From Escherichia phage EP02SG, in sequence record PQ301181: 64,000 nt of DNA, one strand, 5' to 3'. Made by a program: the position numbers and the translations under genes. Below the pieces are notes generated by a model. That model was not told the origin of the DNA, made no database searches, and saw nothing but the letters and a program-made list of their open reading frames with translations. Below, piece after piece: positions 1 to 64,000 of this stretch. How positions within the stretch are numbered: position 1 is the first letter of the stretch; every line of letters starts with the position of its first letter.

Positions 1-327
1 ATACGTTGCCAAATAGATTTTTGTGCTTGTTTATTAACACCAATTGAACGAATAACCGGTTGTGACTGCTGATATTCTTTATAATCTTCTTTATAGATTT
101 CGTAAGCTGCATCAACAAATGAACTGATCGCTGCCATAAAGTTTTTACGTATACCACCAGGAGCTACTCCATTAGGGAATTCGGAATTTTCTCGAATAAT
201 TAAATATAACCCAGCTCTAACTTTAACGATAGTTCCAAGATAAGCCCCGTGGTACCAAATATCCCATCCTTCCTGAGTAGGTTCTGCGCATTTACGAAGT
301 TCGTTAATAATATTCAGCTTATTCATT
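1..327 (-). CDS. hypothetical protein, partial (3' end beyond window start)
   Basis: ATG at 325-327 (rc) with GAGGAA SD; minus frame open to position 1; N-term MNKLNIINELRKCAEPTQEGWDIWYHGAYLGT; absent from ORF track because no in-window stop. Confidence 0.4.
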
Positions 328-336
328 ATGTATTCC

Positions 337-969
337 TCACAGTACGTTAGTTACAAGGGTAATGATTTCTTTGGACACATTAGGGAAGTCAATGTAAGTA
401 TATTTACCACCGATCTTAATCTTAACATCATTTTCAAGAGAAGTAAACAGCTTTGATTCAGTTTCTGACATGTTGTATGCAAATATTCTAAGACAACCAT
501 CTCGACGAATTTCGATCTGACGAATACCTAGAACTCGTTTTGCAAATCGAACTTCCAAGTTACTACGGTTTTCACCGATTTCTTTAACTTCAACTTTATC
601 TTTAATATTTTCAAAAACAAAGTTTGCTAATTCATGCATTTCAGGAGTAACTCCACGTGCTTTTCTAGTGTTACGTTTCTGAAGAAGTTCTGGAGCATTT
701 TCTTGGGCAAAGAGGTCTGCAGCTTTTTGGATAATATCCATTGCTTCGCCTGTTGCTATAAGTCCATCACCAGATTTTTCGACTAAACCTTTCTTAATCA
801 ATACACCAATGTTAGAGTTAACAACCGATGCATTGTATTCCGCTTCCAGAGCTTCACGGACATTGGCAGCAGTGGTGAAGTTGTTCTTAATGATGTAAAC
901 CATTATTGCAGCAGTTTTTTCATTAAGAGCGTTTTCGGAAGCTTTGATGATGTAAGCAATTTTAGACAT
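337..969 (-). CDS. motA: MotA middle-transcription activator
   Basis: Track ORF 337..1029 trimmed to internal MSKIAYIIKAS (ATG 967-969) with GGAG SD; ~211 aa; matches remembered T4 MotA (NVVNSNIGVLIKKGLVEKSGDGL); sits next to gene 52 as in T4. Confidence 0.85.
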   Translation of the reverse strand: MSKIAYIIKASENALNEKTAAIMVYIIKNNFTTAANVREALEAEYNASVVNSNIGVLIKKGLVEKSGDGLIATGEAMDIIQKAADLFAQENAPELLQKRNTRKARGVTPEMHELANFVFENIKDKVEVKEIGENRSNLEVRFAKRVLGIRQIEIRRDGCLRIFAYNMSETESKLFTSLENDVKIKIGGKYTYIDFPNVSKEIITLVTNVL

Positions 970-1008
970 TTTATTTCTCCAATTTGGTTGTTTTGTTTTG
1001 ATAGGTCT

Positions 1009-1037
1009 ATAATAACATGTTTGAAGCAAAAGTAAAC
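1009..1037 (-). promoter_or_regulatory. T4-type early promoter (GTTTAC -35, about 17 nt, TATTAT -10) upstream of motA; overlaps a MotA-box-like TTTGCTTCA
   Basis: rc of 1009-1037 reads GTTTAC-TTTTGCTTCAAACATGT-TATTAT. Confidence 0.5.
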
Positions 1038-1074
1038 TTTATTTTGGGCTCTTTTTCAAAAGCCCTGGTAAAAT

Positions 1075-1290
1075 TTACAAACTCATTTCTTTAATAAGGC
1101 TAATAAGTTTTGCCTTTTTAGAACGAAGCTTTTCTAAATGATGTCCATTTGAACCGCGAACCACTAAAGAATTGATTTCAACTTCTAAGAAATTTAATTC
1201 TTCAACAAGTGCTTTACGTGGAGCATTCATACCAGGTTTAACTTTACCGAAACGAGTAGTTGTGTTTTGGGTTAATTTCATTTTAGACAT
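1075..1290 (-). CDS. hypothetical small basic protein (71 aa)
   Basis: Track ORF; starts MSK with a 5' leader and promoter copy identical to motA (block 961-1030 repeated at 1290-1350). Confidence 0.5.
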   Translation of the reverse strand: MSKMKLTQNTTTRFGKVKPGMNAPRKALVEELNFLEVEINSLVVRGSNGHHLEKLRSKKAKLISLIKEMSL

Positions 1291-1329
1291 TTTATTTCTC
1301 CAATTTGGTTGTTTTGTTTTGATAGGTCT

Positions 1330-1358
1330 ATAATATCATGTTTGAAGCATATGTAAAC
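1330..1358 (-). promoter_or_regulatory. T4-type early promoter, duplicate of the motA module
   Basis: Same GTTTAC...TATTAT arrangement; part of the 961-1030 / 1290-1350 direct repeat. Confidence 0.5.
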
Positions 1359-1382
1359 TGTTTTGTGAGAAAAATGCACAAA

Positions 1383-1398
1383 AGGGAGCCGAAGCTCC
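1383..1398 (-). terminator. C(UUCG)G tetraloop hairpin downstream of gene 52
   Basis: plus GGGAGCCGAAGCTCCC; rc GGGAGCUUCGGCUCCC followed by UUUUGUG. Confidence 0.45.
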
Positions 1399-1475
1399 CT
1401 AATCATGTTTGTCCAACCAATACAGCCAAATCACTAGTGCAGCTATTGCACCGAGAAATCCTAAGGCTAGGGCAC

Positions 1476-2801
1476 TCAAAGTGCCTCCAAGTCTTTAGTG
1501 TACTCTGTCACAACATCAGTAGACTTCCAATACTCATTTTCTTCTTTCTTAGCTTTAGCTTCTTCTGCCAGTTTACGCGCTTCGTCGGAAGTGATATGGA
1601 AGATGTTAAGACCTACAAGTTTATCGACATGTTCTTTATACATTTCGATTTGTGCCAGCTCTTCAGTCAAAGCTTTACGAGTCTTGCCCTGAATCACAAT
1701 TTCACCTGTAATAACTTTTTTGATGAAGTGTGCCTTAGCAAAAGCCAGTTTAAATGCTTTTTCAGATTCAAGGATTTTGTTGTCAATACGTTTCTGAACG
1801 TAAGTCTTACGGACTTCAACAAAATCTTTGATTAAGTCCACTACGTTATCGTAGACAGCTAATTTACCCTTTTCATTAATCACTGTGATGTTTTGTGAAC
1901 GACGTTCGATGAGACTAAAATCTTTCATGATTTTTTCATGACGTAGCTCTTCATCATCAGGAAGCGAGTACTCTTTACGGAACTTCACCTTAAACCCAAA
2001 GCCGTGTTCACCGCAATCATCTTCCCATGAGATTAGACCTTTGTCTTCCAACGGGTCAAGAACCTTACTCACATACGTTTCACGGTCGAATTTATATGGG
2101 ATTTCAGTTATCTGCATTTGAGTGCGAGATGTGAACTTATATGTTCCGTGAATCTCATAACGCCCATCAACTTCATGTACTTCACCACGGAATTCCGGGA
2201 ATTCAACTTTTGGCTTAGTGACATTTTTACCTTGAAGAGCTTGTAATACAGCTTTTTTGACTGATTTAAAACTATGAGGCAGAATATTTGTTGCGTAACC
2301 GGTTGCAATACCAGAGACGCCATTCAAAAGAACTGTCGGAATAATAGGAAGATAGAATTTTGGCGGAATGTGTTCTTTATCTTCATGAGCTGGAGCATAT
2401 TCAGTATCTTTATATACGTTATAGAAATTTTTACTTACACGAGCAAAAATATAACGAGATGCTGCAGCTTTTTGGACTGTTCGAGAACCAAAGTTGCCTT
2501 GGCCATCTAACAGTGGATAGTTGTTGTTCCATGTGTTAGCCATCAATGCACCTGCATCTTGTGCAGAAGATTCACCATGGTGATAACCTAAATCTGCAAC
2601 ACCACCTGCAATTGACGCAAGTTTATGAAATTTTTCTTTATTGCCACGAGCCAAATCTAACGCACGATGAACCACAAAACGTTGAACCGGCTTAAATCCA
2701 TCAATCATGTTTGGGATTGCACGGTTTTCAACGGTGTACATCGCGTATGCTAAGGCTTCGTTATCAATAATACTTTTTAGATTACGAGAATTCAATTGCA
2801 T
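1476..2801 (-). CDS. 52: DNA topoisomerase II medium subunit gp52 (GyrA-like)
   Basis: 441-aa track ORF; N-term ...RAIPNMIDGFKPVQRFVVHRALDLARG typical of type II topo A subunit; length and position match T4 gp52. Confidence 0.9.
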   Translation of the reverse strand: MQLNSRNLKSIIDNEALAYAMYTVENRAIPNMIDGFKPVQRFVVHRALDLARGNKEKFHKLASIAGGVADLGYHHGESSAQDAGALMANTWNNNYPLLDGQGNFGSRTVQKAAASRYIFARVSKNFYNVYKDTEYAPAHEDKEHIPPKFYLPIIPTVLLNGVSGIATGYATNILPHSFKSVKKAVLQALQGKNVTKPKVEFPEFRGEVHEVDGRYEIHGTYKFTSRTQMQITEIPYKFDRETYVSKVLDPLEDKGLISWEDDCGEHGFGFKVKFRKEYSLPDDEELRHEKIMKDFSLIERRSQNITVINEKGKLAVYDNVVDLIKDFVEVRKTYVQKRIDNKILESEKAFKLAFAKAHFIKKVITGEIVIQGKTRKALTEELAQIEMYKEHVDKLVGLNIFHITSDEARKLAEEAKAKKEENEYWKSTDVVTEYTKDLEAL

Positions 2802-2805
2802 ATTT

Positions 2806-2946
2806 TCACCATATTAATGAACAAATAGCCATTATAACATCTGAAATGAAAAGCACTACTTGGATTAGCCCAAACATCACACCATAGTACAGAACCGTAA
2901 GCAACAACAAGAGCCCGAAGGCTCCTGCTAAGATTTTCTTAATCAT
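2806..2946 (-). CDS. small membrane protein (46 aa), Ac-like position
   Basis: Hand-translated MIKKILAGAFGLLLLLTVLYYGVMFGLIQVVLFISDVIMAICSLIW; start overlaps stop of upstream small ORF (TAATG); lies at the T4 ac/stp locus between 52 and ndd; below track size cutoff. Confidence 0.35.
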   Translation of the reverse strand: MIKKILAGAFGLLLLLTVLYYGVMFGLIQVVLFISDVIMAICSLIW

Positions 2947-3092
2947 TACTCGCCTTTTAATACGTTAAAAAGAGCTAAGACCGCTAAGGTACCTTGTGAC
3001 ACCGCCTGTTGAAATACTGATGTTTCGCCTGTAACTAAAGTGTTAATGAATAAAAACGACCAACACAACAATGCAATAATCCATGTTACCAT
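2946..3092 (-). CDS. small membrane protein (48 aa)
   Basis: Hand-translated MVTWIIALLCWSFLFINTLVTGETSVFQQAVSQGTLAVLALFNVLKGE; GAGGTAATTAAA-ATG SD; coupled to next small ORF. Confidence 0.35.
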   Translation of the reverse strand: MVTWIIALLCWSFLFINTLVTGETSVFQQAVSQGTLAVLALFNVLKGE

Positions 3093-3144
3093 TTTAATTA
3101 CCTCAAAAATAAATTAAAGGCTTATTAAGCTAGGCCTGTATAAA

Positions 3145-3591
3145 TTAGTAACTCTGCAGAATGAATTTGAAATTATCAGCCAGAAGACGGTTCATTTCAG
3201 TGAGTGTTTGATATTCTGATGTATGATTGCGAGTGAATGCCAGAGCCAATTGACCTTTACCATAACCAGTAGTCAGGGGTTTCATGTTCTTAGCTGCAAC
3301 AAAAATTACATCATATTCAATATTGTTAGTGCCCATAGTACGGGCTAGTTGCGAACGGCCTTGACGAATGTGAGAAAGAATTGCATCCAACCCTTGTTTA
3401 GAACGTTGACGTCCTACAAAGAATCGTGCTGCTACTTGTCGCCAATCAGATGAACCTTTAACAAAGAAGTAAAAACCTTCACGAGAACGAAACTCTTTAG
3501 AAACTTCAGAACCGTATTCGCCATTACGAACTACTGCAACAACTTCACCACCAACTGCCAGAAGGTCTTTACGAGTTAAATATTTGGACAT
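3145..3591 (-). CDS. ndd: Ndd-like nucleoid disruption protein
   Basis: 148-aa track ORF; motifs [48 protein letters not shown] resemble remembered T4 Ndd; position between 52 and rIIB. Confidence 0.55.
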
Positions 3592-3634
3592 GCTAATTTC
3601 CTCAATTGATTAATGTTTTGTAATCCATGAGAGC

Positions 3635-3663
3635 ATTATACTCTGCTCTCAAGAGTTTGTACA
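3635..3663 (-). promoter_or_regulatory. sigma70-like early promoter upstream of ndd
   Basis: rc reads TTGTAC-N18-TATAAT with palindromic CTCTTGAGAG in the spacer; module recurs at about 47508-47545. Confidence 0.4.
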
Positions 3664-3666
3664 ATT

Positions 3667-3867
3667 TTATTCGGCTATATCAGAACGTTCAAAAAGCTCT
3701 TCAACAGTTAAACATTCAGTGTCATCCTCAATAAAGAATCGGGTCCAATATGTTGGGGCGATGCAGTTATGAGTTTGTCCGGCTATAGAAGCTACACGAA
3801 TAAGCTGCTGACCATTATTCAGAACAAATTTTTCACCAATTTCAACATCTTTAAAAAGCTTAGCCAT
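3667..3867 (-). CDS. hypothetical protein (66 aa)
   Basis: Track ORF preceded by GTTTAC-N18-TATAGT early promoter and GAGGAA SD. Confidence 0.4.
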   Translation of the reverse strand: MAKLFKDVEIGEKFVLNNGQQLIRVASIAGQTHNCIAPTYWTRFFIEDDTECLTVEELFERSDIAE

Positions 3868-3895
3868 TTTGTATTCCTCATGTTTTGATAGGACT

Positions 3896-3925
3896 ACTAT
3901 ACCATAATCCTACCTTGATGTAAAC
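3896..3925 (-). promoter_or_regulatory. T4-type early promoter
   Basis: rc: GTTTAC-N18-TATAGT followed by AGTCCTATCAAAACA leader. Confidence 0.5.
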
Positions 3926-4117
3926 AATTAAATTACATTAAAATATGTTAAAGCCAACCATGTTCCGGTGAACGAACATGCGATGTAAAAACCTGTATCG
4001 CAAATTGTTCTTAGTACAATAATAAGTGCATTTTTCATAAGTACCTCAATGCAATTGAAAATATTATACAAATCATAGGGATACTAAGCAACCATATTCC
4101 GATCCACGTTTTAGAGC

Positions 4118-4381
4118 TCATATCTCAACTTCCGCGAGTTCCATATATCCTTTGTTGATAACCTCTTTAAGGTCTTTAGAAAGAATAACACTAAAATGGT
4201 CGTTCATGTGTCCATTAACCAGACGAGTTATTTCGGCTTCAGATGACATATAAGGCACGTCTGAGTCCCAATGAGATAGACCCAAATGGGTATAAATCAT
4301 CCCTTCGTCATCTGCAGTGTTGTACATTGAAACAAATTCGCCTGTTACTTTATGTTTTGCGTAGAAAAATTTAAATTTCAT
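4118..4381 (-). CDS. hypothetical protein (87 aa)
   Basis: Track ORF with its own early promoter (4408-4437) and SD. Confidence 0.45.
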   Translation of the reverse strand: MKFKFFYAKHKVTGEFVSMYNTADDEGMIYTHLGLSHWDSDVPYMSSEAEITRLVNGHMNDHFSVILSKDLKEVINKGYMELAEVEI

Positions 4382-4407
4382 GATGTTATCCTCTTTTAGA
4401 TAGGACT

Positions 4408-4437
4408 ACTATATCATAGTCCTACTTAGTTGTAAAC
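4408..4437 (-). promoter_or_regulatory. T4-type early promoter with TAGGACTA/TAGTCCTA inverted repeat around -10
   Basis: rc: GTTTAC-N18-TATAGT; palindrome TAGGACTACTATATCATAGTCCTA at 4401-4424. Confidence 0.5.
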
Positions 4438-4449
4438 ACTTTTATGAAA

Positions 4450-5007
4450 TTAAAGTTGAAGATACCACCCGTTGTAGTTGCTCTTGCGGACGATTTTCTT
4501 TAGGTCTTCATGGTCTCCCACGAACTTTATAGAATAAGAGAAGACGTCAGGTGAGGTTTCTTTGACATCTAATATAATAATGCAATCTGCGACTCGATGG
4601 TTCAAGAAGGGCCCTATATTGATTCCATTACCACCCGGATAATCACCACTGTATCCTGTGGTAACAGAAATCCATTTAGAATCTATCTGGTGTGTCTTGA
4701 CTTCTACACGAATTCCACAATACTTGGGATGGGCTAACACGTCCCATGCATACGTGTACGGGTCTTCTACGTCTTCAATACCTTTATTAACATACCCGTC
4801 TAGCCAATTTGCTACTACATACTCTGCAAAGACCGCAACCTTACAACGTCGAACTACATCTTCTTTGTTTTGGCCAGGATTTTGGCTCAGGGAATACCGA
4901 GCAGTGTCAGCAATCTTCACCTTCATTTCACTAGTCAAAAACTCATTCGACAGGATAAATGTCGGAAGATTCTTCAGTCTCAACAGTCCCAAGTTCGTCT
5001 TTACCAT
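4450..5007 (-). CDS. hypothetical protein (about 185 aa) at the T4 denB position
   Basis: Track ORF 4450..5058 trimmed to MVKTNL (AGAGG SD); the 185-aa length and location just downstream of rIIB parallel T4 denB, but I cannot confirm similarity. Confidence 0.4.
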   Translation of the reverse strand: MVKTNLGLLRLKNLPTFILSNEFLTSEMKVKIADTARYSLSQNPGQNKEDVVRRCKVAVFAEYVVANWLDGYVNKGIEDVEDPYTYAWDVLAHPKYCGIRVEVKTHQIDSKWISVTTGYSGDYPGGNGINIGPFLNHRVADCIIILDVKETSPDVFSYSIKFVGDHEDLKKIVRKSNYNGWYLQL

Positions 5008-5230
5008 AGATACCTCTGATGTGTAGTTCGCCAAAATAAATGCGGTCACCTTCTTCAAGATATTCTGCGTCTACCGGTGGGATTTCAATAACAACTTCGT
5101 CGCATTCTAACCAGCCGTAGTGTGCATCACCAGGATGTTTTACCAATTTAGCGCAATAAACTGATTTACACTTATGATGACCACGAAGATTAGCAATTTT
5201 GGATTCTGATACGTCAAATGGATGAATCAT
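4943..5230 (-). CDS. hypothetical protein (95 aa)
   Basis: Track ORF 4943..5284 trimmed to MIHPFDV (AGGGG SD) just after the rIIB terminator. Confidence 0.4.
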   Translation of the reverse strand: MIHPFDVSESKIANLRGHHKCKSVYCAKLVKHPGDAHYGWLECDEVVIEIPPVDAEYLEEGDRIYFGELHIRGIYGKDELGTVETEESSDIYPVE

Positions 5231-5243
5231 AATTACCCCTAAA

Positions 5244-5268
5244 GAAAAAAAAGGGGACCAAAGTCCCC
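5244..5268 (-). terminator. rho-independent terminator after rIIB
   Basis: rc GGGGACUUUGGUCCCC followed by U9. Confidence 0.6.
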
Positions 5269-5273
5269 AATTA

Positions 5274-6221
5274 TTATTCTGCAAATAATTCAGTAACGTC
5301 TGAAATTACTTCATAACGACAAGTACGCATCTTAGCATCACCATAGTCAACTGGGATGGACACAACATCACGTGGATGAACTTTAACCTTAACAACTTTA
5401 TCTGAGCTAGAACCAAAGTAACGAATATATGATTTAGCACAAACATGTAGACCACGGGAACAAGTTTGAGTATCATCATCGTTAACACGAGTACGAGGCA
5501 TTGAAACAACTTTACCAGGCGAGTTATCAAATGTGCCGCTATAGCAATCTAAATAGTCCTTACGAACTACTTTCCATGCGTAGAAATGCCCATCTTCAGT
5601 GATTTCAATATCGTTTGCAACCAAGAAGTCGAATAAACGTTGTACAGCTTTTTCACTTGGGTTTTCTAACAGGTTTTCAAGGAATGGCAGATAGAATTTA
5701 AAGTCTTCGCCTTTTTCCATGGAATCAATAATACGATTAACCAGTCCTGAACGAATTTCTATACCTTGATAAAATAAACTACCACCTTCAATAGTAACAT
5801 TACCGTCAACAAACTTACTAATAGCTTTCTTGATGTTAATAAGTTCGACAGCTTTACTAAGGTTTCCTGCGACCAAATTAGCTTTAATTTCTTCAAAATT
5901 TGCATGACTTGATGGGGTCGCATTGTATGCTACGCGTCCTTCAATAATTGAAATAAATTTAGATGACGCGTTCCATACGATTTCTGGACGATGACCGCCG
6001 ATAATAGGTTCATCATTTTCTGGAACTTCTTCGATTACATAAGAGGCATCGTTTGCTTCAGGGACAACGCCTTCTGCTTTAAAATTCTTAACAATCTTAC
6101 GAAGAGTATCTGTTGAAATGTCGAAGTAATCGGCAATTTCTTTACGAGTCCATTTGCCTGATTCAACCAGGCCATAAGCTTCTAACTGTTCTTCTTGGGA
6201 CAAGCATTTAATATTGTACAT
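5274..6221 (-). CDS. rIIB: rIIB protein
   Basis: 315-aa track ORF; MYNIKCL... N-term and C-terminal block FYAWKVVR...DDDTQTCSRGLHVC...KVKVHPRDVVSIP match remembered T4 rIIB. Confidence 0.9.
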   Translation of the reverse strand: MYNIKCLSQEEQLEAYGLVESGKWTRKEIADYFDISTDTLRKIVKNFKAEGVVPEANDASYVIEEVPENDEPIIGGHRPEIVWNASSKFISIIEGRVAYNATPSSHANFEEIKANLVAGNLSKAVELINIKKAISKFVDGNVTIEGGSLFYQGIEIRSGLVNRIIDSMEKGEDFKFYLPFLENLLENPSEKAVQRLFDFLVANDIEITEDGHFYAWKVVRKDYLDCYSGTFDNSPGKVVSMPRTRVNDDDTQTCSRGLHVCAKSYIRYFGSSSDKVVKVKVHPRDVVSIPVDYGDAKMRTCRYEVISDVTELFAE

Positions 6222-6230
6222 AATGTTTCC

Positions 6231-8444
6231 TTATTTGGCCGCTTCCACGGCCTTCATGAATTTAACGATTTGAGCGACTTGTTCTTTAGAAAGAGTACCA
6301 CGTCGTCCCATGTAGTCTGACACAATATGATAATTGGTTTCGAATTCAATAACCATTTTATCATCATTATCGTAAGCATTATCTTTAAGCTTATCGAAAA
6401 TTTTAGCACACAATTCTAACTTCTTATTCAGTTCTGTATTAGTAGCACCTGCGAATCGATTCCATCCCCAACGATTATTTACTGTTGAGAGTTTTGCAAA
6501 ATCTTTACTGATTTCTTTGTTTTTAGAGCTAAAATACTTACTAAGGAAGTTAAGCTCTTCATTACGAGTAATATGATTCAAATAAGGCTGTGCTCTACGA
6601 CTTGGTGATACATACTCATCATAATCCACTTTATCGATTAGCGTAATATAGTCATTAATTGATTTTTCGAACAAGCATTCTACTTCACCAAGTTTACGAA
6701 CTTTCTTAGCAATCTGTGGACGAACTACAGTGAACTCTTTAATACCTGACAAATCAGCAATACGGGTCAAGAAATTGGAGTCATAGTTCAACCAACCTTT
6801 ATCTGCGTCAAGACATTCAGCATTAGAACGATTACGAATTACAACATAACCTTGAATCTCATCAGCTTTACCGGCCGGAATAAAGAGATCTTCTGATACC
6901 CAAACATCGTTTTCATTCTTAAAGAACCGATGAGCACTTGGGGATTTAGGACGAGGCTGTGATGAACGTTCTTTAACTTCAATCCACGGTTTAACTAATG
7001 CAAGAATTTCAGATGTCTTATAAAATTTAAGGCTATCACCAGCGAAAATAACCTTTAATCGTTCCAGAAGTTTCATTGCAACTTCATCTTCCGGGTTAAC
7101 GAATAATACGCTACTACCCCATCCGGAAGGAACCTTATCAACGAGTGTTGATGCATCGGTGGAAGTCAAAGCATCGTTCAGAGCACGCATCATTGGTACG
7201 CGGCCTTTCACATCGTCAATAACAATATCAATATGCTTACGACTAATACCTAACAGGCTATTAATTGAAATAGTTGAAGACGAGCTTCCGCTTTCACGAA
7301 TACGACGAAGTCGTGGGTCTGAAACTATATCGTATACGACGCCGAGATTACACCATTCAGGTCCCATTTTAAAACGTTTGTACAACTCAGAATAGGTTAG
7401 TTGTTCTTTAGAATATTTCAGTGATTCAATATTAGAACCGGCTTTTTCCATGTATTTACGAGCAGAGTAACCAAGAGAATCGATTTCACGGAATACATGA
7501 CGTGGATATTCACAATCAATCCATTTCTTAGAATCTTCAGCGAACAATTTAGCATCGATTTCTGCAACGCGTTTATGGATATTTGCTACAGTACGTTTAT
7601 CAAATGACAATGCTTCACGAGACGGGGCTACATCTAGTTCACCCATAGGGAATTTAATATAAGCTGTAGTGCATCGCGTCATCATCCATGTTTGTTCTTT
7701 AATAACACTTCCAATTGGATATACAATACCACCATAAACAGCCATGATATTACCACGTTCACCCCATGGAGCTTCCTTGGCTAAATAAACATCATCGAAT
7801 TCCGGGAAGTATTTGATATCTTTAACACCACGAACTTCTGCAATATCACCTAGAGGACGCATAACATATGCAATTTCGGATGCGAACTTTTCAAAATCTT
7901 CCGGGTTAACCGGTACAACTACTTCTACACCCGTACGGTCATCAGGACCCATCTTATCTACAAAGGTCGGCTTAATTTGTGGACCTGTGTCATCTTGGTA
8001 GATTACGTAACCACGAACTTCACCGTTGTGATAAGACGTAAGGTTAAATGTATCGGTATATGCTAGCGGAGCTTTAGAGCCGAGTCCGAATCCACCAATG
8101 AAATCGTTACTCGATGTTTTAGTTGAAGCAAAATATGAGTTATAGATTCCTGGCTCTTCGTCATTACCTCTAATGGTGAAATCACTCATACCAGGACCAA
8201 AGTCTCGAACTACAAAACGTGGGTCTAAACGACCTGGAGCCTGAACAATAAACTTATCAGTGCAACCATTAAGAATTTGTCCATCAATACAGTTTGTGAT
8301 TAATTCACGTACACAAGCCAATTCTTTGTTTGTATAAAGGTCATTAGACAAAATCTTATAAACTTTGCTATTGCCTTGAATAGTGAATGCTGTGCTCTTA
8401 CCGCCTGAACCAATAATCGTTTCTTTAGCCGTTTCAATAATCAT
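6231..8444 (-). CDS. rIIA: rIIA protein (GHKL-type ATPase fold)
   Basis: 737-aa track ORF; N-term MIIETAKETIIGSGGKS...VRELITNCIDG...GRLDPRFVVRDFGPGMS matches remembered T4 rIIA; adjacent to rIIB. Confidence 0.9.
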   Translation of the reverse strand: MIIETAKETIIGSGGKSTAFTIQGNSKVYKILSNDLYTNKELACVRELITNCIDGQILNGCTDKFIVQAPGRLDPRFVVRDFGPGMSDFTIRGNDEEPGIYNSYFASTKTSSNDFIGGFGLGSKAPLAYTDTFNLTSYHNGEVRGYVIYQDDTGPQIKPTFVDKMGPDDRTGVEVVVPVNPEDFEKFASEIAYVMRPLGDIAEVRGVKDIKYFPEFDDVYLAKEAPWGERGNIMAVYGGIVYPIGSVIKEQTWMMTRCTTAYIKFPMGELDVAPSREALSFDKRTVANIHKRVAEIDAKLFAEDSKKWIDCEYPRHVFREIDSLGYSARKYMEKAGSNIESLKYSKEQLTYSELYKRFKMGPEWCNLGVVYDIVSDPRLRRIRESGSSSSTISINSLLGISRKHIDIVIDDVKGRVPMMRALNDALTSTDASTLVDKVPSGWGSSVLFVNPEDEVAMKLLERLKVIFAGDSLKFYKTSEILALVKPWIEVKERSSQPRPKSPSAHRFFKNENDVWVSEDLFIPAGKADEIQGYVVIRNRSNAECLDADKGWLNYDSNFLTRIADLSGIKEFTVVRPQIAKKVRKLGEVECLFEKSINDYITLIDKVDYDEYVSPSRRAQPYLNHITRNEELNFLSKYFSSKNKEISKDFAKLSTVNNRWGWNRFAGATNTELNKKLELCAKIFDKLKDNAYDNDDKMVIEFETNYHIVSDYMGRRGTLSKEQVAQIVKFMKAVEAAK

Positions 8445-8456
8445 ATTTTTCTCTCA

Positions 8457-8657
8457 TCACAAGTTACGTTTAAAAATTTCTGCTACTTCAAGAAGTTCTT
8501 CTTTAGTAGCTGTATCGGTTTGTATTTTATATCGAATTTCTTTAAAGCGTTCTTTAAAGGACTCTGCTGACTCGATATCAAAAAATCTTTGGATAAGCCG
8601 GAATTCCCGGAGCACTGCTTTATCAAAAAGTTCCAAGTCCACGTTATATGTTCTCAT
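8457..8657 (-). CDS. hypothetical protein (rIIA.1 position)
   Basis: 66-aa track ORF immediately upstream of rIIA. Confidence 0.5.
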   Translation of the reverse strand: MRTYNVDLELFDKAVLREFRLIQRFFDIESAESFKERFKEIRYKIQTDTATKEELLEVAEIFKRNL

Positions 8658-8682
8658 AATATTCTCTTCAGTAGATTCCTAG

Positions 8683-8733
8683 GGCACTATTACTAAAGAC
8701 CATATAATCTATCATCTTATGTGTAATAGTGCC
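8683..8733. repeat. 11-bp perfect inverted repeat with 29-bp spacer upstream of rIIA.1
   Basis: GGCACTATTAC (8683-8693) and GTAATAGTGCC (8723-8733). Confidence 0.5.
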
Positions 8734-8749
8734 TCAGGCGATTCAGGAT

Positions 8750-9850
8750 TTACGCTGTGAAGATTTTATCCCACATCGCAACAACCGCATCTCGGTTATA
8801 CTTCTTCCATACTGCTTCAGCACGTTTAACTCGAGCTTCGTATGTGTCAGTGAATTCTAATACCGCTTTTGTGTAAAGCGCAACTACTTCTTTCTTAGGA
8901 GTAGAGGAATCAATTTCTACACGCACAGTATCCGGGTCATATTCGAATGTCGCGTGCGGATAATCCTTAAAAACTAACTGAATCACAGGGACACCTTTAG
9001 AGATGGCTTCAATAGAACTATTCTCTACCGTACCCGTGTCAGGACACGTATTGATAAGTGCTTTAGCTGTTTTAAGACGTTCCATGATTTCACTGTGTGG
9101 AGCATCAATAATAACAGGATACTTAGCCGGTGGTGCCCATTTACTAGGACAGTATCCTACACCATTTTCGCCTAGTGCTTTAATCGCTTCAAGAGCAACA
9201 TCAGTACGACGCATTTTAGTGTCATAACGTTGTGCACTAATAATCAGATCAGTCGCCGGAAGAACTTCAGGTTTCTCATTCAAACAAATAACCGGATAAT
9301 CTTCGGCTTCAAACAACGGATTTGCTCGCCAATAATCGTAATCAATTTTGTCAGTCAGACCTGAAGTCATATAACAATATTTGCGTTCAAATTCACGGAA
9401 GGCTTTAGTAGGAGCATAACTCTTACCACCATTCTTATGAATTTGAATAGTCTGGTCCCAAATTTGAACAATGCCACGAGATACCGGTTCAAATGGTGTT
9501 GCCATAAAATTCTTATGAACTTTAGAGAGACCTGCGTCTTTAATTGCCTGAACGGTTAGTTTAGTCGGTTCCATAGTAACAACAAAATCGTATTCATGGA
9601 TGCCGGCTAGTTCAACAATCTTACGAGCCATAGTATAACTCATACCTAGACTGAATTTAGTCAGATGACCAACAGGATGGTGTGTAACTTTCCAGTCACC
9701 AAACGTGTCATTATCAAAGCCGATATAATCAATATCAGCACCGATGGACACAAGATATTTCAACACATTTAAATGTACTGCTTCAAGGCCACCTTGTACG
9801 CGGTCAGGATTAAATGGGACTGCACGAGATGGGATAAACATAACTTTCAT
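8750..9850 (-). CDS. GT-B fold glycosyltransferase, putative DNA (hmC) glycosyl/arabinosyl-transferase
   Basis: 366-aa track ORF; C-terminal GTVENSSIEAISKGVPVIQL resembles the GT4/GT-B E-x7-E donor-binding motif; occupies the slot where T4 has gene 60 and mobA. Confidence 0.6.
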   Translation of the reverse strand: MKVMFIPSRAVPFNPDRVQGGLEAVHLNVLKYLVSIGADIDYIGFDNDTFGDWKVTHHPVGHLTKFSLGMSYTMARKIVELAGIHEYDFVVTMEPTKLTVQAIKDAGLSKVHKNFMATPFEPVSRGIVQIWDQTIQIHKNGGKSYAPTKAFREFERKYCYMTSGLTDKIDYDYWRANPLFEAEDYPVICLNEKPEVLPATDLIISAQRYDTKMRRTDVALEAIKALGENGVGYCPSKWAPPAKYPVIIDAPHSEIMERLKTAKALINTCPDTGTVENSSIEAISKGVPVIQLVFKDYPHATFEYDPDTVRVEIDSSTPKKEVVALYTKAVLEFTDTYEARVKRAEAVWKKYNRDAVVAMWDKIFTA

Positions 9851-9892
9851 AATTAAGCCTTATTAAAATTAAAATGAAGCTCCAGAAGGAGC

Positions 9893-11710
9893 TTAGGACA
9901 TCCATTCTTTACGAAGTTCTGAATCATCACCCAACAACATTTCAAAGAGTTCTTTCCAATTTTCAGGAAGTTTAACTACGTCGTACACAGGGTTCTGAAT
10001 CATTTCACGATATTCTGACTTTTCAAGGGAGCCTAATCCCTTGATGTATCGAATACTATGCTTAGGCAGTGTATCTTTAGCTTCTTCATACTCAGCTACA
10101 GTATAAAACCATTTTTGAGTTTTGCCAATTTGTGCAATAATTACAGGCGTTTTAACAAAGCGAATACGTCCTTGTTCAAACAATTCAGGCCAATTACTAA
10201 AGAAAGCAAGCAAAGCCGGATAAATACTTCCAAGACCGTCATGATCGGCATCGGTCATAATTGCAATATTACGATAGTTCGTATTCTCTGCCTTTTCACC
10301 AAGAATAAGACCTGTGATAGCACAGATATCAAAGAGCTCTTTGTTCTTCATCATATCAGCATATGACATACCCCAGCTATTCATCACCTTACCGCGTAAT
10401 GGGAATCCACCGTGTAGTTCACGGTCACGAACATCGATGAGATAACCAATTGCCGAATCACCTTCTGTTAAGAACAACGTCGTATCTGCATCTTTACCAC
10501 ATTGGTTAGCTTTAATATGCTTATGAACCTTAGCTTTAGTTGCCTTTTTAGCTGCTTTAGTTTCTGCAGCCTTTTCTGCCGCCAATTTACGAGCTAATGC
10601 TGCTTCGACAATAGGCATAATCAAGGCTTCGTTTTTAAGAAGTGCCTGAGCAATTTTCTTAGCATCTAATTGGATATGATTACGAATATCACCATACGTT
10701 GACGTTAAACGTTCTTTAGTCTGAGAATCAAAACGCATGTTGCTCATGTCTCTAATAAACATCAACATTGTGAGACATTCTTTAACACGAGCTTTAGTGA
10801 CTTCAATACCTTTATATTTCTTTTTAATACCGGGCAAAAGATGTTCGCAGATATCATCCATTACACATTCAACATGATGACCACCATTTTTAGTATGGAT
10901 GTTATTCACATAAGTTAAATGACGGAAGCCATCTGGCGATGTTGTGAATGCTATAGAGACTTTATCATTTTCTTGAATGATGTTATCTTCGCCAAATTGT
11001 TTAGCAAATCGTTTAAAATTACCGTCAACCTTTTTACCATTAAATGTGAACTTGATATCAGGATAAACGACTGCCAACGTTTGAAGTCGGTCTAAAGTAA
11101 TATCTAAATAAATTTGAGATAAATTATGCTCTTCAAATGAAGAGAAATCAGGAGTGAAGATTACTTTAGTGCCTTTACCTTTAGATTTCTTAGAAGACCA
11201 TGATTTGTTTTCCATTCCGTTTGAACAGTTAACAGTGATTTCATTTTCGCCATCTGACGTTATGCCTGTAAACAACGTAGAGAAGATATTAGTTAAACTA
11301 CTCCCGACGCCGTTCATACCACCGGTCTTACGTTCAGAGTCATCGCCAAAGTTACCGCCAGCCTTTGGAATAGTCCAGGCTGCTACAGGCCCAGGAATTT
11401 GTTCACCTGTTTGGTCGGTAACTAAACCTTGAGGAATACCACGTCCGTTATCTTCCACCGAAACTTGATTATTTTTAATTTGAACATCAATTTTATTTGC
11501 AAACTTAAATGATGTACGAATAGCTTCATCAACCGAGTTGTCAATAATCTCATCGATTAATTTAACCAGACCAGGAACATATTCAACTTGTTGATATTTA
11601 CCAAACAAAAAACGCTCATGTGCTTCTTTGGCCGAAGAACCAATATACATACCACTACGTTTCTTAATATGTTCTACATCTGACAATACCTTAATTTCAT
11701 TTTTAATCAT
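9893..11710 (-). CDS. 39: DNA topoisomerase II large subunit gp39 (GyrB-like), unsplit 39+60 form
   Basis: 605-aa track ORF; GHKL ATPase motifs (EIIDNSVDEA, DNGRGIP, GGMNGVGSS) and Toprim-like C-terminus in one frame; GAGGAG SD. Confidence 0.9.
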   Translation of the reverse strand: MIKNEIKVLSDVEHIKKRSGMYIGSSAKEAHERFLFGKYQQVEYVPGLVKLIDEIIDNSVDEAIRTSFKFANKIDVQIKNNQVSVEDNGRGIPQGLVTDQTGEQIPGPVAAWTIPKAGGNFGDDSERKTGGMNGVGSSLTNIFSTLFTGITSDGENEITVNCSNGMENKSWSSKKSKGKGTKVIFTPDFSSFEEHNLSQIYLDITLDRLQTLAVVYPDIKFTFNGKKVDGNFKRFAKQFGEDNIIQENDKVSIAFTTSPDGFRHLTYVNNIHTKNGGHHVECVMDDICEHLLPGIKKKYKGIEVTKARVKECLTMLMFIRDMSNMRFDSQTKERLTSTYGDIRNHIQLDAKKIAQALLKNEALIMPIVEAALARKLAAEKAAETKAAKKATKAKVHKHIKANQCGKDADTTLFLTEGDSAIGYLIDVRDRELHGGFPLRGKVMNSWGMSYADMMKNKELFDICAITGLILGEKAENTNYRNIAIMTDADHDGLGSIYPALLAFFSNWPELFEQGRIRFVKTPVIIAQIGKTQKWFYTVAEYEEAKDTLPKHSIRYIKGLGSLEKSEYREMIQNPVYDVVKLPENWKELFEMLLGDDSELRKEWMS

Positions 11711-11732
11711 GTTGTCTCCTCGTTATGAAGGT

Positions 11733-11759
11733 ATTCTATCATCCGAAATCTAAAGCAAA
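11733..11759 (-). promoter_or_regulatory. MotA-dependent middle promoter upstream of gene 39
   Basis: rc: TTTGCTTTA (MotA box) - 12 nt - TAGAAT, then GAGGAG SD and ATG at 11710; box overlaps the T-run of the terminator at 11762-11773. Confidence 0.5.
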
Positions 11760-11773
11760 AAGGGCCGAAGCCC
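11750..11773 (-). terminator. C(UUCG)G hairpin terminator
   Basis: rc GGGCUUCGGCCC + UUUUUGCUUU, directly after stop of ORF 11774-12199. Confidence 0.55.
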
Positions 11774-12199
11774 TTATTTAAATTTAATTTTCTGAAGTGC
11801 ATCAATTGCAGCCAAACGCCCTTGTTCACTTTTAACTGTAATGACCACATCGCCTGATACGATCACCGAACCATCAACAAATTCTATAGAGCCTTTTTTG
11901 AAATCGACAGCTGTATCTGATTCCGGAACTTCTTCAAAGAATTTAAATTCTGCACCATAAAGCAGAATATCACCTTGCATACTATGAATAGTTCGGCCAT
12001 AATCGCCTACGGCTTCTACAGCAATAACCGAAACGCCGTAACCAATCATCTCTTCCACAATAAAATCTTTAGACAATAAAGTAGTATGCAGATTAGTATT
12101 AAGACGTTTACCAGTCGTATTAAGAATTCTCAAGAAATTATCTTCCTGTCCTTTGATAATACGATATTTCTTACCAACTTCAAAACCTTTAAAAGCCAT
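11774..12199 (-). CDS. hypothetical protein (141 aa)
   Basis: Track ORF followed directly by C(UUCG)G terminator hairpin. Confidence 0.5.
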   Translation of the reverse strand: MAFKGFEVGKKYRIIKGQEDNFLRILNTTGKRLNTNLHTTLLSKDFIVEEMIGYGVSVIAVEAVGDYGRTIHSMQGDILLYGAEFKFFEEVPESDTAVDFKKGSIEFVDGSVIVSGDVVITVKSEQGRLAAIDALQKIKFK

Positions 12200-12201
12200 A
12201 A

Positions 12202-12381
12202 TTAACCCTTCTTAAGTAAGTCGTAAAAACCACCGTTCACATGTTTAGGAGCAGAAACCCGACGAGTAGACAGACGATGACATTCAGGGCAAACATCGTT
12301 TTCTCGTTCAGAAATCCTTTTAATTTTTTCATATTCATGACCACAATCTTCAGATTGACATTTATAGTCGTATAACGGCAT
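12202..12381 (-). CDS. FmdB-like zinc-ribbon protein (59 aa)
   Basis: Hand-translated MPLYDYKCQSEDCGHEYEKIKRISERENDVCPECHRLSTRRVSAPKHVNGGFYDLLKKG; CxxxxC...CxxC pattern; packed between flanking ORFs; under 60 aa so absent from track. Confidence 0.45.
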   Translation of the reverse strand: MPLYDYKCQSEDCGHEYEKIKRISERENDVCPECHRLSTRRVSAPKHVNGGFYDLLKKG

Positions 12382-12383
12382 TA

Positions 12384-12794
12384 TTATTCCTTAAAATGTG
12401 CTTTCAACATTTGATACAAAGACCATGCCTGGTCATTATTTTCGATAGTAATCGTCATCACAGGAAATTCAGACAATTCTTCAAGTTCACCAGAATCTTG
12501 CTCTTCGGACGCTTGATATGGATTTTCAACTTCGTCAAAGAACTCTGCTTCATTCGTGGAGAGCCAGATAAAGTTTTCATCAAGGATATCACCGCCTGTT
12601 GCGTATCCAACCGTGCCAGTAGATGTCACAATTTTAGTAGGACGACCAAGATGGTCAACATCTAATACTTTAAATGGTTCCATGCCAAGACGTCGTGCAT
12701 AAATCCCATTATCAGTGTGGTCTTTAATAAACTCTTCTTGGGCACGTTTATCTATAAATTGGTACCATGAGTTAACGCGGAATTTATTAGCCAT
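12384..12794 (-). CDS. hypothetical acidic protein
   Basis: Track ORF 12384..12812 trimmed to MANKFRV; its ATG overlaps the stop of the upstream ORF (TAATG). Confidence 0.5.
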
Positions 12795-13066
12795 TAGTAA
12801 GTTTCCTTCCAATAAGTTGTACCGTTTTCAGTGATTTCACGGAAGATGCCATAGATAGGCATTTCGTCACCGGGTTTTTCGTAAACGTAAACCACTTCGG
12901 TGTAGCATAAAAATTCAGTCCAATTTTTCTGTACAACAACTAAATCAGGATTAAACAGAACATCTTCAAACTCATCGATGTTTGAATCAGTAGTTACGTT
13001 TTTAATGATTTGACGTTTCATAATATTCTCCTCTTGTTTTGATAGGTCTATAGTATCATAGGCCAT
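12794..13066 (-). CDS. hypothetical protein (90 aa)
   Basis: Track ORF with promoter-like region 13050-13077 upstream. Confidence 0.5.
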
Positions 13067-13078
13067 AGTTGTTGTACA

Positions 13079-13603
13079 TCATTTTAGCAAAATAAAATCA
13101 ACTTGTTCTGCCAATGAACGTCTAAACATTAATTGACAACTTCCGAGGATGAAATCAGGTGCTTCATAGACCGCGATGTAGTATCCTTTAGCTTTCAAGA
13201 GTTCAACATCCACCTGGTCATCAAACCATGCATAAACCGCGTCAACACTTTCAAATCCAAAATAGAACCCTTGGGCCCAATCTTCACTCAATTCAAATGT
13301 GTGCTCAATTCTATAGTATCTTAAGATATTTTGTTCAAGGAGTTTATCTTCATTTACTGTAGGACGATTAGGAACATTATAGTTGTCGCCGTGATGGTAG
13401 AAGTTACCTGAGATTATTCCATGTTTATCAAGGAACTCCCATGTTTCTTCAGAGTTGTCGGTGCCCGACCATCCGTATGGCGAACGAGGTTCTTTATTCC
13501 AAGAGGTTTCCCAAATTCTGACGGCTTTACCATCTTCGATAGCAATTCCTGGTAATGATTCACGTTGAGTACAAAAACTACGTTCTACGCGGTAAACTAA
13601 CAT
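13079..13603 (-). CDS. hypothetical protein (174 aa)
   Basis: Track ORF; GAGGAG SD; early promoter 13630-13658. Confidence 0.5.
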   Translation of the reverse strand: MLVYRVERSFCTQRESLPGIAIEDGKAVRIWETSWNKEPRSPYGWSGTDNSEETWEFLDKHGIISGNFYHHGDNYNVPNRPTVNEDKLLEQNILRYYRIEHTFELSEDWAQGFYFGFESVDAVYAWFDDQVDVELLKAKGYYIAVYEAPDFILGSCQLMFRRSLAEQVDFILLK

Positions 13604-13629
13604 ATTATTCTCCTCTAGTTGATATGGTT

Positions 13630-13658
13630 ATAATATCAAAACCAGAGGAGAAGTAAAC
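13630..13658 (-). promoter_or_regulatory. T4-type early promoter
   Basis: rc: GTTTAC-N17-TATTAT. Confidence 0.5.
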
Positions 13659-13662
13659 AACT

Positions 13663-14082
13663 TTATGCGAAAGCAGCTTGGATATATTTTTTAATTTGGA
13701 ATTCAGGAACTACCATGAACTGACCAGCGAAAACGATGTTATAAAGCTTAACACCGTCTTCAACCCATTGGTCACTAATGAAGCCGGCGATTTGCTTAGT
13801 TTTCCACGGCGTTCCATCAGTTGCCGAAGCAATAGTGAATTCATGGTCTTTTTCAACAGAAACTGATCTGCATAGTCCCCATTTGAACGCTTTTTCTTCT
13901 GGTTCAATGAATTGGCTTGAGACGTAGCCAATATTACCATTAGCATCACGAACTTTAACTTGGTTACGACCAAAAACCGGATCACTCACAGAAAGAACTT
14001 CAACCAACTTCCCGGCAACTTTAGAGCGAGAAGCAACAGATACATATACGTAATCACCTGTAGAGAGATTTACAATATTCAT
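13663..14082 (-). CDS. hypothetical protein, paralog family member A
   Basis: 139-aa track ORF; shares C-terminal block GFISDQWVEDGVKLYNIVFAGQF.VVPE with the next two ORFs. Confidence 0.5.
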   Translation of the reverse strand: MNIVNLSTGDYVYVSVASRSKVAGKLVEVLSVSDPVFGRNQVKVRDANGNIGYVSSQFIEPEEKAFKWGLCRSVSVEKDHEFTIASATDGTPWKTKQIAGFISDQWVEDGVKLYNIVFAGQFMVVPEFQIKKYIQAAFA

Positions 14083-14091
14083 AATAATTCC

Positions 14092-14547
14092 TTAAGCTTT
14101 ACGAGGAGACACATAGCGAGTGATTTCAGATTCTTTAACAACTCGGAAGTCACCTAAGAATACGATATTGTATAACTTTTCACCATCTTCAACCCATTGG
14201 TCACTGATGAAGCCGCACATAATATCAGTTTTGTTTGGATAACCATATTCGTCGATGAAATCAAATTCTTTATCAGTCCGGAATTCAACGCCTTTGCAAA
14301 GGGCCCATTTGAACTGTACATTAGGTTCAGTAGAAGCAAAATGAGCGCTCACATGAGTTTCCAAGAATTTAGGACTTACGTAAGCGTACTGAGTTTCAGT
14401 TTTTCCAGAACTAGGAATGATTCGAACTTTAACTTCTTTAACACGTCCAGTACCATTAGTACGAAGTCCTACCACTTCAACTAGACGACCTGCAGCTTTA
14501 GAACGAGATGCAGACGATACACGCTTAATTTCACCAATAGTAATCAT
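14092..14547 (-). CDS. hypothetical protein, paralog family member B
   Basis: 151-aa track ORF; N-term RSKAAGRLVEVV and C-term GFISDQWVEDGEKLYNIVFLGDFRVV shared with 13663-14082. Confidence 0.5.
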   Translation of the reverse strand: MITIGEIKRVSSASRSKAAGRLVEVVGLRTNGTGRVKEVKVRIIPSSGKTETQYAYVSPKFLETHVSAHFASTEPNVQFKWALCKGVEFRTDKEFDFIDEYGYPNKTDIMCGFISDQWVEDGEKLYNIVFLGDFRVVKESEITRYVSPRKA

Positions 14548-14611
14548 AATTTCTCTCTCTCTTTGTTTAAATTGAATTCATTATACTCCATCCATCCTTG
14601 GATGTACAACA

Positions 14612-15148
14612 TTAATTAAGGATATTAACCACAGCACTACGTGGAACTACACTAAAATCACCTGCATGAACAACGTTCAGAAGTTCAACACCGTCTTCAA
14701 TCCACTGATCAGTTACCCATCCATTTACTGGACCTGCGAACGGACGTCGAATTGAAACATATTTACACAACAAATCAGTAGGCTCAATAGGCTTAATCAG
14801 AGTACCGTACATACAAGCGATATCCATATCAATACAGATATCTTTAACGGGTTCTACTTCTTTAATCAACAGTTCAAAGTCGGTGCTTGGAAGGGCGGTA
14901 GTAGAAATTGTACCATATGAATTTTTAATTTCTAAGAATAACCAAGGGCCTTCAACTTGTTTGATGAAGTTAACAATAGTGAAACTATTACCTTGAGTGG
15001 CACCTAAAATTTCACAAAACTTTTCATAAGCTCGCACTGAAGCACCATACCAGTTGATTTGTTTTTCATCTTTCAGGATGTAAGTAGCCGTTGTATTGAT
15101 ATTCATAATGTTTTCCTGTTTGGTTAAGATAGAAAGATTATACTCCAA
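14612..15148 (-). CDS. hypothetical protein, paralog family member C
   Basis: 178-aa track ORF; C-term GWVTDQWIEDGVELLNVVHAGDFSVVP matches the family block; own early promoter. Confidence 0.5.
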   Translation of the reverse strand: MEYNLSILTKQENIMNINTTATYILKDEKQINWYGASVRAYEKFCEILGATQGNSFTIVNFIKQVEGPWLFLEIKNSYGTISTTALPSTDFELLIKEVEPVKDICIDMDIACMYGTLIKPIEPTDLLCKYVSIRRPFAGPVNGWVTDQWIEDGVELLNVVHAGDFSVVPRSAVVNILN

Positions 15149-15166
15149 CCATCCTTGGTTGTAAAC
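15137..15166 (-). promoter_or_regulatory. T4-type early promoter with palindromic spacer
   Basis: rc: GTTTAC-AACCAAGGATGGTTGGAG-TATAAT; CAACCA/TGGTTG inverted repeat; variant copy at 14580-14610. Confidence 0.55.
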
Positions 15167-15171
15167 TGGTT

Positions 15172-15849
15172 TTATCGCTGTTTTACACTTAACGGGTCAG
15201 GATTCTCAGGGACATCTTCAAGGCCAAGCGCATAACGCTGAGCATATTTTAACATCAAAATATCTTTAGCACAATCGTGAATACTATCATGGGCAACGAA
15301 TCCTTTTAGCGTACCCATCGGTAATGGACACATACTTAATCCTCGTGTCAACGAGTAAGCTTCGATTGCTGTACGAATATCACGTTGAGCCCAGAATTTA
15401 ACCGGTTCTAATTTATCAGTATCAATATCTGGTTCAAGAACACCTTCATCACGATAGAGATCACGAATCAAATCTACCAAGATCGGGAAGTCAAAGCTCA
15501 TACCACGGCACCACATCTGTGATTTCCATTGGTCAACTTTATTAGCTCGGCAATAGTCTAAAAAGATTTTAATGCCTTCAAGCGTAGTGACATCGTCTTC
15601 AGACGGAGCCAAGTTTTTACGTGCTTCAGCTGATTGTTCTTTCCACCATTTCATAGTGGTTTTAGCGAAAACTCGCTTCCCTTTCTGAGAAGCTAAATTA
15701 AATTTAATTCGTTTACCTCGTTGAACAAGTTCTTCAAATGATTCAACAACTTCAGGGTCGGAATTATATGCAATAACCGCAAGGTCAATAACAGCCGCTT
15801 TTGATGTATTGCCGAATGTTTCAAAATCTATAATAACATCAGTGCTCAT
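15172..15849 (-). CDS. dexA: exonuclease A (DEDDh 3'-5' exonuclease)
   Basis: 225-aa track ORF; N-term IIDFETFGN...AVIDLAVIA and later HDSIHDC match remembered T4 DexA; precedes dda as in T4. Confidence 0.85.
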   Translation of the reverse strand: MSTDVIIDFETFGNTSKAAVIDLAVIAYNSDPEVVESFEELVQRGKRIKFNLASQKGKRVFAKTTMKWWKEQSAEARKNLAPSEDDVTTLEGIKIFLDYCRANKVDQWKSQMWCRGMSFDFPILVDLIRDLYRDEGVLEPDIDTDKLEPVKFWAQRDIRTAIEAYSLTRGLSMCPLPMGTLKGFVAHDSIHDCAKDILMLKYAQRYALGLEDVPENPDPLSVKQR

Positions 15850-15858
15850 AATTTTCTC

Positions 15859-17172
15859 TCAAATAAAATGGACGTCAAACCGACCACGAGTTGTGCCGAC
15901 ATACAATAACTGTTTAGCTAATTCTGAATCAGCATAATGGATACACGGTGTATAAACAAAGGCCGTGTCAACAGACATACCCTGGGCCTTATGGAAGGTT
16001 GATACTGGTAGTGCCTTCACCTTAGTGAACATACGTTTAGCATCCCAGAATTCGCTCCATGGAGCTTTACCACCTTTATTCCAAAATTTGTATGTTTCTG
16101 CGGTCTTAGCCAAAAACAAATTGAATTTATAAAGCTCTTCTTCAGAAGAAATAACCTTTATATCTTCGCGGATATATTCTTCATCATCCCCATATGTTTC
16201 TACTGTAAGATTCCAGTATCGTATCATATATTCGCCTGAAACACCACGTGCTTTAACGAATGTAGACGTTTCTACAGCATCTCGAATACGAACGAATTGA
16301 CCGTTATTGAAAAGCATTTCGGTCATATTTTTACCATCTAGCTTATATGTCTTAGTAAACGGCTCTTGTAGAACAATGACTTCGTCTTTAATAAATGGTT
16401 TTTCTGTTTCAAGAAGTTTTCGTCGAATAATTGAATTTAACTTGTCCACCGACTTATTTGTGAATGCCATCATTCGATTTTCGAAAAGGTCTTCAGGAGT
16501 TTTAACGACGTTAAAATAGTTCATCATATATGATTTAAGGTCTGTATATCCATGAACACCATGTCCATCAACTACTTTATCATAAATCCATTTGCCATTA
16601 CGAATATCAGTCGCAACATCAATAATTGGTGCGTTGCTACGTTTAACTTCTGTAAGGTTGCATTGCACGAAGTCTTTGTGAGTGAAGAAAGGACTTAGAT
16701 ACGCAGTTGATTCGCCTGGGTCTACCGGACGAATCTGACATCGGTCGCCGATTCCAATTACTGTACACCATTTAGGGATACTAGCTAACATTATTTTAAA
16801 CAGAGAACGGTCGCACATTGACGCTTCATCAAATAACAGTACACGGCACAAGGCTAAGTCTGGAACCTTTTTCTGTTCAAACAATACGTTTTCTTCGTAT
16901 GTAGTTGGGTTGATTTTAAGAATGCTATGAATAGTCGATGCTTCTTGACCAGCGAGTTTGCTTAGAACCTTTTTAGCAGCATGTGTAGGGGCTGCTAAAA
17001 TAATACCTGATTCTCCAGAAGAAATAAGGGCTTCAACGATGAATCTAGTAAGGGTTGTTTTACCTGTACCAGCGGGCCCATTAATAGTTACGTGATGTTT
17101 CTTTTCTTTAATAGCGTTCATAACAACGTTGAAGGCGTTTTTCTGGCCTTCAGTCAAATCATCAAATGTCAT
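15859..17172 (-). CDS. dda: Dda DNA helicase (SF1B)
   Basis: 437-aa track ORF; MTFDDLTEGQKNAFNVV...TINGPAGTGKTT Walker A, near-identical to remembered T4 Dda. Confidence 0.9.
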   Translation of the reverse strand: MTFDDLTEGQKNAFNVVMNAIKEKKHHVTINGPAGTGKTTLTRFIVEALISSGESGIILAAPTHAAKKVLSKLAGQEASTIHSILKINPTTYEENVLFEQKKVPDLALCRVLLFDEASMCDRSLFKIMLASIPKWCTVIGIGDRCQIRPVDPGESTAYLSPFFTHKDFVQCNLTEVKRSNAPIIDVATDIRNGKWIYDKVVDGHGVHGYTDLKSYMMNYFNVVKTPEDLFENRMMAFTNKSVDKLNSIIRRKLLETEKPFIKDEVIVLQEPFTKTYKLDGKNMTEMLFNNGQFVRIRDAVETSTFVKARGVSGEYMIRYWNLTVETYGDDEEYIREDIKVISSEEELYKFNLFLAKTAETYKFWNKGGKAPWSEFWDAKRMFTKVKALPVSTFHKAQGMSVDTAFVYTPCIHYADSELAKQLLYVGTTRGRFDVHFI

Positions 17173-17480
17173 CGTAAAGTCCCTGCAATTGGAATACTAA
17201 CAATACGGCCTGTGTCCAGGATTCGCTGATACAATTTTTGCGTCTCCGCATCTAGTTTAACGTGTTTCATTTCAAGCTTATTAAACCAGAACTTACGCGG
17301 AGTTTCGACCATTCTTAGAACTCCCATTTTTAAATCTGTTTTATACTGTGTTTTCAAAGTATCGAAAACTTTATCTGCAATATCCTTTCTAAAAAATACT
17401 GCAGGACGATGCTCATCAAGTGGAACCGGGACAGTAAATCCTTCCATATCTCGATAAACTATTGCATATACATAAACCAT
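17169..17480 (-). CDS. hypothetical protein (dda.1 position)
   Basis: 103-aa track ORF; stop overlaps dda start. Confidence 0.5.
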   Translation of the reverse strand: MVYVYAIVYRDMEGFTVPVPLDEHRPAVFFRKDIADKVFDTLKTQYKTDLKMGVLRMVETPRKFWFNKLEMKHVKLDAETQKLYQRILDTGRIVSIPIAGTLR

Positions 17481-17482
17481 AA

Positions 17483-18229
17483 TTAACCTTTAATCAGTTG
17501 GAATAATGATGCGCTAAGTGGTAAGCCACGTTTCAATTTTAATTTGCCAATGAAACCAATCTTTTCAAAACGTTGCAGACCTTGGATAACTTTATCATAT
17601 GTATCGAAAAGCGATTCAGCGTCAGTTAATTTAGTTTTAGTTTTCCAGTCAGAGCCTTTAAGAAGAACGTTGAGTTTAGTAAGTTCATGGCCTTCTGCTT
17701 GATGTGAGCCATTAATGCGTGCTTTCAAAGCAACAATTCTAAGTTTAGATTCGTTAGATAAAGGTTGATTTTTCATCATGTTCGCCATATGCTTAACACG
17801 ATTTTCACGTTTTGCTCGGATTTTTAAAATAGTACCATAAACCTTTTTAATTTGGGCCCATTTCTTCTCGTCGAGATTAAGTTTCTCTACTTTACGGGCA
17901 GAAGGATTAGCGATACGTCTTGCAATGGCATCACGTTTTTCAATAAGTTCTTCTAATGTTAAATCAGAACGAGCCGTGTTATATTTTTTCTTAACCGGGA
18001 TAACATTACCTTTAATGTAGCCGATATCGTTATTAAAACGTTCTAAGGATAATTTCTCACCTTCAACAGAGTTATTGAAAGATTCACCTGAGTAAGCGCA
18101 GACCTTTTGATCAAGAATGTTTTTAAGGTAATTAAAGTCTAAGTTAAAATCCTTAGAGCGTCTCTTCGCAGAAGCTCTGGTGTGGTCAAGACGACGATTG
18201 ATTTTGTTAATTTTATTATTTGATAACAT
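17483..18229 (-). CDS. srd: Srd-like protein (position of T4 srd)
   Basis: 248-aa track ORF; assignment is by length and position between dda.1 and the mod-like gene only. Confidence 0.45.
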   Translation of the reverse strand: MLSNNKINKINRRLDHTRASAKRRSKDFNLDFNYLKNILDQKVCAYSGESFNNSVEGEKLSLERFNNDIGYIKGNVIPVKKKYNTARSDLTLEELIEKRDAIARRIANPSARKVEKLNLDEKKWAQIKKVYGTILKIRAKRENRVKHMANMMKNQPLSNESKLRIVALKARINGSHQAEGHELTKLNVLLKGSDWKTKTKLTDAESLFDTYDKVIQGLQRFEKIGFIGKLKLKRGLPLSASLFQLIKG

Positions 18230-18380
18230 AATATTTTCCTCTGTCTTACGGACGTTAGGTCATTTATCTGATAGGTCTATAATATCATGCCCTCAGGTAG
18301 TGTACACTCTTTTTCATAAAATGCTTTAATTTTTTATGTGTTATAATGGTTCTGAGTTCCATCCGGTTATTCCAATCCAG

Positions 18381-18989
18381 TCAGTAACCAACAATAGACA
18401 GATTCCAGATTGTATAACGTCCATCTTGAATAATAGAATCTACACGCAGTGTAGTCCCTATAGGGAGCATAAATTCACATTCGTCAGATATAAGTCTAGC
18501 ATTAGACCGTCTTGTCGCTTCAGGGAAAGCTCCATTGAACTCGCAAGATGGTGCAGCCAGAATCATATTAAGCATATGTTCACGGAAGTTGAAAGCAAAT
18601 GGTGCATCTTTGATGCAGAACATATTAAATGTTCCATAAAAATTATATGAAGCGAAGTTACGTGCTACACCAAACACCGGACTGAAGCTCATTACTCTGT
18701 CAAATTTAATAATACTACCAATGCCTTTATCATCAAGTGTGGCCATAGTTTTCTTAGAGATTCCACGATACATTGTCTCAGGAACAGAAGACGACCAATT
18801 TCTACGAACAATTGCACTTAAATCTTGTTGGATGCTGTCTGGCTTGTTTTCCATACATTGCCACAGTACACTTTGTTCAATGTCGCTGAATTGACTATCA
18901 ATTTCGTACTGCAATACATCTTGATATTCGGGGTTTTGAGCACGACGAACCATTTCTTCAATTTCACACTCGTTATACGGCATAAACAT
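18381..18989 (-). CDS. ModA/ModB-like ADP-ribosyltransferase
   Basis: 202-aa track ORF; R-S-ExE type ART motifs in order (MYRGISK, VMSFSPVF, SDECEFMLP); T4 has two such genes here, this window has one. Confidence 0.6.
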   Translation of the reverse strand: MFMPYNECEIEEMVRRAQNPEYQDVLQYEIDSQFSDIEQSVLWQCMENKPDSIQQDLSAIVRRNWSSSVPETMYRGISKKTMATLDDKGIGSIIKFDRVMSFSPVFGVARNFASYNFYGTFNMFCIKDAPFAFNFREHMLNMILAAPSCEFNGAFPEATRRSNARLISDECEFMLPIGTTLRVDSIIQDGRYTIWNLSIVGY

Positions 18990-19336
18990 TTAGGTTTCTC
19001 CTGTGGTTGATAAAAGTATAGTATCATCGTCAGTAGAGTTTGTACACTAAAAATTCAACATTTTCAAATGAATGATTTTGTTAGGTATTCGCGTTCTTGA
19101 AGTTCAGATTGACATGTCATGATAGACCTCCATTTAAAGATAAGCCTATCATAACACGAGAGGAGGGAATGTAAACTACTTTTTAAGCTTTCCTACTAAA
19201 GGTCCATCAGGTCCAGGTTGTTCTAACATGAATAATGATGCTTTAAAAAGCAATGCCAACCCTTTCACCATTCGATACCATGTCTCAAAGTCTTTTTCCT
19301 TGATTTCTAGTAAGAATTTCTCTTTCAATTTCTCTT

Positions 19337-19525
19337 TCATTTCCAAGGACTCCATGGTGGAGGGTCGTCATAATAAGATGCAAGGTCTTTCAGGGCTTCA
19401 ACAGGTAAACTAAAGCCGTGTCGTTGTATAATACTATCTAGTTCATCAATAAGTTCACTACGATGCACTTTAGGAGCCTCAACTTCAGGCTCGTCAAACA
19501 TACTCATAAGGTCCATATTATTCAC
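19337..19525 (-). CDS. hypothetical acidic protein (62 aa)
   Basis: Track ORF; stop overlaps upstream ORF. Confidence 0.35.
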   Translation of the reverse strand: MNNMDLMSMFDEPEVEAPKVHRSELIDELDSIIQRHGFSLPVEALKDLASYYDDPPPWSPWK

Positions 19526-19982
19526 CTAGATAAAAACTAGCAGGTTCAGAGAATGTTTCTAGCGCTACACCTTTTGTCTTAAAAAATTTCCAAATAGCTC
19601 GTTGCAAATGGACTAAATCTGCTAATGATGTAATAAAGTATTTTTTGGCAAAATACTTATGGTCTCGCTTTTCAAACAAGTCTAAACGCTTTTCAGGATT
19701 CACATAAACTGCATTTTCCGTAGATTCATAACCTAAGTCCTTTATGCCTTCTTCAAGACTAAACGGAGAATTTTTAGAACGAGTAATAGCTCCAACTCGC
19801 TCTACACGAATTTTGTAACCTTTAGGAATCTGCAATTTGCAGAATTCTTCTACGATATATTGCGGATTATTTAGACTTTTGTTAATTAGAATAGCTATTT
19901 CTAGTGGAGTCTTATCTTCCACTGGTATATGTTTAAATGACTTGGCTTCAAGCAAATACATTTTAAATAGCATAGCATCCAT
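19518..19982 (-). CDS. hypothetical protein (154 aa)
   Basis: Track ORF in the mod-to-soc interval. Confidence 0.45.
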   Translation of the reverse strand: MDAMLFKMYLLEAKSFKHIPVEDKTPLEIAILINKSLNNPQYIVEEFCKLQIPKGYKIRVERVGAITRSKNSPFSLEEGIKDLGYESTENAVYVNPEKRLDLFEKRDHKYFAKKYFITSLADLVHLQRAIWKFFKTKGVALETFSEPASFYLGE

Positions 19983-20016
19983 TATAATTTCCTCGATGGT
20001 TCACCCATATAAAGTT

Positions 20017-20202
20017 TTACAATACGTATGAATGATTATAATCGGAAGAGCTTGAAGCATTAACCTGTTTTGTTTTTGGATGAACAACTTCTTCCATCAT
20101 TCCGTCGCCGATATATTCCCAACTTTTTTCGTGTGTATCAGGAATAGGCACCATACCTTCGCCTGGTTTAACAGCAAACAACTTCTTCAGCATCGTAAGC
20201 AT
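20017..20202 (-). CDS. hypothetical protein (about 61 aa)
   Basis: Track ORF 20017..20277 trimmed to the ATG with GAGGAA SD; overlaps the preceding ORF out of frame, so one of the two may be wrong. Confidence 0.3.
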   Translation of the reverse strand: MLTMLKKLFAVKPGEGMVPIPDTHEKSWEYIGDGMMEEVVHPKTKQVNASSSSDYNHSYVL

Positions 20203-20395
20203 TAATTGTTCCTCGAACAAAACGAACACCACCGTCATCCCAGCGGATTTCAGCATTAAATTTGACGTCTTCACCATCCATCATGAATGAGTGTACGACT
20301 ACATCATCATAATATCCAAGGCCGTATTTCAACGAAACTTCTTGAGCAATCAAAGCACCTAATGTGTTATTAGGTTTAATCCAACGATTTAACAT
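20168..20395 (-). CDS. hypothetical protein (75 aa)
   Basis: Track ORF 20168..20464 trimmed to MLNRWIK with strong AGGAG SD; early promoter upstream. Confidence 0.4.
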   Translation of the reverse strand: MLNRWIKPNNTLGALIAQEVSLKYGLGYYDDVVVHSFMMDGEDVKFNAEIRWDDGGVRFVRGTINAYDAEEVVCC

Positions 20396-20462
20396 ATTGT
20401 TCTCCTCTTGAGTAAGTAAGAATATCTTAACACAGTTTTTAGTGGTTGTAAACTGTAGAAAC

Positions 20463-20487
20463 AAAAAAAGGAATCCCGAAGGATTCC
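20463..20487 (-). terminator. rho-independent terminator after soc
   Basis: rc GGAAUCCUUCGGGAUUCC + UUUUUUUG. Confidence 0.6.
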
Positions 20488-20496
20488 TTAAATTAT

Positions 20497-20733
20497 TTAA
20501 CCGCTTACTGGTGTAGGGGTAAACATTGCAGCGTTCTTAGTTTTCCAATCAGCTGCATCAGAAACTACAGTAGAATATGCTGCCTTTTCTGACGGAAAGA
20601 TTTGATAATGAGAATCAGCAATCCGATGTTCGTTTGAATAAATCTCAAACGGCACAGAAACTTCCATACCTTTAACTTCTTTACCTTCACCAGCAGGATG
20701 CGTAAAGGTTTTGATGTTTACATAACCACCCAT
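20497..20733 (-). CDS. soc: small outer capsid protein Soc
   Basis: 78-aa track ORF; GYVNIKTF...HYQIFPSEKAAYSTV matches remembered T4 Soc; followed by C(UUCG)G hairpin plus T-run terminator. Confidence 0.85.
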   Translation of the reverse strand: MGGYVNIKTFTHPAGEGKEVKGMEVSVPFEIYSNEHRIADSHYQIFPSEKAAYSTVVSDAADWKTKNAAMFTPTPVSG

Positions 20734-20735
20734 AA

Positions 20736-20960
20736 TTAACTCCTTTGTTGTTTAATTACAGGTGTATTTATAATGAATTTCTTCGGGACAATAAAATATC
20801 CGAATTTAGCTAATATAACAACATCACCGTTAATTATTACCGGAGAATAATCATCTGGAGTATTAAATTTCCAGTGGAGTCTAGTATTATATCCATCAGA
20901 GCCGAATGCTTTATTAGCCGGTCTCCCGGCTTTTTGCCATGCATAAAAATCAAGTTTCAT
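20736..20960 (-). CDS. hypothetical protein
   Basis: Track ORF 20736..21056 trimmed to internal MKLDFYAWQ; the N-terminal part of the track ORF may be leader; my hand reading of this stretch disagreed with the track frame, so the start is uncertain. Confidence 0.3.
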   Translation of the reverse strand: MKLDFYAWQKAGRPANKAFGSDGYNTRLHWKFNTPDDYSPVIINGDVVILAKFGYFIVPKKFIINTPVIKQQRS

Positions 20961-21122
20961 TTGCAACCCAATCAACCATATGTAGATGGTCTGATAATTG
21001 ACTAACATGCTGAAGCTGATTAGATAGGAGCTTACAAATAAGCTCACTGTTATCATTTTTAAATAGCTGGTCGATACGTTTCTTGTGGGCTTTCTTAAGC
21101 TGTCGTTTATTTAAACGAGCCA

Positions 21123-21644
21123 TTAGTAACCTCGGTCTTGGCGGGAGAAGTTTTCAGCATTCTTCAAGTAATACAGTTTAAAGATTTCTTCAGCGGAAAG
21201 TCCCAGACCTTGGAACATATTCAGAACAAAGTGGAGGATATCAATCATCTCGAATTTAATTTCAAGCTGGTCTTCAGGAGACAGTTCATCGATACGACGA
21301 TTTCGATATTCAGCATGTTGTGCTTTCCATGGCTTCCATACAGAGCTAGCGGCTTTTTCACCATTGCTCATACCACCAAGTGAAGTCAGCAGTTCACGGA
21401 ATTCATCATCAATATAATCTTTCTGATTACGCAGCCAATCAACAACATCGCCAGCAGTGGCTAATTCATCAGGATGTTTGTTATGTTCAGGCTTGTCATT
21501 TGCCAGACGAACCTGTAAAGATTTCTGCATATCAAGCATTACCTGCAGAGGGTCTTTATCTTCGTGAATCAGGGCATTAAAATAAGCTTCTTCTGCTTTA
21601 TCAACACCAGAAATAAGTTGTGAACATTCGTTAAAGTGCGCCAT
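21123..21644 (-). CDS. 56: dCTP pyrophosphatase gp56 (dCTPase/dUTPase)
   Basis: Track ORF 21123..21659 trimmed to MAHFNECSQ; PLQVMLDMQ, ETAGDVV, DDEFRELLTSLG, FHFVLNMF, EEIFKLYYLKN match remembered T4 gp56. Confidence 0.85.
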   Translation of the reverse strand: MAHFNECSQLISGVDKAEEAYFNALIHEDKDPLQVMLDMQKSLQVRLANDKPEHNKHPDELATAGDVVDWLRNQKDYIDDEFRELLTSLGGMSNGEKAASSVWKPWKAQHAEYRNRRIDELSPEDQLEIKFEMIDILHFVLNMFQGLGLSAEEIFKLYYLKNAENFSRQDRGY

Positions 21645-21677
21645 TATTTTTCCTTTCAATTCAGTATAAGAGAAGTT

Positions 21678-21706
21678 AATTCTAACATTAATTTTATAAA
21701 GCGTAA
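21678..21706 (-). promoter_or_regulatory. possible MotA-type middle promoter upstream of gene 56
   Basis: rc: ACGCTTTA box-like - about 12 nt - TAGAAT; one mismatch to MotA box; approximate coordinates. Confidence 0.3.
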
Positions 21707-21734
21707 TAAATAATAAGGTAACTAAGGAGATATT

Positions 21735-21932
21735 ATGTTTAAACTTCCATCGTTAATCAACGCTATTAAAGGCAATAAAAAGAAAACTGCTATCGCTGCA
21801 ATAGTTGTAGGTGGCATTATTTCATGGAACTTCGGGATTGCACCATTGTTAGTTGCCCATGGTATTATAGTTCCTTCTGTTCCATTGGATACTGTAGTTG
21901 ACCTAGCCTTTGCTATTATAGGGCTTGTTTAA
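21735..21932 (+). CDS. small membrane protein (65 aa), only plus-strand gene in window
   Basis: Track ORF; strong AAGGAG SD 7 nt upstream of ATG; hydrophobic with two predicted TM segments; 3' end overlaps the 3' end of gene 61 on the opposite strand. Confidence 0.5.
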   Translation: MFKLPSLINAIKGNKKKTAIAAIVVGGIISWNFGIAPLLVAHGIIVPSVPLDTVVDLAFAIIGLV

Positions 21933-22951
21933 ATCTTCGAATAACGAGATAATCTCATTTTAGCATGCAACCCACTTGAAATATTCTGTTTCATATATTC
22001 TAAAATTTCTTGTGGTGTTGCATTTTCTTTCATTACCATATCATTCACATCCTTTGATCTCCATGGAGCTCGGTCCCAGAACATGACACGTTCGCCTGCA
22101 TCAACTAATCGCTTCATGCGAGCTATAGTATCCGGATGCCTAGGTTCATTATCCATTACCCATACCCGACGTTCTTTAAATGGTACCACATCTAAATCTA
22201 TTGAGCCGCCTGTAATAGCGATTGCATTGGGTATGAATAAACTATCAATAGGGCCTTCCATTACCCAGACGTCCCCTTCCTTAACACGTTCAACACCATA
22301 AATTTTTGTTGCAGACTCAAACGCTTTAATAGTGATATATTTCTGAGGAGCATCTTTACGAAGTGCACGTCCTTGGAATGACTCGGCCTTACCATCTTTA
22401 TTAAAAATAGGAATCACTAAACGTGGTTCGGGAATCTCTTTCTTATACGTACCAGGTTGAATCTTGTTGACCAATTTGGGCCATTCTAATGTGAACCATA
22501 ATCTGTTCCATGATTCTTTAGGAATACACCGAGACTTAACATATTTCACAATAGGATGCTCTTCAGGCAACTTGTCTAGACGAGAACAAGACGGCAAAGA
22601 ATTTATAGTCTTTTTCTCTGGCTCAGGCTTAGCTTCAGGAACCTTTTCAATCTTTGGTTCCATTCTAGCTTTTTCTTTACGAACTTCCATTAGATATTCG
22701 CGATAAAGCTCTTCATCATACTCTTTTAAGTATCCGGAAATTGTATTGTGGTATTGACAATTATAGCAATGTACATTACCAGGAGTACCGCCATAATACC
22801 ATCCACGAGCTTTCATTGCATCTGTCTGGGAGTCGCCACATACTGGACATCGAAATGTTAATTTAAATGTGCTTGAATTATTGATTTGTCTAAAACGAGG
22901 TAGGTGAGAAAACGCACGATAAGCAAATTCATTATCTATCCATTCAGCCAT
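21929..22951 (-). CDS. 61: DNA primase gp61
   Basis: 340-aa track ORF; MAEWIDNEFAYRAF, zinc-binding CPVCGDS...CYNC and Toprim region match remembered T4 gp61. Confidence 0.9.
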   Translation of the reverse strand: MAEWIDNEFAYRAFSHLPRFRQINNSSTFKLTFRCPVCGDSQTDAMKARGWYYGGTPGNVHCYNCQYHNTISGYLKEYDEELYREYLMEVRKEKARMEPKIEKVPEAKPEPEKKTINSLPSCSRLDKLPEEHPIVKYVKSRCIPKESWNRLWFTLEWPKLVNKIQPGTYKKEIPEPRLVIPIFNKDGKAESFQGRALRKDAPQKYITIKAFESATKIYGVERVKEGDVWVMEGPIDSLFIPNAIAITGGSIDLDVVPFKERRVWVMDNEPRHPDTIARMKRLVDAGERVMFWDRAPWRSKDVNDMVMKENATPQEILEYMKQNISSGLHAKMRLSRYSKI

Positions 22952-22990
22952 AGTATTCTCCAGAGGCCTTAAATTAATAAGGCCATCATA

Positions 22991-23458
22991 TCACAACTTA
23001 TTAATATTTACTTTAATTCGCTTTCTTTTCTTGGAAGGAATTTGTTCTGGACCTTTATTTACGACTGCACCTGTAGTTGTTCCTGATGCAATAGCTTGAG
23101 GGCTGCCACCTGAATCACCAGCAACCATATCCTCAAATAAAGGGAGTTCTTTAAATATTTCTTTCTGTTGTTCTTCTGTAATGTTATAGCGGGATGCTAC
23201 AGCACTCCAGGCAGACATCATTGAGGCCATTCCATTAAGACCTGGAACAGTGCTCATCATTCGCTTCATTGAACGAACTGAAGCATGAAAAGGTGTATAA
23301 GCCGCTTTCTCTTCAGGAGTGGAAGGGCGTTTAAGAACACTTCCACGTTCATCGATGATTTTGGCTTCATACGCTTTCCATTCGGTAAAAGGTTTTTGCA
23401 TTAGTCGGATAAACTTATATGCGTAAACAGAATCTATTGCAGTGTTAATAATACCCAT
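22991..23458 (-). CDS. hypothetical protein (61.1 position)
   Basis: Track ORF 22991..23485 trimmed to MGIINTAIDS with AGGAGG SD. Confidence 0.5.
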   Translation of the reverse strand: MGIINTAIDSVYAYKFIRLMQKPFTEWKAYEAKIIDERGSVLKRPSTPEEKAAYTPFHASVRSMKRMMSTVPGLNGMASMMSAWSAVASRYNITEEQQKEIFKELPLFEDMVAGDSGGSPQAIASGTTTGAVVNKGPEQIPSKKRKRIKVNINKL

Positions 23459-23477
23459 AGGTACCTCCTGAGTATAT

Positions 23478-23675
23478 TTAATCAATTACAAAGATTGCTT
23501 TGTCACCATTTATATCCGTGACTTCATATGTAGTGCCTTCATACTGTGGAATATTCCAAATTACACCATCATTAGCTTTTACGCTAATACGGCATTGGTG
23601 TTTTGAAACAACTTCATAATCTTCAAAACTTGTAAAAACACTAATTTTAGAACCAGTGCAAATTGCAGTAGTCAT
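23478..23675 (-). CDS. hypothetical protein (65 aa)
   Basis: Track ORF; tight packing. Confidence 0.4.
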   Translation of the reverse strand: MTTAICTGSKISVFTSFEDYEVVSKHQCRISVKANDGVIWNIPQYEGTTYEVTDINGDKAIFVID

Positions 23676-23676
23676 T

Positions 23677-24336
23677 TTAACCTCGATTCATAAATGCATT
23701 AAATATTTGGTCATCAACAGAAATTTCTAATTTGACTTCAATTGCTTCAGCCTTTTCTTCAGGTGGTAATTCGTATCCACACACTACAATTTTTTCATCG
23801 ATATCAAAATATACAGAAGCAATATGATTAATGTTATTTTCAGTTAAGTCTAAATCAACATCAACATCTTTTTGACCTACACTTAAAGGATAACTAATAC
23901 GGGTTATTTTATTATCTTTAACAAAGAGTCCACCGACATACTCTGTACTACGTTTGAAGTTTACACGTTTCCGAAATGAAAGATATGATGCATCTTTACC
24001 GTGAGCTCGGCTCATAGGACATAATGAATAGCTAGAATAAGAGATGTCAAATCCTACACCTTCAATATGAGCCAACGCGTCGTGATTAAACCAATTATAA
24101 TCATATGCCAAATCCATTATATTGTAATATGTGAAAGGCACCGGATTAACATCATACGTTGTACCTTTAAAATCTGCCCAGGCAACGATTTCGTTATCTT
24201 TAACAATTACAAAAATTACACCAATATGGTATCCGTTATTATTTTCATTCGGCGTTATATTATAACATTGTGCATTAGGAAATTTACCATATTTAAATGG
24301 CGCATTTTTGTGCATATAATAAATCATATTATTCAC
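23677..24336 (-). CDS. hypothetical protein (219 aa)
   Basis: Track ORF; stop overlaps sp start. Confidence 0.5.
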   Translation of the reverse strand: MNNMIYYMHKNAPFKYGKFPNAQCYNITPNENNNGYHIGVIFVIVKDNEIVAWADFKGTTYDVNPVPFTYYNIMDLAYDYNWFNHDALAHIEGVGFDISYSSYSLCPMSRAHGKDASYLSFRKRVNFKRSTEYVGGLFVKDNKITRISYPLSVGQKDVDVDLDLTENNINHIASVYFDIDEKIVVCGYELPPEEKAEAIEVKLEISVDDQIFNAFMNRG

Positions 24337-24622
24337 CTGTGATTTCGGTTACGATATCTTTGTTATCGAAATTAGGGTCACAATACAAAACATAATTGTA
24401 CTGCATGATACCACCGGACTTAAGTTGTTCAACAACTTTATTAACCATATTAGGACGGTCTCGTTTAGTGATGTTCATGATATCAGAGAAGATTTGTTGT
24501 TCAACATCTTCTTGATTTGCAGTCATTGACCACTCACAGAGGTCTTTATCATAACCTGCCGTAACTGGAGCTGGTGCACATGATACTGCGAGTAAGATTG
24601 CTGCCAATGATAACTTTTTCAT
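24329..24622 (-). CDS. sp: Spackle periplasmic protein (lysozyme inhibitor/superinfection exclusion)
   Basis: 97-aa track ORF; signal peptide then GYDKDLCEWSMTA...KSGGIMQYNYVLYCD matches remembered T4 Sp. Confidence 0.8.
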   Translation of the reverse strand: MKKLSLAAILLAVSCAPAPVTAGYDKDLCEWSMTANQEDVEQQIFSDIMNITKRDRPNMVNKVVEQLKSGGIMQYNYVLYCDPNFDNKDIVTEITGE

Positions 24623-24651
24623 TTTAACTCCTTAGTTGATTTGATAGGACT

Positions 24652-24681
24652 ACTATACTATAGTCCATCTATAATGTAAAC
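24652..24681 (-). promoter_or_regulatory. T4-type early promoter upstream of sp
   Basis: rc: GTTTAC-N18-TATAGT with TAGGACTA...TATAGTCC inverted repeat. Confidence 0.5.
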
Positions 24682-24685
24682 AAGT

Positions 24686-24934
24686 TTATTCTTTTTCGCG
24701 AATAATAATTACTTGTTGAGGCTGCTGAGCAGATTTCTTTTCGGCAACGATAGACCAAATTAAAGTTCCAATCCAACCAATCATCGTCCAGTTAAAGAGT
24801 AAAGATACAAAGAAGATTGCTGTTGTGCTTTTTGTGCCACGAATAAGTGCGATTACCCAAGGCAACATGTAAATGATGATTGAACCAATACCTGCGATTA
24901 AAACTGCTACTGAACTAGCTACGAATAATTCCAT
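24686..24934 (-). CDS. Imm-family (superinfection immunity-like) membrane protein
   Basis: 82-aa track ORF; two TM helices and motif NWTMIGWIGTLIWS resembling the Imm GW...GW...LIW signature. Confidence 0.5.
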   Translation of the reverse strand: MELFVASSVAVLIAGIGSIIIYMLPWVIALIRGTKSTTAIFFVSLLFNWTMIGWIGTLIWSIVAEKKSAQQPQQVIIIREKE

Positions 24935-24996
24935 GTTAATTTCCTCTTGATTTGTTATGTTTATAGTATCTTATTTTTAACTTTGGCGTAAACCAA

Positions 24997-25365
24997 TTAG
25001 TTAAATTTGTTTAAACGTTCAATACACTGGACGTAGTTATTTGCGATTTGTTTCTGGGTAGGCTCTTTACCAGTTGTTTCAACATAGCGAATGAATGCGA
25101 TTTCAGTAGCCTGTAAGCAATGTTCTTTAACGCGCTGTTCTTTTGACACAGCTACGGTATCAGAATCACGATAACGTTGAGCATGAGCATCAGCTTGAAT
25201 CATTCGATTACCTACAGTAACCGGGTCTTCCACTTCAACTTTAGGTTGGTCATACTGTTTAACATTCGGATTGTAAATCAGTTGGCCAACGTTATTAGGG
25301 ATAAAGCCATGGGCACCACATCCGGTTAATCCAAATACCATTGCTAAAGCGATTAATTTTTTCAT
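24997..25365 (-). CDS. putative lipoprotein
   Basis: 122-aa track ORF; signal peptide with lipobox LTGC. Confidence 0.5.
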   Translation of the reverse strand: MKKLIALAMVFGLTGCGAHGFIPNNVGQLIYNPNVKQYDQPKVEVEDPVTVGNRMIQADAHAQRYRDSDTVAVSKEQRVKEHCLQATEIAFIRYVETTGKEPTQKQIANNYVQCIERLNKFN

Positions 25366-25393
25366 TTCAATTTCCTCTGTAGTTGATAGAAAG

Positions 25394-25423
25394 ATAGTAA
25401 CACAGTATGTGGTGCTTGTAAAC
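25394..25423 (-). promoter_or_regulatory. T4-type early promoter upstream of lipoprotein gene
   Basis: rc: GTTTAC-N18-TACTAT. Confidence 0.45.
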
Positions 25424-25435
25424 AGTTATTTAAAA

Positions 25436-25624
25436 TTATTGAAAATCTGCTTCGAAAACTTTCTCGTCATTAACAAATGCTTTAACTAATGCGTTGTTCA
25501 CTTCAGCAAGTTGTACCGTAACCCACTCGATTTCTTCGCGATCACCTGATAACATGATATCTTTAGTGAACATCTCACCGCTTTTAAACCAACCGATAAA
25601 AGTAACTTTAGTTAATTTGTTCAT
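25436..25624 (-). CDS. dmd: Dmd (discriminator of mRNA degradation; RnlA/LsoA antitoxin)
   Basis: Track ORF 25436..25645 trimmed to MNKLTKVTFIGWFK; FMGWFK...MFTKEI...AEVNKALVKAF pattern matches remembered T4 Dmd; ATGA overlap with upstream ORF. Confidence 0.8.
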   Translation of the reverse strand: MNKLTKVTFIGWFKSGEMFTKDIMLSGDREEIEWVTVQLAEVNNALVKAFVNDEKVFEADFQ

Positions 25625-25938
25625 ATTTCCTCGCAAAATGCCCATTCAGCGTGATAAACTGTAGCACCTTTAGTATTATTCATTTGAACTACGTCTACCG
25701 GAGAAATTACTCGATAGAGACGTGGTTCACCTCCATAAGAGCGTGCTGCTCGTCCTGCATAAATCTTTGCTAAACCGATATCTTCAGTAAAGAATACACG
25801 ATCCAAGTTTTTCTTACGTCCTGTTTCAGACAGAACTCCTGTTTCTTCAGGAGGACAAAGCATGTTTTCGATGTTAGCTGAACTACTTGAACCGTGATAA
25901 AAAATCTTAAATTCTGCTTTACAATCGATGGTTTTCAT
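25621..25938 (-). CDS. hypothetical protein (105 aa), weak ADP-ribosyltransferase-like motif pattern
   Basis: Track ORF; ordered FYHGSS ... YAGRAARSY ... YHAEW loosely fits an H-Y-E ART arrangement; speculative. Confidence 0.4.
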   Translation of the reverse strand: MKTIDCKAEFKIFYHGSSSSANIENMLCPPEETGVLSETGRKKNLDRVFFTEDIGLAKIYAGRAARSYGGEPRLYRVISPVDVVQMNNTKGATVYHAEWAFCEEI

Positions 25939-25967
25939 TTTGTTCTCCTCTTGGTTGGTGTAAGTAC

Positions 25968-25997
25968 ATCATATCATGCCTAGAGGAAGATGTAAAC
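25968..25997 (-). promoter_or_regulatory. T4-type early promoter upstream of the 105-aa ORF
   Basis: rc: GTTTAC-N18-TATGAT, immediately after the gp41 stop and hairpin. Confidence 0.45.
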
Positions 25998-26004
25998 CCC
26001 GAAA

Positions 26005-26020
26005 GGAGACCGAAGTCTCC
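26005..26020 (-). other. intercistronic C(UUCG)G hairpin after gene 41
   Basis: rc GGAGACUUCGGUCUCC; no T-run on the minus-strand 3' side, so probably an RNA stability/processing element rather than a terminator. Confidence 0.4.
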
Positions 26021-26026
26021 TTTTTA

Positions 26027-27469
26027 TTAAAATTTTAACTCATTGGCTAAGCTATCTAGGTCAGCACGTGTTGCTTTGGCTTTACCTACGCGTTCCGTAC
26101 GATTCACCTCTGCCTGACGCATCTGAGCACCTGCGTTTTCATTTACTGTGTTAGGTGTGTTCATGCCTTCTTGCTCAATCTCAATCCATTTCTGGTTGCC
26201 TTTACGTACACCCATCAGGAATTTATTCCACTTATTCTTATCACCGTATCGTGATTTGATTTGTTTGATAAGTTGTTGTTCAGCTTGTGCAAGTTCTTCG
26301 GTTTCAATTACGGCCAACATGAAATCTGCCGTTGCTGGTAAACCTGCTGATTCTGCAATATCGCTCATGTTCATGTCCGAAGCATCCCATGCTGCGCGTC
26401 CTACTTGAGCGGCAGTCCATAGAACTGTTTCAGATTCTACTGCTAATGCACGAAGTTCTTCTGCGATAGCTTTAACTAATGTGTAGCTATTTTCAGTGTA
26501 AACTCTGATACGACAAGACCCACAAATACCTAAGTAATCAACCATGATTACAGATGGCACAAAGTTCTTCTTGAGTTTCAATTCATTAAGCAATGCACGG
26601 AATGTATTAGCATTAGCTCCACCAGTAGGATACTGTTTAACTACTAAACGTCCTAATGTGGATTTTGAACGCCATTTTTCCATCTTGGCTTTATATTCAG
26701 CATAAGATACGTTACCATCATCGATATCATCAAGTGATACGTCAAGCATGTTTGCATCTATACGCTTAGCACAAACTTCTTCAGCCATTTCCATAGAAAT
26801 ATAAAGAACATTATGGCCCGTTTGAAGATAATCTGCAGCAAGTGAACAAAGGCCTAAAGATTTACCAACGTTAACACCAGCCATTAAAACATTCAGTGTA
26901 CCGGTTTCTGCACCACCTTTAGTAATTTTATTTAGAATGTTTAATTTGAACGGGACCTTACGTGCTTTGTTCAGATAAGAAAGCCAGCGTGCTTCGTAGT
27001 CTTCCATCCAGTCATGTCCAACATAACTATCAAACGAAATTGAAAGTGCTTGACGCATAATATCAGGAATAGCTCCTACGTCAGGCATTTTCTTGTTACG
27101 TTGTTCTGGAGGTAGTTCAGCATTAGACTGAATCTCAATGATTTTGGATGTAGCATTATACATCGCTTTTTGCTGGACATATTTCTCAGTTTCTTTAACC
27201 AACCATTCATGGTCTTCAGGAGTATCAGCCAATTTTTCAATTAGGTCTGAAGTTCCTTTATATTCGGCTTCAGTTAAAGAACTGTTATCTAAAGCCACCT
27301 TTAATGCATTGATAGATGGCATTGCATTATATTCGTTAACGTGGCTCTTTATAATTTTAAAGACGTTTTTTGCCGGTCCACGCTCAAAATACTCAGAATC
27401 CATATAAGGCCAGACCTTAGAAAAATAAGCCTGGTCGTATACTAGATGAGACAAAATAATTTCTACCAC
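26027..27469 (-). CDS. 41: replicative DNA helicase gp41 (DnaB-like)
   Basis: 480-aa track ORF; Walker A GVNVGKSLGL and overall match to remembered T4 gp41. Confidence 0.9.
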   Translation of the reverse strand: MVEIILSHLVYDQAYFSKVWPYMDSEYFERGPAKNVFKIIKSHVNEYNAMPSINALKVALDNSSLTEAEYKGTSDLIEKLADTPEDHEWLVKETEKYVQQKAMYNATSKIIEIQSNAELPPEQRNKKMPDVGAIPDIMRQALSISFDSYVGHDWMEDYEARWLSYLNKARKVPFKLNILNKITKGGAETGTLNVLMAGVNVGKSLGLCSLAADYLQTGHNVLYISMEMAEEVCAKRIDANMLDVSLDDIDDGNVSYAEYKAKMEKWRSKSTLGRLVVKQYPTGGANANTFRALLNELKLKKNFVPSVIMVDYLGICGSCRIRVYTENSYTLVKAIAEELRALAVESETVLWTAAQVGRAAWDASDMNMSDIAESAGLPATADFMLAVIETEELAQAEQQLIKQIKSRYGDKNKWNKFLMGVRKGNQKWIEIEQEGMNTPNTVNENAGAQMRQAEVNRTERVGKAKATRADLDSLANELKF

Positions 27470-27478
27470 GATAACTCC

Positions 27479-27820
27479 TTAAAAGAATTTAAATTTTTTC
27501 TTGGTCCGTTCATTAAAAGCTTGTTGTACTTGCATTGTAACACATTTTTCAACATGTGGTGCAAGTTCTGCTTTTCTGTCCTGGTCAAGAACTGCAAAGT
27601 CCATTACGATTTTACCATCAACCCAGTCTAGTTTTGTAATATAGACTATATGATGAGAACCATCTTCAAGTGTAATCAGAATCTCTTGAATGACATTTTC
27701 CATTGCTGAACGGATAATTTTAAGAGATTCATTAAACACTCGTTCTTTGCGAATGTCTTCCCCTTCCGAAGAAGGGGATTCATCAACGATTTCTAGATTT
27801 AAATCATCGAGATTATTCAT
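27479..27820 (-). CDS. 40: gp40-like head vertex assembly protein
   Basis: Track ORF 27479..27841 trimmed to MNNLDD; position between 41 and uvsX as in T4; similarity not verified. Confidence 0.5.
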   Translation of the reverse strand: MNNLDDLNLEIVDESPSSEGEDIRKERVFNESLKIIRSAMENVIQEILITLEDGSHHIVYITKLDWVDGKIVMDFAVLDQDRKAELAPHVEKCVTMQVQQAFNERTKKKFKFF

Positions 27821-28985
27821 CGAAATCTTCCATTTCGTCAAGGTCGTTTTCTATATCTGCTGCAGACGGAGCATCAGAAGTTTTAACCGGAACTTTAGTT
27901 GTTGCTTTGCAATTAATAAGGTCGTTAACAGCGTCATCAACTTCTTTAATAGAAGAGATAGCACCTAGTTTATATTTAGTTTCAATTGCATCTCGGAAAG
28001 GTTTGTGTTTAAACAAAGGTCCCCAGAATTCTACACAATCAGTAGCTTTAGCACGCCACGATTTCTCTTCACGAATCATTTCGCCTGTTTCTTCGTCAAG
28101 GAATTCACGAGCATACCAACCGGCTTTAGGCTTAACCACAAAACCGATTTCAGTTGCCATTTCTAACAAGCCACTGAATGGGTCAATACCACCATCGAAA
28201 TTAACCGTGATTGGGAAAGTAGATTTCTCTTTAACTGTACGAGATTTTTCTGCTTTCAACGTGAAGTCATAACCGGTCAATTCTGTACCTTCTTTAACCT
28301 GACGTTTAGAGATAAAAAATACCGTGTTGGCAGAATAAAGAATACCTGTACCACCGCCCATAATCTCTTTAGGATACAATCCACCAATTTCCATTGCGGT
28401 ATGGTTAATTGCAACACACGGAATATCTTTAATAGTCAGATAAGGAGTCACAATACGGAAAAGAGATTTAAGTGCCTTAGCACGAGACATATCACCTACA
28501 ACTTTCTCGTTCAACGCATCTTCGGTTTCTTTCTTAGATGCAGTATTACCGATTGAATCGATAAAGATAATAACTTTATCACCGCGTTCAATCGCGTCAA
28601 GCTGATTAGTCATATCAACTTTAAGTTGTTCGACGGACTGAATTGGCGTATGAACTACACGGTCTAAATCAACACCCATTGAACGAAAATAAGATTCTGA
28701 AGCACCGAATTCTGAGTCATAAAACAAACAGATTGCATCTTTATATTTCTTCATATATGCTGCAACCATAGTTAGTCCAAACAACGTTTTAAAGTGTTTA
28801 GAAGGAGCAGCAAAAATAGTTAAGCCTGATTGCAACCCTGCATTCAGTGCACCACCTAATGCAATATTCAACATCGGAATACGAGTAGGGACTTCATCAC
28901 GATTATTAAACAGCTTAGACTTAGTCAAGTCTGCAGTCATTTTAGAAGTAGAAGCTTTAATCAGACGAGATTTTAAATCAGACAT
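27813..28985 (-). CDS. uvsX: UvsX recombinase (RecA-like)
   Basis: 390-aa track ORF; RecA fold with Walker A GLTIFAAPSKHFKT and acidic C-tail; matches remembered T4 UvsX. Confidence 0.9.
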   Translation of the reverse strand: MSDLKSRLIKASTSKMTADLTKSKLFNNRDEVPTRIPMLNIALGGALNAGLQSGLTIFAAPSKHFKTLFGLTMVAAYMKKYKDAICLFYDSEFGASESYFRSMGVDLDRVVHTPIQSVEQLKVDMTNQLDAIERGDKVIIFIDSIGNTASKKETEDALNEKVVGDMSRAKALKSLFRIVTPYLTIKDIPCVAINHTAMEIGGLYPKEIMGGGTGILYSANTVFFISKRQVKEGTELTGYDFTLKAEKSRTVKEKSTFPITVNFDGGIDPFSGLLEMATEIGFVVKPKAGWYAREFLDEETGEMIREEKSWRAKATDCVEFWGPLFKHKPFRDAIETKYKLGAISSIKEVDDAVNDLINCKATTKVPVKTSDAPSAADIENDLDEMEDFDE

Positions 28986-29085
28986 TGTATTTTTCCATAG
29001 GCATCATTATATTTTACTCATGTTTAAAAGATAAGACGATTATATACTAAGGGTTATACAGCATTTAAAAACTTTAAACAGGCTC

Positions 29086-29634
29086 TTAACGAGCCCATTT
29101 GATAATTTCTGTAATCAAATAATTACGTTCGCTTGCATTAAATCCTATAACTTTGTTAGCACCGTCATGATTAAGTAATTGATACGTTTGGATTTTGTTA
29201 TGAATTGCAAACTCTTCAAAATATGAAATGACTGTATTAAAACCGAATGAAGACAAAGTAATAAGGTCGTCTTCAAAACTTTCAGTCATTTCGTTACGTG
29301 TTAAAATAATTGTGAACACATCATGGTTTTGGCAAAGACGAACATAATCCTGTTCATAAACATCAAGAACCGAGTCCGCATCTTGTCGAATACGTCCATA
29401 AACCCAGTTACTAATATATCCACGGTCTAACAGATAAATCTTAGTAGGGTCTAAATAATTCAACATCGTTTCGAAACAACCAACTTCATTTCGAGACTTA
29501 ACATCGAAACGTCCATCAACTGTTCGTTTAGGGAAATCAATCTTTACATATCTTTCACTAATTTCCATTATGTCATTAATGAAAGTTGTTTTACCAGCAT
29601 TATCCGGGCCATCTACTAAAATAATTTTAGCCAT
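29086..29634 (-). CDS. P-loop kinase (nucleoside/nucleotide or sugar kinase-like)
   Basis: 182-aa track ORF; Walker A GPDNAGKTT at N-terminus; start within 2 nt of upstream ORF stop. Confidence 0.55.
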   Translation of the reverse strand: MAKIILVDGPDNAGKTTFINDIMEISERYVKIDFPKRTVDGRFDVKSRNEVGCFETMLNYLDPTKIYLLDRGYISNWVYGRIRQDADSVLDVYEQDYVRLCQNHDVFTIILTRNEMTESFEDDLITLSSFGFNTVISYFEEFAIHNKIQTYQLLNHDGANKVIGFNASERNYLITEIIKWAR

Positions 29635-29635
29635 T

Positions 29636-30535
29636 TTATTCCTCGATTACGACATCTTCATATTTAGGTATATTATACGGCGAAGAAATTAAAGCATTAA
29701 AGTAGATGAACTCGCCAAGACCTGGATGGAATACTTCTTCAGGATTTTCGAAATATTGAATCTTCGGACGTCCTTTAAGAATTTGATAGTACTCAGTTTT
29801 AGTTGGATTAAAAATTCGAATCAGCGCTTCTTCAGGATACTTATTTCTGTCGAAACTATTATTTGGATCAGTTATATAAAGCGGTTGACCTAATTGAATT
29901 GCGCATTCAACCACTTGTTCAAAACGATAGCATGGGTCACTAATTCGAAATGGATGAAAAATACCATCTAGATGAATAGGAGCCAAATCACCTACAAGAC
30001 GCTGCATGACGGAAGGACGTATAACTTTCTGTGTTACGATAATCTTATTACCATCTGCACCTGCGTTAACCAGCACTTCTTTTTGACGTTCATTCAACAC
30101 AGTAGTTTGAAGTGAACGATTAACAGACAACATGTCGGTTTTTAAGAATTCATCAATATAAAAACGTGGTTTATTAGGGTCTGCAGTGATATTGAAATTG
30201 AATTCTACGTCAAAAGCGCCATCATATCCAGTGATATCTGTGATTAGAAAATCACAATCATAATAAGCAATTAATGAATCAACCACAAATTCATTTTCAG
30301 ACCAGAAATATTTACGAGTGTTATACGCGTTATCTTTATACCATAATGGAACAAACTTAAATTCCGGAAAAAGACGTTCGCATTCTTTAATATCAGATGC
30401 ATTACGTGGATATGTAATCACATCACCTGGATTAGCACGGTGCAAATGAAGTTGGAAGTTGCCATCCTTAAGGATAGCATACTGACCAGTTTCATAAGAC
30501 CGCATACTCAAGATAGGTACACGGAAAATAGCCAT
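29636..30535 (-). CDS. hypothetical protein (299 aa) at the T4 beta-gt position
   Basis: Track ORF; start overlaps gp42 stop at 30535; no recognisable resemblance to T4 beta-glucosyltransferase. Confidence 0.5.
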   Translation of the reverse strand: MAIFRVPILSMRSYETGQYAILKDGNFQLHLHRANPGDVITYPRNASDIKECERLFPEFKFVPLWYKDNAYNTRKYFWSENEFVVDSLIAYYDCDFLITDITGYDGAFDVEFNFNITADPNKPRFYIDEFLKTDMLSVNRSLQTTVLNERQKEVLVNAGADGNKIIVTQKVIRPSVMQRLVGDLAPIHLDGIFHPFRISDPCYRFEQVVECAIQLGQPLYITDPNNSFDRNKYPEEALIRIFNPTKTEYYQILKGRPKIQYFENPEEVFHPGLGEFIYFNALISSPYNIPKYEDVVIEE

Positions 30536-31251
30536 TAGTCAAGGAATCCTTTAACATAATCAAAATCACGTTCAAACACATGGGCACTTACCATGGTATG
30601 AGTATAATCACCAACTTCTACACCACATTCATTAGCGATATAATGAAGTAATTTTCCTTGGAGATAAAAATCCAACTGCATAACAACAGCACAGTTCTGA
30701 GAACGCATATGACAGTGGGTATAAAGCTTACCATCACGAATATAATAAGTCACTGAGTCAGTACATGGATATTCAAGTGTTTCGTCCGAATCAAGCAAAG
30801 CCTGATCTGAACTTTCTAGAATTTGGAACACAACTCTTCGGGAGTTAGGCTTCTCTTTAAGTTCTTTTAGAAGAGCTGGTAATTGGGCCGCAATGCGAGG
30901 ACCATAGAAAGTGTTGAAGTTCGCCGGCAAAACATCTGATTTTGGTTTAGAAATAAATTTAGCGACATTAGGATATGCCTTAAACGCTTCTTCTGCGTTG
31001 GTACCACCAGAAATCATAAACTTCCAGAAGTCTTCGGCATATTCATAAGAGATGCGGTTAATACGTGGGTCGGTCATTTTGAATGATGATGGAGTGTCAA
31101 CAACTACTGTCATAGACCCAATTTCATTACAACGTCCAATACGAGAATCAGTTACGAATTCCGGGTTTTCTAAAATTTCACGATTGACTGCTTTAAATGC
31201 GGTTTGAAAATCTGCGGCTTTAATATATTTCATTGTGTTATGTTTTCCCAT
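30535..31251 (-). CDS. 42: dCMP hydroxymethylase gp42 (thymidylate synthase family)
   Basis: 238-aa track ORF; TS-fold block PCTDSVTYYIRDGKLYTHCHMRSQNCAVVMQLDFYLQGKLLHYIANECGVEVGDYTHTMVSAHVF; length and position match gene 42 rather than td. Confidence 0.8.
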   Translation of the reverse strand: MGKHNTMKYIKAADFQTAFKAVNREILENPEFVTDSRIGRCNEIGSMTVVVDTPSSFKMTDPRINRISYEYAEDFWKFMISGGTNAEEAFKAYPNVAKFISKPKSDVLPANFNTFYGPRIAAQLPALLKELKEKPNSRRVVFQILESSDQALLDSDETLEYPCTDSVTYYIRDGKLYTHCHMRSQNCAVVMQLDFYLQGKLLHYIANECGVEVGDYTHTMVSAHVFERDFDYVKGFLD

Positions 31252-31269
31252 GTTTACCTCAATACAGTT

Positions 31270-31295
31270 ATTATATACTCAATTCATAAAGCTTA
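31270..31295 (-). promoter_or_regulatory. possible MotA-type middle promoter upstream of gene 42
   Basis: rc: TAAGCTTTA - 11 nt - TATAAT then GAGGTAAAC SD and ATG at 31251; one mismatch to MotA box. Confidence 0.35.
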
Positions 31296-31374
31296 TTTGA
31301 ATTTCTTAGCGATGTTGATATAACGTAAAGCTTCAGCATCGATATTTCCAAGAACACTATGAAGAAATGCATCA

Positions 31375-31533
31375 GCGTAGTATTCTAGTTGAACAGGTTT
31401 CTTTAATCACTTTAGCCGCTTTAGTTTCAAACAGGCCCATAAGGGCCTTTTTAAGAATTTGTTCGTTGCTGTTAATTTTAATAGTCAAAATCTCTTCGTT
31501 AAGTTGGTGGTTAAAAGTTTTTCTAGAAATCAT
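31375..31533 (-). CDS. small hypothetical protein (about 52 aa)
   Basis: Hand-translated MISRKTFNHQLNEEIL...; ATGA overlap with stop of the 386-aa ORF; coordinates approximate. Confidence 0.25.
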
Positions 31534-32690
31534 TCTGGGTACCTCAAAGCGTCATCAGAGTTAGTTATATCAATAATAGATATAGAGTTTTCTGATAACC
31601 CATTTTTAGATAACTGACGTTTATAATATCTTTCACAATATGTACACGTCGTCCCACAGATTTCATTAGCACAATCGAAATCTGGATGTTTGAACCACCT
31701 TTTTTCTAAAAAGCCGTCTAACAAAGAGGTTTCAATATTTACCGTATGTGAAAACTCAGTCTCATTTTCAAGAGTGAAAATGGTCTCTAAAGGCTTCCAC
31801 AATTCCAACAAATTACCTTCAAACTTTTCAGAAGCGTAAGCTTCAAGAACTTTTAAAATGTAGTCGGTGCTACCTGTACGTCCTGAAACTTTAAATTGAG
31901 TGATACCAATATCATTATAAAGTTTCAAATCTTGAGGACGAACAAAACGAGTTCTCAACCAGTTAAATGGATCTGTATCACGAGCTTTAATACAGTGTTG
32001 CATTGGATATCCATTTAAAGATTTGGCATCATCTACTGTAACATCGGTGCTATGGAAAATATAGCAAGAGTCACGATAGCTACAATGTGTTGTATACCCT
32101 TTACCAGCATTAGAACAGAACTCATTTACAAGAACTTCAAATATTATATTGTTCTTATTGCAAAACTCTGCTGCACGCTTCAGGAAAGAAACTGAACGGT
32201 TCTTATGAATTCCACAACAGACCTTTTTGATATTATACTGGTCATGCAAGTATTTGATTTGAGTTACAGCATCAACATGTAGAATTGTTGAAACTTCAAT
32301 CTCAATGTCTTTATTGACTTCACGAACAATTTCCATAACAACAGGGTTAGCGATAGTAATACGCCATACGCCTATTGACCAAAGATACTGAACATAATCC
32401 TGAATAGCTTTCTTCTTCCACTCAACTAGTTCTCTTTTTGAACCAGGATTTATCGTGTTGAGTGTATAGTTAAAGCAAATACCTAATTCGTTACAACGTT
32501 TAACGTAATCTTCTAACATCTTTTTGTCAACGTCAGGAAGCCTAAAATCAGGTCTGGCTGCTACAAAAGCCATTTCTCTTGTAGAGCCGTATACTTCGTT
32601 TATCAAGCTATTAGGATAAGTTTTATTGAGCTCTACGATTTTATCAAGAAGAGCTAAATCAAAATTCGTTCCGATTTTAAAAGTATTCAT
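31530..32690 (-). CDS. Cys-rich putative metalloenzyme (386 aa), possibly TIM-barrel/Fe-S (peptidase U32-like?)
   Basis: Track ORF; Cys clusters NEFCSNAGKGYTTHCSYRDSCYIF and CANEICGTTCTYCERYY; family assignment uncertain. Confidence 0.5.
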   Translation of the reverse strand: MNTFKIGTNFDLALLDKIVELNKTYPNSLINEVYGSTREMAFVAARPDFRLPDVDKKMLEDYVKRCNELGICFNYTLNTINPGSKRELVEWKKKAIQDYVQYLWSIGVWRITIANPVVMEIVREVNKDIEIEVSTILHVDAVTQIKYLHDQYNIKKVCCGIHKNRSVSFLKRAAEFCNKNNIIFEVLVNEFCSNAGKGYTTHCSYRDSCYIFHSTDVTVDDAKSLNGYPMQHCIKARDTDPFNWLRTRFVRPQDLKLYNDIGITQFKVSGRTGSTDYILKVLEAYASEKFEGNLLELWKPLETIFTLENETEFSHTVNIETSLLDGFLEKRWFKHPDFDCANEICGTTCTYCERYYKRQLSKNGLSENSISIIDITNSDDALRYPE

Positions 32691-32753
32691 TTTTTTTTTT
32701 TTTGCATCCCACGTTAATTGATGCGATGGTTTTTGCAGGTCTTACTTAAATTA

Positions 32754-33140
32754 TTATAGATTCGGTTTATATGATTTAAATGTTTCGAATTCGCCTTTAT
32801 TCATAAGAGCTTTGAATTCGTCAGGACGCATAGCTTTGTCGTCGATAATCCAATCATATACTGGTTTATGTGTTAGCAAATTATGGTACTTCAATCCAAT
32901 GTTTGCCAAGTTCTGAATCAGACTTGGGAGAATGTCAATTGCTATACGACCAGGACCGACTGACTTCATACCGCGAGCAGTGTAAAGCGTTATGGTATGC
33001 CCTGCATCATACAGGGCATTAATGGCAGACACCATTTCGACGTCTGGTTTGAAGTTCACGTAATCACGATTGTTATTCCACTCTGTTATACAATCATCGA
33101 CATCAAAACAAAGATTAAGCATGTTTTCTACACGGTGCAT
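32754..33140 (-). CDS. HAD-superfamily sugar-phosphate phosphatase (KdsC-like)
   Basis: Track ORF 32754..33155 trimmed to MHRVEN (TAATG overlap with upstream stop); HAD motif I FDVDDCIT, motif II TLYTARG, motif IV WIIDDK. Confidence 0.55.
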   Translation of the reverse strand: MHRVENMLNLCFDVDDCITEWNNNRDYVNFKPDVEMVSAINALYDAGHTITLYTARGMKSVGPGRIAIDILPSLIQNLANIGLKYHNLLTHKPVYDWIIDDKAMRPDEFKALMNKGEFETFKSYKPNL

Positions 33141-34828
33141 TAGATTCGTTCCCATTGATGAGTGATATCGCCACCGATTGGACGATAAGAAACACCAGTT
33201 TCTTTATCAGTTAGTACCCATTTACCAGGATTTTTTGTAATCAGAGTAGCCGTTACAGGTTCTGCTACATCATAACTAATAGTGCCGTCCTGAAGTACAC
33301 GGCCCATGTTACGTAATTGCTTAGTCAGAAGTTCCATACCTTTATAATATGCGGCTACCGCTTTAAGTGGATTATTCTTGAAATAACCACCTAATGCAAT
33401 CCAGATAATTGCCACTGCCAAATGATGATACTCGTTAAACGAACTCATCTTTCCATATTTGTAAACTAACGGATTGATGTTAATAGTCACATTACAAGTT
33501 GTTTCATCAATAGTAAACTGTCCCCAAGTCGGATTAGCGTTGAATTCATCATAACCTGAAACAGCGTAAAGCACTTTAGCTTCATCATACAATTTTGGCC
33601 CATAAATCTTGGTTTCACCAAAATATCCACGAGGGTCGATAAACTTGACTTCACCATTATCAGTAATCATAGTATTACTGAAGTTCGGGTCACCATGAAT
33701 AACAGAGTACTGTCCCTGAGAACGGTTATGATAACGAATAAGGTGTTCTAAAGCTTGTTTCAACATTGGCTTCAGACGCCCAATCTTAGTGTAGTTCACA
33801 TGTGTGATTTTACCAAATGAATCAATCAATGGTTGAATACTTTCACAACGATCAATAACTTTAGTATAGAATTCTTTAGTGAAATCACGACGAACAGTTT
33901 CAGGACTTACAAAATAAGTGTCTGTGCTGAATTTCAGTGCATCTAAAATTGCATCAATAATTTGTGGACGAGCAAGACTTGATTTGGATTTAATATATTC
34001 AAATGCTGGCTTACCTTTAATACGTTCCATAATAAAGTGGCCGCCAGGATGATAACTTACAATCCGTGGAACTGAATCTGATTTAACTTTCTTATACCAA
34101 TTGACTTCATCTTTTTGAAGTGCAACGCCCTGTTCTGTTAAAGCAATCTTTGTTACCGTTTCTTCGCCAATTTCAACTGCATTAAAACTACGATTAAGTT
34201 CACGAACTTCATGAGCTTTTTCAAGTTTAGGCATATCACCAAGATCGATGATATTCATAAGCTCTGATTTATTGAATGCGCTGCCGTAAAGGAATTCTAC
34301 GAAATCACGTCCTTTGCAGTATTCATGAATTTCCTCATCAGTAGAACCCATATAGAATTCCCAGTCTTTGAACTGATAAATTCCTACAACATTACCACCT
34401 GTTGAACCTACATTAGTGATATTTTCACCGTCGAAATTATATCGACATTCGTCACCCTTAACATAGATTGCGTTAACATTCCAAGACCACGAACCAAAAT
34501 CAGGAATAATATCACACCAGTTAACAATTACATTATGGCCGTCTAAATCTTTGTGCAATTTAGCAAGAGCATAAGCAGAACCATACGCTTCATCAACTGT
34601 ACGAATAGTCACATTGAACCCTTCTTGCTCACAATAAGCTCGAACAGTTTCAGCAAATTTTGAATGAACTACTACAATAATTTCATCTGCGCCAAGGTCA
34701 GAATAAATTGTATACAAATTGCTCAGAATAGTGTCTTGTTTATAGTTAACAAGCACCTTAGGAATATGATGCGTTATTGGATACAAACGAGTTGCCAGTC
34801 CAGCACCAAGAATAACAGCTTTTTTCAT
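33140..34828 (-). CDS. bifunctional sugar-1-phosphate nucleotidyltransferase / sugar kinase
   Basis: 562-aa track ORF; N-term MKKAVILGAGLATRLYPIT..PKVLV (RmlA/GalU-type NTP-transferase); C-term HGDPNFSNTMI...FIDPRG (APH/choline-kinase Brenner motif); TGAGGA SD. Confidence 0.65.
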   Translation of the reverse strand: MKKAVILGAGLATRLYPITHHIPKVLVNYKQDTILSNLYTIYSDLGADEIIVVVHSKFAETVRAYCEQEGFNVTIRTVDEAYGSAYALAKLHKDLDGHNVIVNWCDIIPDFGSWSWNVNAIYVKGDECRYNFDGENITNVGSTGGNVVGIYQFKDWEFYMGSTDEEIHEYCKGRDFVEFLYGSAFNKSELMNIIDLGDMPKLEKAHEVRELNRSFNAVEIGEETVTKIALTEQGVALQKDEVNWYKKVKSDSVPRIVSYHPGGHFIMERIKGKPAFEYIKSKSSLARPQIIDAILDALKFSTDTYFVSPETVRRDFTKEFYTKVIDRCESIQPLIDSFGKITHVNYTKIGRLKPMLKQALEHLIRYHNRSQGQYSVIHGDPNFSNTMITDNGEVKFIDPRGYFGETKIYGPKLYDEAKVLYAVSGYDEFNANPTWGQFTIDETTCNVTININPLVYKYGKMSSFNEYHHLAVAIIWIALGGYFKNNPLKAVAAYYKGMELLTKQLRNMGRVLQDGTISYDVAEPVTATLITKNPGKWVLTDKETGVSYRPIGGDITHQWERI

Positions 34829-34869
34829 GTTGTGGTCCTCATTGGTAAGTAGGAGTATTGTACACTATT

Positions 34870-35013
34870 CTAGTTAAAGCATTCATACTTTGCTTGTAGT
34901 CCAATCATAATCCATCCGATTATAAGAGTCGGAATCATTACTGGAGCCGTTAAGCTCCAGTAGATAGTCATGACAAGCATCAATAGTAAAAGTCCTATTG
35001 TTATTGCTTTCAT
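34870..35013 (-). CDS. small membrane protein (about 47 aa)
   Basis: Hand-translated MKAITIGLLLLMLVMTIYWSLTAPVMIPTLIIGWIMIGLQAKYECFN; ATGA overlap with stop of the SIS-domain gene. Confidence 0.3.
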   Translation of the reverse strand: MKAITIGLLLLMLVMTIYWSLTAPVMIPTLIIGWIMIGLQAKYECFN

Positions 35014-35645
35014 TGTTCGCCTCGTAACATGGCACCTAGTGCACCGCCGGGGTGGAACTTAAGGAAGTCATTAGAGGTAAATCCACGTTCAGACGAAAGG
35101 TTGATAGCAAACGTATCGATAAGCGCTAACAACAATGTAGTGGACATGGTCGGAGCCAGAGAATTCTCATCAACCTCTACTGCGATGCCTGTACAGAACG
35201 TATAATCAAAAAGAGCTTCGTATTCTTGTGGAATGTCCGGGTTACAATGCAACAGAATCTGTTTGACGTTCGGACGAATCATTTTAAGATGCTTAGCCAC
35301 GCCTATCATTTCTTCAGTTTTACCAGAACGACTAATATGAATCAACACATCATTAGGCGCAATGAATCCTGCATCACCGTGAGAATAATGCCCAGTGTTC
35401 AAGTACATACTCGGGATACCGAGTGAAGCAAATGTCTCAGAAGCTTTAGTTGCAATATTAGCATTCTTACCAACACCTGTAATAATTACTCGGCTTTCAT
35501 AATTACTAAGTCCTGGGCGTCGAAGAGTTTCTAGAATAGCATTATAACGAGCAGGGTTTTGACTAATTACTTTGGCCATAGCGGCCAAAGAAGAAGCTTG
35601 TTTTATGATTGCGTCAATAGCGATAGTAATAGGAGTAGTTTTCAT
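35010..35645 (-). CDS. SIS-domain sugar-phosphate isomerase, arabinose-5-phosphate isomerase (KdsD/GutQ/KpsF)-like
   Basis: 211-aa track ORF; ITGVGKNANIATKASETFASLGIPS...HGDAGFI...VLIHISRSGKTEE...LAPTMSTTLLLALIDTF...FHPGGALG match SIS/API signature; no CBS domains. Confidence 0.7.
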   Translation of the reverse strand: MKTTPITIAIDAIIKQASSLAAMAKVISQNPARYNAILETLRRPGLSNYESRVIITGVGKNANIATKASETFASLGIPSMYLNTGHYSHGDAGFIAPNDVLIHISRSGKTEEMIGVAKHLKMIRPNVKQILLHCNPDIPQEYEALFDYTFCTGIAVEVDENSLAPTMSTTLLLALIDTFAINLSSERGFTSNDFLKFHPGGALGAMLRGEQ

Positions 35646-35685
35646 ATTTCTCTCATTTAATTAGTTTACCGTCCATGACATTATA

Positions 35686-38397
35686 TCAAAAATCGAACAT
35701 ATCGAACAGAGATGCTTTCTTCTCATAATCGAGTTTCGCTGCTGATGTGAATCCTTCAAGTGGTTTAATAAATGTCTTCTCAAGGAGAACAGTGTAGTCC
35801 ATCCAGTGAAGTACATCGTCTTTAATTAAATCTGTGATTTCAGTACCAGAAGGCCATGCGATACATTTATCACCGAATGGGTTTCCTTCACGTAAAGGCA
35901 GAACATATACTTTTTCACCTTCTACAACTTGCGGTGCATCGATATTACCTTTGATAGCACGGTTATACGTCAGAATTCCACGAATATGGAACGGGCATTT
36001 GGGACCAGGGAATCCACCTACATCATATTTAGCAATGTTATTCGCAGAAGATACCGACGCGATGCTAATATAATTCAATTGACGGAATTCTTTTTCAAAC
36101 TCTTTAAAATATTCTTGTAATGATTCTTCACCTTCTTGAAGCATACGACGAATACATTCTTTAAGAGCTTTCTGTACTGCTTTAGGAGTCGAAGATTTCT
36201 GAGTCTCTAGACCCATGATTTTGAGTTTAGGCTCAGCGTAACGAGTACCTTCCATATCCCACACGTTTAATGCATAACGTTTCTTACCAGTCCAGAATCC
36301 ACCAATACCTTTAGAACCGAGTGGAGGCCCAGCGATAGCTTCTCGGTCCATGAACATTAAGTGTTGTTTATTGTTCATGTATTCACACATTTCACGGAAA
36401 CCTCTATCAATAGCTGGTTCCATACGTTCACGTGCAAACTTATCTAAGAAGTCTACCCAATGGTTGGTATCACGGAATTTAGATTCACCAACCTTATCGA
36501 TAATTTTATCAGCAGATACGTAAATAGAGTCTGTATCACCATAAAGAACGAAAGCTTCACCTTCTGTGCCACAAACTTCATTCAGATATTCATTAACTTT
36601 ACGTTCAATCCACTGTAAAGCCATTTGACCAAATGTTGTGATTGCAGTAGCATTACGCAAATCATAATAACGGAACCAAACGTTGCCAAGTGCACCATAA
36701 AGTGAGTTGATAAGCAATTTACGGTTAATTTGGGCAGTCATACCTGCAACTTCAGTACGTTGAGCTCTAAACAACATTTCATTAAGAGATTTAGCAGACA
36801 ACTTTTTAATCTTTTCTTTAATCTCATCACTGAAGTCGAAACGATAATCAACATCTAATGGTTCATCAACAGAAAGATTAGGATTATGCAATGCCTCTTT
36901 AATTATTTCACCATTACGTTGAGCTGCAAGCATGTAACCTTTATGTTCTTTACGTTGATTAAAGACCTTAGTGATTTCAGTTGGAACTACACCATCACGG
37001 TCTTTATAATACATCATGCCGTTAGGAGAACAACTGTACACATCAGAAGGACGTTCAGCAACAGCGTTAATATAATCATGCAATGGAGCTACTTTAAACG
37101 TTCCTGCTATTGTTTCTGGGCTAATATTCACTTGGCGAATAATACTTGGATACAGGGATGTAAGGTCGAAACTCATTACATATTTGTATCGATTTGGAAT
37201 AGGTTCCTTAACAAAAGCGCCTGGATAAGGTTGAACCGGATGAGAACGACCTTGTGGAATCACCTTGTTCTGCTCTTTAAGGCTATTAAAAATAATAGCA
37301 TCCCAAGTTTTAATTGGACTGAACACAGATTGAATCTGAATTTTAGCATAATAACCCATGTCCAAGCTCAAGTTAATGAACTGGCGTTTAGCATCAATTT
37401 GCAATACACGATACACGTCGATAATGTTATAAGAAATATATCGTTGGTGATTGCTTTCACGAAGCTTAGAAATAGGGCCGTCATATTTCAGTTTACCAAC
37501 GTTCAATTCAAATTCTGAAATGTAATCCAAAGAATATGACGGTTGATTGGTAAAAGAGAATTTTTTGTAAAGGTCAATATAATCAAGAACAGAGATACCG
37601 AACAATGTAATGATTTCACGAGAACCATACATGTTTTCGATAACTTTAACACGAGTTTTACGATGTGGTGATAAACGTTTCGCAGTAGATTCGCCAAAAA
37701 TATTCTTGATTCGGTTATACACATATGGAATATCAAATGACTCAACGTTCCATCCAGTCAAAATGACAGGAGTTTTCTGTTGCCAGAAGTTGAGATATTC
37801 CATCAACAATTCTTTTTCGTTATCGAACGGCATATAAATGATTTTATCGATAATTTCGGATGGAACTTCATCACCGCCTTGTTCTTGAAGCTTAGCCGCA
37901 ATTTCGATAGACCATTCTTCTACATTACCATATGGAGAATTCAATAGATCAAATACGTAGAACCTGTCATCAATTGAGTCATAATGGGTGATAGCATCAA
38001 TCGGATGTTTTGCTTGGGACGGCTCAGGGAACCCGTCCGGAGATGTTACTTCGATGTCGAAGTTAGCCACACGAATTTTTGTATGGTCGTATTTGATTTC
38101 ATAGTTATAAGTGTCAGACAAATACGCCAATTTGAAATCGTCCATGCCAAGTGCTTCAAGACCGATATCTTCCATGCGTTTAATCCATTGGGAGGCATCA
38201 CGCATATTAGCGAACAACTTACGAGTACACGGCTTACCGTAGATATCGAAATATTTCGTAGCCTGACTTTCTGGACAATGAGCAAACAGTGATGGTTTAT
38301 ATTCTACTTCACGAGTACGTTCACGGCCGTTAGAATCGATGTAACGTTCAAAAATTGAATCACCAATCTGTTCAACCGTTAAGTAAAATTCTTTCAT
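35686..38397 (-). CDS. 43: DNA polymerase gp43 (family B, with 3'-5' exonuclease)
   Basis: 903-aa track ORF; exo motif FDIEV, pol motifs KLLINSLYGALG and YGDTDS; N-terminus MKEFYLTVEQIGDSIFERYIDSNGRER as I remember RB69 gp43. Confidence 0.95.
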   Translation of the reverse strand: MKEFYLTVEQIGDSIFERYIDSNGRERTREVEYKPSLFAHCPESQATKYFDIYGKPCTRKLFANMRDASQWIKRMEDIGLEALGMDDFKLAYLSDTYNYEIKYDHTKIRVANFDIEVTSPDGFPEPSQAKHPIDAITHYDSIDDRFYVFDLLNSPYGNVEEWSIEIAAKLQEQGGDEVPSEIIDKIIYMPFDNEKELLMEYLNFWQQKTPVILTGWNVESFDIPYVYNRIKNIFGESTAKRLSPHRKTRVKVIENMYGSREIITLFGISVLDYIDLYKKFSFTNQPSYSLDYISEFELNVGKLKYDGPISKLRESNHQRYISYNIIDVYRVLQIDAKRQFINLSLDMGYYAKIQIQSVFSPIKTWDAIIFNSLKEQNKVIPQGRSHPVQPYPGAFVKEPIPNRYKYVMSFDLTSLYPSIIRQVNISPETIAGTFKVAPLHDYINAVAERPSDVYSCSPNGMMYYKDRDGVVPTEITKVFNQRKEHKGYMLAAQRNGEIIKEALHNPNLSVDEPLDVDYRFDFSDEIKEKIKKLSAKSLNEMLFRAQRTEVAGMTAQINRKLLINSLYGALGNVWFRYYDLRNATAITTFGQMALQWIERKVNEYLNEVCGTEGEAFVLYGDTDSIYVSADKIIDKVGESKFRDTNHWVDFLDKFARERMEPAIDRGFREMCEYMNNKQHLMFMDREAIAGPPLGSKGIGGFWTGKKRYALNVWDMEGTRYAEPKLKIMGLETQKSSTPKAVQKALKECIRRMLQEGEESLQEYFKEFEKEFRQLNYISIASVSSANNIAKYDVGGFPGPKCPFHIRGILTYNRAIKGNIDAPQVVEGEKVYVLPLREGNPFGDKCIAWPSGTEITDLIKDDVLHWMDYTVLLEKTFIKPLEGFTSAAKLDYEKKASLFDMFDF

Positions 38398-38454
38398 TTA
38401 ATTTCCTTTAGACGAGTTATTGTCTTTTGTTTGTTGATGAACTTATTATACTCC

Positions 38455-38474
38455 AAATGGGACCGAAGTCCCAT
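38455..38474 (-). other. C(UUCG)G hairpin between regA and gene 43
   Basis: rc AAUGGGACUUCGGUCCCAUU followed by UGGAGUAUAAU. Confidence 0.4.
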
Positions 38475-38478
38475 TGCT

Positions 38479-38847
38479 TTAATTACCAATTGTATATTTT
38501 GCTTTCAAAGTCCAGTCATCTTTCTGTTTAAAAGAGATAACACGGAAGTTATTAGTCAGGCTAAATAGATCTTCACGAGCAGAATCTTCAATAACAATCA
38601 ATCCCCAGTCTTCAAGCAACTGAGCAATCGAATCACGTCGCTGATAGTCTTCACCATCAATATCAACCTGACGTCCGTCCATACGCAGCATTTCTTTAAA
38701 GTGGACGATATAGTATTTACCTTGTTTTTGGAGGATATGACAAGACTGGTAAAGGACTTTATCCTTGTTATTAGCGATGCCCATACGGGTCAAAGTCTCT
38801 TTGACTTTCAGAAAATCTTCAGGGTTCTTCAATTTAATTTCAATCAT
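38479..38847 (-). CDS. regA: RegA translational repressor
   Basis: Track ORF 38479..38856 trimmed to MIEIKLK; KPEDFLKVKETLTRMGIANNKDKVLYQSCHILQK...NNFRVISFKQK match remembered T4 RegA. Confidence 0.85.
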   Translation of the reverse strand: MIEIKLKNPEDFLKVKETLTRMGIANNKDKVLYQSCHILQKQGKYYIVHFKEMLRMDGRQVDIDGEDYQRRDSIAQLLEDWGLIVIEDSAREDLFSLTNNFRVISFKQKDDWTLKAKYTIGN

Positions 38848-38849
38848 TT

Positions 38850-39413
38850 TTACCATTCCAATGCTAATTTTTTAAATTGTTTTTGTTCTTTCACATTTTT
38901 TGTAACTTCTTTGAGAAACTCATCAGTGACCATGGCCTTCAGTTCTTTAAGGACTATTGGCAACTTGTTATTTTTTTCAAGGAGCCGCTTATACTCAGTA
39001 GCATCATTCATGTTGATTGTGTAATGTTTCATCAACAGTTTGATAACTAGTAACTCTGAAGTGTCTTCGACTAGTTTAGCCCATTTAGAGAATCGACGAC
39101 CACGCGGAATTGCCGCCATCATATAGTTGAAGTGCGCTTCATCACTTAATTCAGAACCGACTAAGTTCATCATGTAAACAGCTGGCATACATTCTGGGAA
39201 CTGGGATAATGAGTTCTCAACCATAAATTTTGAGTAGTCGACCTGAGCAATTGACATAGATTTCTTTTCATTAATAGCATTAATGATTTTAAAGAATTCA
39301 TTCTCAGGTTTTTCTTTAAACATATCAGCACATTTTTGAATCGCATCGGCGTCATTAGACTTCCATGCAATTTGGTGCTCGTTAAGCTGGACGTCATCAT
39401 CAAATAAGTTCAT
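38850..39413 (-). CDS. 62: clamp-loader small subunit gp62
   Basis: 187-aa track ORF; [12 protein letters not shown]...[20 protein letters not shown]...[13 protein letters not shown] match remembered T4 gp62. Confidence 0.9.
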
Positions 39414-39414
39414 A

Positions 39415-40377
39415 TTATTTCCAAGTTAATTCGCAGGTCAGTTGAAGAAGCATATACATAACATGTAATTCAATATTACTTGCTAATCCATGAAACTTAT
39501 TGTTTTCGCCTGCAATTTCATAAAGCGAAATAATACTTTTACCAGGTGCAACTTGGTCATAACATTCTGAAACTAATTTATCGATGAACCATGAATAATC
39601 TGCGGCATATTTTGGAGCTAATGCACGAAGCTGTTTGATATCTTTGTTCTTCATTGCTTCGATAACATCAGAGACTGTGCCACGGTCATTAGTTACGATA
39701 GACAAAATACCTGCATCAAGAACACCTTTAGACGAGTACTGGTCTAATTGTCCAATTGTACGACGAAAGTCCGGAAAGTTCTTTTTAACCAGAGCTGCAA
39801 CAACTTTCATATCAGCGATTTCGATATTTTCATTCTTACAGATTTCAACCATACGATGAATCATTTTCTTCATCATCGAGATTTTATCTTCTTCGGTTGG
39901 ACGTCCGAATTCGATAACTCGACAACGACTACGTAATGGTTCAATAATTCCATCGATGTTGTTAGCAGTAATAACAATAGAGCAGTTACTAGAGAATTCT
40001 TCCATAAACGTACGAAGGTGACGTTGTGATTCGGCGAGGCCACTACGGTCAAATTCATCAATAACAATAACTTTAGGCTTGCCTTCCATTGAGACTGAAC
40101 GAGCGAATGCGGTTAACGGACCCCGCACAAAATCAATCTTACAATCAGAACCGTTGACGAACATCATTTCGGCATTGATATCATTACATAATGCTTTTGC
40201 TACGGTTGTTTTACCTGTACCAGGAGAAGGAGAGTGCAAAATAATATGAGGAAGTTTTCCTTTAGATACTAAAGACTTGAATGTTTCATGGTCATACGCA
40301 GGCAGAATACATTCGTCAATGGAAGAAGGACGATATTTCTGTTCTAGAATGTGTTCTTTAGAATTGATAGTAATCAT
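39415..40377 (-). CDS. 44: clamp-loader large subunit gp44 (AAA+)
   Basis: 320-aa track ORF; Walker [21 protein letters not shown]; matches remembered T4 gp44. Confidence 0.9.
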
Positions 40378-40452
40378 GTAATTTTCCTCATTATCATTAA
40401 ACTGGAGGATTTCTCCTCCATAATCGTATTACAATAAACGTAAAGCTTTGAC

Positions 40453-41139
40453 TTAGAAGTCGTGAGTAGAATCAGCTTCCATCGCAATAACATAACTTAC
40501 TTGAGAGCTTTCAAACTTGGCTGCAACTTTATCACCAGCTCCCCACAACATTACTTTATAGTTACCTGGCTGAATTTTCATATTAGCCATATTGATTACG
40601 AAGTTAAAGTTGTTAGAACCATCATAATCGGTAAGAGTCAAAGAATACTTAGGACGAGTTAGTCCAGAATCTTCAACTTTATTATAGCCATTGATAACAA
40701 TTTTACCATCTTTATTTGTAATAGCAATTGTATCAATCTGAAGACCACGTGAAACTCGAAGCAATTGTTGAAGGTCTTCAGCTTTAATTTCAGTAATCAC
40801 AGAAGCCACTGGGAATTGAATTGGCTTATTAGGAAAAACAATGGTGCTCTTGTCAGCGGCTGGCCAATAAACTGTGGAACGTGTATCTGCAATTTTAATA
40901 TTGCCATCGGTGTGCATTGAAATTTCGGCGTCATCAGACACTAGACTCAAAATGCTTAAGAAGCTATTCAAATCATAAAGTGCTACGTCAAAATCAATTT
41001 CATCAGAGATATTTGCTTCCGCATAAGTGGTGCCATTAACTGCACGAGTCATAATAAATTTACCTTGACTCAGCAGAATGCCGGAGTTAATAGAGGCAAA
41101 GTTTTTCAGAATAGCGATAGTATCTTTAGACAGTTTCAT
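40453..41139 (-). CDS. 45: sliding clamp gp45
   Basis: Track ORF 40453..41154 trimmed to MKLSKDT; LLKNFA.INSGI...QLLRVSRGLQIDTIAIT match remembered T4 gp45. Confidence 0.9.
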   Translation of the reverse strand: MKLSKDTIAILKNFASINSGILLSQGKFIMTRAVNGTTYAEANISDEIDFDVALYDLNSFLSILSLVSDDAEISMHTDGNIKIADTRSTVYWPAADKSTIVFPNKPIQFPVASVITEIKAEDLQQLLRVSRGLQIDTIAITNKDGKIVINGYNKVEDSGLTRPKYSLTLTDYDGSNNFNFVINMANMKIQPGNYKVMLWGAGDKVAAKFESSQVSYVIAMEADSTHDF

Positions 41140-41179
41140 TTTATTTCCTTTCAAGACAATTCAAAGTTTAACAAATTTA

Positions 41180-41596
41180 TTATGCAGCAACCATCTGCTT
41201 TTTAATAGCTTCAGGCAGTGATTCAATATATTCTGGAATTTTAGAAGCAACAATTTCACCAGCTGCAATTAGTTGTTCGTCGGCATCAACACAGTAGAAA
41301 TCTTCCAGACGCTCAGAACCATCTTTATCAAGAACGATTTTTCCACCGGCTTCAATAGAATCTTTATAGTGCTTACGCATCAGATGAATCCACATATCAG
41401 ATACATCATTATCAATAAAACCATAAATCATAAAACGAGTTTCTTGTGGCAAAGATTGGAGTTTTTTAGCACTTGCGTCATCACAATGCAGGACCCATGC
41501 TTTACGAACACGGTTATGGTTATGTGGGTTAGCGTCAGTACGGATAGAAGTAACTTTCAGATCAGCAGCAGTGAAACCTTTAGCAGTAGTAAACAT
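41180..41596 (-). CDS. rpbA: RpbA-like RNA polymerase-binding protein (by position)
   Basis: 138-aa track ORF directly after gene 45 as in T4; similarity not verified. Confidence 0.5.
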   Translation of the reverse strand: MFTTAKGFTAADLKVTSIRTDANPHNHNRVRKAWVLHCDDASAKKLQSLPQETRFMIYGFIDNDVSDMWIHLMRKHYKDSIEAGGKIVLDKDGSERLEDFYCVDADEQLIAAGEIVASKIPEYIESLPEAIKKQMVAA

Positions 41597-41608
41597 ATTA
41601 TTTCTCTC

Positions 41609-41809
41609 TTATTCGTAGAAGTCGGTAACTGTCCATGCAGAATTGCGATTAGACATTATTTTATTATACTCGTCTTTAAAAGCAGATTTGAGCATTTGTT
41701 CAGTAACAATATGTTCTTCACCTGAAAACGTATTGGTCAAAACATATTTTTTAATTTCAGGGACAACGAGAAGATGTTGGCCAGTTGAATACTCCATGTT
41801 GTTCTCCAT
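41609..41809 (-). CDS. hypothetical protein (45.2 position)
   Basis: 66-aa track ORF. Confidence 0.4.
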   Translation of the reverse strand: MENNMEYSTGQHLLVVPEIKKYVLTNTFSGEEHIVTEQMLKSAFKDEYNKIMSNRNSAWTVTDFYE

Positions 41810-41851
41810 TTAATTTGATGTGGTCATTATAACCACATCGTGTTAAAGCGT

Positions 41852-43540
41852 TTATGAAACAGTCATTACCGTAAATCGTCCAACTTTGCTCATCTGAAGA
41901 TGTTGTCCATAACGTTGAGGGTCATGGTCTCGATGAGAGATAATGAACACATTAGTATTTTGTAAACTTCCAAGAATGGTATCTATAGCCTTAACAGCCT
42001 CAGAATCGACAGCACCATCAAAAACCTCATCAAGAATCAGAGTGTTGATTTTAACGCCAGAGACCTTTTCAGCAATATCTCGCCATGTAAACAACAATGC
42101 GATATCGATACGTGCCTTTTCACCTTGACTAAATGAAGCGTAACTAAAGTCTTCACGACCACGTGATTTTATAGATTCATTGAATTCTTCGTCAATAGAA
42201 AACACGTAATCAGCTTCCATGATTTTAAGATAGTGGTTAATCTGCTTGTTAAACAGAGGCACATATTTTTTAATGATAGCACCTTTAATACCAGAATCTT
42301 TTAACATATCTGTGATAATACCACGATGGTATTTTTCAAGAACGATATCAGATTTTGTTTTAATGATTTTATCAAGTTCTTTTTGAAGCAAAGCTATCTC
42401 ATCGGCATGGTCGATAAATTCCGCTGAGGCTTGTTCTATTGCAGCTTTAACTTTCTTAGCTTTATCAATAGTGGCAATCATTGCTTGTTTCTTGGTACGA
42501 ATATCAGATGCAAGGTCCTGTTTAGTCTTAACATTAGCTCTATATTCGTCCACTAGGACACTCAGATTATCTCTGTGACATGTAAGTTGCTCGAATGAGT
42601 GATTACATTCATGAAGCTTATCGGTAATCTTAGAGACAATAGGATCACCCTGGTGCAACTGTGACGCACAAGTAGGACATGTACCACCATCATGATACAT
42701 CTTAATAACTTTGTTATATGAGTCAATTTTAGATTTAATCAAGAATGCTTCTTGTCCTATCTTGTTGAATGCCTCAGTAGGGTCTTCATCAAGAACGATA
42801 TTAAGTAGACGCTCGTTAGCTTCTTCGATTTCTGCTTTTAATGAACGAGCTTCTTTGGCTAGGTCGTCATACATATTCTGTAGACGCGCTACATTATCAC
42901 CAGATAATTTCTTTTGACGTTCGATATTCTCGTTATAAATCTTAATTTGTTGGATAATACCATCTTTCTTGGCATCGAGAACTTGACCCTGGGAATTAAG
43001 TTCTCGAACTTGAGACTTATTGATTTTATCCATTTCAGCGAGTGTGCCGACTTCTAAAAGGTCTTCGACAAGTTTTCTACGAGCAGGGGTGCTAAGAGCC
43101 ATGAAAGGGGTATACCCTGCCGTCCCAAGCACAACGATTTGTTTAAAAGACGCGTATGACATTCCGATGCTACGTTCAAATTCTTCTTGGAAGTCACGAC
43201 TGCTGGCAGATTCATCAAGACGAACACCGTCAACGGAGATTTCGAAAATATTGGGCTTTTGGCCGCGTTTAATGAAGTATTTTTTACCATCGAATTCCAT
43301 CCAAAGCTCAACTAAGAGCTCTTTCTTGTTCGTGCTATTAATGATTTGCCCTTTCTTAACATCACGAAATGGTTTACCGAAAAGTCCGAAAGTAATGGCT
43401 TCTAACATCGTAGATTTACCACCACCATTTTTACCAGTGATTAATGTCTTTTGGACTTTATCTAATTGGATATCAATAGGATTCCCACCTACCGACATGA
43501 TATTTTGATAACGAACACGATTTAATTTAAATGATTTCAT
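41852..43540 (-). CDS. 46: recombination endonuclease subunit gp46 (Rad50/SbcC-like)
   Basis: 562-aa track ORF; Walker A GKNGGGKSTMLEAITFGLFG, central coiled coil with CPTC hook, signature and Walker B at C-terminus. Confidence 0.9.
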   Translation of the reverse strand: MKSFKLNRVRYQNIMSVGGNPIDIQLDKVQKTLITGKNGGGKSTMLEAITFGLFGKPFRDVKKGQIINSTNKKELLVELWMEFDGKKYFIKRGQKPNIFEISVDGVRLDESASSRDFQEEFERSIGMSYASFKQIVVLGTAGYTPFMALSTPARRKLVEDLLEVGTLAEMDKINKSQVRELNSQGQVLDAKKDGIIQQIKIYNENIERQKKLSGDNVARLQNMYDDLAKEARSLKAEIEEANERLLNIVLDEDPTEAFNKIGQEAFLIKSKIDSYNKVIKMYHDGGTCPTCASQLHQGDPIVSKITDKLHECNHSFEQLTCHRDNLSVLVDEYRANVKTKQDLASDIRTKKQAMIATIDKAKKVKAAIEQASAEFIDHADEIALLQKELDKIIKTKSDIVLEKYHRGIITDMLKDSGIKGAIIKKYVPLFNKQINHYLKIMEADYVFSIDEEFNESIKSRGREDFSYASFSQGEKARIDIALLFTWRDIAEKVSGVKINTLILDEVFDGAVDSEAVKAIDTILGSLQNTNVFIISHRDHDPQRYGQHLQMSKVGRFTVMTVS

Positions 43541-43776
43541 ATGTATTCTCTTCGAATGAAGTCCTCTACATATTTTAACATGTCATCTCTATCAGCAAAA
43601 TATTCATCTAGTTCTGCATACATAACAACACCTGGTGCGTACTCACAGGTAACATACATTGTTCCAAAGAAACGAGGAGTTGATTCCTCGTAATTCTCAG
43701 TCCATTCAACGACACCAATATAACCGTCACCAATACTAAATTCATGACGATGGATTTCATAGTCAGTCTTCGTCAT
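43537..43776 (-). CDS. hypothetical protein (46.1 position)
   Basis: Track ORF 43537..43791; start chosen at MTKTDYE; stop overlaps gp46 start. Confidence 0.45.
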   Translation of the reverse strand: MTKTDYEIHRHEFSIGDGYIGVVEWTENYEESTPRFFGTMYVTCEYAPGVVMYAELDEYFADRDDMLKYVEDFIRREYI

Positions 43777-44020
43777 TATACGCATCCTCAATACACGCTT
43801 CAGCCATTTTAAGAATAGAGCCAGGAGTATCGTTGTCCATTATATTAAAGCTAAATTCAATAGCCCAGTCTGTGCAGACATGAACTGCTTTAACTTCATT
43901 GCCTTCAACGCGTAATGGCTCAATCCAATACTTGATAGTGTTCTCGAATCCATCATCATCTTTAACGTCTATTTCAACTTCAAGCCCGAGCCCAGCATTG
44001 TTAAATTCATCTAAAGTCAT
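43763..44020 (-). CDS. hypothetical acidic protein (46.2 position)
   Basis: 85-aa track ORF; stop overlaps gp47 start. Confidence 0.45.
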   Translation of the reverse strand: MTLDEFNNAGLGLEVEIDVKDDDGFENTIKYWIEPLRVEGNEVKAVHVCTDWAIEFSFNIMDNDTPGSILKMAEACIEDAYNDED

Positions 44021-45036
44021 TGTGTTGCCTCAATATAAAGTTCGTTAGAATATTTGACCAGCGCTTCTCTGTCTTCGTCTGAGATATCTGGAATCGCGTC
44101 AATATATTCTTTAATGATATCTTGAAGTGATTTAATCTCGATTTCCTGGTCGTCATCAGATTCAACACTGTTATCAACTTTAGAAACCATACGAAGAGAG
44201 TGAACTACTTTTTCAAGTTCAGATTCAAACTTAGTCAACTCTGAATCAATTTCTGATACTATAACACGTAAGGCTAGATTAGTATAATCAGAATAATTGA
44301 TTTTGCCTTTAAACGGATAAGTGATTCGTCGATGCCATGTTGTTTCATTAGGAATAAATTCCATACGTTCAACATCAGTGTCAAATACCCAGAATCCTCG
44401 AGGGTCGTTTTCATCACCTGCAGTAAGGGTCCATGGTGTCCCAATATATTTGACGTTAGCAGCTTCAGAGATTGTGTGGAAGTGGCCGGACCAGACTTGT
44501 TTATAGGTCTTTAAGAAATCAGGTTCAAGCCCATGAGACTTCATTCCTTTATAGAAATAAAAACCATTCAGTTCCCAATGCCCAACACAATAAGCGGCAG
44601 AAGAAGTCTTGATGTGCTCTAAGATTTCACCTGTATTTTCTTCGCACATCCAAGGAATTAAATCAATCAAACATCCGTCAAAATCTACTGTAGTAGGCTT
44701 ATCATATACTTTAACATTAGGATATTTAGCCAAAAGCTCAGTAGAAGCATTTGGAGTTAAAGTATTTTTAAAGTGCATATCATGGTTTCCTACAACGGTA
44801 TGTAGTGCAATACCAGCATCATCAAGCATTTGAACTATTTCACGGGCGAATTCCATAGTTTTATGTGTGATTGCTTTTCGCACATCAAAAATATCGCCAT
44901 ATTGAATCCATGTAGTAATTCCGTTTTTCTTAGAATATTCTATTGCTTGTTTAATTCCATCCAACTGAATGGATTGAACCCACTCATCATCGGCTTTAAC
45001 ACCTAAATGCCAATCACCTAAATTTAAAATTTTCAT
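44017..45036 (-). CDS. 47: recombination endonuclease subunit gp47 (Mre11/SbcD-like)
   Basis: 339-aa track ORF; phosphoesterase motifs GDWHLG, GDIFD, GNHD, GHWE, GHFH; GAGGAA SD. Confidence 0.9.
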   Translation of the reverse strand: MKILNLGDWHLGVKADDEWVQSIQLDGIKQAIEYSKKNGITTWIQYGDIFDVRKAITHKTMEFAREIVQMLDDAGIALHTVVGNHDMHFKNTLTPNASTELLAKYPNVKVYDKPTTVDFDGCLIDLIPWMCEENTGEILEHIKTSSAAYCVGHWELNGFYFYKGMKSHGLEPDFLKTYKQVWSGHFHTISEAANVKYIGTPWTLTAGDENDPRGFWVFDTDVERMEFIPNETTWHRRITYPFKGKINYSDYTNLALRVIVSEIDSELTKFESELEKVVHSLRMVSKVDNSVESDDDQEIEIKSLQDIIKEYIDAIPDISDEDREALVKYSNELYIEATQ

Positions 45037-45059
45037 ATTATTTCCTCATTAGTTAATTC

Positions 45060-45085
45060 ATTCTATCATCCGTTTATAAAGCAAA
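45060..45085 (-). promoter_or_regulatory. MotA-dependent middle promoter upstream of gene 47
   Basis: rc: TTTGCTTTA - 11 nt - TAGAAT; shares ATTCTATCATCCG...TAAAGCAAAA block with the gene 39 promoter. Confidence 0.5.
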
Positions 45086-45110
45086 AAAAAAAGGAACTCC
45101 GAAGAGTTCC
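45083..45110 (-). terminator. rho-independent terminator upstream of gene 47
   Basis: rc GGAACUCUUCGGAGUUCC followed by U10. Confidence 0.6.
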
Positions 45111-45283
45111 TATCCACATAGTACACCGTACAGAGGCTCATTTGAACTTTTAAATCGAATGGGCTTGTATGTAATAGTTCCTTCGGCTTTAGCTTTATCA
45201 TAAGACTCTTTAAAACGTCTCATTCTTTCTGCTTTGCCTTTACGGATTTTATCGAAATTTTCAGAGGTCAGGTCGTTCGTCAT
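45110..45283 (-). CDS. small hypothetical basic protein (57 aa)
   Basis: Hand-translated MTNDLTSENFDKIRKGKAERMRRFKESYDKAKAEGTITYKPIRFKSSNEPLYGVLCG; GAGGTG SD; followed by strong terminator; sits where T4 has alpha-gt. Confidence 0.3.
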   Translation of the reverse strand: MTNDLTSENFDKIRKGKAERMRRFKESYDKAKAEGTITYKPIRFKSSNEPLYGVLCG

Positions 45284-45322
45284 GCATAATCACCTCTCAG
45301 AAAATACCTAAATCGATTTCTC

Positions 45323-45529
45323 TCATCGTTTCCACCATTTCTTAACTTGAAATGAATCAACCCACACGAGTTGTTTTGGGTCTGCCTTTACAATAGGCGG
45401 ACAAATTTCTGTAATAGAACCGTCGTGATATTCCTTTTCGGAAATTTTAACACAAAGAGGACCTCCCAATTTAAGGGTGAATCCTGCGTTCAGATTAAGA
45501 CGTTTAAACTTTGTTTGAACTAGCGCCAT
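45323..45529 (-). CDS. hypothetical protein
   Basis: Track ORF 45323..45544, start uncertain. Confidence 0.35.
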   Translation of the reverse strand: MALVQTKFKRLNLNAGFTLKLGGPLCVKISEKEYHDGSITEICPPIVKADPKQLVWVDSFQVKKWWKR

Positions 45530-45827
45530 TAATGATGTCCTCAATAGCCTGACGAGTAGTAACCCACTGGATTTTAATTAACTTGTCATTATATGGTTGT
45601 CGTAGAATATCCCGAGATTTCTTAATAGCATATTCGTAAGCTTCGAAGTTGTTTTGAATTGCTGCTTCTTGAGCATGAGCATAAAGACGGTTTAGCTCAA
45701 AACGATTCTTTTTAAGAATCTTTTCGGATTTTTTACGTGCTTCAGCTTCATTTTTCTTTTGGATTTCTTGTAGCATTTTAGCTACTGCATCTTCTGCTTC
45801 TTTATTTTCAATAATCTCGGTAGTCAT
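45504..45827 (-). CDS. hypothetical protein (107 aa), helical/coiled-coil
   Basis: Track ORF. Confidence 0.45.
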   Translation of the reverse strand: MTTEIIENKEAEDAVAKMLQEIQKKNEAEARKKSEKILKKNRFELNRLYAHAQEAAIQNNFEAYEYAIKKSRDILRQPYNDKLIKIQWVTTRQAIEDIINGASSNKV

Positions 45828-45828
45828 A

Positions 45829-46044
45829 TTATCTCATTAAATTAAAATAAAAACGTCCATCCTCTTCAATACAGAACTCATACTCAACCGGAGTCCCATT
45901 TATCGAAAATGACACGTCATGTGGGTTCAAAGGGTCGATGTCAAAATTAATTTTAAATTCACGACCCAACAGTTTTACCAAATAAGGGATTGCTTCGTCA
46001 AAAGGTTCTTCTAAGTAGTTAGAGATGTCAATTGTCATCCTCAT
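45829..46044 (-). CDS. hypothetical protein
   Basis: Track ORF 45829..46122 trimmed; candidate ATGs overlap the end of gene 55. Confidence 0.35.
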
Positions 46045-46585
46045 ATAAAAAATCCAAACTAGGCGAATCGCTAACAACTTCCTTCTTTTCAGCCCCAGGA
46101 GCTTTATAAGCGGATTCTTCATAATGCGTCATTTTATCGTAGATGTCTTGAATAAACGTTTCATCTACCAACGCTACCATATCATCGTCATGACTGTCGT
46201 AGACGTTATGAACGAAGTAACTATATTTCTTTGCAACTTCCTTACGCTCTTTTTTGATACGTTGGACAAAAGCATTAAAACAAGCTCGAGTTATGTATGC
46301 ATGTGGGTTATTGTACTTAGTTTCGTCGAAATTATGAAGTCCCTTAATAGAGGCTTCAATCCCATCTGCAATCATCTCCTGCTTCCAAGACTGGGTATAT
46401 CCTGAAAAGTTGAAACGTTTGGACAGGCCTTCGGCGATAAGCATAATTGCTAAACCGATGGTATCATTCTGACGAATAATTTTGTTTGGGTCTTTATTAT
46501 TTAAGAGCTCCTTTTTCCACTCGATTATAGCGGCGAGAAGCTCTTTATTATTCACATAGTTATTTTTAGGTTTTTGTTCAGTCAT
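46028..46585 (-). CDS. 55: late-transcription sigma factor gp55
   Basis: 185-aa track ORF; [63 protein letters not shown] near-identical to remembered T4 gp55. Confidence 0.9.
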
Positions 46586-46657
46586 AAGTACCTCTTAGCT
46601 CAATTCATAGGTCTATTATATCATAATATTTAGAGACCTATCTTAAAGCACGAGATA

Positions 46658-46927
46658 CTATCGGAGCAAACAATAAGCCTGAAACACTTTTTCCATTAAA
46701 CGTTTGAACTCATGGATATCGATATAAAGCTCAGTAAGACCGGCATTATAAAGAAAATCTAAAAAGTTCTCATGTGTTTCGTTATAGTCGCCTTCGTTTA
46801 ATTGAGATACATGAGTTTCCCAAAAACCAACACCTTTAACGAATGGAAAATACGTGACTTTCATGTATTCGTCAACATAAAATTCGCCCAGCTTTTCTTC
46901 AGTTATACTGATTCGAGCTAATTTCAT
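46658..46927 (-). CDS. hypothetical protein (89 aa)
   Basis: Track ORF. Confidence 0.45.
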   Translation of the reverse strand: MKLARISITEEKLGEFYVDEYMKVTYFPFVKGVGFWETHVSQLNEGDYNETHENFLDFLYNAGLTELYIDIHEFKRLMEKVFQAYCLLR

Positions 46928-47151
46928 TCTAGTTCCTTTGCTGCTTCAAGAGCATCATCCAACGAATCAAATTGGTCAACGAAATCGATATTCAACGCAT
47001 CGTCAGCCGTAGCATATAGCCACCATTGTTTGAATTCATATTCTAGGATAAATCCAAGCCCTTCAATCTGAGAAAGACCTAGGCTATTTGTACCAACTTC
47101 GTAACCAGCTAGACGCAGGTCATTAATCAAAGATTCTGTTAATACGCTCAT
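46924..47151 (-). CDS. hypothetical acidic protein (75 aa)
   Basis: Track ORF; ATGA-style overlaps both sides. Confidence 0.45.
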   Translation of the reverse strand: MSVLTESLINDLRLAGYEVGTNSLGLSQIEGLGFILEYEFKQWWLYATADDALNIDFVDQFDSLDDALEAAKELE

Positions 47152-47480
47152 TTTACCGCCTTAACAATTTTCAGGTCAACGAATTTTTTCTTACGTTGAT
47201 TTTTCATACGACGGATAGTCTTTTCAGAGATTTCATGTTTCTGATAAGCTTTAGATTCAACACCAAATGCAGCAACGTCAAATTCAGAAAGAATATATTG
47301 TACTAGAATTTCACGAATAGAATTACGTCCAATTTTCTGGTCGTGTTTTTGCATGATTTCATAAAGACGGAATTCCCACGCGTCAAGGACTTGAGGAGTA
47401 ACAATATTGCCGGATTCCAGAAGAGCAACAACTTTATCGAAAGCGAAAGAATTAACTACGTTTTTGATTTTAGTAGACAT
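47148..47480 (-). CDS. hypothetical protein
   Basis: Track ORF 47148..47510 trimmed to MSTKIKNV with GAGGAA SD. Confidence 0.45.
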   Translation of the reverse strand: MSTKIKNVVNSFAFDKVVALLESGNIVTPQVLDAWEFRLYEIMQKHDQKIGRNSIREILVQYILSEFDVAAFGVESKAYQKHEISEKTIRRMKNQRKKKFVDLKIVKAVK

Positions 47481-47546
47481 ATTATTTTCCTCGGTTATTT
47501 TATTATCCAATGAGAGAATTATACTCTGCTCTCAAGAGTTTATATA

Positions 47547-47786
47547 CTATTTTTTAAGCATGAAAAGTAAGTAATTTGTATCACGTGGAGTAATATCAAC
47601 ACCCATATCAAAGATGCCTTTATAGATTGGGTATTTATTTTCGGTTGTATCGAAGCTGAAACTATTTCCATCACAACTAACAGTAATAGCATCTGTTAAA
47701 ATGTCATACTCAATCCTAACAATTGAATCCCCAATTTTAACGTCGAGGTGTTTTTTGAATTTGATAAAATCTAATTCTTGGGCCAT
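47547..47786 (-). CDS. hypothetical protein (79 aa)
   Basis: Track ORF. Confidence 0.45.
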   Translation of the reverse strand: MAQELDFIKFKKHLDVKIGDSIVRIEYDILTDAITVSCDGNSFSFDTTENKYPIYKGIFDMGVDITPRDTNYLLFMLKK

Positions 47787-47849
47787 GATATTTTCCTCAT
47801 TTTAAGACGATAGGAAGATAATAACATGTCTTCCTATCGTCGTACATTA

Positions 47850-48050
47850 TTAACCTAACTTTTTAGCGCCTTTCCAGCCTTCATACATAGCTGCGCAAGT
47901 CAATAGCACGGCATGTTGGCATTCTTTGTATTTGTAAATCCAGAACCAACGTAAAAAGTCTTCGTCCTCAACACCATTGAGTTTCATATTGGCAAAGAAT
48001 TCGGCACGTTCTTCACGAAGTTGCCATGACACAATATTTTCAGGATTCAT
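47850..48050 (-). CDS. hypothetical protein
   Basis: Track ORF 47850..48062 trimmed to MNPENIV; overlaps upstream stop. Confidence 0.4.
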   Translation of the reverse strand: MNPENIVSWQLREERAEFFANMKLNGVEDEDFLRWFWIYKYKECQHAVLLTCAAMYEGWKGAKKLG

Positions 48051-48181
48051 TTTGTGTTCCACGCCCCATTTTCATCGATGAACTTAATCCAGTCATTTAC
48101 AGACCATTTAGTTGTATCACCCTTTGGATTAACATTTAAAGTATATAATCCCTGCTTAAAAAGCATTCGTTTGATATTCAT
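48047..48181 (-). CDS. small hypothetical protein (44 aa)
   Basis: Track ORF 48047..48274 trimmed to MNIKRMLF with GAGGAA SD; the track's N-terminal extension overlaps the preceding gene. Confidence 0.3.
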   Translation of the reverse strand: MNIKRMLFKQGLYTLNVNPKGDTTKWSVNDWIKFIDENGAWNTK

Positions 48182-48188
48182 AATTTCC

Positions 48189-48482
48189 TCAACTATAACG
48201 ATAACATTCATTAGCTTTACGTTTGGCTTCAGTATGAGAAGTATTATAATCATAATCTTCTTTACTGTAAACATCTTTTTTCAACTTACGAACTTCTTTG
48301 CGGAGTTGTCGATTCATTTCGTTCTTGACTTCGGAATCAACGCCTTTCATACGTTTCCATTTATCTGAGCGGAAAATGTTTTCAACCATGTCTTTGTGGC
48401 TAACACCGTCAGGAGCTTTACGTTTACCAAAATAGTCGTAATCACGAACTTTCAAATCTTTACGACGATACGTTTTACCCAT
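48189..48482 (-). CDS. hypothetical highly basic protein
   Basis: Track ORF 48189..48509 trimmed to MGKTYRRKD; Lys/Arg-rich. Confidence 0.4.
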   Translation of the reverse strand: MGKTYRRKDLKVRDYDYFGKRKAPDGVSHKDMVENIFRSDKWKRMKGVDSEVKNEMNRQLRKEVRKLKKDVYSKEDYDYNTSHTEAKRKANECYRYS

Positions 48483-48489
48483 AAGTACC

Positions 48490-48738
48490 TCAGAGGTTGA
48501 TTGATACAATGCGTTTGATAAAATTCACTTCACTTACTGAAAGGTCTTTAAGACCGATTGATTCTAAACGCTGAGTAAGCGTCAACATTGGGATATAGTC
48601 CCATTGTGTTTTAGACGTTTGATAAGTACGGACGCCATTAGCAATTTCAACATGCAAATCGGAAATGGTAACGAATACTGTACGCTCATCATTAACTTTA
48701 AGGGTTAGAACAACTTTCTTTGAATCTAAACTAATCAT
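48490..48738 (-). CDS. hypothetical protein (82 aa)
   Basis: Track ORF. Confidence 0.45.
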   Translation of the reverse strand: MISLDSKKVVLTLKVNDERTVFVTISDLHVEIANGVRTYQTSKTQWDYIPMLTLTQRLESIGLKDLSVSEVNFIKRIVSINL

Positions 48739-48917
48739 GGCTTAATTTCCTTCGCAATTGAACAGAAGATACCGCGGTCACAAAGCATTTCACCAATTTC
48801 TGGATATTTGATCGAACGGTACCAAACATCCAGGCTTGAAACTCTGGTTATCTGTACTGCATTACCGTTGACAGAATAGTACTGGTCGACCTTAATTTCT
48901 TTATCTTCAATTGTCAT
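48735..48917 (-). CDS. hypothetical protein (60 aa)
   Basis: Track ORF 48735..49079 trimmed to MTIEDKEIK (GAGGAA SD); upstream part of the track ORF is promoter sequence. Confidence 0.35.
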   Translation of the reverse strand: MTIEDKEIKVDQYYSVNGNAVQITRVSSLDVWYRSIKYPEIGEMLCDRGIFCSIAKEIKP

Positions 48918-48944
48918 TTTATTTTCCTCTATAGTAGATTGTTT

Positions 48945-48974
48945 AATCTTAACACATCTATTGAGGATGTAAAC
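48945..48974 (-). promoter_or_regulatory. T4-type early promoter
   Basis: rc: GTTTAC-N17-TAAGAT then GAGGAA SD. Confidence 0.4.
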
Positions 48975-49083
48975 TGTTTTATGAAAATATTTTTTGATTT
49001 GAGAGGGGCACAAGGAGATAGTGAAGTGAAGATTCCAATGGATTATATTAGAAATGAGATAAAGAAGACCAGGCGGCACCTGG

Positions 49084-49407
49084 TCAATCTTCTATGATAT
49101 CAGAGTCATATCCTAATGAAATCAAGGACTTTTTAAACTCTGCAATATTCTTTTGTTTCTTATCATTTAAAAATATGACAGGATAACGAATATTAAGTGA
49201 AGTGAATCCTGCACGTTTAGCAAGAGATACGATTAAAGGACGGTCATATTCAATCTTACCATTATTAGTGAGGACTTTATAAAATGTATAAGGAGCATTG
49301 AGCTCCTTTAAAAGTTTTGTAACAGTATAACATCCCGGACAACGTCCTACTTCTTCAGGGATGCCATAAATTTCAATCTTGTTCTTTAAGTTCGAGTTTT
49401 GTTCCAC
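49084..49407 (-). CDS. thioredoxin-fold protein (glutaredoxin/NrdH-like), CPGC active site
   Basis: Track ORF 49084..49536; redox motif EVGRCPGCY; proposed GTG start with AAGGAA SD because the domain has no ATG; a membrane-anchored longer form is an alternative. Confidence 0.45.
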   Translation of the reverse strand: MEQNSNLKNKIEIYGIPEEVGRCPGCYTVTKLLKELNAPYTFYKVLTNNGKIEYDRPLIVSLAKRAGFTSLNIRYPVIFLNDKKQKNIAEFKKSLISLGYDSDIIED

Positions 49408-49690
49408 GAGAAATAATTCCTTGGTAAGCCCAATAAGGAGGATTAACAGAATCCTCGCCAGAGTTTTCTTCAGGAAAATAAACCTGGATAACAAATCCAG
49501 ATTCATCAAAGGTAAAATAAACTGTAGGCAGTTCACCTAACAATTCGGCACGAGCATTAATTTCTTCGAGATCTCGTTCACGTCCAGCCCAAAAACTAGG
49601 ATTTAGATTACATTCGTAAAAATAATAGTCATTACCGAACATATCAAAACCTTTCCAACTCTCTACCACATACCGCTCAAAACTAATCAT
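49373..49690 (-). CDS. hypothetical protein (105 aa)
   Basis: Track ORF; overlaps the 5' region of the 150-aa track ORF out of frame. Confidence 0.4.
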   Translation of the reverse strand: MISFERYVVESWKGFDMFGNDYYFYECNLNPSFWAGRERDLEEINARAELLGELPTVYFTFDESGFVIQVYFPEENSGEDSVNPPYWAYQGIISRGTKLELKEQD

Positions 49691-49692
49691 AA

Positions 49693-49908
49693 TTAAGCCT
49701 TTTTATCAAGAACAGAATTCAGTTTATTAGTAATTTTGTCCAAACGTTCATTGAATTCGCTGGAGGATAAACCCTTTTCCGGAGAAATTAAACTAATCAA
49801 GAAAAATACAACAGTAAAAGGAATAAGAAAAATAGCTCCAACTGCCATAAACAAAAAGAACGTTACAGTTGTAAGAAAATCAGCTAAACCTTTACGAAAT
49901 TTATACAT
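49693..49908 (-). CDS. small membrane protein (71 aa)
   Basis: Track ORF; one or two TM helices. Confidence 0.45.
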   Translation of the reverse strand: MYKFRKGLADFLTTVTFFLFMAVGAIFLIPFTVVFFLISLISPEKGLSSSEFNERLDKITNKLNSVLDKKA

Positions 49909-50018
49909 ATTTACCCTTAATTAACTAAGCATTGATAAACACCAAACTATACTGCGAATAAAATTCTGGACCAAAACGAAAAATCATATCATTTATAGTA
50001 TCCATAATGTAATTCAAT

Positions 50019-50489
50019 TTAATCATGTTTCCACACCCCATCGGTATTTGACCAAAGTCGCTGATTATCTGATCCTCGCCACATCTTTTTAGTCGGAAGA
50101 TTTTTCTCATACTTCCCATCAATAATAACATCAACATATTTAAGCATTTCTAGTTGTTTAATATCTTCAAACTTATATCCTGTCCACAACCAAATGCTTT
50201 TATTGGGATAAAGATTTTTTACTGTTTGAGCAATGCAATGAACAACATCTCTGTTATCGGGATAGAGAGGGTCTCCTCCAGTTATAGTTAATCCTTCTAT
50301 ATAATCATTATTCAAACATTCAATTAATTGCTCTAGTGTTTCACCCGTGAATGGAATACCATTTCTAGCGTTCCATGTTGATTTATTATAACACCCTTCG
50401 CATTTATGCAAACAACCTGTAACGAAAAGAACGACCCTGCAACCAGGGCCATTCACAAAATCGCAAGGATAAAATCTATCATAATTCAT
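50019..50489 (-). CDS. nrdG: anaerobic ribonucleotide reductase activating protein NrdG (radical SAM)
   Basis: 156-aa track ORF; CLHKCEGC (Cx3Cx2C) and match to remembered T4 NrdG. Confidence 0.85.
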   Translation of the reverse strand: MNYDRFYPCDFVNGPGCRVVLFVTGCLHKCEGCYNKSTWNARNGIPFTGETLEQLIECLNNDYIEGLTITGGDPLYPDNRDVVHCIAQTVKNLYPNKSIWLWTGYKFEDIKQLEMLKYVDVIIDGKYEKNLPTKKMWRGSDNQRLWSNTDGVWKHD

Positions 50490-52303
50490 TGGTGTTTAAC
50501 CCTATGCATGATTTCTTTATTTTTGCCGAGATTAAATCCGCGTTCGTTAGGATTTCCAAGATAACCGCATGTTCTTCTTATGGTGTTCATCTTTTTAGGG
50601 TCAGTTTCTCCGCAAACTGAACAAACAAATCCGTTTTCAGTAGGAGTCATTTCATGGGTACTTCCACACGTAAAACATTTATCTACTGGCATGTTAACAC
50701 CAAAATAATCTAAATGTTGCGCAGCATAATCCCAGACAGCCTCAAGACCTTTTAAGTTATTTTTCATATCAGGAAGTTCAACATAAGAAATGTGTCCGCC
50801 AGTCGCAATGAAATGATATGGCGCTTCACGAGAAATCTTTTCAAACGGAGTAATATTTTCTTCTACTGAAACATGGAAACTATTAGTGTACCAGCCTTTA
50901 TCAGTAACATCTTTTACACTTCCATATTTTTCTGTATCAAGTTTACAGAAGCGATAACAAAGGTTTTCAGCAGGAGTAGAATACAAGCTAAAAGCAAAAC
51001 CGGTTCTTTCAGTCCACTGCTTAAGACGAGCATTCATTTTAGTTAAAATTTCCTGTCCAATATCACGTCCGACAAGAATATTCAATTCGTGAATACCAAT
51101 GTATCCTAAGGACACTGAACTTCTACCGTTTTTAAATAACTCAATTATATCGTCATCAGGTTTAAGACGAACCCCGAATGCACCTTCTTGGTAAAGAATA
51201 GGAGCAACTGTTGCTTTAACACCCTTTAAAGAACTAATTCTACACATCAAGGCTTCAAAACACAGATCCATTCGTTCATTAAATAGCTCAACAAATTTCT
51301 GTTCATTGAATTGTGTTCCAATATAAGAATCTAACGCAATACGAGGAAGATTCAGTGTTACAACACCAAGATTATTACGTCCATCAAGAATTTCATTACC
51401 GGTCGAATCTTTCCATACACTCAAGAAACTACGACAACCCATTGGAGAAACAGGAATAGATGAACCAGTGATAGCTTTATTGTTCTTAGCTGAAATAATA
51501 TCAGGATACATTCTTTTGCTTGCGCACTCTAGAGCAAGCTGCTTAATATCATAGTTCGGATCGTCTTTATAAAGATTAACACCTTCTTCAACGAACATAA
51601 CAAGCTTAGGGAAAATAGGAGTTATTCCATCACGACCAAGGCCTTTAATGCGGTTTTTAAGAATTGCCTTCTGAATAATTCGTTCAGTCCAGTCAGTTCC
51701 AGTACCAAATGTAATTGTCACAAAAGGCGTTTGTCCGTTTGAACTAAAGAGAGTATTTACTTCATACTCATAAGCTTGAAATGCATCGTATACGTCTTTT
51801 TCTGTTTTAGATTGGGCATAATTCAACGCATCAGCGATTTGCCATTTTTCTGCATCCTCAATATGTTTTGCATATGTGCGTTTAACATAAGGAGAAAGAA
51901 CTTTATCAACATTCGCAAATGTAGTTCCACCATACTGATGTGAAGCAACCTGTGCGGTAATTTGTGCCATAATTGCAGTAGCAACACCAATCGATTTAGG
52001 CGTTTCAATTTGAGCATTGCCTAATTTAAATCCGTTTTCAAGCATTCCTTTTAAATCTACTAAACAACAATTAGTAAATGGAAGAGCAGGGGAATAATCA
52101 ATATCATGGAAATGGATAATTCCGCTTTCATGTGCTTTCATAATAAAAGACGGGACCATATTTTTGGCAATGTGCTTAGACACAATACCAGCCATAAGGT
52201 CCCGTTGAGTTGGAAAAACACGAGAATCTTTATTAGCATTCTCGTTCAAAAGATCTTTATTAGTTTTATGAATTAATCCTTCAATTTCTTTTTCAATTTT
52301 CAT
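50486..52303 (-). CDS. nrdD: anaerobic ribonucleoside-triphosphate reductase NrdD (glycyl radical enzyme), intronless
   Basis: 605-aa single track ORF; C-terminal Zn ribbon CFTCGS...CSVCG and glycyl radical motif RRTCGYLG. Confidence 0.9.
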   Translation of the reverse strand: MKIEKEIEGLIHKTNKDLLNENANKDSRVFPTQRDLMAGIVSKHIAKNMVPSFIMKAHESGIIHFHDIDYSPALPFTNCCLVDLKGMLENGFKLGNAQIETPKSIGVATAIMAQITAQVASHQYGGTTFANVDKVLSPYVKRTYAKHIEDAEKWQIADALNYAQSKTEKDVYDAFQAYEYEVNTLFSSNGQTPFVTITFGTGTDWTERIIQKAILKNRIKGLGRDGITPIFPKLVMFVEEGVNLYKDDPNYDIKQLALECASKRMYPDIISAKNNKAITGSSIPVSPMGCRSFLSVWKDSTGNEILDGRNNLGVVTLNLPRIALDSYIGTQFNEQKFVELFNERMDLCFEALMCRISSLKGVKATVAPILYQEGAFGVRLKPDDDIIELFKNGRSSVSLGYIGIHELNILVGRDIGQEILTKMNARLKQWTERTGFAFSLYSTPAENLCYRFCKLDTEKYGSVKDVTDKGWYTNSFHVSVEENITPFEKISREAPYHFIATGGHISYVELPDMKNNLKGLEAVWDYAAQHLDYFGVNMPVDKCFTCGSTHEMTPTENGFVCSVCGETDPKKMNTIRRTCGYLGNPNERGFNLGKNKEIMHRVKHQ

Positions 52304-52773
52304 TTTAAACTCTTTCTAAGCTGCTTTTTGAATGAAGCTATTAATTGTGTTTTGGTATCAGATTCATTATATTCAAATCCTCTTTGAAGCATCTCAGCCA
52401 TCATTTCCTCTTTACCTAGTCTTGAGAACTCTTTAGTTTTGTCTGGAACAAAATTAGGATGGATATTATTATCAGAATAATCTTGTTTCAAATAAGCAAG
52501 AAGAGCTTCAAGCCATTCGAGGTAGTCGACATCACGTCCTTTAAGACCTGAACGGTTGAACTTATGCTTCATTTGACCTTCTGCTGCGTTGCACAGATTA
52601 CAGAGTAACCCACGAACTCTACCTGCTTTTGGCCCGTTTAATTCGTGGTCGTGGTCAAGATGGTTACCTTGAACATCAGGGTCTAATTCACGGTGGCAAA
52701 TAGGACACTTACCATTCTGTGCATCATAAAATTTTTGTTTTTCTTCTTTATATTTTGCGCCTGATAATAACAT
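52300..52773 (-). CDS. 49: endonuclease VII gp49 (Holliday junction resolvase)
   Basis: 157-aa track ORF; MLLSGAKYKEEKQKFYDAQNGKCPIC...HLDHDHELNGPKAG.VRGLLCNLCN near-identical to remembered T4 gp49. Confidence 0.9.
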   Translation of the reverse strand: MLLSGAKYKEEKQKFYDAQNGKCPICHRELDPDVQGNHLDHDHELNGPKAGRVRGLLCNLCNAAEGQMKHKFNRSGLKGRDVDYLEWLEALLAYLKQDYSDNNIHPNFVPDKTKEFSRLGKEEMMAEMLQRGFEYNESDTKTQLIASFKKQLRKSLK

Positions 52774-52812
52774 GATAAACCCTTACCTTAAATAGATAAG
52801 GGTATTTATAAT

Positions 52813-52992
52813 TTAATAAATGTTATAAAAGTCACGATGGAAACGTTTGTATTGGCGAATCATTCTTTTAGTAGGACGTGTTACCGAAATGATTGAAGTC
52901 CTCATGTTCGGATTGTTTGGAGCACCAATTATAACAAATTTCCAAGATTTTTGACCGTTTATTCTTTCGCCAAAAAATAATGCAGTTTTCAT
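52813..52992 (-). CDS. small basic protein (59 aa), paralog of 53417-53587
   Basis: Hand-translated MKTALFFGERINGQKSWKFVIIGAPNNPNMRTSIISVTRPTKRMIRQYKRFHRDFYNIY; shares TRPTKR...R..HR.FY C-terminus and nucleotide similarity with 53417-53587. Confidence 0.3.
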   Translation of the reverse strand: MKTALFFGERINGQKSWKFVIIGAPNNPNMRTSIISVTRPTKRMIRQYKRFHRDFYNIY

Positions 52993-53001
52993 AATAAGCC
53001 C

Positions 53002-53415
53002 TTAACTTAAACGTCTTTCTAAATATTCAATGTATTCCGCTGCGACTTGCATCAGATTACCTTCATAACCGTCATTATTTTCTTGGGCGGCTAATTTAGC
53101 TAAAGCATAAGAAATACGTTCACCTTCGAATTCGCCAAGTCCACCATCACAAACTACTTGGTCAATTTCTTCGAGTTCATCTATTGAATGGGATTCCCAG
53201 AAGCACCAAAGAGAAGTATCACGGTCATAGATGCAAAGTTTCTCACCTGTGTTCAACATCACTTCGATAATGCCATGGTCGCCATAACCACCTTCGGCAG
53301 TAGTACCAATTACCTTGATGAGTGTTCCTTTCTTTAATTCAGGAAACTTGACTTGTAGTTCTTCATCTTCTTTAACAATCTTGAACCATTTACCGCGAGT
53401 TTCAGAAATATTCAT
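53002..53415 (-). CDS. hypothetical acidic protein
   Basis: Track ORF 53002..53553 trimmed to MNISETRGKWF. Confidence 0.4.
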   Translation of the reverse strand: MNISETRGKWFKIVKEDEELQVKFPELKKGTLIKVIGTTAEGGYGDHGIIEVMLNTGEKLCIYDRDTSLWCFWESHSIDELEEIDQVVCDGGLGEFEGERISYALAKLAAQENNDGYEGNLMQVAAEYIEYLERRLS

Positions 53416-53416
53416 A

Positions 53417-53587
53417 TCAATATTCTCTATAAAAGTTACGATGAGAACGTTTAGCTTTGCGAAGCTGACGTTTAGTAGGACGAACTGTAAATGGTTGTCC
53501 AGAGAAAAAATTCGGATCGGTTTTAATAAGCAAATACCAATCATGCTTGCCATTTTTTAATAAACGGTACAATAATTTAACTTGCAT
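53417..53587 (-). CDS. small basic protein (56 aa), paralog of 52813-52992
   Basis: Track ORF 53417..53614 trimmed to MQVKLLYRLL; C-term FTVRPTKRQLRKAKRSHRNFYREY. Confidence 0.35.
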   Translation of the reverse strand: MQVKLLYRLLKNGKHDWYLLIKTDPNFFSGQPFTVRPTKRQLRKAKRSHRNFYREY

Positions 53588-53715
53588 AATAATCTCTTCC
53601 CATTTCCATATCAATTAATTCATTTATTGAAGGTTCATCATAACACGTTTCTTCGTCATTGTAAACTGTTTCGACGTCTGGCTCGACTGTCTCCCATCGA
53701 GCCGAATACCACGGT

Positions 53716-54072
53716 TTAACCCCGGAGTTTATTGAGCTCTTCATAATCAATCCAGGATTCTAGCCCTGAAGGCAGGTCACATTCAATGTTCCACAGAAGC
53801 TCTTCAATGGCTTGCAGGCGATTATATTCTTCAACGGTAATGGTAACCATTGGTGCAACCGGTTCTGCCTTTTTAACCATCATATCGTTCATCAGGACGT
53901 AAAGGTCATCACGAACGACAGTGTCGTTCCAACCCCATGATTTGGCTTCGTAAGCTAATGATGAAGGGAGCACATTTAAAACTTCAATAATAGTTGGAGC
54001 ATCAGGACCAAGTTCATTGGCACAAACTTCGTATACATCTTGGAAATCTTTAAGATTTAATGAATATGTCAT
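53716..54072 (-). CDS. hypothetical acidic protein (118 aa)
   Basis: Track ORF; stop overlaps nrdC start. Confidence 0.45.
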   Translation of the reverse strand: MTYSLNLKDFQDVYEVCANELGPDAPTIIEVLNVLPSSLAYEAKSWGWNDTVVRDDLYVLMNDMMVKKAEPVAPMVTITVEEYNRLQAIEELLWNIECDLPSGLESWIDYEELNKLRG

Positions 54073-54332
54073 TTAAAATATTCTCGTAGTTGGTCAAAGC
54101 CACCGATCGAAGTTCCATCAGGAGCAAACACTTGAGGCATAGTCAATCCGACTTGTGATTCACGTCCAAGCTTAACCAGAAGCTCAGCAATTTTCTCATC
54201 ATCGAACACACCTTTTTCTGGCATAACATTAATGAATTCGAATGGCTGTTTCTTAACAGTCAGCAATCGTTTCGCATTATCGCAATAAATGCATTTATGA
54301 ATAGTAGAGTCATACCCGTACACTTTAAACAT
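54069..54332 (-). CDS. nrdC: thioredoxin NrdC
   Basis: Track ORF 54069..54350 trimmed to MFKVYGYD; CIYCDNAKRLL...PQVFAPDG..IGGFDQLREYFK near-identical to remembered T4 NrdC. Confidence 0.85.
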   Translation of the reverse strand: MFKVYGYDSTIHKCIYCDNAKRLLTVKKQPFEFINVMPEKGVFDDEKIAELLVKLGRESQVGLTMPQVFAPDGTSIGGFDQLREYFK

Positions 54333-54738
54333 TATTTTTCCTTTCATCAATTAAATATGCAACGCCAAATACAGTACATGTAATAAAACCTGTGATACAG
54401 ATAGAAACCAACAACACTGTACCAAAGAACCAAATCAAGTTATCTTTAGTAGTTTGTTTAATATCCATCTCACGAATTTCTATAGCTATCGTATCACCTT
54501 TATTCAGAAGCGTATAAAACGACGGTGATACATGCCTGTCAAAAACACGGCCTTGTTCATCTTTATAAACTGCAATAAATTCCAATTTAGAATATTTTCC
54601 TGTAGATTGGCCTGAGATTAATTCCACTACCTCCACAGGAATTACTTTAGTTTCCATGTAAGTATTCTGGCTGTTCCAAATGAATGGAATGATGGCAAAA
54701 ACTAAAGCTGCAATAAAGCAACGAAGGCTATATCTCAT
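54325..54738 (-). CDS. membrane protein (137 aa)
   Basis: Track ORF; N-terminal and C-terminal TM helices. Confidence 0.45.
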   Translation of the reverse strand: MRYSLRCFIAALVFAIIPFIWNSQNTYMETKVIPVEVVELISGQSTGKYSKLEFIAVYKDEQGRVFDRHVSPSFYTLLNKGDTIAIEIREMDIKQTTKDNLIWFFGTVLLVSICITGFITCTVFGVAYLIDERKNNV

Positions 54739-55043
54739 TATAATGTTCTCTCAAATTTGTGGAAGCATTTACGGCATTTCAATTTCAAGTTATCAGTGGT
54801 CCAGTTAACCAGTTGGACTTGGATAGTTCCACATTCCGGACATGGATGTTTTGCTGCCGATTTGGCAGCATTTTCACGTCGTTCAACCATTTTCATTATT
54901 TCGTTCCATGCCGGAGGAACGAACTCTTCTTCACCGTGGATTTTATCTCGCTGAACAAATTCAATCTTTGAACTATCGTCAATAAACTTAACCAAGCCAT
55001 GATTAGTGCTCATATCAATATCCTCTAAAAGACGTAGTTTCAT
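54738..55043 (-). CDS. zinc-ribbon protein (101 aa)
   Basis: Track ORF; CPECG...CRKC motif. Confidence 0.45.
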   Translation of the reverse strand: MKLRLLEDIDMSTNHGLVKFIDDSSKIEFVQRDKIHGEEEFVPPAWNEIMKMVERRENAAKSAAKHPCPECGTIQVQLVNWTTDNLKLKCRKCFHKFERTL

Positions 55044-55993
55044 TATAACACCTCAATGGCATTTCGTAAGCCATCCGCTTTCGCATTCAGAGCTTTTAAT
55101 GATTTAGTTTGTTCAGCAATCTGGGCTTCGACTTCTTTCAGACGAGATTTGAGATATTCGCGTTCTTCTCTTAAATTATCAACTTTTTCTGCTTTAGTCT
55201 CTTTAATAGGCTTAGGCTTATACTCATTAGGGTTCTTCAACTTAATTTGAATGCGAGAACTGTATAACATTGAACCGTTATCTTCGGTTTCGCTGAACAT
55301 TTCAACAACATCCATAGTCTGTAATATCATACGAAGTTTATAAGACAGCGAACTAACGGTTTTGTTGCGCTTATTAATTTCTTCGGCTTTCATGGTACCG
55401 AGATTACGTGAGTAGTAATAAGGAACCTGGATATCAATTGACAATGATGCGTTACCATTACCAGTTGGTTTGAATACTGCAGTAACCCAATCTTTAACAT
55501 GAACTTTATTTGTACGACCGTCGCCGCCTGTGAATAATTTACGTGAATGTTTAAAAAGCATATTCACTTGGTTATTGAATTCACAAGCAAATTTATCAGC
55601 AAATTTAGTTTCAGGAATGGTAGATAACCAATCAGCCAAATGAGTCTTTTTAACATCGTTAATAATAGTAAATTCAACTAAATCAGTTTTAGATGTCACA
55701 GATTTAATAAAGCTCGGCTTCATAAAGTTTTTAATGTTATCGCGAGCTACAGTAGAAGATAATAAACGAGAACGTTTGAACCATTGAAGCAGTGTCCCTA
55801 ATGAATGAGAATACGCATTCTGAGTATCTTTACAGATATGATTTTCTTGGCCTGTGTATATACCAAAATCGCGAAGAATACCACTTACTACAACTCGGTG
55901 TGGAACATCAAATCCTAATGAACCAGAAGCACGTTGGGCATGAACGTTAGCGATAAGACCTGCAAAATAATCAACATAATGTGAACGTGTCAT
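55043..55993 (-). CDS. hypothetical protein with C-terminal coiled coil (316 aa)
   Basis: Track ORF; consensus early promoter 56022-56051 directly upstream. Confidence 0.5.
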   Translation of the reverse strand: MTRSHYVDYFAGLIANVHAQRASGSLGFDVPHRVVVSGILRDFGIYTGQENHICKDTQNAYSHSLGTLLQWFKRSRLLSSTVARDNIKNFMKPSFIKSVTSKTDLVEFTIINDVKKTHLADWLSTIPETKFADKFACEFNNQVNMLFKHSRKLFTGGDGRTNKVHVKDWVTAVFKPTGNGNASLSIDIQVPYYYSRNLGTMKAEEINKRNKTVSSLSYKLRMILQTMDVVEMFSETEDNGSMLYSSRIQIKLKNPNEYKPKPIKETKAEKVDNLREEREYLKSRLKEVEAQIAEQTKSLKALNAKADGLRNAIEVL

Positions 55994-56021
55994 AATATTT
56001 TCCTCTAGTTAAGATAGAAAG

Positions 56022-56051
56022 ATTATACTCCAACCATCCTTGGTTGTAAAC
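56022..56051 (-). promoter_or_regulatory. T4-type early promoter with palindromic spacer
   Basis: plus ATTATACTCCAACCATCCTTGGTTGTAAAC; rc gives GTTTAC-N18-TATAAT; identical module at 15137-15166, variant at 57042-57071. Confidence 0.55.
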
Positions 56052-56055
56052 TGAT

Positions 56056-57015
56056 TTATGATTTTAATGCATTCATTGCGTTAAAAAGTTTAGAGTACTG
56101 CAACTGGAGATTCGTTACAACACTTTGAGCATCACGAAGCTTAGCTTGTGCTTTGTCAAGTTCAACAGACAGTTGGTCCATAGTGGCCTTGATTTGATTG
56201 TAATGGTAATCTTCGGCCGGAAGAAGGTCATTAGAAACATTTAGTTTTACTGCAGACAGTTTGCACACATTTGGCAAACCTTTAAACATTGATTTACCCG
56301 AAGTAGAATAAGCACTTAGGACTTCGGCCTGTTCAATTGGGGTCCCAGTAAGCGATGCTTCAAACAATGCATTTTCCTTTTTAAGATTTTTATAATATTC
56401 AGAGTCTTTGTGCCACCATGGCGCAGGAACCTTTTTACCAATAGATACACGAGCCTGGATAGCGATATGGCCCTTATTCTTGATAACGTCGATAATATTA
56501 AGCTCACGAGAATAAATTGCTTTAATCTGGTGAATATTATCACCTAACACTTCCAACGCTTGGTGGAATACACGAGCAACGTTATCATTCTTAGGTTTAT
56601 ACGTAAGAGTGAACTCGTTCTCACTGATAACCATGATTTCCAACTTATCGTAAGTATATTTCAAATGTTTCATGTTAATTGCTTGAGGACGAATACGAGA
56701 AGCAATGGCCATCAGATTGTTAAGGTTATTCCGGAACTGCTTAGCGAAATATTGTCCTTCACCGCCAATACAAAAATTAAGAAGTTTCTGTTTGGCTAAT
56801 AAACGGCTGAACTCACCATTTTTAATGAACTCTTTAACGGGTGTGTTAGTAACGCATTCAAATTGAGTAAACTTACGAGAAGTAATCCCATAATATGAAC
56901 AGATTTCCTCAATCTCTTCAGGAGTCTTTACAGGCATACGGATAGGATTAGGACCTGGGGTATATGCGTTCGAGGTAAATTCTTTGATAAGTTCTCTACG
57001 TGTAATAGAAGCCAT
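56056..57015 (-). CDS. hypothetical protein with C-terminal coiled coil (319 aa)
   Basis: Track ORF; same promoter module upstream (57042-57071). Confidence 0.5.
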   Translation of the reverse strand: MASITRRELIKEFTSNAYTPGPNPIRMPVKTPEEIEEICSYYGITSRKFTQFECVTNTPVKEFIKNGEFSRLLAKQKLLNFCIGGEGQYFAKQFRNNLNNLMAIASRIRPQAINMKHLKYTYDKLEIMVISENEFTLTYKPKNDNVARVFHQALEVLGDNIHQIKAIYSRELNIIDVIKNKGHIAIQARVSIGKKVPAPWWHKDSEYYKNLKKENALFEASLTGTPIEQAEVLSAYSTSGKSMFKGLPNVCKLSAVKLNVSNDLLPAEDYHYNQIKATMDQLSVELDKAQAKLRDAQSVVTNLQLQYSKLFNAMNALKS

Positions 57016-57070
57016 TTTATATTCCTCATGTTGAAAAATTTATTATACTCCAACCATCCTTGGTTGTACA

Positions 57071-58066
57071 TCATTCCTTAAGAAGTTTTACTACTTGAAT
57101 AAGATTAGCTCGTTCTGTTTTATTTTTACCGTTTAAGCCTGCTAATCGTGAGATTTCATCATCAGTCTGTTGAATAGTTACATTAAGTTCGTTAATCAAA
57201 GCTTCAAAGTATTTGATTTGCTCAGCATGTTTTGATTCAAATTTTTGAACCGGAATAACGTCTTGGTTTAGTTCATCAATAAGGTCTTTAAGAGCATCTT
57301 CTTGGTTGATATCATATTCAACTTCTTTTATTTCTTCAACGAGCTCGTCTTTATATCTAACGTCTTTTAGTCCTGGTGCTGGTCCTGAAATCTCTTCTTT
57401 AAGAGTACAAACATATCCAATACGGTATCCAATACCGTCTCGCTTGATAACAACTTCGTCAATAAATCCACAATGTTTAAGTCCAGAGCCGATTACGTCA
57501 AAATATCCTTGACGTCGTCCTTCAAACGTTACACGAACTACTAAGACAGTTTTACCTGCAACCTTTTGAAGCTCACATTTATAAAAGTCAGTTGAACCTG
57601 AATAACGTGGATGAGTTTTAAAGTTCATCTGACGATCTAGGCCCATTTGTAAGCGTGCTGATACGGCCATAAAACGTGTTTGATTCTCGTTAAGATGAGC
57701 AACAATCCATTTCAAAGGCATTTTACACTGTTCACGGCCGAACAAATCAGTACGTCCTAGATTACGCAGGATGTTGTTAGAGTTAATCATCGACAGAACG
57801 TTAAGTTTATTCAGCGCGCTGAAGATTCCATCGGCCATTGATTTTCCGTAACCTTTACACGCTTTAATAAGCGCTCGCGGTAGATTAGTATAGATTTCAG
57901 ACGGCATATGAAAATCAAATTTACTAGTCAGTAATTGATGAACTTGGATAGCAATTTGCTCATAATTAAGTGCTCTTCGATCATTATGGTCTTTAAACCA
58001 TACTTTAATCTGTGAAGCACATAAACCGTTAATTTCATGTTTTACCGCATCAGATGTAATGCTCAT
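57071..58066 (-). CDS. hypothetical protein with C-terminal coiled coil (331 aa)
   Basis: Track ORF. Confidence 0.5.
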   Translation of the reverse strand: MSITSDAVKHEINGLCASQIKVWFKDHNDRRALNYEQIAIQVHQLLTSKFDFHMPSEIYTNLPRALIKACKGYGKSMADGIFSALNKLNVLSMINSNNILRNLGRTDLFGREQCKMPLKWIVAHLNENQTRFMAVSARLQMGLDRQMNFKTHPRYSGSTDFYKCELQKVAGKTVLVVRVTFEGRRQGYFDVIGSGLKHCGFIDEVVIKRDGIGYRIGYVCTLKEEISGPAPGLKDVRYKDELVEEIKEVEYDINQEDALKDLIDELNQDVIPVQKFESKHAEQIKYFEALINELNVTIQQTDDEISRLAGLNGKNKTERANLIQVVKLLKE

Positions 58067-58128
58067 AACTATTTCCTCAGATTGAATTGGAACTCAAAAC
58101 CATTATAACCCGTCCTTGGGTAAAGCGT

Positions 58129-58656
58129 TTATGCGTGAACCGTCTTTAAACGTTCTTCAAATTTCCGAAGAGTACTAATACGTTCTGCTTTCTGTTTTGT
58201 ATAGTTTGCAATACGTTCTGAAGTGAGAGCGTATCGTTCGTTTACTGTTTCTTTCATGAAGTCAGGGATTTCACGAGAAGCTTTAATTTCATCAAACTTA
58301 TCGAGTACTGCCTGGTCTTCAGCGATTAAATTTTCGTACATCTCGATATCTTTCTTGATAAACTCGATATCTTCCTGGGTTACTTTGGATAAACGAGATG
58401 CTTTATCCTTTTTGTACTGCTCGTTAGTTTCACGAGACCAGAATAATGTACGTTTTTTGTTAGTGTTTTTGTAGACTTCCACAATTCCAACTGAATCGAT
58501 GATAGCAATCCAATTCCAGCGAGATTTGAAAATCTGACCTCCGTCCACGGTAATCTCGTTACCATAAGCAACGTCATTAAAGAACTTGCTTTGTGCTTCA
58601 GATTTAAATTTACCGTCGTTATAATTTACCAGGTTGAAAATATCTTTAGCGTTCAT
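58129..58656 (-). CDS. hypothetical protein (175 aa)
   Basis: Track ORF; early promoter 58673-58701 and SD upstream. Confidence 0.5.
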   Translation of the reverse strand: MNAKDIFNLVNYNDGKFKSEAQSKFFNDVAYGNEITVDGGQIFKSRWNWIAIIDSVGIVEVYKNTNKKRTLFWSRETNEQYKKDKASRLSKVTQEDIEFIKKDIEMYENLIAEDQAVLDKFDEIKASREIPDFMKETVNERYALTSERIANYTKQKAERISTLRKFEERLKTVHA

Positions 58657-58672
58657 GTTTTACCTCCAGTAG

Positions 58673-58701
58673 TTGATAGGTCTATAATAACATAACCATA
58701 G
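58673..58701 (-). promoter_or_regulatory. T4-type early promoter with AGGTCTAT/ATAGACCT inverted repeat
   Basis: rc: GTTTAC-N17-TATTAT. Confidence 0.5.
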
Positions 58702-58714
58702 ACCTTGTAAACAA

Positions 58715-59002
58715 CTAAAAGAAACTTTTTTCGGTATTTTTTCCACTGAACCAAACCGATTTCGGAATTTTCTGTAATTTTTCAGATTTAAGTTTCTCTT
58801 CCTGTTCTTTCTTATATGCATCCTTGTCGTACTGGAACAACTCTAAGGCATTCTTTTGTAGACGGTCTAAGGTAATTAAGGCTTTAGTTTTTCCTTTCAA
58901 GGAAGAGTCCTGGCGAACCTCCTCGCTATATTGCATCGTAGAACTAACCATACGATGAGCATAGAGTTCTACTGCGGCTTTAATTTTTTGCATAAAATCC
59001 AT
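58715..59002 (-). CDS. hypothetical protein (95 aa)
   Basis: Track ORF. Confidence 0.45.
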   Translation of the reverse strand: MDFMQKIKAAVELYAHRMVSSTMQYSEEVRQDSSLKGKTKALITLDRLQKNALELFQYDKDAYKKEQEEKLKSEKLQKIPKSVWFSGKNTEKSFF

Positions 59003-59140
59003 AACATATCCTCTTTGATTTGTACATCATTATTTTTAAATATTTCTATGCCCTCAGTAGGTTCCTGGTGTCCTTATTTGAGGTAAGCCATATGATTATT
59101 CATCTTTATGGCTTTTGTTACCTCAGAACTTCCTATAAGC

Positions 59141-60121
59141 TTATTTCAGTAAAGTTACTTCAGAGATTTCCTCCCAACCATCTTTATCAGTTGAAATAAA
59201 ATCTGCTACGTAAAGAGCCGTACGTAATGATACATTGCGAAGACGAGATACGTTAGCCTTCATCCAGGACAATGCTTTATACGTTTCTGCATCTGTCAGA
59301 CCACGTTTCTGCATCATGTCAGTAGATAATATTACATCTTCAACTCGAACCATAATCTCTTCATTAGAGTGTACTCCAAGGTCGAGATACACTGAACGAG
59401 ATACTAAAGCTTGAAGGTGTGGGGCAAGTTTCGAACCGCGTTCTAACTCTTTATCGATATCAACGTTTGTAATGAAAACGATAGTACCTTCAAACTCAAA
59501 TTCTTTATCAATACCCTTATCATCGAGATAAGATGACGCAGTGCTCCAACAAACTTTGCGTTTATCTCCAGTATCTAATGCTGCTTTAAGAAGGTTCAAG
59601 ATGTCCATATCTGAGAATACGTCAACGTCGTCGATTAAGAGAACGCTGTCTGCATCACGGTTGAGCCAAAGTTGTTCGTAAAGGCCGATACCAGAGATTT
59701 TACCATTAATGCTTTTGTATTTGATGAAACCATTATCATTAGCGTTATTAAGTGCTTTATCCAGAGAATACGTCTTACCAATACCAGCTGCACCTGAAAT
59801 AATGAGTGAACGAATTTTGCCATCGATAATGCCATTCGTCATCATGTTCATTACTTTAAAGCGTTTGTTGATACGAGTTTTCATATCTTCAGTGCTTTCA
59901 ACGACTGCAACTGGTGATGTCTCAACTCCTTCCATTACGATGTCTGATTTGAAGACCCATACTCCACGTTCAGAACCGTCAATCATAACGAAAATTTTAC
60001 CATCACCTAAGTGGGAACATTCAGGATTAAGCTTTGCCGGGAACCAGGTCTTTGTGGCAACATAAGAACCAGAGATTTCGTTATTACGATAGATACCTTT
60101 TTTGATTTGAACGTTGAACAT
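59141..60121 (-). CDS. AAA-family ATPase
   Basis: Track ORF 59141..60142 trimmed to MFNVQIK (TTGGAGAATAAA-ATG); Walker A GAAGIGKTY, Walker B LLIDDVD. Confidence 0.5.
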   Translation of the reverse strand: MFNVQIKKGIYRNNEISGSYVATKTWFPAKLNPECSHLGDGKIFVMIDGSERGVWVFKSDIVMEGVETSPVAVVESTEDMKTRINKRFKVMNMMTNGIIDGKIRSLIISGAAGIGKTYSLDKALNNANDNGFIKYKSINGKISGIGLYEQLWLNRDADSVLLIDDVDVFSDMDILNLLKAALDTGDKRKVCWSTASSYLDDKGIDKEFEFEGTIVFITNVDIDKELERGSKLAPHLQALVSRSVYLDLGVHSNEEIMVRVEDVILSTDMMQKRGLTDAETYKALSWMKANVSRLRNVSLRTALYVADFISTDKDGWEEISEVTLLK

Positions 60122-60219
60122 TTTATTCTCCAATTTACTCATTTCGTTTCGATAGGTCTATAGTATCATATCCTAAAAGCATGTACACTACTTTTTTAAA
60201 AATATTTTAACCCCCTAAA

Positions 60220-60235
60220 GGGACCCGAAGGTCCC
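60220..60235 (-). other. C(UUCG)G hairpin after ORF 60241-60522
   Basis: rc GGGACCUUCGGGUCCC. Confidence 0.4.
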
Positions 60236-60240
60236 CACAT

Positions 60241-60522
60241 TTACTTATCGCACTTAGCAACATAATTAGGCATATCACAGAATACGGAGCGAGTAACTAC
60301 TCGGCCCTTTGACCATGCTTCAGTTGCTTGTCCGGCTGTGCTATTAATATAGCTTGATCTAATGTTCTCAATACCCTGAGAATGTGAGGCATTTACCGAA
60401 CCATTAGAAGACCCAGAAGTCTGGTTACCGCCAGCTCCTGCACTACCGCTGGCTGCACCCGTGGTAGCACCAACAGAGAATGCCATCATTACTGCGAATA
60501 AACCAATTACTAATTTTTTCAT
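60241..60522 (-). CDS. secreted Gly/Ser-rich protein with signal peptide
   Basis: 93-aa track ORF; N-terminal signal sequence, low-complexity GS region, two C-terminal Cys. Confidence 0.45.
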   Translation of the reverse strand: MKKLVIGLFAVMMAFSVGATTGAASGSAGAGGNQTSGSSNGSVNASHSQGIENIRSSYINSTAGQATEAWSKGRVVTRSVFCDMPNYVAKCDK

Positions 60523-60553
60523 ATTTACCTCAAGTTAATGGTTATTTATCTAC

Positions 60554-61543
60554 TTATTTATAGTAAGAATTATGATTTTCGAGATAGACTTGTTCAAGGA
60601 AGTCATCCCAGAAACTCATATCTACTTTTTGTTGCATACCGTTCTTGGCAGCTTGTTCTGACGCATGTTCAACTTGGTCAACGATATCTTCTAGGAATTC
60701 TTGTACAGTTTTAAACGTATGTTTACCAAGCTTAACATCGAGAATAAATGGAGCATCCTGAAGTGGGTAAACCAGGTCGCCTGTTTTGTAAATTTCCAAT
60801 AATTGAAGTCCACCACGACATGCATGACTCAATGCTTTCCAGTCAATACCTTCGTTAGCTTCTGCCTTACGAGCACGTTCGCCATAGTTCTCTTCCAGTT
60901 TAACAAGGATGGCATTGAACTCTTTATTGGTTAACGTGTCTTGGAATTTACGGTCTAACAGATTATAGAATGTTTGCTTACCTGTTTTCTCGTTTTCAGT
61001 TTCAACCCACGAAGCAAATTCACCTACAGGCAGAACATTCTTCATATGTGATAAACGAATTACTGCACCATTATCAAAGTATGGTCCCCATTCATTAGAA
61101 CGTTTAAGGGCTTGACGAAGAACAGCCAGTCGAGAACCCTTGACACCGTATTTAGAAGCTTGCTTACGGACATACCCTAAATAAGATTTCATGTTAGTGG
61201 TATAGAAACGAGACCTGTTATCTTGAATATACTTCCACACGTCAGGCAAATCAGATTTAACTACTAAACTTGGTGGAGTGTGAAGCATATCTAATGCGAC
61301 AGTTTCACCATCCGCAGCTAGTTTAAAGAAATATTTGAGACTATACAACTCATGGTCCACGTCGTCTTTTGTGTTCTTAGAAGATGTGTTATTCGTGTTC
61401 TTGCTCATGTGTTCTTTAACGTTACCGGTCAAGATATCACGAGCATGAGGGACATAAATTTCTTTAAAATCGACGTCAGATTCAGGAGTAGACGTTCCAT
61501 AAAGGTGGCTACCAAAGTAGCCTTTCATAATTGTTTTCATCAT
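60554..61543 (-). CDS. Pol-beta superfamily nucleotidyltransferase (function unknown)
   Basis: 329-aa track ORF; N-terminal GSHLYGTSTPESDVDF (GS-x9-SDxD) plus downstream acidic residue (VALDML); start overlaps stop of upstream membrane ORF. Confidence 0.5.
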   Translation of the reverse strand: MMKTIMKGYFGSHLYGTSTPESDVDFKEIYVPHARDILTGNVKEHMSKNTNNTSSKNTKDDVDHELYSLKYFFKLAADGETVALDMLHTPPSLVVKSDLPDVWKYIQDNRSRFYTTNMKSYLGYVRKQASKYGVKGSRLAVLRQALKRSNEWGPYFDNGAVIRLSHMKNVLPVGEFASWVETENEKTGKQTFYNLLDRKFQDTLTNKEFNAILVKLEENYGERARKAEANEGIDWKALSHACRGGLQLLEIYKTGDLVYPLQDAPFILDVKLGKHTFKTVQEFLEDIVDQVEHASEQAAKNGMQQKVDMSFWDDFLEQVYLENHNSYYK

Positions 61544-62013
61544 TTAGCCTTATATTCAAGAGTAGGACAGACTTTTTCTTTACGAGCTTTAATGTATTCA
61601 CCTATTAATGATTTCTTACGTTCAATAGGTTCAAGTCCATTTTTAATTCGTTCTTGGTTTTGTGCAATGAACTCAATTTCTTTATAATATTTTCTGTCGT
61701 TATATTTGTCTAACAACCAAGACGGACCAATTACCAACCCGGCAGAAATAAAAGCCATGACTGCTACCATTAAAATGCCTACGCCAATTGAGGCTGGAAC
61801 TAATGTCCATAGACTGCTAAAAACAAAGAATCTAGTTAAAATTTCCTGGCCAATGATTGTTACTGCTGCTAAAATCGCAAATCCGATAATTGAAACAGAC
61901 AATACCGGGATTAACGTTTTCCAAAAATAAGCACACAACGTTTTAGGGCGGTTCCATGTACTATTGAACGCTGCATAAATTTTAAAGTGCCAAGAGTTTT
62001 CATTGATAATCAT
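61540..62013 (-). CDS. membrane protein (157 aa)
   Basis: Track ORF; 2-3 TM helices then Lys-rich soluble tail; translationally coupled to the nucleotidyltransferase. Confidence 0.45.
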   Translation of the reverse strand: MIINENSWHFKIYAAFNSTWNRPKTLCAYFWKTLIPVLSVSIIGFAILAAVTIIGQEILTRFFVFSSLWTLVPASIGVGILMVAVMAFISAGLVIGPSWLLDKYNDRKYYKEIEFIAQNQERIKNGLEPIERKKSLIGEYIKARKEKVCPTLEYKAK

Positions 62014-62022
62014 AATAATTCC

Positions 62023-62553
62023 TTATTTCAAAGTCGGGATAATAGAATCAAGATAAGCTTTAAGAGCTACAGCTTCGTCTTTGGTAAATGTAGTAACATG
62101 TGAACGTAAATCATCATTTTGGCGAATAGTTACGACATCACCATCTTCATAAGAATTCATGACTGCCAAAGTCGTGGTATAGTTTGGAGCTATTGGATTA
62201 ATAATGTAAGCACCACGACTGATACCCCATTTAAGTTTAGCCTTTTCAGGTGGTTCGGATTCCAAGAATTCTTTCACCTTAGCAACGAATGTTTTCCAGT
62301 TATCGATAGAAAGGCATTTGTCTTCAGTTTCGATATTAGCACCGTTATAAAGCCCATGATAAAAACGAGCCTGAAGGTCTCCACCAATATTAATTGCCGA
62401 TGCATGACCAGGCGGATTGAGTTTCAAAATCTCGTCTAGTTCCATAGGACAAATAGTAATACCATCATCTTCCTGAGTCAGAACGTATACATTACCACGT
62501 TTTTCGATAGTCAAATCACCGAACAGTTCGGTTGTTTCAATTACAGTTTTCAT
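62023..62553 (-). CDS. hypothetical protein
   Basis: Track ORF 62023..62565, start possibly MKTVIETTE. Confidence 0.45.
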   Translation of the reverse strand: MKTVIETTELFGDLTIEKRGNVYVLTQEDDGITICPMELDEILKLNPPGHASAINIGGDLQARFYHGLYNGANIETEDKCLSIDNWKTFVAKVKEFLESEPPEKAKLKWGISRGAYIINPIAPNYTTTLAVMNSYEDGDVVTIRQNDDLRSHVTTFTKDEAVALKAYLDSIIPTLK

Positions 62554-62567
62554 ATTATTCACCAATT

Positions 62568-62735
62568 AAAGTTTCAACAAAATTCACCAAATCATTCTGA
62601 CGAGAATCAACTTGTTTTTCATAAAAGTCTCCACAGTCATTTACTGCATGATAAGCTACATCATTTAAATCTGAATCAGCTTCACGTAAGTCATGGATAA
62701 GGTCCATCAATTTATTAGCTTGTTCACGGGTCATT
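62568..62735 (-). CDS. small hypothetical acidic protein (about 55 aa)
   Basis: Hand-derived minus-strand ORF starting MTREQANKLMDLIHDL; approximate coordinates. Confidence 0.25.
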
Positions 62736-62869
62736 TTACCATACTCGTTTCAATAAGATTCACTATGCCGTTTACCATGTTATAAGTAAACATCGGATAA
62801 TTGTATTGTACTACAACATAAGCGATAAGCAAAAGTTTCATTTTGTTCTCCGTTTGTTTTGATAGGACT

Positions 62870-62899
62870 ACTATAACATAGTCCTACCAAGACGTAAAC
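62870..62899 (-). promoter_or_regulatory. T4-type early promoter with TAGGACTA/TAGTCCTA inverted repeat
   Basis: rc: GTTTAC-N18-TATAGT. Confidence 0.5.
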
Positions 62900-63135
62900 T
62901 ACCGATTATGTTTTAAAATGCTATAAAGAGCTTCTACTTGGCTTGCATCCAGGTAAATAACATCATCATCTTGCTCAATGGAAATTCCGCCAGTATTACC
63001 TTCAACGAAATTACATTCACATACTTCAACGGTGCGATATACATCACCAACTGGATGCTCAGGCTCCAGAACAATCACGCCATCTTCAGAACAACCGCTT
63101 GGGTCATATAACATTACAGTTTCCTCGCCAACCAT
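62899..63135 (-). CDS. hypothetical Cys-containing small protein, paralog of 63206-63370
   Basis: Track ORF 62899..63189 trimmed; shares MLYD..G.SEDGV..L.PE block with the next ORF. Confidence 0.4.
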   Translation of the reverse strand: MVGEETVMLYDPSGCSEDGVIVLEPEHPVGDVYRTVEVCECNFVEGNTGGISIEQDDDVIYLDASQVEALYSILKHNR

Positions 63136-63205
63136 GAAAAGAATAAACCAATTAAAACAGGTCCTACAGCCATTGTTAACCAAGCCCAAGGTTCAAGATA
63201 ATAAA

Positions 63206-63370
63206 TCATCTCATGCTCCTGTGCCAACAGTTTCTTGGTTCACGTTTAAAAATTTCATCATGCATTGATTGACAACCAACACAATATATCACCACCATAT
63301 CATCTTCAGCGCTTTCAGGTAAAAGTTCAAGTACACCGTCTTCAGATTTTCCAGTATAATCGTAAAGCAT
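63206..63370 (-). CDS. hypothetical small protein with CxxC, paralog of 62899-63135
   Basis: Track ORF 63206..63397 trimmed to MLYDYTGKSEDGVLELLPE; CVGC motif. Confidence 0.4.
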   Translation of the reverse strand: MLYDYTGKSEDGVLELLPESAEDDMVVIYCVGCQSMHDEIFKREPRNCWHRSMR

Positions 63371-63377
63371 AATATCC

Positions 63378-63557
63378 TCACATAATCTCGTTAACATACA
63401 TTTGCAATTCGGTGTGCGTATCAGCCATCTTTTTCATAGCTCTGTTAATGTCGATGTCTCCATCTTCGCAACCATGAGCATTTTCCCAATCAGATACCGC
63501 ATTAGCGTACTCTTCAATCAAAAACATTAACTTAGAAATTTTTTCTTTACGTGACAT
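63378..63557 (-). CDS. hypothetical protein (about 59 aa)
   Basis: Track ORF 63378..63626 trimmed to MSRKEKISK with GAGGAG SD; early promoter upstream. Confidence 0.4.
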   Translation of the reverse strand: MSRKEKISKLMFLIEEYANAVSDWENAHGCEDGDIDINRAMKKMADTHTELQMYVNEIM

Positions 63558-63658
63558 AACGTTCTCCTCTAGTAAGTAAGGACTACTATAACACAACCTG
63601 AGGAGAAGTAAACTGATAGATGCCAAAAAGCCCCAACCATAAGGAAGGGGCTAGTAAA

Positions 63659-63961
63659 TTAGATAGATGTAGGCTCTAATTTTATTTTCATGAACTCGGC
63701 AAATTGTCTGGCAGTTTTTATGCCTTGTTCATGACATTCAAATGCATCATCACAGGGGCTATTTTTGTAATGCTTTACCATATACTTATAGAATTTTTCA
63801 GAATTCTCGACATTTTGAATTTCAAACAAAGTATATACGTTTTTAATCCCTGATTCCATAAAGTTGTCAAAATATGGGTCGGTGTACGCAGTACCAACGA
63901 TAGGAGTTGTTGCTGCAAAAAACCCCAGCATCGCCATGACAGCTATCGCTCTTAAGGCCAT
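63659..63961 (-). CDS. secreted protein with signal peptide (100 aa)
   Basis: Track ORF; hydrophobic N-terminus MALRAIAVMAMLGFFAATTP. Confidence 0.45.
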   Translation of the reverse strand: MALRAIAVMAMLGFFAATTPIVGTAYTDPYFDNFMESGIKNVYTLFEIQNVENSEKFYKYMVKHYKNSPCDDAFECHEQGIKTARQFAEFMKIKLEPTSI

Positions 63962-64000
63962 ATAGGCCTCCTGTTAATTTTGGCCAGTATTTATTTTTCG

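Follow-up and report, generated by a model that had tools for sequence, protein, structure and literature searches.

What does the gene at 31530..32690 (minus strand) contribute to the biology of Escherichia phage EP02SG? We addressed this question within a window of 64,000 nucleotides, i.e. the whole stretch of DNA that was analysed (record PQ301181). The gene is an ATG-to-stop frame whose translation agrees with the 386 aa given in the first-pass annotation, and its product is the ortholog of RB69 gp50 (NP_861740; PHROG 5757), with the same position in the cluster and no difference in sequence terms. The "sugar cluster" in which that annotation had placed it is the arabinosyl-5-hydroxycytosine DNA-modification cluster of RB69-like phages. 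On one side, all on the minus strand, lie genes for a HAD phosphatase of the AfhF/RB69 gp51 type (32754..33155; NCBIfam TIGR01689, E=4e-13; PMC13326640), a bifunctional sugar kinase/nucleotidyltransferase of the AfhE/RB69 gp52:53 type (33140..34828; Pfam NTP_transferase and kinase-like matches; PMC13326640) and a SIS-domain arabinose-5-phosphate isomerase of the RB69 gp55 type (35010..35645; Pfam SIS; PMC13326640). On the other side, again on the minus strand, a small frame-disrupted gene of the phrog_8601 family (31293..31533) is followed by genes for a ThyA homolog of the RB69 gp48 type, i.e. a 5hodCMP synthase (30535..31251; Pfam Thymidylat_synt), a DNA glycosyltransferase of the RB69 gp46:47 type, predicted to be arabinosyltransferase 1 (29636..30535; PMC13326640 Table 1), and a P-loop nucleotide kinase of the RB69 gp45 type (29086..29634; public annotation and PMC13326640 Table 1). 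The RB69-type gene already bears several labels: 'peptidase' in PHROG 5757, 'peptidase U32' in several public records, 'putative enzyme involved in UDP-arabinose biosynthesis' in the annotation of phage H31 and, given without experiment in Table 1 of PMC13326640, 'Sugar or heterocycle reductase'.

The family to which the protein belongs had been called unknown, but Pfam assigns residues 94-286 to Peptidase_U32 (PF01136) at 42.4 bits, above the gathering cutoff of 22.4 (E=6e-11), as the public records already imply. No other Pfam domain is present, neither the DUF3656 of RlhA nor the C-terminal domain of TrhP. No named NCBIfam equivalog was matched, the sole NCBIfam match being UbiU at 19 bits versus a cutoff of 440, and the protein falls in a subfamily of its own, which comprises about 440 clusters at 50% identity. 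The best E. coli paralog is RlhA (hhalign E=8.8e-6, 202 columns); alignments with single UbiU, UbiV and TrhP sequences were too weak for ligand mapping. The AF2 model is a TIM-like barrel (pLDDT 89.7, pTM 0.88), consistent with the beta/alpha alternation recognised earlier, and its fold matches the solved U32 structure 5D88 (Mk0906). This structure was found by fold comparison only, a PDB sequence search with the single protein giving no match, and a BFVD fold search added only orthologs. A KdsA/NeuB-like synthase, named at the outset as an identity that would refute a U32 hydroxylase, can be set aside: there is no DAHP_synth_1 or NeuB match in Pfam or NCBIfam, and folds of this type occur only among generic TIM-barrel matches far below 5D88. 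The Pfam match, the 5D88 fold and the RlhA profile match thus support the initially suspected resemblance to U32 hydroxylases of the RlhA/TrhP/UbiU type.

Both cysteine clusters described in the first-pass annotation exist, EFC192-X10-C203-X5-C209...C233 and C340-X4-C345-X3-C349-X2-C352, and an alignment of 124 family representatives (24-49% identity) shows that they are conserved and not due to chance. The first cluster (31992..32117, minus strand) lies in the U32 core and is a predicted [4Fe-4S] site. C192, C203 and C233 are 100% conserved; C209 is found in most representatives, its column scoring only 60% partly because the spacing moves between CX5C and CX7C. According to hhalign, E190, C203 and C209 correspond to E161, C169 and C176 of RlhA, which are essential (PMC5727448). 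The FKVSGR motif (K267...R271; 31878..31892, minus strand) aligns with its counterpart FKIEGR in the E. coli paralogs RlhA, TrhP and UbiU; it meets the FK[IV]xGR pattern, and K267 and R271 are 100% conserved among the 124 representatives. The four conserved core cysteines are spaced C-X10-C-X5-C-X23-C, unlike the canonical hydroxylase pattern (CX6CX15CX3/4C, or CX6CX16CX38C in the UbiU variant), and the assignment of four cluster ligands would need coordinates or spectroscopy. The PROSITE signature PS01276, which we take to be E-x-F-x2-G-[SA]-[LIVM]-C-x4-G-x-C-x-[LIVM]-S, is matched by RlhA, TrhP and UbiU and is absent from the phage protein and UbiV. The second cluster (31635..31673, minus strand; C-X4-C-X3-C-X2-C) is subfamily-specific and predicted to be a second metal or Fe-S site. 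Its four cysteines are about 95% conserved in the same representatives, with a spacing that varies as C-X(2-4)-C-X(2-3)-C-X2-C. We rejected a radical-SAM reading of the CGTTCTYC stretch (CX3CX2C), as there is no Radical_SAM Pfam match, the motif is C-terminal and comprises four cysteines, and the spacings across the family (3-2-2, 4-3-2, 3-3-2 and 4-2-2) count against it.

Taken at its name in Pfam, MEROPS and PHROG, and in many GenBank annotations, the protein would be a collagenase-like peptidase. Yet its conserved features are the cysteine clusters, and the gene travels with genes for nucleotide metabolism, DNA modification and the shikimate pathway. T4-type phages, moreover, encode their own, unrelated prohead protease. 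Given that even the catalytic basis of the U32 'peptidase' activity is unknown (PMC5727448), a peptidase function appears hardly tenable.

Characterised U32 proteins suggest a different chemistry. RlhA makes 5-hydroxycytidine at C2501 of 23S rRNA and requires prephenate synthesis and Fe-S biogenesis (PMC5727448), TrhP requires prephenate synthesis and Fe-S and is active anaerobically (PMC6599085), and for UbiU/V 18O labelling has proven that prephenate is the oxygen donor (PMC10990095). With slightly better than even confidence, we propose that the phage protein is an Fe-S enzyme that adds a hydroxyl group to C5 of a cytosine deoxynucleotide in the absence of O2, the most likely reaction being dCMP to 5-hydroxy-dCMP. 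Its place in the family, the conserved cysteines, the linkages of its gene and their distribution are observed; its substrate, prephenate use, O2-independence and metal binding are all inferred. Prephenate would supply the hydroxyl oxygen, which it does for UbiU/V and is proposed to do for RlhA and TrhP. The first cysteine cluster is predicted to hold the [4Fe-4S] cluster of the catalytic domain, and electron transfer would be served by a second cluster or metal in the C-terminal Cys4 site, by comparison with the two clusters of UbiU-UbiV. RlhA (YdcP) and the phage protein share the Pfam family, the proposed chemistry at cytosine C5 and essential or conserved cysteines in their C-terminal parts. 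They differ in that RlhA has 653 aa, including DUF3656, and modifies the rRNA of a ribosome precursor, whereas the phage protein is far shorter, has its own CX4CX3CX2C tail and is assigned a deoxynucleotide substrate. UbiU and UbiV are likewise U32 Fe-S proteins, with the flavin/O2 enzymes UbiI/H/F as aerobic counterparts; their functional unit contains two [4Fe-4S] clusters, the number that the two Cys4 sites of the phage protein would provide, and the fourth ligand of UbiU (C232) is distant, as is C233 in the phage protein. In contrast, they form a heterodimer, need the lipid-binding UbiT and act on a lipid. In vitro hydroxylation has not yet been shown for any U32 protein (PMC10990095), the obstacle being the nature of the known substrates (a ribosome precursor, tRNA and a lipid). 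A dCMP-hydroxylating enzyme would be much simpler to work with and could provide an in vitro assay for prephenate-dependent hydroxylation. Among U32 hydroxylases it would also be the first from a virus and the first with a small soluble substrate.

All characterised nucleic-acid U32 enzymes use polymers (PMC5727448, PMC6599085), and the closest E. coli paralog is RlhA, so the hydroxylase might act on RNA (host or phage tRNA, rRNA) or on cytosine within DNA and not on a free deoxynucleotide. We regard this as unlikely, as only the bare U32 domain is detected, without the additional domains of RlhA and TrhP, and the neighbours encode dNMP-level enzymes (kinases, MazG/dUTPase, dCMP deaminase, NT5C, dNK) and DNA glycosyltransferases, not RNA-related functions. 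By analogy with the T-even phages, hydroxylation would also be needed before replication: their dCMP pool feeds a pathway at the mononucleotide level, and RB69 likewise encodes a dCTPase (PMC13326640).

A dCMP hydroxylase would duplicate an activity encoded about 280 bp downstream. The signature residues of the EP02SG ThyA homolog (L143E, D169N, N177D) are the same as in RL38J1 and Mokit, and the RB69-type enzyme is FMN-dependent and, as shown by 18O2 labelling, O2-dependent (PMC13326640). The U32 enzyme would be its anaerobic counterpart, so that production of 5hoC, the arabinose attachment point on DNA, could continue when the facultatively anaerobic host lacks O2. In a parallel arrangement, NrdD and NrdG back up the aerobic ribonucleotide reductase of the phage. 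The genes for this anaerobic reductase and its activase (50019..52303, minus strand; NrdG 50019..50489, NrdD 50486..52303) are supported by Pfam NRDD (E=3e-171) and Gly_radical for NrdD and by Fer4_12 and Radical_SAM for NrdG. EP02SG has the equipment to make DNA precursors in the absence of O2. FNR boxes, sigma-70 promoters and terminators around the U32 gene occur at chance level, and no FNR or other anaerobic regulatory signal was found. A close precedent for a pair of hydroxylases is TrhP/TrhO in the formation of ho5U34 in tRNA, where one 5-hydroxypyrimidine is reached by two routes, through a prephenate-dependent, O2-independent U32 protein and through an unrelated enzyme that depends on O2, both of which are kept by facultative anaerobes (PMC6599085). 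The O2-dependent partner in the phage is a ThyA-fold flavoenzyme, whereas TrhO is a rhodanese; the phage substrate is a DNA precursor, and the phage genes are adjacent and reside in a virus.

The proximity of a flavoenzyme gene, together with two conserved Cys4 sites that suit Fe-S clusters and the 'heterocycle reductase' label in Table 1 of PMC13326640, could instead mean that the U32 protein is merely a redox partner of the ThyA-like synthase, i.e. an electron-transfer protein or a flavin/heterocycle reductase, and not a hydroxylase. However, the ThyA homolog alone yields 5hodC in E. coli (PMC13326640), about 150 phage records have it without a U32 gene, and about 45 U32 loci have no ThyA-type hydroxylase nearby. 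A redox role, which would also leave the linkage to chorismate mutase unexplained, is very doubtful.

In our survey of the distribution, the ThyA homolog was found in 373 phage records and the U32 protein in 221. The records with a ThyA homolog but no U32 gene include about 40 from E. coli phages (Dhakavirus and similar), so even phages of enteric hosts can do without the U32 gene. Sorted by host genus, the counts (U32/ThyA homolog) are 0/57 for Acinetobacter, 0/20 for Rhizobium, 26/26 for Klebsiella, 7/7 for Proteus and 6/6 for Yersinia; such host-lifestyle counts lack phylogenetic independence. The U32 slot is simply vacant in Acinetobacter phage Mokit and in Pseudomonas phage PspYZU05. Conversely, about 45 non-T4-like loci combine U32 with homologs of the DNA glycosyltransferase in the window and with Tmk-like kinases, MazG/dUTPase-like enzymes, dCMP deaminase and DNA polymerase, and in all of them a gene of the 5hodCMP-synthase type is missing within 6-10 kb; a ThyA-type hydroxylase more than 10 kb away is not excluded. 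A ThyA-family gene near U32 in L035/L093 has the residues of a canonical thymidylate synthase and was discarded as a 5hodCMP synthase. Cellular genomes gave matches to the phage protein on 7 MAG contigs only, six of which are from obligately anaerobic lineages. The O2-independence of the U32 enzyme remains an inference with indirect support only: phages of strictly aerobic hosts carry the O2-dependent enzyme and lack U32, and the MAG matches are from anaerobes.

The same survey bears on whether the protein makes or tailors the activated arabinose donor. Its gene is surrounded by those for the SIS isomerase, the AfhE-like protein and the HAD phosphatase, at least 17 non-T4-like loci have AfhE and SIS homologs only a few genes away from U32, and the H31 annotation and the label in Table 1 of PMC13326640 agree with a sugar function. 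Full-length homologs of the DNA glycosyltransferase in the window adjoin U32 in at least 17 non-T4-like loci. Since sugar-activation genes lie beside U32 in many non-T4-like loci, context alone cannot fully separate a base from a sugar role. But the route from ribulose-5-P to UDP-arabinofuranose is complete with the isomerase, AfhE and AfhF and does not involve the U32 protein, and DLP3 DNA is tri-arabinosylated in its absence (PMC13326640). U32 is missing from DLP3, Mokit, PspYZU05 and the Dhakaviruses, all of which carry the sugar genes and the ThyA homolog (sugar genes without U32 are also found in CLB_P2); at least 8 loci have U32 and a glycosyltransferase with no sugar-activation genes, and the U32 loci L006, L007 and L016 have neither a glycosyltransferase nor sugar-activation genes. 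The U32 gene fails the expectation of being required by, and inherited together with, the UDP-arabinofuranose genes, as each occurs without the other. No U32 member is known to act on a sugar, and the linkage to chorismate mutase and DAHP synthase would be left unexplained. We consider a role in the sugar pathway quite unlikely.

This linkage bears on the oxygen donor of the proposed dCMP hydroxylase. The U32 gene of Entb_45 is directly followed by a chorismate mutase gene of the AroQ type (Pfam CM_2, E=2e-10). Of 56 phage records with a chorismate mutase homolog, 55 are from T4-like phages that belong to genera with U32, and in these the match adjoins the ThyA homolog. The remaining match (MT836175) forms one domain of a 373-aa protein, lies on an unverified contig that has no U32 gene, and was set aside. 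In the rearranged Shewanella phage Thanatos-2 the two genes remain paired. Chorismate mutase accompanies U32 in 13/15 T4-like viral loci, 10/32 non-T4-like viral loci (four of the ten being DAHP-synthase/CM fusions) and 4/7 MAG loci; chorismate mutase and/or DAHP synthase is adjacent in 13/15 T4-like and about 16/45 other loci. The DAHP_synth_1 neighbours were also considered as KDO8P synthases, an identity that would link them to arabinose-5-P instead of the shikimate pathway. NCBIfam favours Bacillus-type DAHP synthase (151-237 versus 50-63 bits), with all scores under the curated cutoffs. Chorismate mutase is missing from the EP02SG window. The interval from U32 to the ThyA homolog, which in other genera also contains this gene, is occupied by the phrog_8601 gene, a 53-aa ORF (31372..31533) plus a tail in a different frame. 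PM2 has an intact 57-aa small ORF followed by an 80-aa chorismate mutase. We examined whether the 53-aa ORF is a decayed chorismate mutase, but it has no CM_2 match and, with its out-of-frame tail, fits phrog_8601 and PM2 gp045. EP02SG, a Mosigvirus, would have to draw prephenate from host PheA/TyrA, while most other genera carry their own chorismate mutase. A prephenate requirement of the phage protein is inferred, and its linkage to chorismate mutase and DAHP synthase supports it only indirectly.

A broader picture, which we advance tentatively and at somewhat less than even confidence, is that phages keep two unrelated routes to 5-hydroxy-dCMP, one through the flavin- and O2-dependent ThyA fold and one through the prephenate-dependent Fe-S U32 protein, that they rewire the host shikimate pathway for the oxygen donor by means of chorismate mutase and even DAHP synthase, and that U32 is the only hydroxylase in many uncultured phages of anaerobes. 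If true, this would point to a hidden world of glycosylated 5-hydroxypyrimidine DNA produced wholly without O2. The proposed dCMP hydroxylase would by itself fill the one unassigned gene of a DNA-hypermodification cluster studied by three groups since 2018, and would explain how gut phages keep an anti-restriction modification in an anoxic habitat. The combination of U32, chorismate mutase, glycosyltransferase and kinase without a ThyA homolog marks many uncultured phages of anaerobes as likely carriers of new kinds of modified DNA. For phage therapy and host range prediction, ThyA-homolog phages without U32, e.g. the Dhakaviruses, would be expected to be handicapped without oxygen. Borrowing of prephenate-using tRNA-modification chemistry for DNA bases has a precedent in the phage CmoA/CmoX carboxymethylcytosine pathway (PMC12783734), although its SAM-dependent enzymes are unrelated and the modification is another one. 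The U32 gene itself is under strong purifying selection. In comparisons with phages Clarke_MM3, Entb_45 and PM2, pS is 0.74-0.80 (saturated) and pN 0.09-0.11, and dN/dS is about 0.03 versus PM2, the sole comparison with an estimable dS.

The gene under study is an ATG-initiated open reading frame on the minus strand (31530..32690) that encodes 386 aa, exactly as the first-pass annotation had it. That annotation had also described two Cys clusters and a TIM-barrel-like alternation of strands. Both clusters are there and belong to the best-conserved parts of the protein family, and AlphaFold2 predicts a confident beta/alpha barrel (pLDDT 89.7, pTM 0.88). An alignment of 23 U32-subfamily members (46-85% identity) revealed ten invariant Cys residues. 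Among 124 cluster representatives (24-49% identity), C192, C203 and C233 are 100% conserved and C209 is found in most; the latter column scores only 60%, in part owing to a shift of the spacing between CX5C and CX7C. At the C-terminus, the four-Cys motif C-X(2-4)-C-X(2-3)-C-X2-C is ~95% conserved in this set. The gene is under strong purifying selection: against three other genera pN is 0.09-0.11 at a pS of 0.74-0.80 (synonymous sites saturated), and the comparison with PM2, the only one that allows an estimate of dS, gives a dN/dS of ~0.03.

A possible U32-type hydroxylase had been suspected from the first Cys cluster. The protein matches Pfam Peptidase_U32 with 42.4 bits (gathering score 22.4), and among the four E. 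coli U32 paralogs RlhA is the best match of the family profile (E=8.8e-6, 202 columns). In this alignment E190, C203 and C209 fall on RlhA E161, C169 and C176, residues without which RlhA does not form 5-hydroxycytidine (PMC5727448); their counterparts in TrhP are likewise essential (PMC6599085). The motif FK[IV]xGR is common to the phage protein and to RlhA, TrhP and UbiU. However, the phage protein fails the PROSITE U32 signature, to which these three conform, its Cys residues are spaced C-X10-C-X5-C-X23-C rather than in the canonical CX6CX15CX3/4C pattern, it has no counterpart of the accessory domains found in RlhA and TrhP, and it reaches no NCBIfam equivalog (19 bits versus a UbiU cutoff of 440). 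Judged by sequence, these matches and mismatches place it in the U32 family, albeit in a separate subfamily of its own; the suspected kinship holds at the level of the family, whereas signature and canonical spacing are lacking. Among 1.84 billion representatives, 442 clusters belong to the subfamily at E<=1e-30, and their proteins are nearly all ~360 aa long. For a peptidase function the family name is the sole argument, and we regard it as extremely improbable.

Both rlhA, needed for C5-hydroxylation of an rRNA cytidine (PMC5727448), and trhP, needed for C5-hydroxylation of a tRNA uridine (PMC6599085), depend on prephenate synthesis, and TrhP functions anaerobically whereas the unrelated TrhO requires O2 (PMC6599085). 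UbiU and UbiV, with one [4Fe-4S] cluster each, stand in for flavin/O2 hydroxylases in anaerobic ubiquinone synthesis. Their oxygen donor is prephenate, as proved by 18O labelling, but direct in vitro hydroxylase activity has been shown for no U32 member (PMC10990095).

The window is 97-98% identical to Mosigvirus genomes, i.e. RB69-like T-even phages (ZQ3, HY126, JS09, F2, ST0). On the minus strand, DNA polymerase gp43 is followed by an SIS isomerase, a bifunctional kinase/nucleotidyltransferase, a HAD phosphatase, the U32 gene, a small ORF, a ThyA homolog (30535..31251), a glycosyltransferase, a P-loop kinase and then UvsX. RB69 DNA bears arabinosylated 5-hydroxycytosine (5hoC) (PMC13326640, 2026). 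According to that study, 5-hydroxy-dCMP (5hodCMP) is made by the ThyA homolog gp48 with FMN and molecular oxygen, as established by 18O2 labelling, and UDP-arabinofuranose by the isomerase together with AfhE-type and AfhF-type enzymes. The published signature residues L143E, D169N and N177D are all present in the window's ThyA homolog. The U32 gene is the ortholog of RB69 gp50, which is only a table entry in PMC13326640 ('Sugar or heterocycle reductase', fold hits to 5D88); U32, RlhA and prephenate are not mentioned there. Other records label the protein as peptidase, protease, hypothetical or 'putative enzyme involved in UDP-arabinose biosynthesis'. Neither the gene nor its U32 label is new, and the literature open to search contained no link of U32 proteins to phage 5hoC or phage chorismate mutase.

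We counted 373 phage records with the ThyA-type 5hodCMP synthase and 221 with the U32 gene. Host-genus counts, which are phylogenetically non-independent, are equal for Klebsiella (26 each), Proteus (7 each) and Yersinia (6 each); for Escherichia they are 136 U32 versus 176 ThyA homolog records, for Acinetobacter 0 versus 57 and for Rhizobium 0 versus 20. In Mokit (Acinetobacter), PspYZU05 (Pseudomonas) and CLB_P2 (E. coli Dhakavirus) the phosphatase gene almost abuts that of the ThyA homolog; U32, whether or not accompanied by a chorismate mutase, thus behaves like an optional insertion immediately upstream of the gene for the O2-dependent hydroxylase. The hosts of the U32-bearing isolates examined are all facultative anaerobes (Enterobacterales, Shewanella). 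Dhakaviruses, which have neither U32 nor chorismate mutase but retain the sugar genes along with the O2-dependent 5hodCMP synthase, show that at least some enteric phages can do without the U32 gene. The U32 slot of CLB_P2 holds a 178-aa ORF (L009:6468-7004; L numbers denote phage loci around U32 homologs or their slot) with only a weak P-loop (cmk-like) match. Since the window encodes NrdD and NrdG (consecutive with endonuclease VII at 50019-52773, minus strand, as in T4), in supplying deoxynucleotides the phage already combines an aerobic enzyme with an anaerobic one. NrdD is found by tblastn in 2,879 phage records, whose top ten host labels are enteric, Vibrio and Aeromonas names plus the generic 'Enterobacteria' and 'Bacteriophage', Acinetobacter being absent.

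We examined ~45 uncultured non-T4-like phage loci (32 from IMG/VR, 6 from metagenome assemblies, 7 from MAGs; contigs up to 466 kb), the U32 proteins of which are 40-55% identical and encoded within replication and nucleotide modules. Six-frame translations were searched at maximum sensitivity with a ThyA-family HMM, which recovered the homolog in 15/15 T4-like loci. Over 554 kb of non-T4-like sequence (+-10 kb around U32) the HMM yielded one gene and one weak partial match at a locus edge, and no ThyA homolog in the seven MAG loci. The single gene, in one 230-kb uncultured phage (L035/L093, ~5491-6357, ~4 kb upstream of U32), was rejected as a 5hodCMP synthase because its residues (E58, W80, L143, D169, N177) are those of a canonical thymidylate synthase; its detection indicates that the HMM would have found ThyA homologs elsewhere if present. 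Full-length blastp homologs of the window's DNA glycosyltransferase (GT) lie near U32 in at least 17 non-T4-like loci, and further neighbours are Tmk-like kinases, MazG/dUTPase-like pyrophosphatases, dCMP deaminase, UDG, NT5C/dNK and DNA polymerase III alpha. A compact arrangement, running primase, MazG-like, kinase, GT, U32, polymerase, is seen in six loci, and in two others the gene immediately upstream of U32 is GT; no sugar-activation genes were found in these eight. A pathway in which the normal dNTP is excluded, a modified dNMP phosphorylated and the DNA glycosylated needs an enzyme that creates the hydroxyl acceptor, and U32 is the only candidate in the clusters without ThyA homolog. 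That it serves the flavoenzyme as redox partner is contradicted by the independent occurrence of the two genes and appears very unlikely. Hydroxylation of an RNA or DNA polymer would preserve the U32 chemistry, but fits the dNMP-level neighbours more poorly; we consider it unlikely. A scan of cellular genomes detected the subfamily in only 7 of 185,579 species genomes, all of them MAG contigs, six from obligately anaerobic lineages.

A further line of evidence comes from the shikimate pathway. The Enterobacter phage Entb_45 encodes a 79-aa AroQ chorismate mutase (Pfam CM_2, E=2.4e-10), whose gene is sandwiched between those for U32 and the ThyA homolog and overlaps each of them. By tblastn, the mutase gene is found in 56 phage records; in 55 of them, all T4-like phages from genera that carry U32, the match adjoins the ThyA homolog. 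The 56th, which is one domain within a 373-aa protein from an unverified contig, was discarded as a standalone phage chorismate mutase. In the Shewanella phage Thanatos-2 the cluster is rearranged, yet U32 and chorismate mutase are still adjacent. Among IMG/VR loci, chorismate mutase follows U32 in 13/15 T4-like ones and occurs in 10/32 non-T4-like ones, either standalone immediately after U32 (six) or as a DAHP-synthase/chorismate-mutase fusion one gene upstream (four; Pfam E=2.5e-36 and 7.9e-18). Two more loci have a DAHP-synthase-like gene immediately after U32. For the DAHP-synthase-like neighbours, NCBIfam scores favour Bacillus-type DAHP synthases over KDO8P synthases, although all stay below the curated cutoffs. 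Chorismate mutase is also present in 4/7 MAG loci. This recurrence of first-step shikimate and prephenate-forming genes beside U32, in at least four architectures, is difficult to account for without prephenate consumption by the U32 enzyme. The window is an exception, as it lacks chorismate mutase; its 53-aa ORF and an out-of-frame tail match a different small gene (phrog_8601, PM2 gp045). Mosigviruses would have to depend on host PheA/TyrA for prephenate. A role in the sugar pathway, though suggested by the neighbourhood, leaves the shikimate linkage unaccounted for; moreover, the published pathway is already complete, phages without the U32 gene still arabinosylate and some U32 loci have no sugar genes at all, so that only a slim chance remains for it.

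We thus favour an O2-independent, prephenate-using hydroxylase that converts dCMP into 5hodCMP. Under anoxia the FMN/O2-dependent ThyA homolog would be unable to work. The U32 enzyme might then effect a two-electron oxidation of the C5-C6 system of dCMP, the electrons leaving via Fe-S site(s), and prephenate would decarboxylate and deliver hydroxide onto C5 to give 5hodCMP and phenylpyruvate, a scheme modelled on that proposed for UbiU/V (PMC10990095). Phage dNMP kinase, host NDP kinase, DNA polymerase and arabinosyltransferases would afterwards act as published (PMC13326640). While family membership, conservation, linkage and distribution are observed, substrate, cofactors and O2-independence are inferred, and we rate this specific assignment only slightly better than even; for the broader claim of a hydroxylase that supplies DNA modification with a 5-hydroxypyrimidine our confidence is somewhat higher. 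The literature open to search contained no viral prephenate-dependent, O2-independent deoxynucleotide hydroxylase with a virus-encoded supply of its oxygen donor.

Several loci deviate from the window in gene content. The uncultured phage loci L017 (3777-8486) and L041 combine a glycosyltransferase, kinase, GT, U32, TAGT-like transferase, dUTPase/DCD and UDP-galactopyranose mutase. This set, without a ThyA homolog, resembles a full gene complement for a hexofuranosylated hydroxypyrimidine and is a candidate for a new DNA modification. A dCMP-deaminase-family gene lies directly upstream of or near U32 in L006 (7447-8004) and L016 (5504-5929) and, as neighbour cluster c17, in L040, L043, L044 and L060; therefore, the hydroxylated base there might be uracil (5-hydroxy-dUMP) rather than cytosine. 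A radical-SAM/SPASM protein of ~340 aa recurs a few genes from U32 in several loci of non-T4-like phages (L006:1-249, L007:12160-13185, L018:3972-5000) and could be a maturase or partner enzyme; in L007 its gene adjoins a second, very divergent U32 paralog (377 aa). No equivalent was found near the window's U32 gene.

A one-base frame change interrupts the window's small phrog_8601 gene (31293-31533, minus strand; 79-aa profile): profile positions 1-50 correspond to the 53-aa ORF and the remainder (YYADAFLHSVLGNIDAEALRYINIAKKFK*) lies in another frame. The PM2 version is intact (57 aa). As the annotation of phage 308Ecol101PP carries an identical 53-aa CDS, the split is common to at least two Mosigvirus genomes and an error in the window alone is less likely; it could represent a pseudogene or a programmed frameshift. 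The Klebsiella phage Clarke_MM3 (L012) has neither small ORF nor chorismate mutase between U32 and ThyA homolog, only a 44-nt spacer with a terminator-like hairpin. In this phage and in L020, L024, L025, L031 and L032 the gp45-type kinase gene is upstream of U32, not downstream of GT. The T4-like loci L022, L027, L028 and L030 carry a 212-aa ORF (cluster c20) between the HAD phosphatase and U32 genes that is located elsewhere in other genera, a pattern expected of a mobile homing-endonuclease-type gene. In Escherichia phage OLB35 the U32 gene is annotated as two proteins of 269 aa and 108 aa (BFVD A0A3G3MCS7, A0A3G3MCT7), owing either to a frameshift or to an error in the sequencing of that genome.

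What the first reader, a model, noticed from the sequence alone, without database searches (positions are those of the whole stretch)
33140..34828. Fused nucleotidyltransferase-kinase, a one-protein salvage route from free sugar to NDP-sugar
The N-terminus carries the G-x-G-x-x-R-L-x-P-x-T motif of sugar-1-phosphate nucleotidyltransferases (GAGLATRLYPIT...PKVLV). The C-terminal half carries the HGDxxxxN catalytic loop of APH/choline-kinase-like small-molecule kinases (HGDPNFSNTMI). Such fusions (LicA/LicC-like, fucokinase/GDP-fucose pyrophosphorylase-like) convert a free sugar to its NDP derivative. Its stop overlaps the start of the HAD phosphatase (TAATG), suggesting a coupled phosphatase-kinase-nucleotidyltransferase sequence.
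Basis: partly seen in the sequence, partly recalled or inferred. Interest (0 to 1): 0.7.

Follow-up and report, generated by a model that had tools for sequence, protein, structure and literature searches.

The report
Phage UDP-arabinofuranose synthesis enzyme (AfhE)
This gene encodes a two-domain enzyme that RB69-type phages use, together with the neighbouring isomerase and phosphatase, to make the activated arabinose they attach to the cytosines of their DNA; it is real, but 99% identical to an enzyme (AfhE of phage HY126) reported as biochemically characterised in 2026, so it is not new.

Summary
[quoted passage not shown] The N-terminal ~205 residues are a sugar-1-phosphate nucleotidyltransferase. 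Residues ~206-507 have a choline-kinase/APH-type small-molecule kinase fold with every catalytic residue conserved. The TAATG overlap with the downstream HAD phosphatase gene is present.

The protein is 558/562 identical to XAN60479.1 of phage HY126. From its position and architecture I take that protein to be AfhE. Lee et al. (NAR 2026), citing He et al. (Nat Chem Biol 2026), describe AfhE as a D-arabinose-5-phosphate kinase plus UDP-D-arabinose pyrophosphorylase. The downstream HAD is 100% identical to PDB 9iqw and corresponds to AfhF.

The "free-sugar salvage" reading and the phosphatase-first order are not. The reported route is ribulose-5-P -> arabinose-5-P (SIS isomerase) -> arabinofuranose-1,5-bisphosphate (kinase domain) -> arabinofuranose-1-P (HAD) -> UDP-arabinofuranose (nucleotidyltransferase domain). 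This is the logic of ADP/GDP-heptose synthesis, built from unrelated kinase and transferase families.

Comparative genomics here supports an obligatory phosphatase partner: 75 of 80 cellular loci and 57 of 80 viral loci carry one.

Verdict: already known, low interest. By-products: the module is widespread in gut bacteria, archaea and giant viruses, where all four domains can be fused.

The parts
33140..34828 (-). Whole gene: orthologue of the HY126 protein taken to be AfhE (RB69 gp52:53), 562 aa plus stop. Bifunctional D-arabinose-5-phosphate 1-kinase / UDP-D-arabinofuranose pyrophosphorylase.
   Evidence: ORF. 558/562 identical to HY126 XAN60479.1. Residues 1-218 are 99% identical to RB69p053 and residues 219-562 are 95% identical to RB69p052. 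Full-length match to PHROG 4098, which has no assigned function. Function as described in PMC13326640.
34214..34828 (-). N-terminal sugar-1-phosphate nucleotidyltransferase domain (residues 1 to about 205). Signature GAGLATRLYPIT...PK lies at 34772..34807 and following. Invariant residues: G10, R14, T19, P23, K24, G83, W104, D106, R129, G149.
   Evidence: Pfam PF00483 E 9.7e-10. Foldseek best matches are MurU 4y7u (E 2.7e-9), GMPPB, RmlA and LicC. The family profile's best PDB hit is HddC, the heptose-1-P guanylyltransferase, E 2.3e-18 over positions 1-205. Invariant columns.
33308..34213 (-). Small-molecule kinase domain of the choline-kinase/APH fold (residues about 206-507). Catalytic loop HGDPNFSN lies at 33674..33697 and the Mg-binding IDPRG at 33626..33640. 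ATP-binding residues are K227 and E241.
33143..33307 (-). C-terminal tail of about 55 residues (508-562), specific to the phage branch. Consensus TKxPxKWxLxDxETGxxY...W. Function unknown.
   Evidence: Present and conserved in 24 of 36 aligned homologues; absent from the cellular and giant-virus homologues. Modelled as short beta strands with pLDDT about 78-89.
32754..33140 (-). Capless HAD phosphatase (128 aa from the ATG at 33140), corresponding to AfhF / RB69 gp51. Converts arabinofuranose-1,5-bisphosphate to arabinofuranose-1-P. Its start overlaps the upstream gene's stop (TAATG).
   Evidence: 100% identical over 128 residues to PDB 9iqw chain A. NCBIfam TIGR01689 capsule-biosynthesis phosphatase, E 4e-13. 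Overlap seen. Function as described in PMC13326640.
35010..35645 (-). SIS-domain D-arabinose-5-phosphate isomerase (KdsD/GutQ-like; RB69 gp55). Supplies arabinose-5-P from ribulose-5-P.
   Evidence: Pfam SIS E 1.7e-10. NCBIfam KpsF/GutQ E 2e-32 and KdsD E 1e-30. PHROG 5670.
34870..35013 (-). Small hydrophobic 47-aa ORF between the isomerase and the fusion gene. Its ATG overlaps the isomerase stop. Function unknown.
   Evidence: Annotated as a hypothetical protein at the same place in HY126. RB69p054 occupies the same position.
31530..32690 (-). Peptidase_U32-family protein (RB69 gp50). Part of the cluster; role not established.
   Evidence: Pfam PF01136 E 6e-11. PHROG 5757. Listed as 'sugar or heterocycle reductase' without a test in PMC13326640 Table 1. 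Co-occurs with distant NT-kinase genes.
30535..31251 (-). Thymidylate-synthase homologue, the 5-hydroxy-dCMP synthase (RB69 gp48). Makes the hydroxyl to which the arabinose is attached.
   Evidence: Pfam Thymidylat_synt E 2e-15. Near-identical to PDB 9iqc/9ir2/9iqu, E 8e-161. Function shown for RB69 gp48 in PMC13326640.
29636..30535 (-). Putative DNA arabinosyltransferase 1 (RB69 gp46:47), 299 aa. Consumer of the UDP-arabinofuranose.
   Evidence: Same position as RB69p046/047. PHROG 3891. No Pfam or PDB sequence hit. Assignment from PMC13326640 Table 1; not compared directly here.
29086..29634 (-). P-loop nucleotide (thymidylate-kinase-like) kinase (RB69 gp45). Last gene of the cluster.
   Evidence: PHROG 761 thymidylate kinase E 6e-45. 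Same position as RB69p045.
29076..29100 (-). Terminator-like hairpin (10-bp stem, T-rich tail) straddling the stop of the last cluster gene. Possible end of the transcription unit.
   Evidence: Pattern match only: the number of such sites in the region is at chance level.

Best explanation
The gene encodes the orthologue of phage HY126 AfhE, a bifunctional enzyme of the phage pathway that makes UDP-D-arabinofuranose. That nucleotide sugar is the donor for arabinosylating 5-hydroxycytosine in virion DNA.

Proposed route:
1. The upstream SIS isomerase converts host ribulose-5-phosphate to D-arabinose-5-phosphate.
2. The C-terminal choline-kinase/APH-fold domain uses ATP to phosphorylate the anomeric C1-OH. 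The product is arabinofuranose-1,5-bisphosphate.
3. The translationally coupled HAD phosphatase (AfhF) removes the 5-phosphate.
4. The N-terminal nucleotidyltransferase domain condenses arabinofuranose-1-phosphate with UTP to give UDP-arabinofuranose and pyrophosphate.
5. The cluster's glycosyltransferases transfer the sugar to 5-hydroxycytosine in DNA.

Basis of each part:
- Shown here: ORF, domain folds, conserved catalytic residues, near-identity to the HY126 and RB69 proteins, and gene linkage.
- Taken from the literature: substrates and order of steps (He et al. 2026 as summarised by Lee et al. 2026).
- My inference: that XAN60479.1 is the protein called AfhE (from position and architecture), and the reason for the order of steps. 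With O5 phosphorylated, the pentose can only close as a furanose. Phosphorylating C1 before removing the 5-phosphate therefore fixes the furanose ring without a mutase.
For: Identity to the HY126 and RB69 proteins
- 558/562 identity to HY126 XAN60479.1. None of the 4 differences falls on an invariant column.
[quoted passage not shown] It states that AfhF is a Mg-dependent phosphatase acting on the intermediate.
- The RB69 region is exactly syntenic. RB69p053 and RB69p052 are the same protein split at residue 218/219.
- The downstream HAD is 100% identical to PDB 9iqw. The ThyA homologue matches 9iqc/9ir2/9iqu.

Domain evidence
- Pfam NTP_transferase.
- AlphaFold full-length model with pLDDT 93.2 and pTM 0.90.
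- Foldseek finds MurU, RmlA, GMPPB and LicC for the N-terminal domain.
- The catalytic residues of both domains are invariant.

Pathway logic
- The family profile's best solved relative is HddC of the GDP-heptose pathway, E 2e-18. That pathway has the same isomerase-kinase-phosphatase-transferase order.
- A small AfhF-like HAD lies directly downstream in 75 of 80 cellular loci and 35 of 80 viral loci. A different HAD is fused or adjacent in 23 further viral loci, one of which has both (57 of 80 in total).
- A SIS isomerase is adjacent or fused in 49 of 80 viral and 35 of 80 cellular loci.
- HAD-SIS-NT-kinase occurs as a single polypeptide (P0081, P0083, P0090).
- T4-like phages that lack their own SIS gene within 7 kb keep the kinase fusion and the HAD. 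This is consistent with use of host arabinose-5-P.

Product and importance
- The DNA sugar is D-arabinofuranose by NMR.
- The 54%-identical homologue TH1_060 is essential for Shewanella phage Thanatos. It did not activate xylose-1-P with any NTP.
Against: - I could not read the primary biochemical paper (He et al. 2026 is not held). Substrates, nucleotide specificity and order of steps rest on a secondary summary.
- The held text names AfhE and AfhF but gives no accession. My equation of XAN60479.1 with AfhE, and of PDB 9iqw with AfhF, rests on architecture, gene position and the deposit names.
- Table 1 of that same summary still lists the alternative order: HAD 'dephosphorylates Araf5p to Ara', kinase 'phosphorylates Ara to Araf1p'.
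- No solved structure of AfhE exists in the PDB copy searched. Which residues would bind the 5-phosphate is unknown.
- The kinase domain falls below Pfam's curated cut-offs by sequence.
- Nothing in my analysis alone distinguishes kinase-first from phosphatase-first.
Confidence: 0.9

Rival explanations
1. The HAD first dephosphorylates arabinose-5-P (or the cell supplies free D-arabinose). The kinase domain then phosphorylates free arabinose at C1, and the transferase domain makes the NDP-sugar. The fusion alone would then be a complete salvage pathway.
For: - The two domain families are those of known free-sugar or free-alcohol salvage pairs, AmgK/MurU and LicA/LicC (pairings from general knowledge).
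- Several structural neighbours phosphorylate unphosphorylated sugars at C1: maltokinase, NahK and methylthioribose kinase.
- Table 1 of PMC13326640 still lists this order.
Against: - The text of the same paper, citing the biochemical reconstitution with HY126 proteins, gives arabinose-5-P as the kinase substrate and the bisphosphate as the phosphatase substrate.
- A salvage pair needs no phosphatase. Yet a HAD is an almost obligatory neighbour or fusion partner, and a sugar-phosphate isomerase is a frequent one.
- Free D-arabinose is mostly pyranose in solution (general carbohydrate chemistry), whereas the product is furanose.
- D-arabinose is not a normal free metabolite of E. coli (general knowledge).
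Confidence: 0.06
2. Same architecture but a different product. The enzyme activates another pentose or another nucleotide (for example CDP-, GDP- or dTDP-arabinose, or UDP-xylose), or a non-sugar alcohol as LicC/LicA do with choline.
For: - The nucleotide specificity of the transferase domain cannot be read from the sequence here. The nearest solved relatives use GTP (HddC, GMPPB), CTP (LicC), dTTP (RmlA) or UTP (MurU).
- Thanatos DNA was reported to carry a (deoxy)pentose of uncertain identity.
Against: - The adjacent isomerase is a clear KdsD/GutQ-type arabinose-5-P isomerase.
- RB69-type DNA carries D-arabinofuranose.
- UDP-arabinofuranose is accepted by the related DLP3 transferases in vitro (Methods passage of PMC13326640).
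- AfhE is reported as a UDP-D-arabinose pyrophosphorylase.
- TH1_060 gave no product with xylose-1-P and any NTP.
Confidence: 0.03
3. The N-terminal 'GT-A-like' domain is a glycosyltransferase that puts the sugar on DNA or on a nucleotide. This was suggested for RB69 ORF053c in database comments and for Thanatos TH1_060.
For: Conserved-domain annotation as glycosyltransferase family A superfamily. Nucleotidyltransferases and GT-A enzymes share a Rossmann-like fold.
Against: - The G-x-G-T-R...P-K pyrophosphorylase signature is present and invariant.
- All top sequence and structure matches are sugar-1-P nucleotidyltransferases, with no glycosyltransferases among them.
- TH1_060 showed no transfer to DNA, dCMP, dCTP or cytosine.
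- Separate GT-B transferases are present in the cluster.
Confidence: 0.01

Closest known systems
AfhE of Escherichia phage HY126 (taken here to be XAN60479.1; He et al., Nat Chem Biol 2026, as summarised in PMC13326640)
   Same: 99% identical (558/562), same length, same neighbours (AfhF-type HAD downstream with overlapping stop/start, small ORF and SIS isomerase upstream), same phage genus. Reported as a D-arabinose-5-P kinase plus UDP-D-arabinose pyrophosphorylase.
   Different: Four conservative substitutions (I291V, G392C, T448S, T516S in the window-to-HY126 direction), none at an invariant position. No functional difference is expected.
RB69 gp52:53 (RB69p052 + RB69p053) and Acinetobacter phage DLP3 gp82
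   Same: Same gene in a syntenic cluster. RB69p053 is residues 1-218 (99% identical) and RB69p052 is residues 219-562 (95% identical). Both were annotated computationally as nucleotidyltransferase plus kinase. Thomas et al. 2018 already flagged the gene as a UDP-arabinose candidate.
   Different: In the RB69 record the gene is split into two ORFs exactly at the domain boundary, which Lee et al. attribute to a sequencing error. In the window it is one intact ORF.
ADP-/GDP-heptose pathways: GmhA (SIS isomerase), HldE or HddA (kinase), GmhB (HAD phosphatase), HldE C-terminal domain or HddC (nucleotidyltransferase)
   Same: Same four-step logic: ketose-phosphate isomerase, anomeric kinase making a bisphosphate, HAD phosphatase removing the distal phosphate, nucleotidyltransferase. 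HldE is likewise a kinase/transferase fusion that catalyses steps 2 and 4. HddC is the closest solved relative of the N-terminal domain by profile, E 2e-18.
   Different: Pentose instead of heptose. The kinase has the choline-kinase/APH fold, not the ribokinase-type (HldE) or GHMP-type (HddA) fold, on general knowledge of those families; no such Pfam hits appeared. Domain order is transferase-kinase, the reverse of HldE. The HAD is a minimal 128-aa capless type rather than GmhB. It works like this system but is not a member of it.
AmgK/MurU (MurNAc recycling) and NahK-type anomeric sugar kinases
   Same: MurU is the top structural match of the N-terminal domain, 4y7u E 2.7e-9. NahK and maltokinase, which are APH-fold anomeric kinases, are among the matches of the C-terminal domain. 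The two enzyme families are paired in the same way, kinase then uridylyltransferase.
   Different: Those are true salvage pairs acting on unphosphorylated sugars, usually as separate proteins, and they need no phosphatase. Sequence identity is only 10-16%.
LicA/LicC
   Different: The LicA/LicC substrate is choline, not a sugar phosphate, and the nucleotide is CTP. No isomerase or phosphatase partners are involved.
   Same: A bifunctional kinase plus pyrophosphorylase that makes an NDP-sugar.
   Different: The FKP kinase is a GHMP-family enzyme acting on free fucose (general knowledge). No GHMP signal appeared. The resemblance is functional only.

Membership tests
AfhE-type phage arabinose-5-P kinase / UDP-arabinofuranose pyrophosphorylase | Orthology to the characterised HY126 protein | tested here: met
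   558/562 identical over the full length to XAN60479.1. The locus is 98.3% identical at DNA level over 6.7 kb. That XAN60479.1 is the protein named AfhE is inferred from position and architecture.
AfhE-type phage arabinose-5-P kinase / UDP-arabinofuranose pyrophosphorylase | N-terminal nucleotidyltransferase plus C-terminal kinase in one polypeptide | tested here: met
   Single 562-aa ORF. Both folds are modelled with pLDDT above 92 and matched to the expected families.
AfhE-type phage arabinose-5-P kinase / UDP-arabinofuranose pyrophosphorylase | Cluster context: AfhF-type HAD, arabinose-5-P isomerase, 5-hydroxy-dCMP synthase, DNA glycosyltransferase | tested here: met
   All are present and co-directional between gp43 and uvsX. 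The region is syntenic with RB69 and HY126.
AfhE-type phage arabinose-5-P kinase / UDP-arabinofuranose pyrophosphorylase | Enzymatic activities: arabinose-5-P to the 1,5-bisphosphate, and arabinofuranose-1-P plus UTP to UDP-arabinofuranose | not testable with these tools
   Known only from the literature summary for the near-identical protein.
Sugar-1-phosphate nucleotidyltransferases (Pfam PF00483) | Score above Pfam's gathering cut-off, and the G-x-G-T-R-x(2)-P-x-T...P-K signature | tested here: met
   38.9 bits against a 21.2 cut-off. G10, R14, T19, P23 and K24 are invariant in 36 homologues.
Sugar-1-phosphate nucleotidyltransferases (Pfam PF00483) | Rossmann-like pyrophosphorylase fold | tested here: met
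   Foldseek probability 1.00 to MurU, RmlA, GMPPB, GalU and LicC. Profile hit to HddC across the whole domain.
Choline-kinase/APH (eukaryotic-like) small-molecule kinases | Curated sequence model (Pfam APH, Fructosamin_kin, EcKL) above cut-off | tested here: not met
   APH 17.3 bits against 23.2; Fructosamin_kin 16.9 against 22.4; EcKL 16.1 against 22. No PDB sequence hit to this half. A 26%-identical cellular homologue does pass APH, 40 bits.
Choline-kinase/APH (eukaryotic-like) small-molecule kinases | Bilobal kinase fold with the small-molecule-kinase C-lobe | tested here: met
Choline-kinase/APH (eukaryotic-like) small-molecule kinases | Catalytic residues: beta-3 Lys, alpha-C Glu, H-x-D-x4-N loop, Mg-binding Asp | tested here: met
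   K227, E241, H378, D380, N385 and D398 are invariant. Assignment of the first two to beta-3 and alpha-C is by position in the predicted secondary structure and was not checked on coordinates.
HldE/GmhB/GmhA ADP-heptose system | Ribokinase-type kinase domain and cytidylyltransferase-type adenylyltransferase domain | tested here: not met
   No such Pfam or NCBIfam matches; the folds found are different. It shares the logic of this system but is not a member.
Fucokinase/GDP-fucose pyrophosphorylase (FKP) | GHMP-family kinase domain acting on a free sugar | tested here: not met

The most novel reading that the evidence does not exclude
The unit of nucleotidyltransferase-kinase fusion, mini-HAD and often a SIS isomerase is not a phage speciality. 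It may be a widespread and so far unannotated route to NDP-D-arabinofuranose, or a closely related NDP-pentose or ketose-derived sugar, used for surface glycans.

What I found:
- At least 441 tblastn-confirmed loci in species-representative genomes. They include Akkermansia, Gastranaerophilales, Elusimicrobia, Clostridia, Alistipes, Thermoplasmata and Micrarchaeota.
- The AfhF-like HAD lies directly downstream in 75 of the best 80 loci.
- Glycosyltransferases flank the two loci I inspected for this.
- In giant-virus-like contigs, and in one eukaryotic transcriptome, all four activities are fused into a single polypeptide of about 900 aa.

For the window gene itself, the only non-excluded novelty is that the phage-specific C-terminal tail (residues 508-562) has a role of its own, for example docking AfhF to hand over the bisphosphate.

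I could not check whether He et al. or Mahler et al. already describe the cellular and giant-virus distribution.
Probability: 0.3. Interest if true: 0.5.

Novelty: already known. Interest (0 to 1): 0.15.

Why it matters
The enzyme matters biologically. It supplies the unusual donor UDP-D-arabinofuranose, which lets RB69-type phages coat every cytosine with one to three arabinoses and so evade restriction and CRISPR nucleases. A 54%-identical homologue is essential for phage Thanatos. This was worked out and published in 2025-2026, and the window copy is 99% identical to the protein I take to be the characterised one. The finding therefore adds nothing new beyond correct recognition of the architecture.

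The residual value is practical:
- Most public records still call this gene 'hypothetical protein', 'GlmU' or 'bifunctional protein', and call the HAD 'phosphoheptose isomerase'. These could be re-annotated.
- The by-product of this check may be worth a separate look: the same module is widespread in gut bacteria, archaea and giant viruses.

Tried and rejected
- The primary papers (He et al. 2026; Mahler et al. 2025) are not held under DOI or PubMed id. A text search for AfhE/HY126 found only the NAR paper. [quoted passage not shown]
- The Foldseek search with the full-length model returned only nucleotidyltransferase hits. It was uninformative for the C-terminal half.
- phmmer with the phage HAD found almost no HAD in cellular loci, 2 of 80. 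BLASTP between the phage HAD and a cellular mini-HAD was not significant. Homology appeared only with an iterated profile.
- The sigma-70 promoter and terminator scan gave counts at chance level: 24 promoter-like sites against 27 expected, and 4 terminator-like sites against 4 expected. It is not suited to T4-type middle or late promoters. Only the hairpin after the last gene is mentioned, as a pattern match.
- No tRNA genes in the window.
- I could not inspect model coordinates. I could not test which conserved basic residues (R213, R327, R400, K418) might bind the 5-phosphate, or what the C-terminal tail contacts.
Full report
**1. What is in the sequence**

The window is a T4-type phage genome segment with nearly all genes on the minus strand and about 37% G+C. 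The 6.7 kb around the finding is 97-98% identical to many Escherichia and Shigella phages of the RB69 group (Mosigvirus). In 151 public records one place covers at least 80% of it.

It has a GAGGA ribosome-binding-like sequence 9 nt upstream.

The quoted peptides are present:
- GAGLATRLYPIT at residues 8-19 and PKVLV at residues 23-27.
- HGDPNFSN at residues 378-385.

The stop TAA shares its last base with an ATG at 33140 (ATCTAATGCAC). That ATG is the annotated start of the next gene in phage HY126. It is also the first native residue of the identical crystallised protein in PDB 9iqw.

**2. Domain assignment, tested independently**

N-terminal half:
- It passes Pfam NTP_transferase, E 9.7e-10.
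- It matches many sugar-1-phosphate nucleotidyltransferase models in NCBIfam, all far below their equivalog cut-offs.
- Its best single-sequence PDB hit is LicC, E 1.9e-5.

C-terminal half:
- It is weak by sequence. Pfam APH, Fructosamin_kin and EcKL all fall below their cut-offs, and there is no PDB sequence hit.

I collected homologues and aligned 36 of them, spanning 25-73% identity. Invariant columns include the pyrophosphorylase residues G10, R14, T19, P23, K24 and D106. They also include the complete kinase set: K227, E241, H378, G379, D380, N385 and D398.

AlphaFold models from this alignment are confident. The full-length model has pLDDT 93.2 and pTM 0.90. The model of residues 205-562 has pLDDT 92.7.

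Foldseek with the full-length model finds MurU, GMPPB, RmlA, GalU and LicC.

**3. What it is**

The protein is 558/562 identical to XAN60479.1 of Escherichia phage HY126. In the RB69 reference record the same gene is split into RB69p053 (residues 1-218, 99% identical) and RB69p052 (residues 219-562, 95% identical). Lee et al. attribute the split to a sequencing error.

Lee et al. (NAR 2026, PMC13326640) report the following:
- RB69-type DNA carries mono- and di-D-arabinofuranosyl-5-hydroxycytosine, not arabinosyl-hydroxymethylcytosine as first thought.
- The thymidylate-synthase homologue of the cluster makes 5-hydroxy-dCMP.

Citing He et al. (Nat Chem Biol 2026), they further state:
- AfhF, the HAD, is a Mg-dependent phosphatase that converts the 1,5-bisphosphate to arabinofuranose-1-phosphate.

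The held text gives no accession for AfhE or AfhF. I equate XAN60479.1 with AfhE from its two-domain architecture and its position next to the HAD and the isomerase.

The neighbouring proteins in the window match solved structures. The HAD is 100% identical to 9iqw. The ThyA homologue matches 9iqc, 9ir2 and 9iqu. No structure of the fusion protein itself is in the PDB copy searched.

Thomas et al. 2018 had already singled out ORF53_52c and ORF055c as candidates for UDP-arabinose synthesis.

**4. How it most likely works**

The route is:
1. Ribulose-5-P is converted to arabinose-5-P by the SIS isomerase (35010..35645). This protein is clearly KdsD/GutQ-like.
2. Arabinose-5-P is phosphorylated at C1 by the kinase domain.
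3. The 5-phosphate is removed by the HAD.
4. Uridylyl transfer by the N-terminal domain gives UDP-arabinofuranose.
5. The cluster's glycosyltransferases transfer the sugar to 5-hydroxycytosine DNA.

Steps 2-4 come from the literature summary. The rest is shown by homology here.

This is the logic of ADP- and GDP-heptose synthesis (GmhA, then HldE or HddA, then GmhB, then HldE or HddC). The closest solved relative of the N-terminal domain by profile search is HddC, E 2e-18 over the whole domain. The kinase, however, belongs to a different superfamily from HldE or HddA. This is an analogue of the heptose system, not a member of it.

My own inference for why the kinase comes first rests on ring chemistry. 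While O5 is phosphorylated the pentose can only close as a furanose. Phosphorylating C1 at that stage fixes the furanose ring that is found in the DNA without needing a mutase.

**5. Comparative genomics bearing on the free-sugar reading**

A salvage pair needs only a kinase and a transferase. I asked whether a phosphatase partner is dispensable.

In 80 viral loci carrying a homologue:
- An AfhF-type mini-HAD is found in 35, nearly always directly downstream.
- A different HAD is fused or adjacent in 23. One locus has both, so 57 of 80 loci carry a HAD.
- A SIS isomerase is adjacent or fused in 49.

In the best 80 of at least 441 loci in bacterial and archaeal species genomes:
- An iterated profile finds a 120-135-aa HAD-like gene directly after the fusion gene, or after an intervening SIS gene, in 75.
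- The same profile retrieves the phage AfhF proteins at E 1e-27 to 1e-43, so these proteins are homologous.
- A SIS gene is adjacent or fused in 35.

Proteins of about 900-955 aa carry HAD, SIS, nucleotidyltransferase and kinase in one chain (P0081, P0083, P0090).

A T4-like subgroup (43-44% identity) keeps the fusion, the HAD, the ThyA homologue and the transferase but has no SIS gene within 7 kb. This fits use of host arabinose-5-P made by KdsD.

Together these results argue that the pathway starts from a sugar phosphate and always needs a phosphatase. They do not by themselves fix the order of the kinase and phosphatase steps. That rests on the published biochemistry.

**6.

The fusion, the fold families, the sugar and the coupling to the HAD are right.
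- 'One-protein salvage from free sugar' and 'phosphatase-kinase-nucleotidyltransferase' are not right. That order was the field's earlier hypothesis and still appears in Table 1 of Lee et al..
- The FKP comparison is functional only. LicC/LicA and MurU/AmgK are the structurally related pairs.

**7. Novelty and score**

This is already known. The gene is a near-identical orthologue of an enzyme reported as experimentally characterised, in a cluster whose other members have crystal structures. Interest is low (0.15).

The main caveat is that I could not read He et al. directly. The identity of AfhE, its substrates and the order of steps rest on one secondary account.

**8. By-products**

- The module is widespread in gut-associated bacteria, archaea and giant-virus-like contigs. 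Glycosyltransferases flank the two cellular loci inspected for this.
- The U32 'peptidase' of the cluster is very strongly conserved next to very distant fusion genes that have no ThyA homologue nearby. This links it to the sugar module rather than to base hydroxylation.
- The phage branch has a conserved C-terminal tail of about 55 aa with unknown role.
- Several public annotations are wrong or empty.

Noticed in passing
window 31530-32690 (-); also L067, L068, L070, L074, L076, L077, L083, L090: The Peptidase_U32-family protein of the cluster (RB69 gp50) has no established role. Its homologues score E 1e-108 to 1e-119 in loci where the NT-kinase is only 26-30% identical and no ThyA-like gene lies within 7 kb. 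This suggests a link to the sugar module rather than to cytosine hydroxylation. Other U32 proteins are RNA and ubiquinone hydroxylation factors; there is a weak UbiU hit.
   Followed up: partly
L086-L165 (for example L111 Akkermansia, L158 Pseudoflavonifractor sp. 524-17, L101 Alistipes finegoldii, L161 Thermoplasmata): A fusion of about 500 aa, homologous to the window protein at 26-30% identity and lacking the C-terminal tail, occurs in at least 441 loci of bacterial and archaeal species genomes. A 120-135-aa AfhF-like HAD lies directly downstream in 75 of the best 80, and a SIS isomerase is adjacent or fused in 35 of 80. Neighbours include GT4 and GT8 (L158) and a GT2-TupA ATP-grasp protein (L111). 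In L101 the neighbours are a serine recombinase and a UvrD-like helicase. An unannotated ORF of about 315 aa usually follows the HAD; these ORFs are weakly related to each other (E 1e-6).
   Followed up: partly
P0081, P0083, P0087, P0090, P0094, P0095; L002-L004; GVMAG loci L044-L078: Single polypeptides of about 900-955 aa fuse HAD, SIS, nucleotidyltransferase and kinase, so the whole pathway is in one chain. They lie on AT-rich contigs with XRN exonuclease, GT25 and many ORFans. Many of the viral loci are labelled giant-virus MAGs, and one protein comes from a eukaryotic transcriptome set. A 779-aa variant (P0104) carries a cupin-type C-terminal extension and sits next to an epimerase-HAD fusion (L005).
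   Followed up: partly
window 33143-33307 (-): The last 55 or so residues of the protein form a conserved tail (TKxPxKWxLxDxETGxxY...W). It is found only in the phage branch, in 24 of 36 aligned homologues, and its function is unknown. It might mediate oligomerisation or contact with AfhF.
   Followed up: partly
window 34870-35013 (-): A 47-aa strongly hydrophobic ORF (MKAITIGLLLLMLVMTIYWSLTAPVMIPTLIIGWIMIGLQAKYECFN) sits between the isomerase and the fusion gene, with its ATG overlapping the isomerase stop. It is annotated in HY126, and RB69p054 occupies the same position. It is a possible small membrane protein inside a cytoplasmic sugar-nucleotide cluster.
   Followed up: no
L021, L022, L024-L028, L032, L037, L052: A T4-like phage group (genomes of about 170 kb, fusion protein 43-44% identical) has the NT-kinase, AfhF-like HAD, ThyA homologue, glycosyltransferase and P-loop kinase but no SIS isomerase within 7 kb. 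It presumably relies on host KdsD/GutQ for arabinose-5-P.
   Followed up: no
L087 (NZ_JPLA01000184.1) and L086 (CAVJPU010000002.1): A 385-bp contig in the Dyella japonica DSM 16301 assembly is 96% identical at protein level to this phage gene, which is probably phage contamination of the assembly. A 167-kb contig filed as 'bacterium isolate ... cleanbin' looks like a complete T4-like phage genome carrying the whole cluster.
   Followed up: no
public records matched; RB69 record L166: Annotations of the cluster are mostly empty or misleading. The fusion gene is called hypothetical protein, 'glmU bifunctional protein' or 'nucleotidyl transferase'. The HAD phosphatase is called 'phosphoheptose isomerase' (RefSeq RB69p051 and PHROG 1238). 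The 5-hydroxy-dCMP synthase is called thymidylate synthase or dCMP hydroxymethylase. In RB69 both the fusion gene and the glycosyltransferase are split into two ORFs.
   Followed up: yes
window 29076-29100 (-): A 10-bp-stem hairpin followed by a T-rich tract straddles the stop of the last cluster gene, before uvsX. It is a possible intrinsic terminator closing the arabinosylation gene block. The scan as a whole was at chance level.
   Followed up: no

Follow-up and report, generated by a model that had tools for sequence, protein, structure and literature searches.

Three consecutive open reading frames of similar size in Escherichia phage EP02SG (PQ301181), here called genes A, B and C, raise the question of whether they belong to one family, and of what such an array may do for the phage that carries it. 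The window analyzed is the whole 64,000-nt stretch of DNA from this phage, a T4-like Mosigvirus that is 97.8% identical to Mosigvirus S143_2. A first-pass annotation had described three consecutive genes of ~320 codons, and their coordinates and sizes are exactly as it claimed, with all three on the minus strand (Table 1). It had further proposed that the genes encode a family of early effectors in which differing N-terminal domains are joined to a shared module, each gene with its own consensus early promoter and each protein with a C-terminal coiled coil.

Table 1. Positions of the genes, predicted helices and promoter elements of the array within the window.
Feature	Position	Strand	Description
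Gene A	55043..55993	-	316 aa; T4 NrdC.3 orthologue; phrog_1435; precomputed Pfam PF26897
Coiled-coil helix of A	55046..55174	-	approximately residues 274-316; a/d core L-R-L-L-V-I-Q-L-L-A-L-I-L
Early promoter of A	56022..56050	-	TTTACA-17-TATAAT; palindrome CAACCA-AGGA-TGGTTG at 56046..56031 in the spacer
Gene B	56056..57015	-	319 aa; T4 NrdC.5 family; Pfam DUF7235 (PF23882); phrog_2351
Coiled-coil helix of B	56062..56217	-	approximately residues 267-318
Early promoter of B	57042..57070	-	TGTACA-17-TATAAT; palindrome at 57066..57051
Gene C	57071..58066	-	331 aa; T4 NrdC.6 family; phrog_2257; precomputed Pfam PF26899
Heptad segment of C	57074..57226	-	approximately residues 281-309; interrupted at AGLNGKN; the terminal helix beyond it ends LIQVVKLLKE
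Shortened promoter-like element before C	58102..58126	-	GCTTTAC-CCAAGGACGGG-TTATAAT; 11-nt spacer

Locus and Family Membership

The three genes lie between nrdC and a gene for an NrdC.10-like ATPase, in the nrdC-mobD accessory region, which also carries the Lon inhibitor Pin as well as redox and nucleotide-metabolism genes. In T4, this region is non-essential on laboratory hosts (PMC9391042). The equivalent T4 string consists of nrdC.3 (308 aa), nrdC.4 (333 aa), nrdC.5 (340 aa) and nrdC.6 (275 aa); A corresponds to nrdC.3, B to nrdC.5 and C to nrdC.6, while nrdC.4 is absent from the window. The gene content of the array differs among the relatives compared, with IME08 carrying nrdC.4, orf82 and nrdC.6, and ACG-C40 and Pinarejo showing deletion scars at this position. 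In each of A, B and C, a GAGGAA Shine-Dalgarno sequence precedes the ATG by 7-8 nt.

Each protein matches a known family over its full length. A shares 55% identity with T4 NrdC.3 (E 3e-118), its C-terminal helix being near-identical to that of the T4 protein, and matches the phrog_1435 HMM over residues 1-316 (E 4e-102). The same PHROG holds T4 NrdC.4, a paralog of A's family; both T4 proteins are uncharacterized early proteins. Homologues of A were found in 653 phage records, and a scan of IMG/VR with the A alignment returned only 7 loci. C is likewise a full-length match to phrog_2257 (residues 1-331, E 1e-126), which is also matched by T4 and Tequatrovirus NrdC.6, and has homologues in 741 phage records. 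It aligns with T4 NrdC.6 at E 4e-19 and shares 29-32% identity with the Tequatrovirus and Dhakavirus proteins. The 295-aa Tequatrovirus NrdC.6 aligns over 92% of C, with identity rising from 31% in the globular part to 58% over the final 60 residues, and C is longer by 36 aa. Unlike C, the NrdC.6 of T4 itself is C-terminally shortened and lacks the terminal helix.

B is a full-length member of DUF7235, scoring 409.4 bits over residues 15-318 against a cutoff of 30, and the same model gives 420.6 bits for T4 NrdC.5 and 397 bits for IME08 orf82. B and T4 NrdC.5 are similar in size (319 vs 340 aa), sit at corresponding positions in the string from nrdC.3 to nrdC.6, and both end in a C-terminal coiled coil with the same terminal motif (KLFNAMNALKS in B, KLNNALNALN in T4), although their identity is no more than 25% (E 2e-10). 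The C-terminus of RB69 NrdC.5 is divergent. Homologues of B occur in 133 phage records, and its family is very narrow, as a search of 1.84 billion representatives returned only B's own cluster. A, B and C are new members of known, uncharacterized families and do not represent a new kind of system.

A Common Family and a Conserved C-Terminal Helix

Direct comparison of the three proteins gives no sign of a relationship: BLASTP among A, B and C yields nothing significant, and hhalign with shallow profiles assigns probabilities of at most 1%. When the profiles are deepened with members from T4, Tequatrovirus and Dhakavirus, the families become linked. NrdC.3 and NrdC.4 align with a probability of 97% (E 5e-11), NrdC.4 and NrdC.5 with scores of 34-39, and NrdC.5 and NrdC.6 with a score of 27, none of 60 column shuffles doing as well in either of the latter two comparisons. 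A merged NrdC.5 and NrdC.4 profile recovers NrdC.3 at 91% (E 1e-6) and NrdC.6 at 51% (E 1.5e-4), the latter with a score of 38.8, the null being 13.8 ± 1.9. Overall, hhalign scores of 80, 52, 39, 34 and 27 compare with shuffled nulls of about 14 ± 2.5 and with only 10.7-20.4 for the unrelated neighboring families NrdC.8, NrdC.10 and NrdC.11. All of the superfamily matches align one and the same helix pair, with the motif ...LS....L.NF... // F..xF..n...l..ASRL..G. The weakest link is that of NrdC.6, which covers about 65 aligned columns at a probability of 51%. On these profile comparisons, a single NrdC.3-NrdC.6 superfamily is proposed, in which the attachment of NrdC.6, and with it C, is moderately supported.

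The view that the three genes form a family is thus borne out by the chain running from NrdC.3 through NrdC.4 and NrdC.5 to NrdC.6, all of it above controls. The claim that their N-terminal domains differ holds at the level of BLASTP and fails at that of profiles, where the globular parts are linked far above controls. Since these parts are remotely homologous, the genes appear to be full-length diverged paralogs; what survives of the proposed effector family with a shared module is the family and its common C-terminal helix, and not the picture of unrelated N-terminal domains set on one module.

Predicted structures add to this only in outline. Because they were built on shallow alignments, the AlphaFold2 models of A and B have low confidence (pLDDT 57 and 44), and only their secondary structure was used. 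The order of elements in these low-confidence models is alike in the two proteins. As predicted, an N-terminal helical region with the conserved helix pair would be followed by a small beta3-alpha-beta2 unit, a variable linker and a C-terminal coiled-coil helix of about 45 residues; the models show one long terminal helix, spanning residues 275-315 of A and 267-318 of B. C resembles both in the motif of the helix pair and in how its C-terminus ends. Foldseek searches of BFVD with the A and B models returned their own families and weak matches of low TM-score to proteins of T4-like Serratia and Klebsiella phages, including one Serratia phage PS2 protein weakly matched by both models. Against the PDB, Foldseek gave no match at E ≤ 0.001 and sequence-profile searches gave nothing relevant; overall, these fold and sequence searches found no characterized relative.

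All three proteins share the C-terminal helix, and in each it is better conserved than anything else. Conservation is 71 vs 55%, 44 vs 29%, 58 vs 31% and 65 vs 42% for the helix and the remainder, respectively, and an ending R..kL..a#..LLK is common to all the families. Its coiled-coil character was assessed with home-made heptad scores rather than a calibrated predictor. In 28-residue windows compared with 300 shuffles of each protein, z is 5.4 for A, 3.2 for B and 3.1 for C, with 0, 2 and 1 shuffles, respectively, equaling the real score; six neighboring proteins are non-significant. In a ranking of the window's 81 non-overlapping ORFs by 42-residue a/d-core scans, B is 1st, A 2nd and C 7th, and in each of these three the top-scoring segment stops at 97-98% of protein length. 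The 562-aa ORF at 41852-43540 ranks 4th; we take it to be a Rad50-like gp46 and thus a rough positive control. A coiled coil was taken to require a minimum of 4-6 continuous heptads with a hydrophobic a/d core in a helix lacking Pro and Gly. The a/d positions score 9.5-10.5 of 12 in A and B, where the heptad register is unbroken for about six heptads, and 8.5 of 12 in C, where it is interrupted. The expected C-terminal coiled coil is therefore well borne out for A and B and in part for C. Weak Pfam matches to coiled-coil families (FapA, DivIC, Mer2 and others; E 0.03-0.9) were dismissed as compositional. Modular swapping of the helix, suggested by tblastn matches to the C-terminus only in ACG-C40 and Pinarejo, was rejected because these matches are deletion remnants.

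Promoters of the Array

The T4/PST-group early promoter found in promoter-early stem-loop (PeSL) cassettes is given as TTTACW-N17-TAYWAT in the literature on these elements (Arbiol 2010, PMC2839356; Comeau 2014, PMC4122927). The promoter of A matches it exactly and that of B with one mismatch (TGTACA). The two differ at a single base in 29 and share a 23-nt core, and the B promoter starts directly after the stop codon of C (57071-57073). Across the window, T4-early-like patterns occur 15 times against 4.1 expected, and further copies of the module at 15137-15165 and 14580-14608 stand ahead of another paralog array.

Upstream of C, the sequence (58126..58102) reads GCTTTACCCAAGGACGGGTTATAAT; the distance from its -35-like hexamer to TATAAT is 11 nt, which is non-canonical for sigma-70. 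The promoter scan did not call this element and the full module is absent there. T4 has a homologous element in front of nrdC.7. The idea that every gene has its own consensus early promoter thus applies to A and B, and not to C.

The only stable hairpin is the one within the -35/-10 spacer (loop AGGA), and no T-run follows the palindrome. A search of the minus strand in the three intergenic regions called no terminator-like sites, and a stem-loop immediately upstream of the promoter was looked for and not found.

Possible Function and Comparison With Known Systems

The sole functional data for the superfamily concern T4 nrdC.5, which overcomes the Dsr1 defense: supplied in trans, it enables a deletion mutant to plate again on cells with ECOR17 dsr1 (Srikant, Guegler & Laub 2022, eLife, PMC9391042). 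Literature searches turned up neither functional data on nrdC.3, nrdC.4 or nrdC.6 nor later work on how nrdC.5 acts. As one T4 member is known to defeat Dsr1, the array is probably a counter-defense set, and by analogy A, B and C themselves probably have an anti-defense role. The anti-Dsr1 activity is known for the T4 version, and at 25% identity B may not have the same specificity. On balance, the evidence tips slightly toward a tandem array of diverged paralogs of a T-even superfamily that acts as an early counter-defense or host-interaction set. The suggestion that these are early effectors gains from the anti-defense activity of B's family and from the early-type promoters of two of the three genes, and loses from the lack of a full promoter before C.

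In such a set, A and B would each be transcribed from their own near-identical putative sigma-70 early promoter, and C would probably rely on transcription running on from the promoter at 58711..58684, ahead of the nrdC.8-like gene upstream, or be driven by a weak -10-only element. The proteins may be non-enzymatic binders made immediately after infection, in which each fast-evolving globular part would have a host target of its own, in the likeliest case an immune sensor or effector such as Dsr1. Homo- or hetero-oligomerization, or docking to an invariant partner, would fall to the conserved coiled coil, and duplication and loss of cassettes would tune host range. A bolder version, possible and yet rather doubtful, is that the whole NrdC.3/4/5/6 array is one diversifying family of immune antagonists, each globular domain being directed at a different sensor or effector (Dsr1 and others), with the coil forming homo- or hetero-oligomers or docking to a common partner and promoter cassettes driving the gain and loss of copies. 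If true, the array would be comparable, in a phage, to an immune-evasion gene cluster.

Other explanations account for part of these observations. It is unlikely, if still worth weighing, that the proteins are host-takeover factors outside immunity, early binders that redirect conserved host machinery (e.g., transcription, nucleoid, membrane or proteolysis) and use the coil as a dimerization element. The early promoters, neighbors such as Pin and the redox and nucleotide-metabolism genes, and a strongly conserved helix that would suit an invariant host partner are all consistent with this, and Pfam and PHROG profile searches detected no defense-related domain in A, B or C. However, the one phenotype known for the superfamily is anti-defense, the phage can do without the region on laboratory strains, and the fast divergence of the globular parts, with copy gain and loss among close relatives, has the pattern of an arms race and is atypical of factors directed at conserved host machinery.

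It is quite improbable that the genes are largely neutral or selfish ORFs shuffled by PeSL-like recombination between repeated early-promoter cassettes, their sizes and coils reflecting common descent without a shared current function. The near-identical A and B modules, the copies before the other paralog array, the scars in ACG-C40 and Pinarejo, the truncated T4 NrdC.6 and the divergent RB69 NrdC.5 C-terminus would all fit such turnover, and PeSL-mediated shuffling is described for T4-type phages in the literature on these cassettes (PMC2839356, PMC4122927). Set against this are the retention of intact, full-length ORFs in hundreds of phages, the strong conservation of the C-terminal helix and the clear phenotype of T4 nrdC.5. 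That A, B and C are unrelated, with similar lengths and helical C-termini by coincidence, is already disfavored and very improbable: the empty BLASTP and shallow-profile comparisons are what it would predict, whereas diverse alignments link the families in the same motif region, far above both shuffled and real-family controls, and the proteins have a common C-terminal ending and, in the predictions for A and B, the same order of secondary-structure elements.

Under the counter-defense reading, these genes deserve attention, as phage biology and phage therapy draw heavily on T-even phages, whose nrdC-mobD block is still labeled "hypothetical" or, wrongly, "thioredoxin." Treating nrdC.3/4/5/6 as one diverged family turns the single nrdC.5-Dsr1 observation into a concrete candidate set of anti-defense genes, with the conserved terminal helix singled out as the first part of interest. 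If the paralogs hit different defenses, the array would help to explain differences in host range between closely related therapeutic phages.

Among known systems, a functional analogue of the possible role of NrdC.5 is DSAD1, the anti-DSR2 protein of SPbeta-like phages, which inhibits a SIR2-type NADase defense. DSAD1 acts by direct binding. It comes from another phage group and has another target, and no sequence or structural relationship to the present proteins was found. For the arrangement of the genes, the closest comparison is with PeSL cassettes, in which a stem-loop lies upstream of the promoter, whereas the palindrome here is inside the -35/-10 spacer. As characterized in the PeSL literature (PMC2839356, PMC4122927), these cassettes share with the present array repeated, near-identical early promoters, each ahead of an individual accessory ORF within a hyperplastic region; in both, the repeated promoters are linked with the gain and loss of genes.

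The three nrdC.x genes and their families

The three ORFs A, B and C, counterparts of T4 nrdC.3, nrdC.5 and nrdC.6, agree exactly in coordinates and size with those listed by the first-pass annotation, which had left their strand unstated. They lie on the minus strand, as do 80 of the 81 non-overlapping ORFs of the window, and each is preceded by a GAGGAA ribosome-binding site. The region 54000-60200 is covered in full by more than 140 T-even phage records and shares 97.8% identity with Escherichia phage S143_2 (Mosigvirus, Tevenvirinae), in which nrdC (glutaredoxin/thioredoxin) and an NrdC.10-like ATPase flank the three genes, all on one strand. By tblastn, 653 phage records carry an A-type gene, 133 a close B-type gene and 741 a C-type gene, nearly all of them T-even phages of Escherichia, Shigella, Yersinia and Salmonella. 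A, B and C are real, conserved genes.

The equivalent arrangement in the T4 record comprises nrdC.3 (308 aa), nrdC.4 (333 aa), nrdC.5 (340 aa) and nrdC.6 (275 aa). Sequence similarity identifies A as an orthologue of NrdC.3 (55% identity, E 3e-118), B as a distant homologue of NrdC.5 (25% identity over 311 residues, E 2e-10) and places C among the homologues of NrdC.6 (29-32% identity, E 4e-19 to 3e-33). Curated profile libraries give the same assignments: Pfam DUF7235, with scores of about 400 bits, and phrog_2351 are hit by B, by T4 NrdC.5 and by orf82 of Dhakavirus IME08, phrog_1435 is common to A, T4 NrdC.3 and T4 NrdC.4, and phrog_2257 to C and NrdC.6; precomputed Pfam labels on homologues are PF26897 (A), PF23882 (B) and PF26899 (C). 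These are known, uncharacterised T-even families, that of B including the sole characterised member, the anti-Dsr1 protein NrdC.5. In many GenBank phage records, nrdC.3-, nrdC.5- and nrdC.6-type genes are called "thioredoxin" (e.g., "thioredoxin (x8)"), a label that probably spread from the nrdC.x gene names; a Pfam search detected no thioredoxin-like domain in A, B or C.

Features of the arrays, their promoters and their remnants (window coordinates unless a locus is named)
Feature	Locus	Position	Strand	Detail
A		55043-55993	minus	316 aa
B		56056-57015	minus	319 aa
C		57071-58066	minus	331 aa
Promoter of A		56050..56022	minus	TTTACAACCAAGGATGGTTGGAGTATAAT; TTTACA-17-TATAAT
Promoter of B		57070..57042	minus	29-mer of A with one change (TGTACA)
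Promoter-like element before C		58126..58102	minus	GCTTTACCCAAGGACGGGTTATAAT; 11 nt between -35-like hexamer and TATAAT
NrdC.8-like gene		58129-58656	minus	175 aa
Promoter of NrdC.8-like gene		58711..58684	minus	TTTACA-16-TATTAT, early-type
NrdC.10-like gene		59141-60142	minus	333 aa
Helix pair, A				RSRLLSSTVARDNIKNF ... FACEFNNQVNMLFKHSRKL
Helix pair, B				GEFSRLLAKQKLLNF ... FAKQFRNNLNNLMAIASRI
Helix pair, C				LNVLSMINSNNILRNL ... IVAHLNENQTRFMAVSARL
Presumed gp46 ORF		41852-43540		562 aa
Presumed DexA ORF		15172-15849		225 aa
Second array		13663-15165	minus
Second array, ORFs		14612-15148, 14092-14547, 13663-14082	minus	178, 151, 139 aa
Second array, A/B-type promoter modules		15137-15165, 14580-14608		before first two ORFs
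Palindrome copies		56031-56046, 57051-57066, 15146-15161, 14589-14604	minus
Palindrome copies	L002 (T4)			upstream of nrdC.3, nrdC.4, nrdC.7
Palindrome copy	L012 (IME08)	8758
T4 nrdC.6	L002	12067-12894		275 aa
ACG-C40 scar	L010	6805-7213		72-aa NrdC.5 N-terminal remnant, then NrdC.3 C-terminal helix coding sequence
Pinarejo scar	L011	7001-7135		unannotated 45-codon nrdC.6 remnant (C-terminus)

Remote paralogy and a conserved C-terminal helix

The first-pass annotation had described the N-terminal domains as differing, and neither BLASTP among A, B and C nor profiles built from close relatives only revealed a relationship. Deeper profiles, however, connect the families. One alignment per family was assembled from the nrdC-mobD regions of T4, several Tequatroviruses, IME08, ACG-C40, Pinarejo and IMG/VR contigs, and these were compared with hhalign. 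NrdC.3 matched NrdC.4 with 97% probability (E 5e-11, ~205 columns), and weaker links joined NrdC.4 to NrdC.5 (score 34-39, E 1-4e-4), NrdC.5 to NrdC.6 (score 27, E 5e-3) and NrdC.3 to NrdC.5 (score 26). Column-shuffled controls scored 14 +/- 2.5, with 0, 0 and 1 of 60 reaching the observed score of the three weaker links, and the real, unrelated neighbours NrdC.8, NrdC.10 and NrdC.11 gave 10.7-20.4. A merged NrdC.5+NrdC.4 profile matched NrdC.3 with 91% probability (E 1e-6, 153 columns) and NrdC.6 with 51% (E 1.5e-4, score 38.8; null 13.8 +/- 1.9, maximum 19.5). One helix pair was aligned in every profile match, and the AlphaFold2 models of A and B, poor overall (pLDDT 57 and 44), predict an identical order of helices, long helix, three strands, helix, two strands, linker and long helix. 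A and B are thus regarded with high confidence as remote paralogs, and C, with moderate confidence, is very probably one too; the N-terminal domains are therefore strongly diverged rather than unrelated. This analysis adds the proposed superfamily to which NrdC.3, NrdC.4, NrdC.5 and probably NrdC.6 belong.

The C-terminal coiled coils that had been proposed were scored by two home-made heptad measures, which are not a calibrated predictor. Against shuffles of the same protein, z was 5.4 for A (0/300), 3.2 for B (2/300) and 3.1 for C (1/300), and none of six neighbouring proteins stood out. Among 14,642 windows of 42 residues from the 81 ORFs, B ranked first, A second and C seventh, their best windows ending at 97-98% of protein length; fourth was an ORF that we take to be the Rad50-like gp46, a rough positive control. 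In A and B, where AlphaFold2 places a single terminal helix (275-315 and 267-318, respectively), the register is continuous for some six heptads; in C it is interrupted at AGLNGKN before resuming.

Over the last 45-60 residues, identity exceeds that of the rest in every pair compared: 71% against 55% for A and T4 NrdC.3, 44% against 29% for B and T4 NrdC.5, 58% against 31% for C and Tequatrovirus NrdC.6, and 65% against 42% for T4 and IME08 NrdC.4. Right-justified, the endings are alike (GLRNAIEVL(K), RLEQALQLIK, KLFNAMNALKS, KLNNALNALN, KLRAAVLALK, NLIQVVKLLKE, KLIKIVDLLKS), and the terminal coiled coil with its ending is the conserved core of the families, a point likewise added here. The pattern fits a constraint on the helix common to all paralogs, which could be self-association, mutual association or one shared partner, while the globular parts, unlike the helix, diverge fast.

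Two records depart from this layout. T4 NrdC.6 diverges after residue 259 from the 295-aa Tequatrovirus NrdC.6 (compared with L006-L010) and lacks the conserved terminal helix, probably because a frameshift arose in the lineage of the T4 reference. RB69 "NrdC.5" (P0051, 300 aa) is family-like to about residue 240 and then continues into an unrelated C-terminus without a coiled coil (alignment A2), which reflects a frameshift or else an error in the sequencing of that record.

Candidate counter-defence function

The experimental information found concerns T4 nrdC.5 alone; the literature search returned no follow-up on its mechanism and no functional data for nrdC.3, nrdC.4 or nrdC.6. A T4 clone from which evolution had removed some of the accessory genome was unable to plate on ECOR17; deletion of dsr1 in ECOR17 brought plating back, plasmid-borne ECOR17 dsr1 protects MG1655 from the mutant T4, and nrdC.5 in trans restores infection (Srikant et al., 2022, PMC9391042). 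Across the evolved clones of that study, the deletions, one of which took out nrdC.5, left all genes essential on laboratory hosts intact. Dsr1 is reported to have a TPR sensor domain that recognises the phage major capsid protein (2026 preprint, PMC12803255), and it is plausible, we infer, that an inhibitor would occupy or cross-link this sensor. Since no catalytic-looking motif common to the families was noticed by eye, binding proteins appear more likely than enzymes; the NHICKDTQNA block, invariant in NrdC.3, is absent from NrdC.4. Nothing in the analysis points to a new kind of system. The observation of the first-pass annotation is real and its interpretation largely right, and A, B, C and their kin are of moderate interest as prioritised candidate counter-defence genes.

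Two neighbours may be mentioned. The NrdC.8-like protein (83% identity to T4 NrdC.8) is encoded behind its own early-type promoter and has a charged, helical-looking C-terminus with a weak heptad score (rank 12 of 81); profile comparison finds it unrelated to A, B and C. The NrdC.10-like protein (78% identity to T4 NrdC.10) carries a P-loop, GAAGIGKT, and weak Pfam matches to AAA/STAND NTPases, and would be an uncharacterised early ATPase adjoining the array.

Promoter cassettes and array dynamics

Each gene had been credited with its own early promoter, which holds for A and B but not for C. The promoters of A and B, the latter starting directly after the C stop codon (57071-57073), fit the published T4/PST-group consensus TTTACW-N17-TAYWAT (PMC4122927), and the early-promoter pattern has 15 matches in the window against 4.1 expected (0/100 shuffles reach 15). 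The element before C is a shortened relative of the same module, and the homologous position in T4, upstream of nrdC.7, shows this short form too, GCTTTATACCAAGGATGGTATAAT. The element before C was not called in the promoter scan of the window, and transcription of C may therefore start at the promoter of the upstream NrdC.8-like gene and read through; no minus-strand terminator-like site was called between that promoter and C.

The A/B-type module recurs in a second tandem paralog array, directly downstream of an ORF that is presumably the exonuclease DexA, where it precedes two of three ORFs sharing the C-terminal block ..SDQWVEDG.KLYNIVF.G.F.VV...

At the palindrome sites listed in the table, the -35/-10 spacer of the early promoter contains a palindrome whose centre, CCA-AGGA-TGG, is invariant and whose outer pairs covary (CAACCA/TGGTTG, CATCCA/TGGATG, AGCCA/TGGCT, CCACA/TGTGG, TATACCA/TGGTATA). 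Its RNA folds to a 6-bp hairpin, often with GGAG after it; the palindrome could be a protein-binding site, a read-through RNA structure or a processing signal.

Array content varies between close relatives: the window holds nrdC.3-, nrdC.5- and nrdC.6-type genes and T4 all four, while IME08 carries nrdC.4 and nrdC.6 together with orf82, which is of the nrdC.5 type, and ACG-C40 only nrdC.6 with a remnant in which the N-terminus of nrdC.5 is joined to the C-terminus of nrdC.3. In Pinarejo, an nrdC.6 remnant is all that remains of the array. Both remnants are deletion scars inside the array, whose genes are flanked by near-identical promoter cassettes. Such flanking cassettes likewise feature in the shuffling mediated by promoter-early stem-loops (PeSLs) in T4-type phages (PMC2839356, PMC4122927). 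In the window, however, the palindrome sits within the spacer of the promoter and not upstream of it, the place of the stem-loop in a PeSL cassette.
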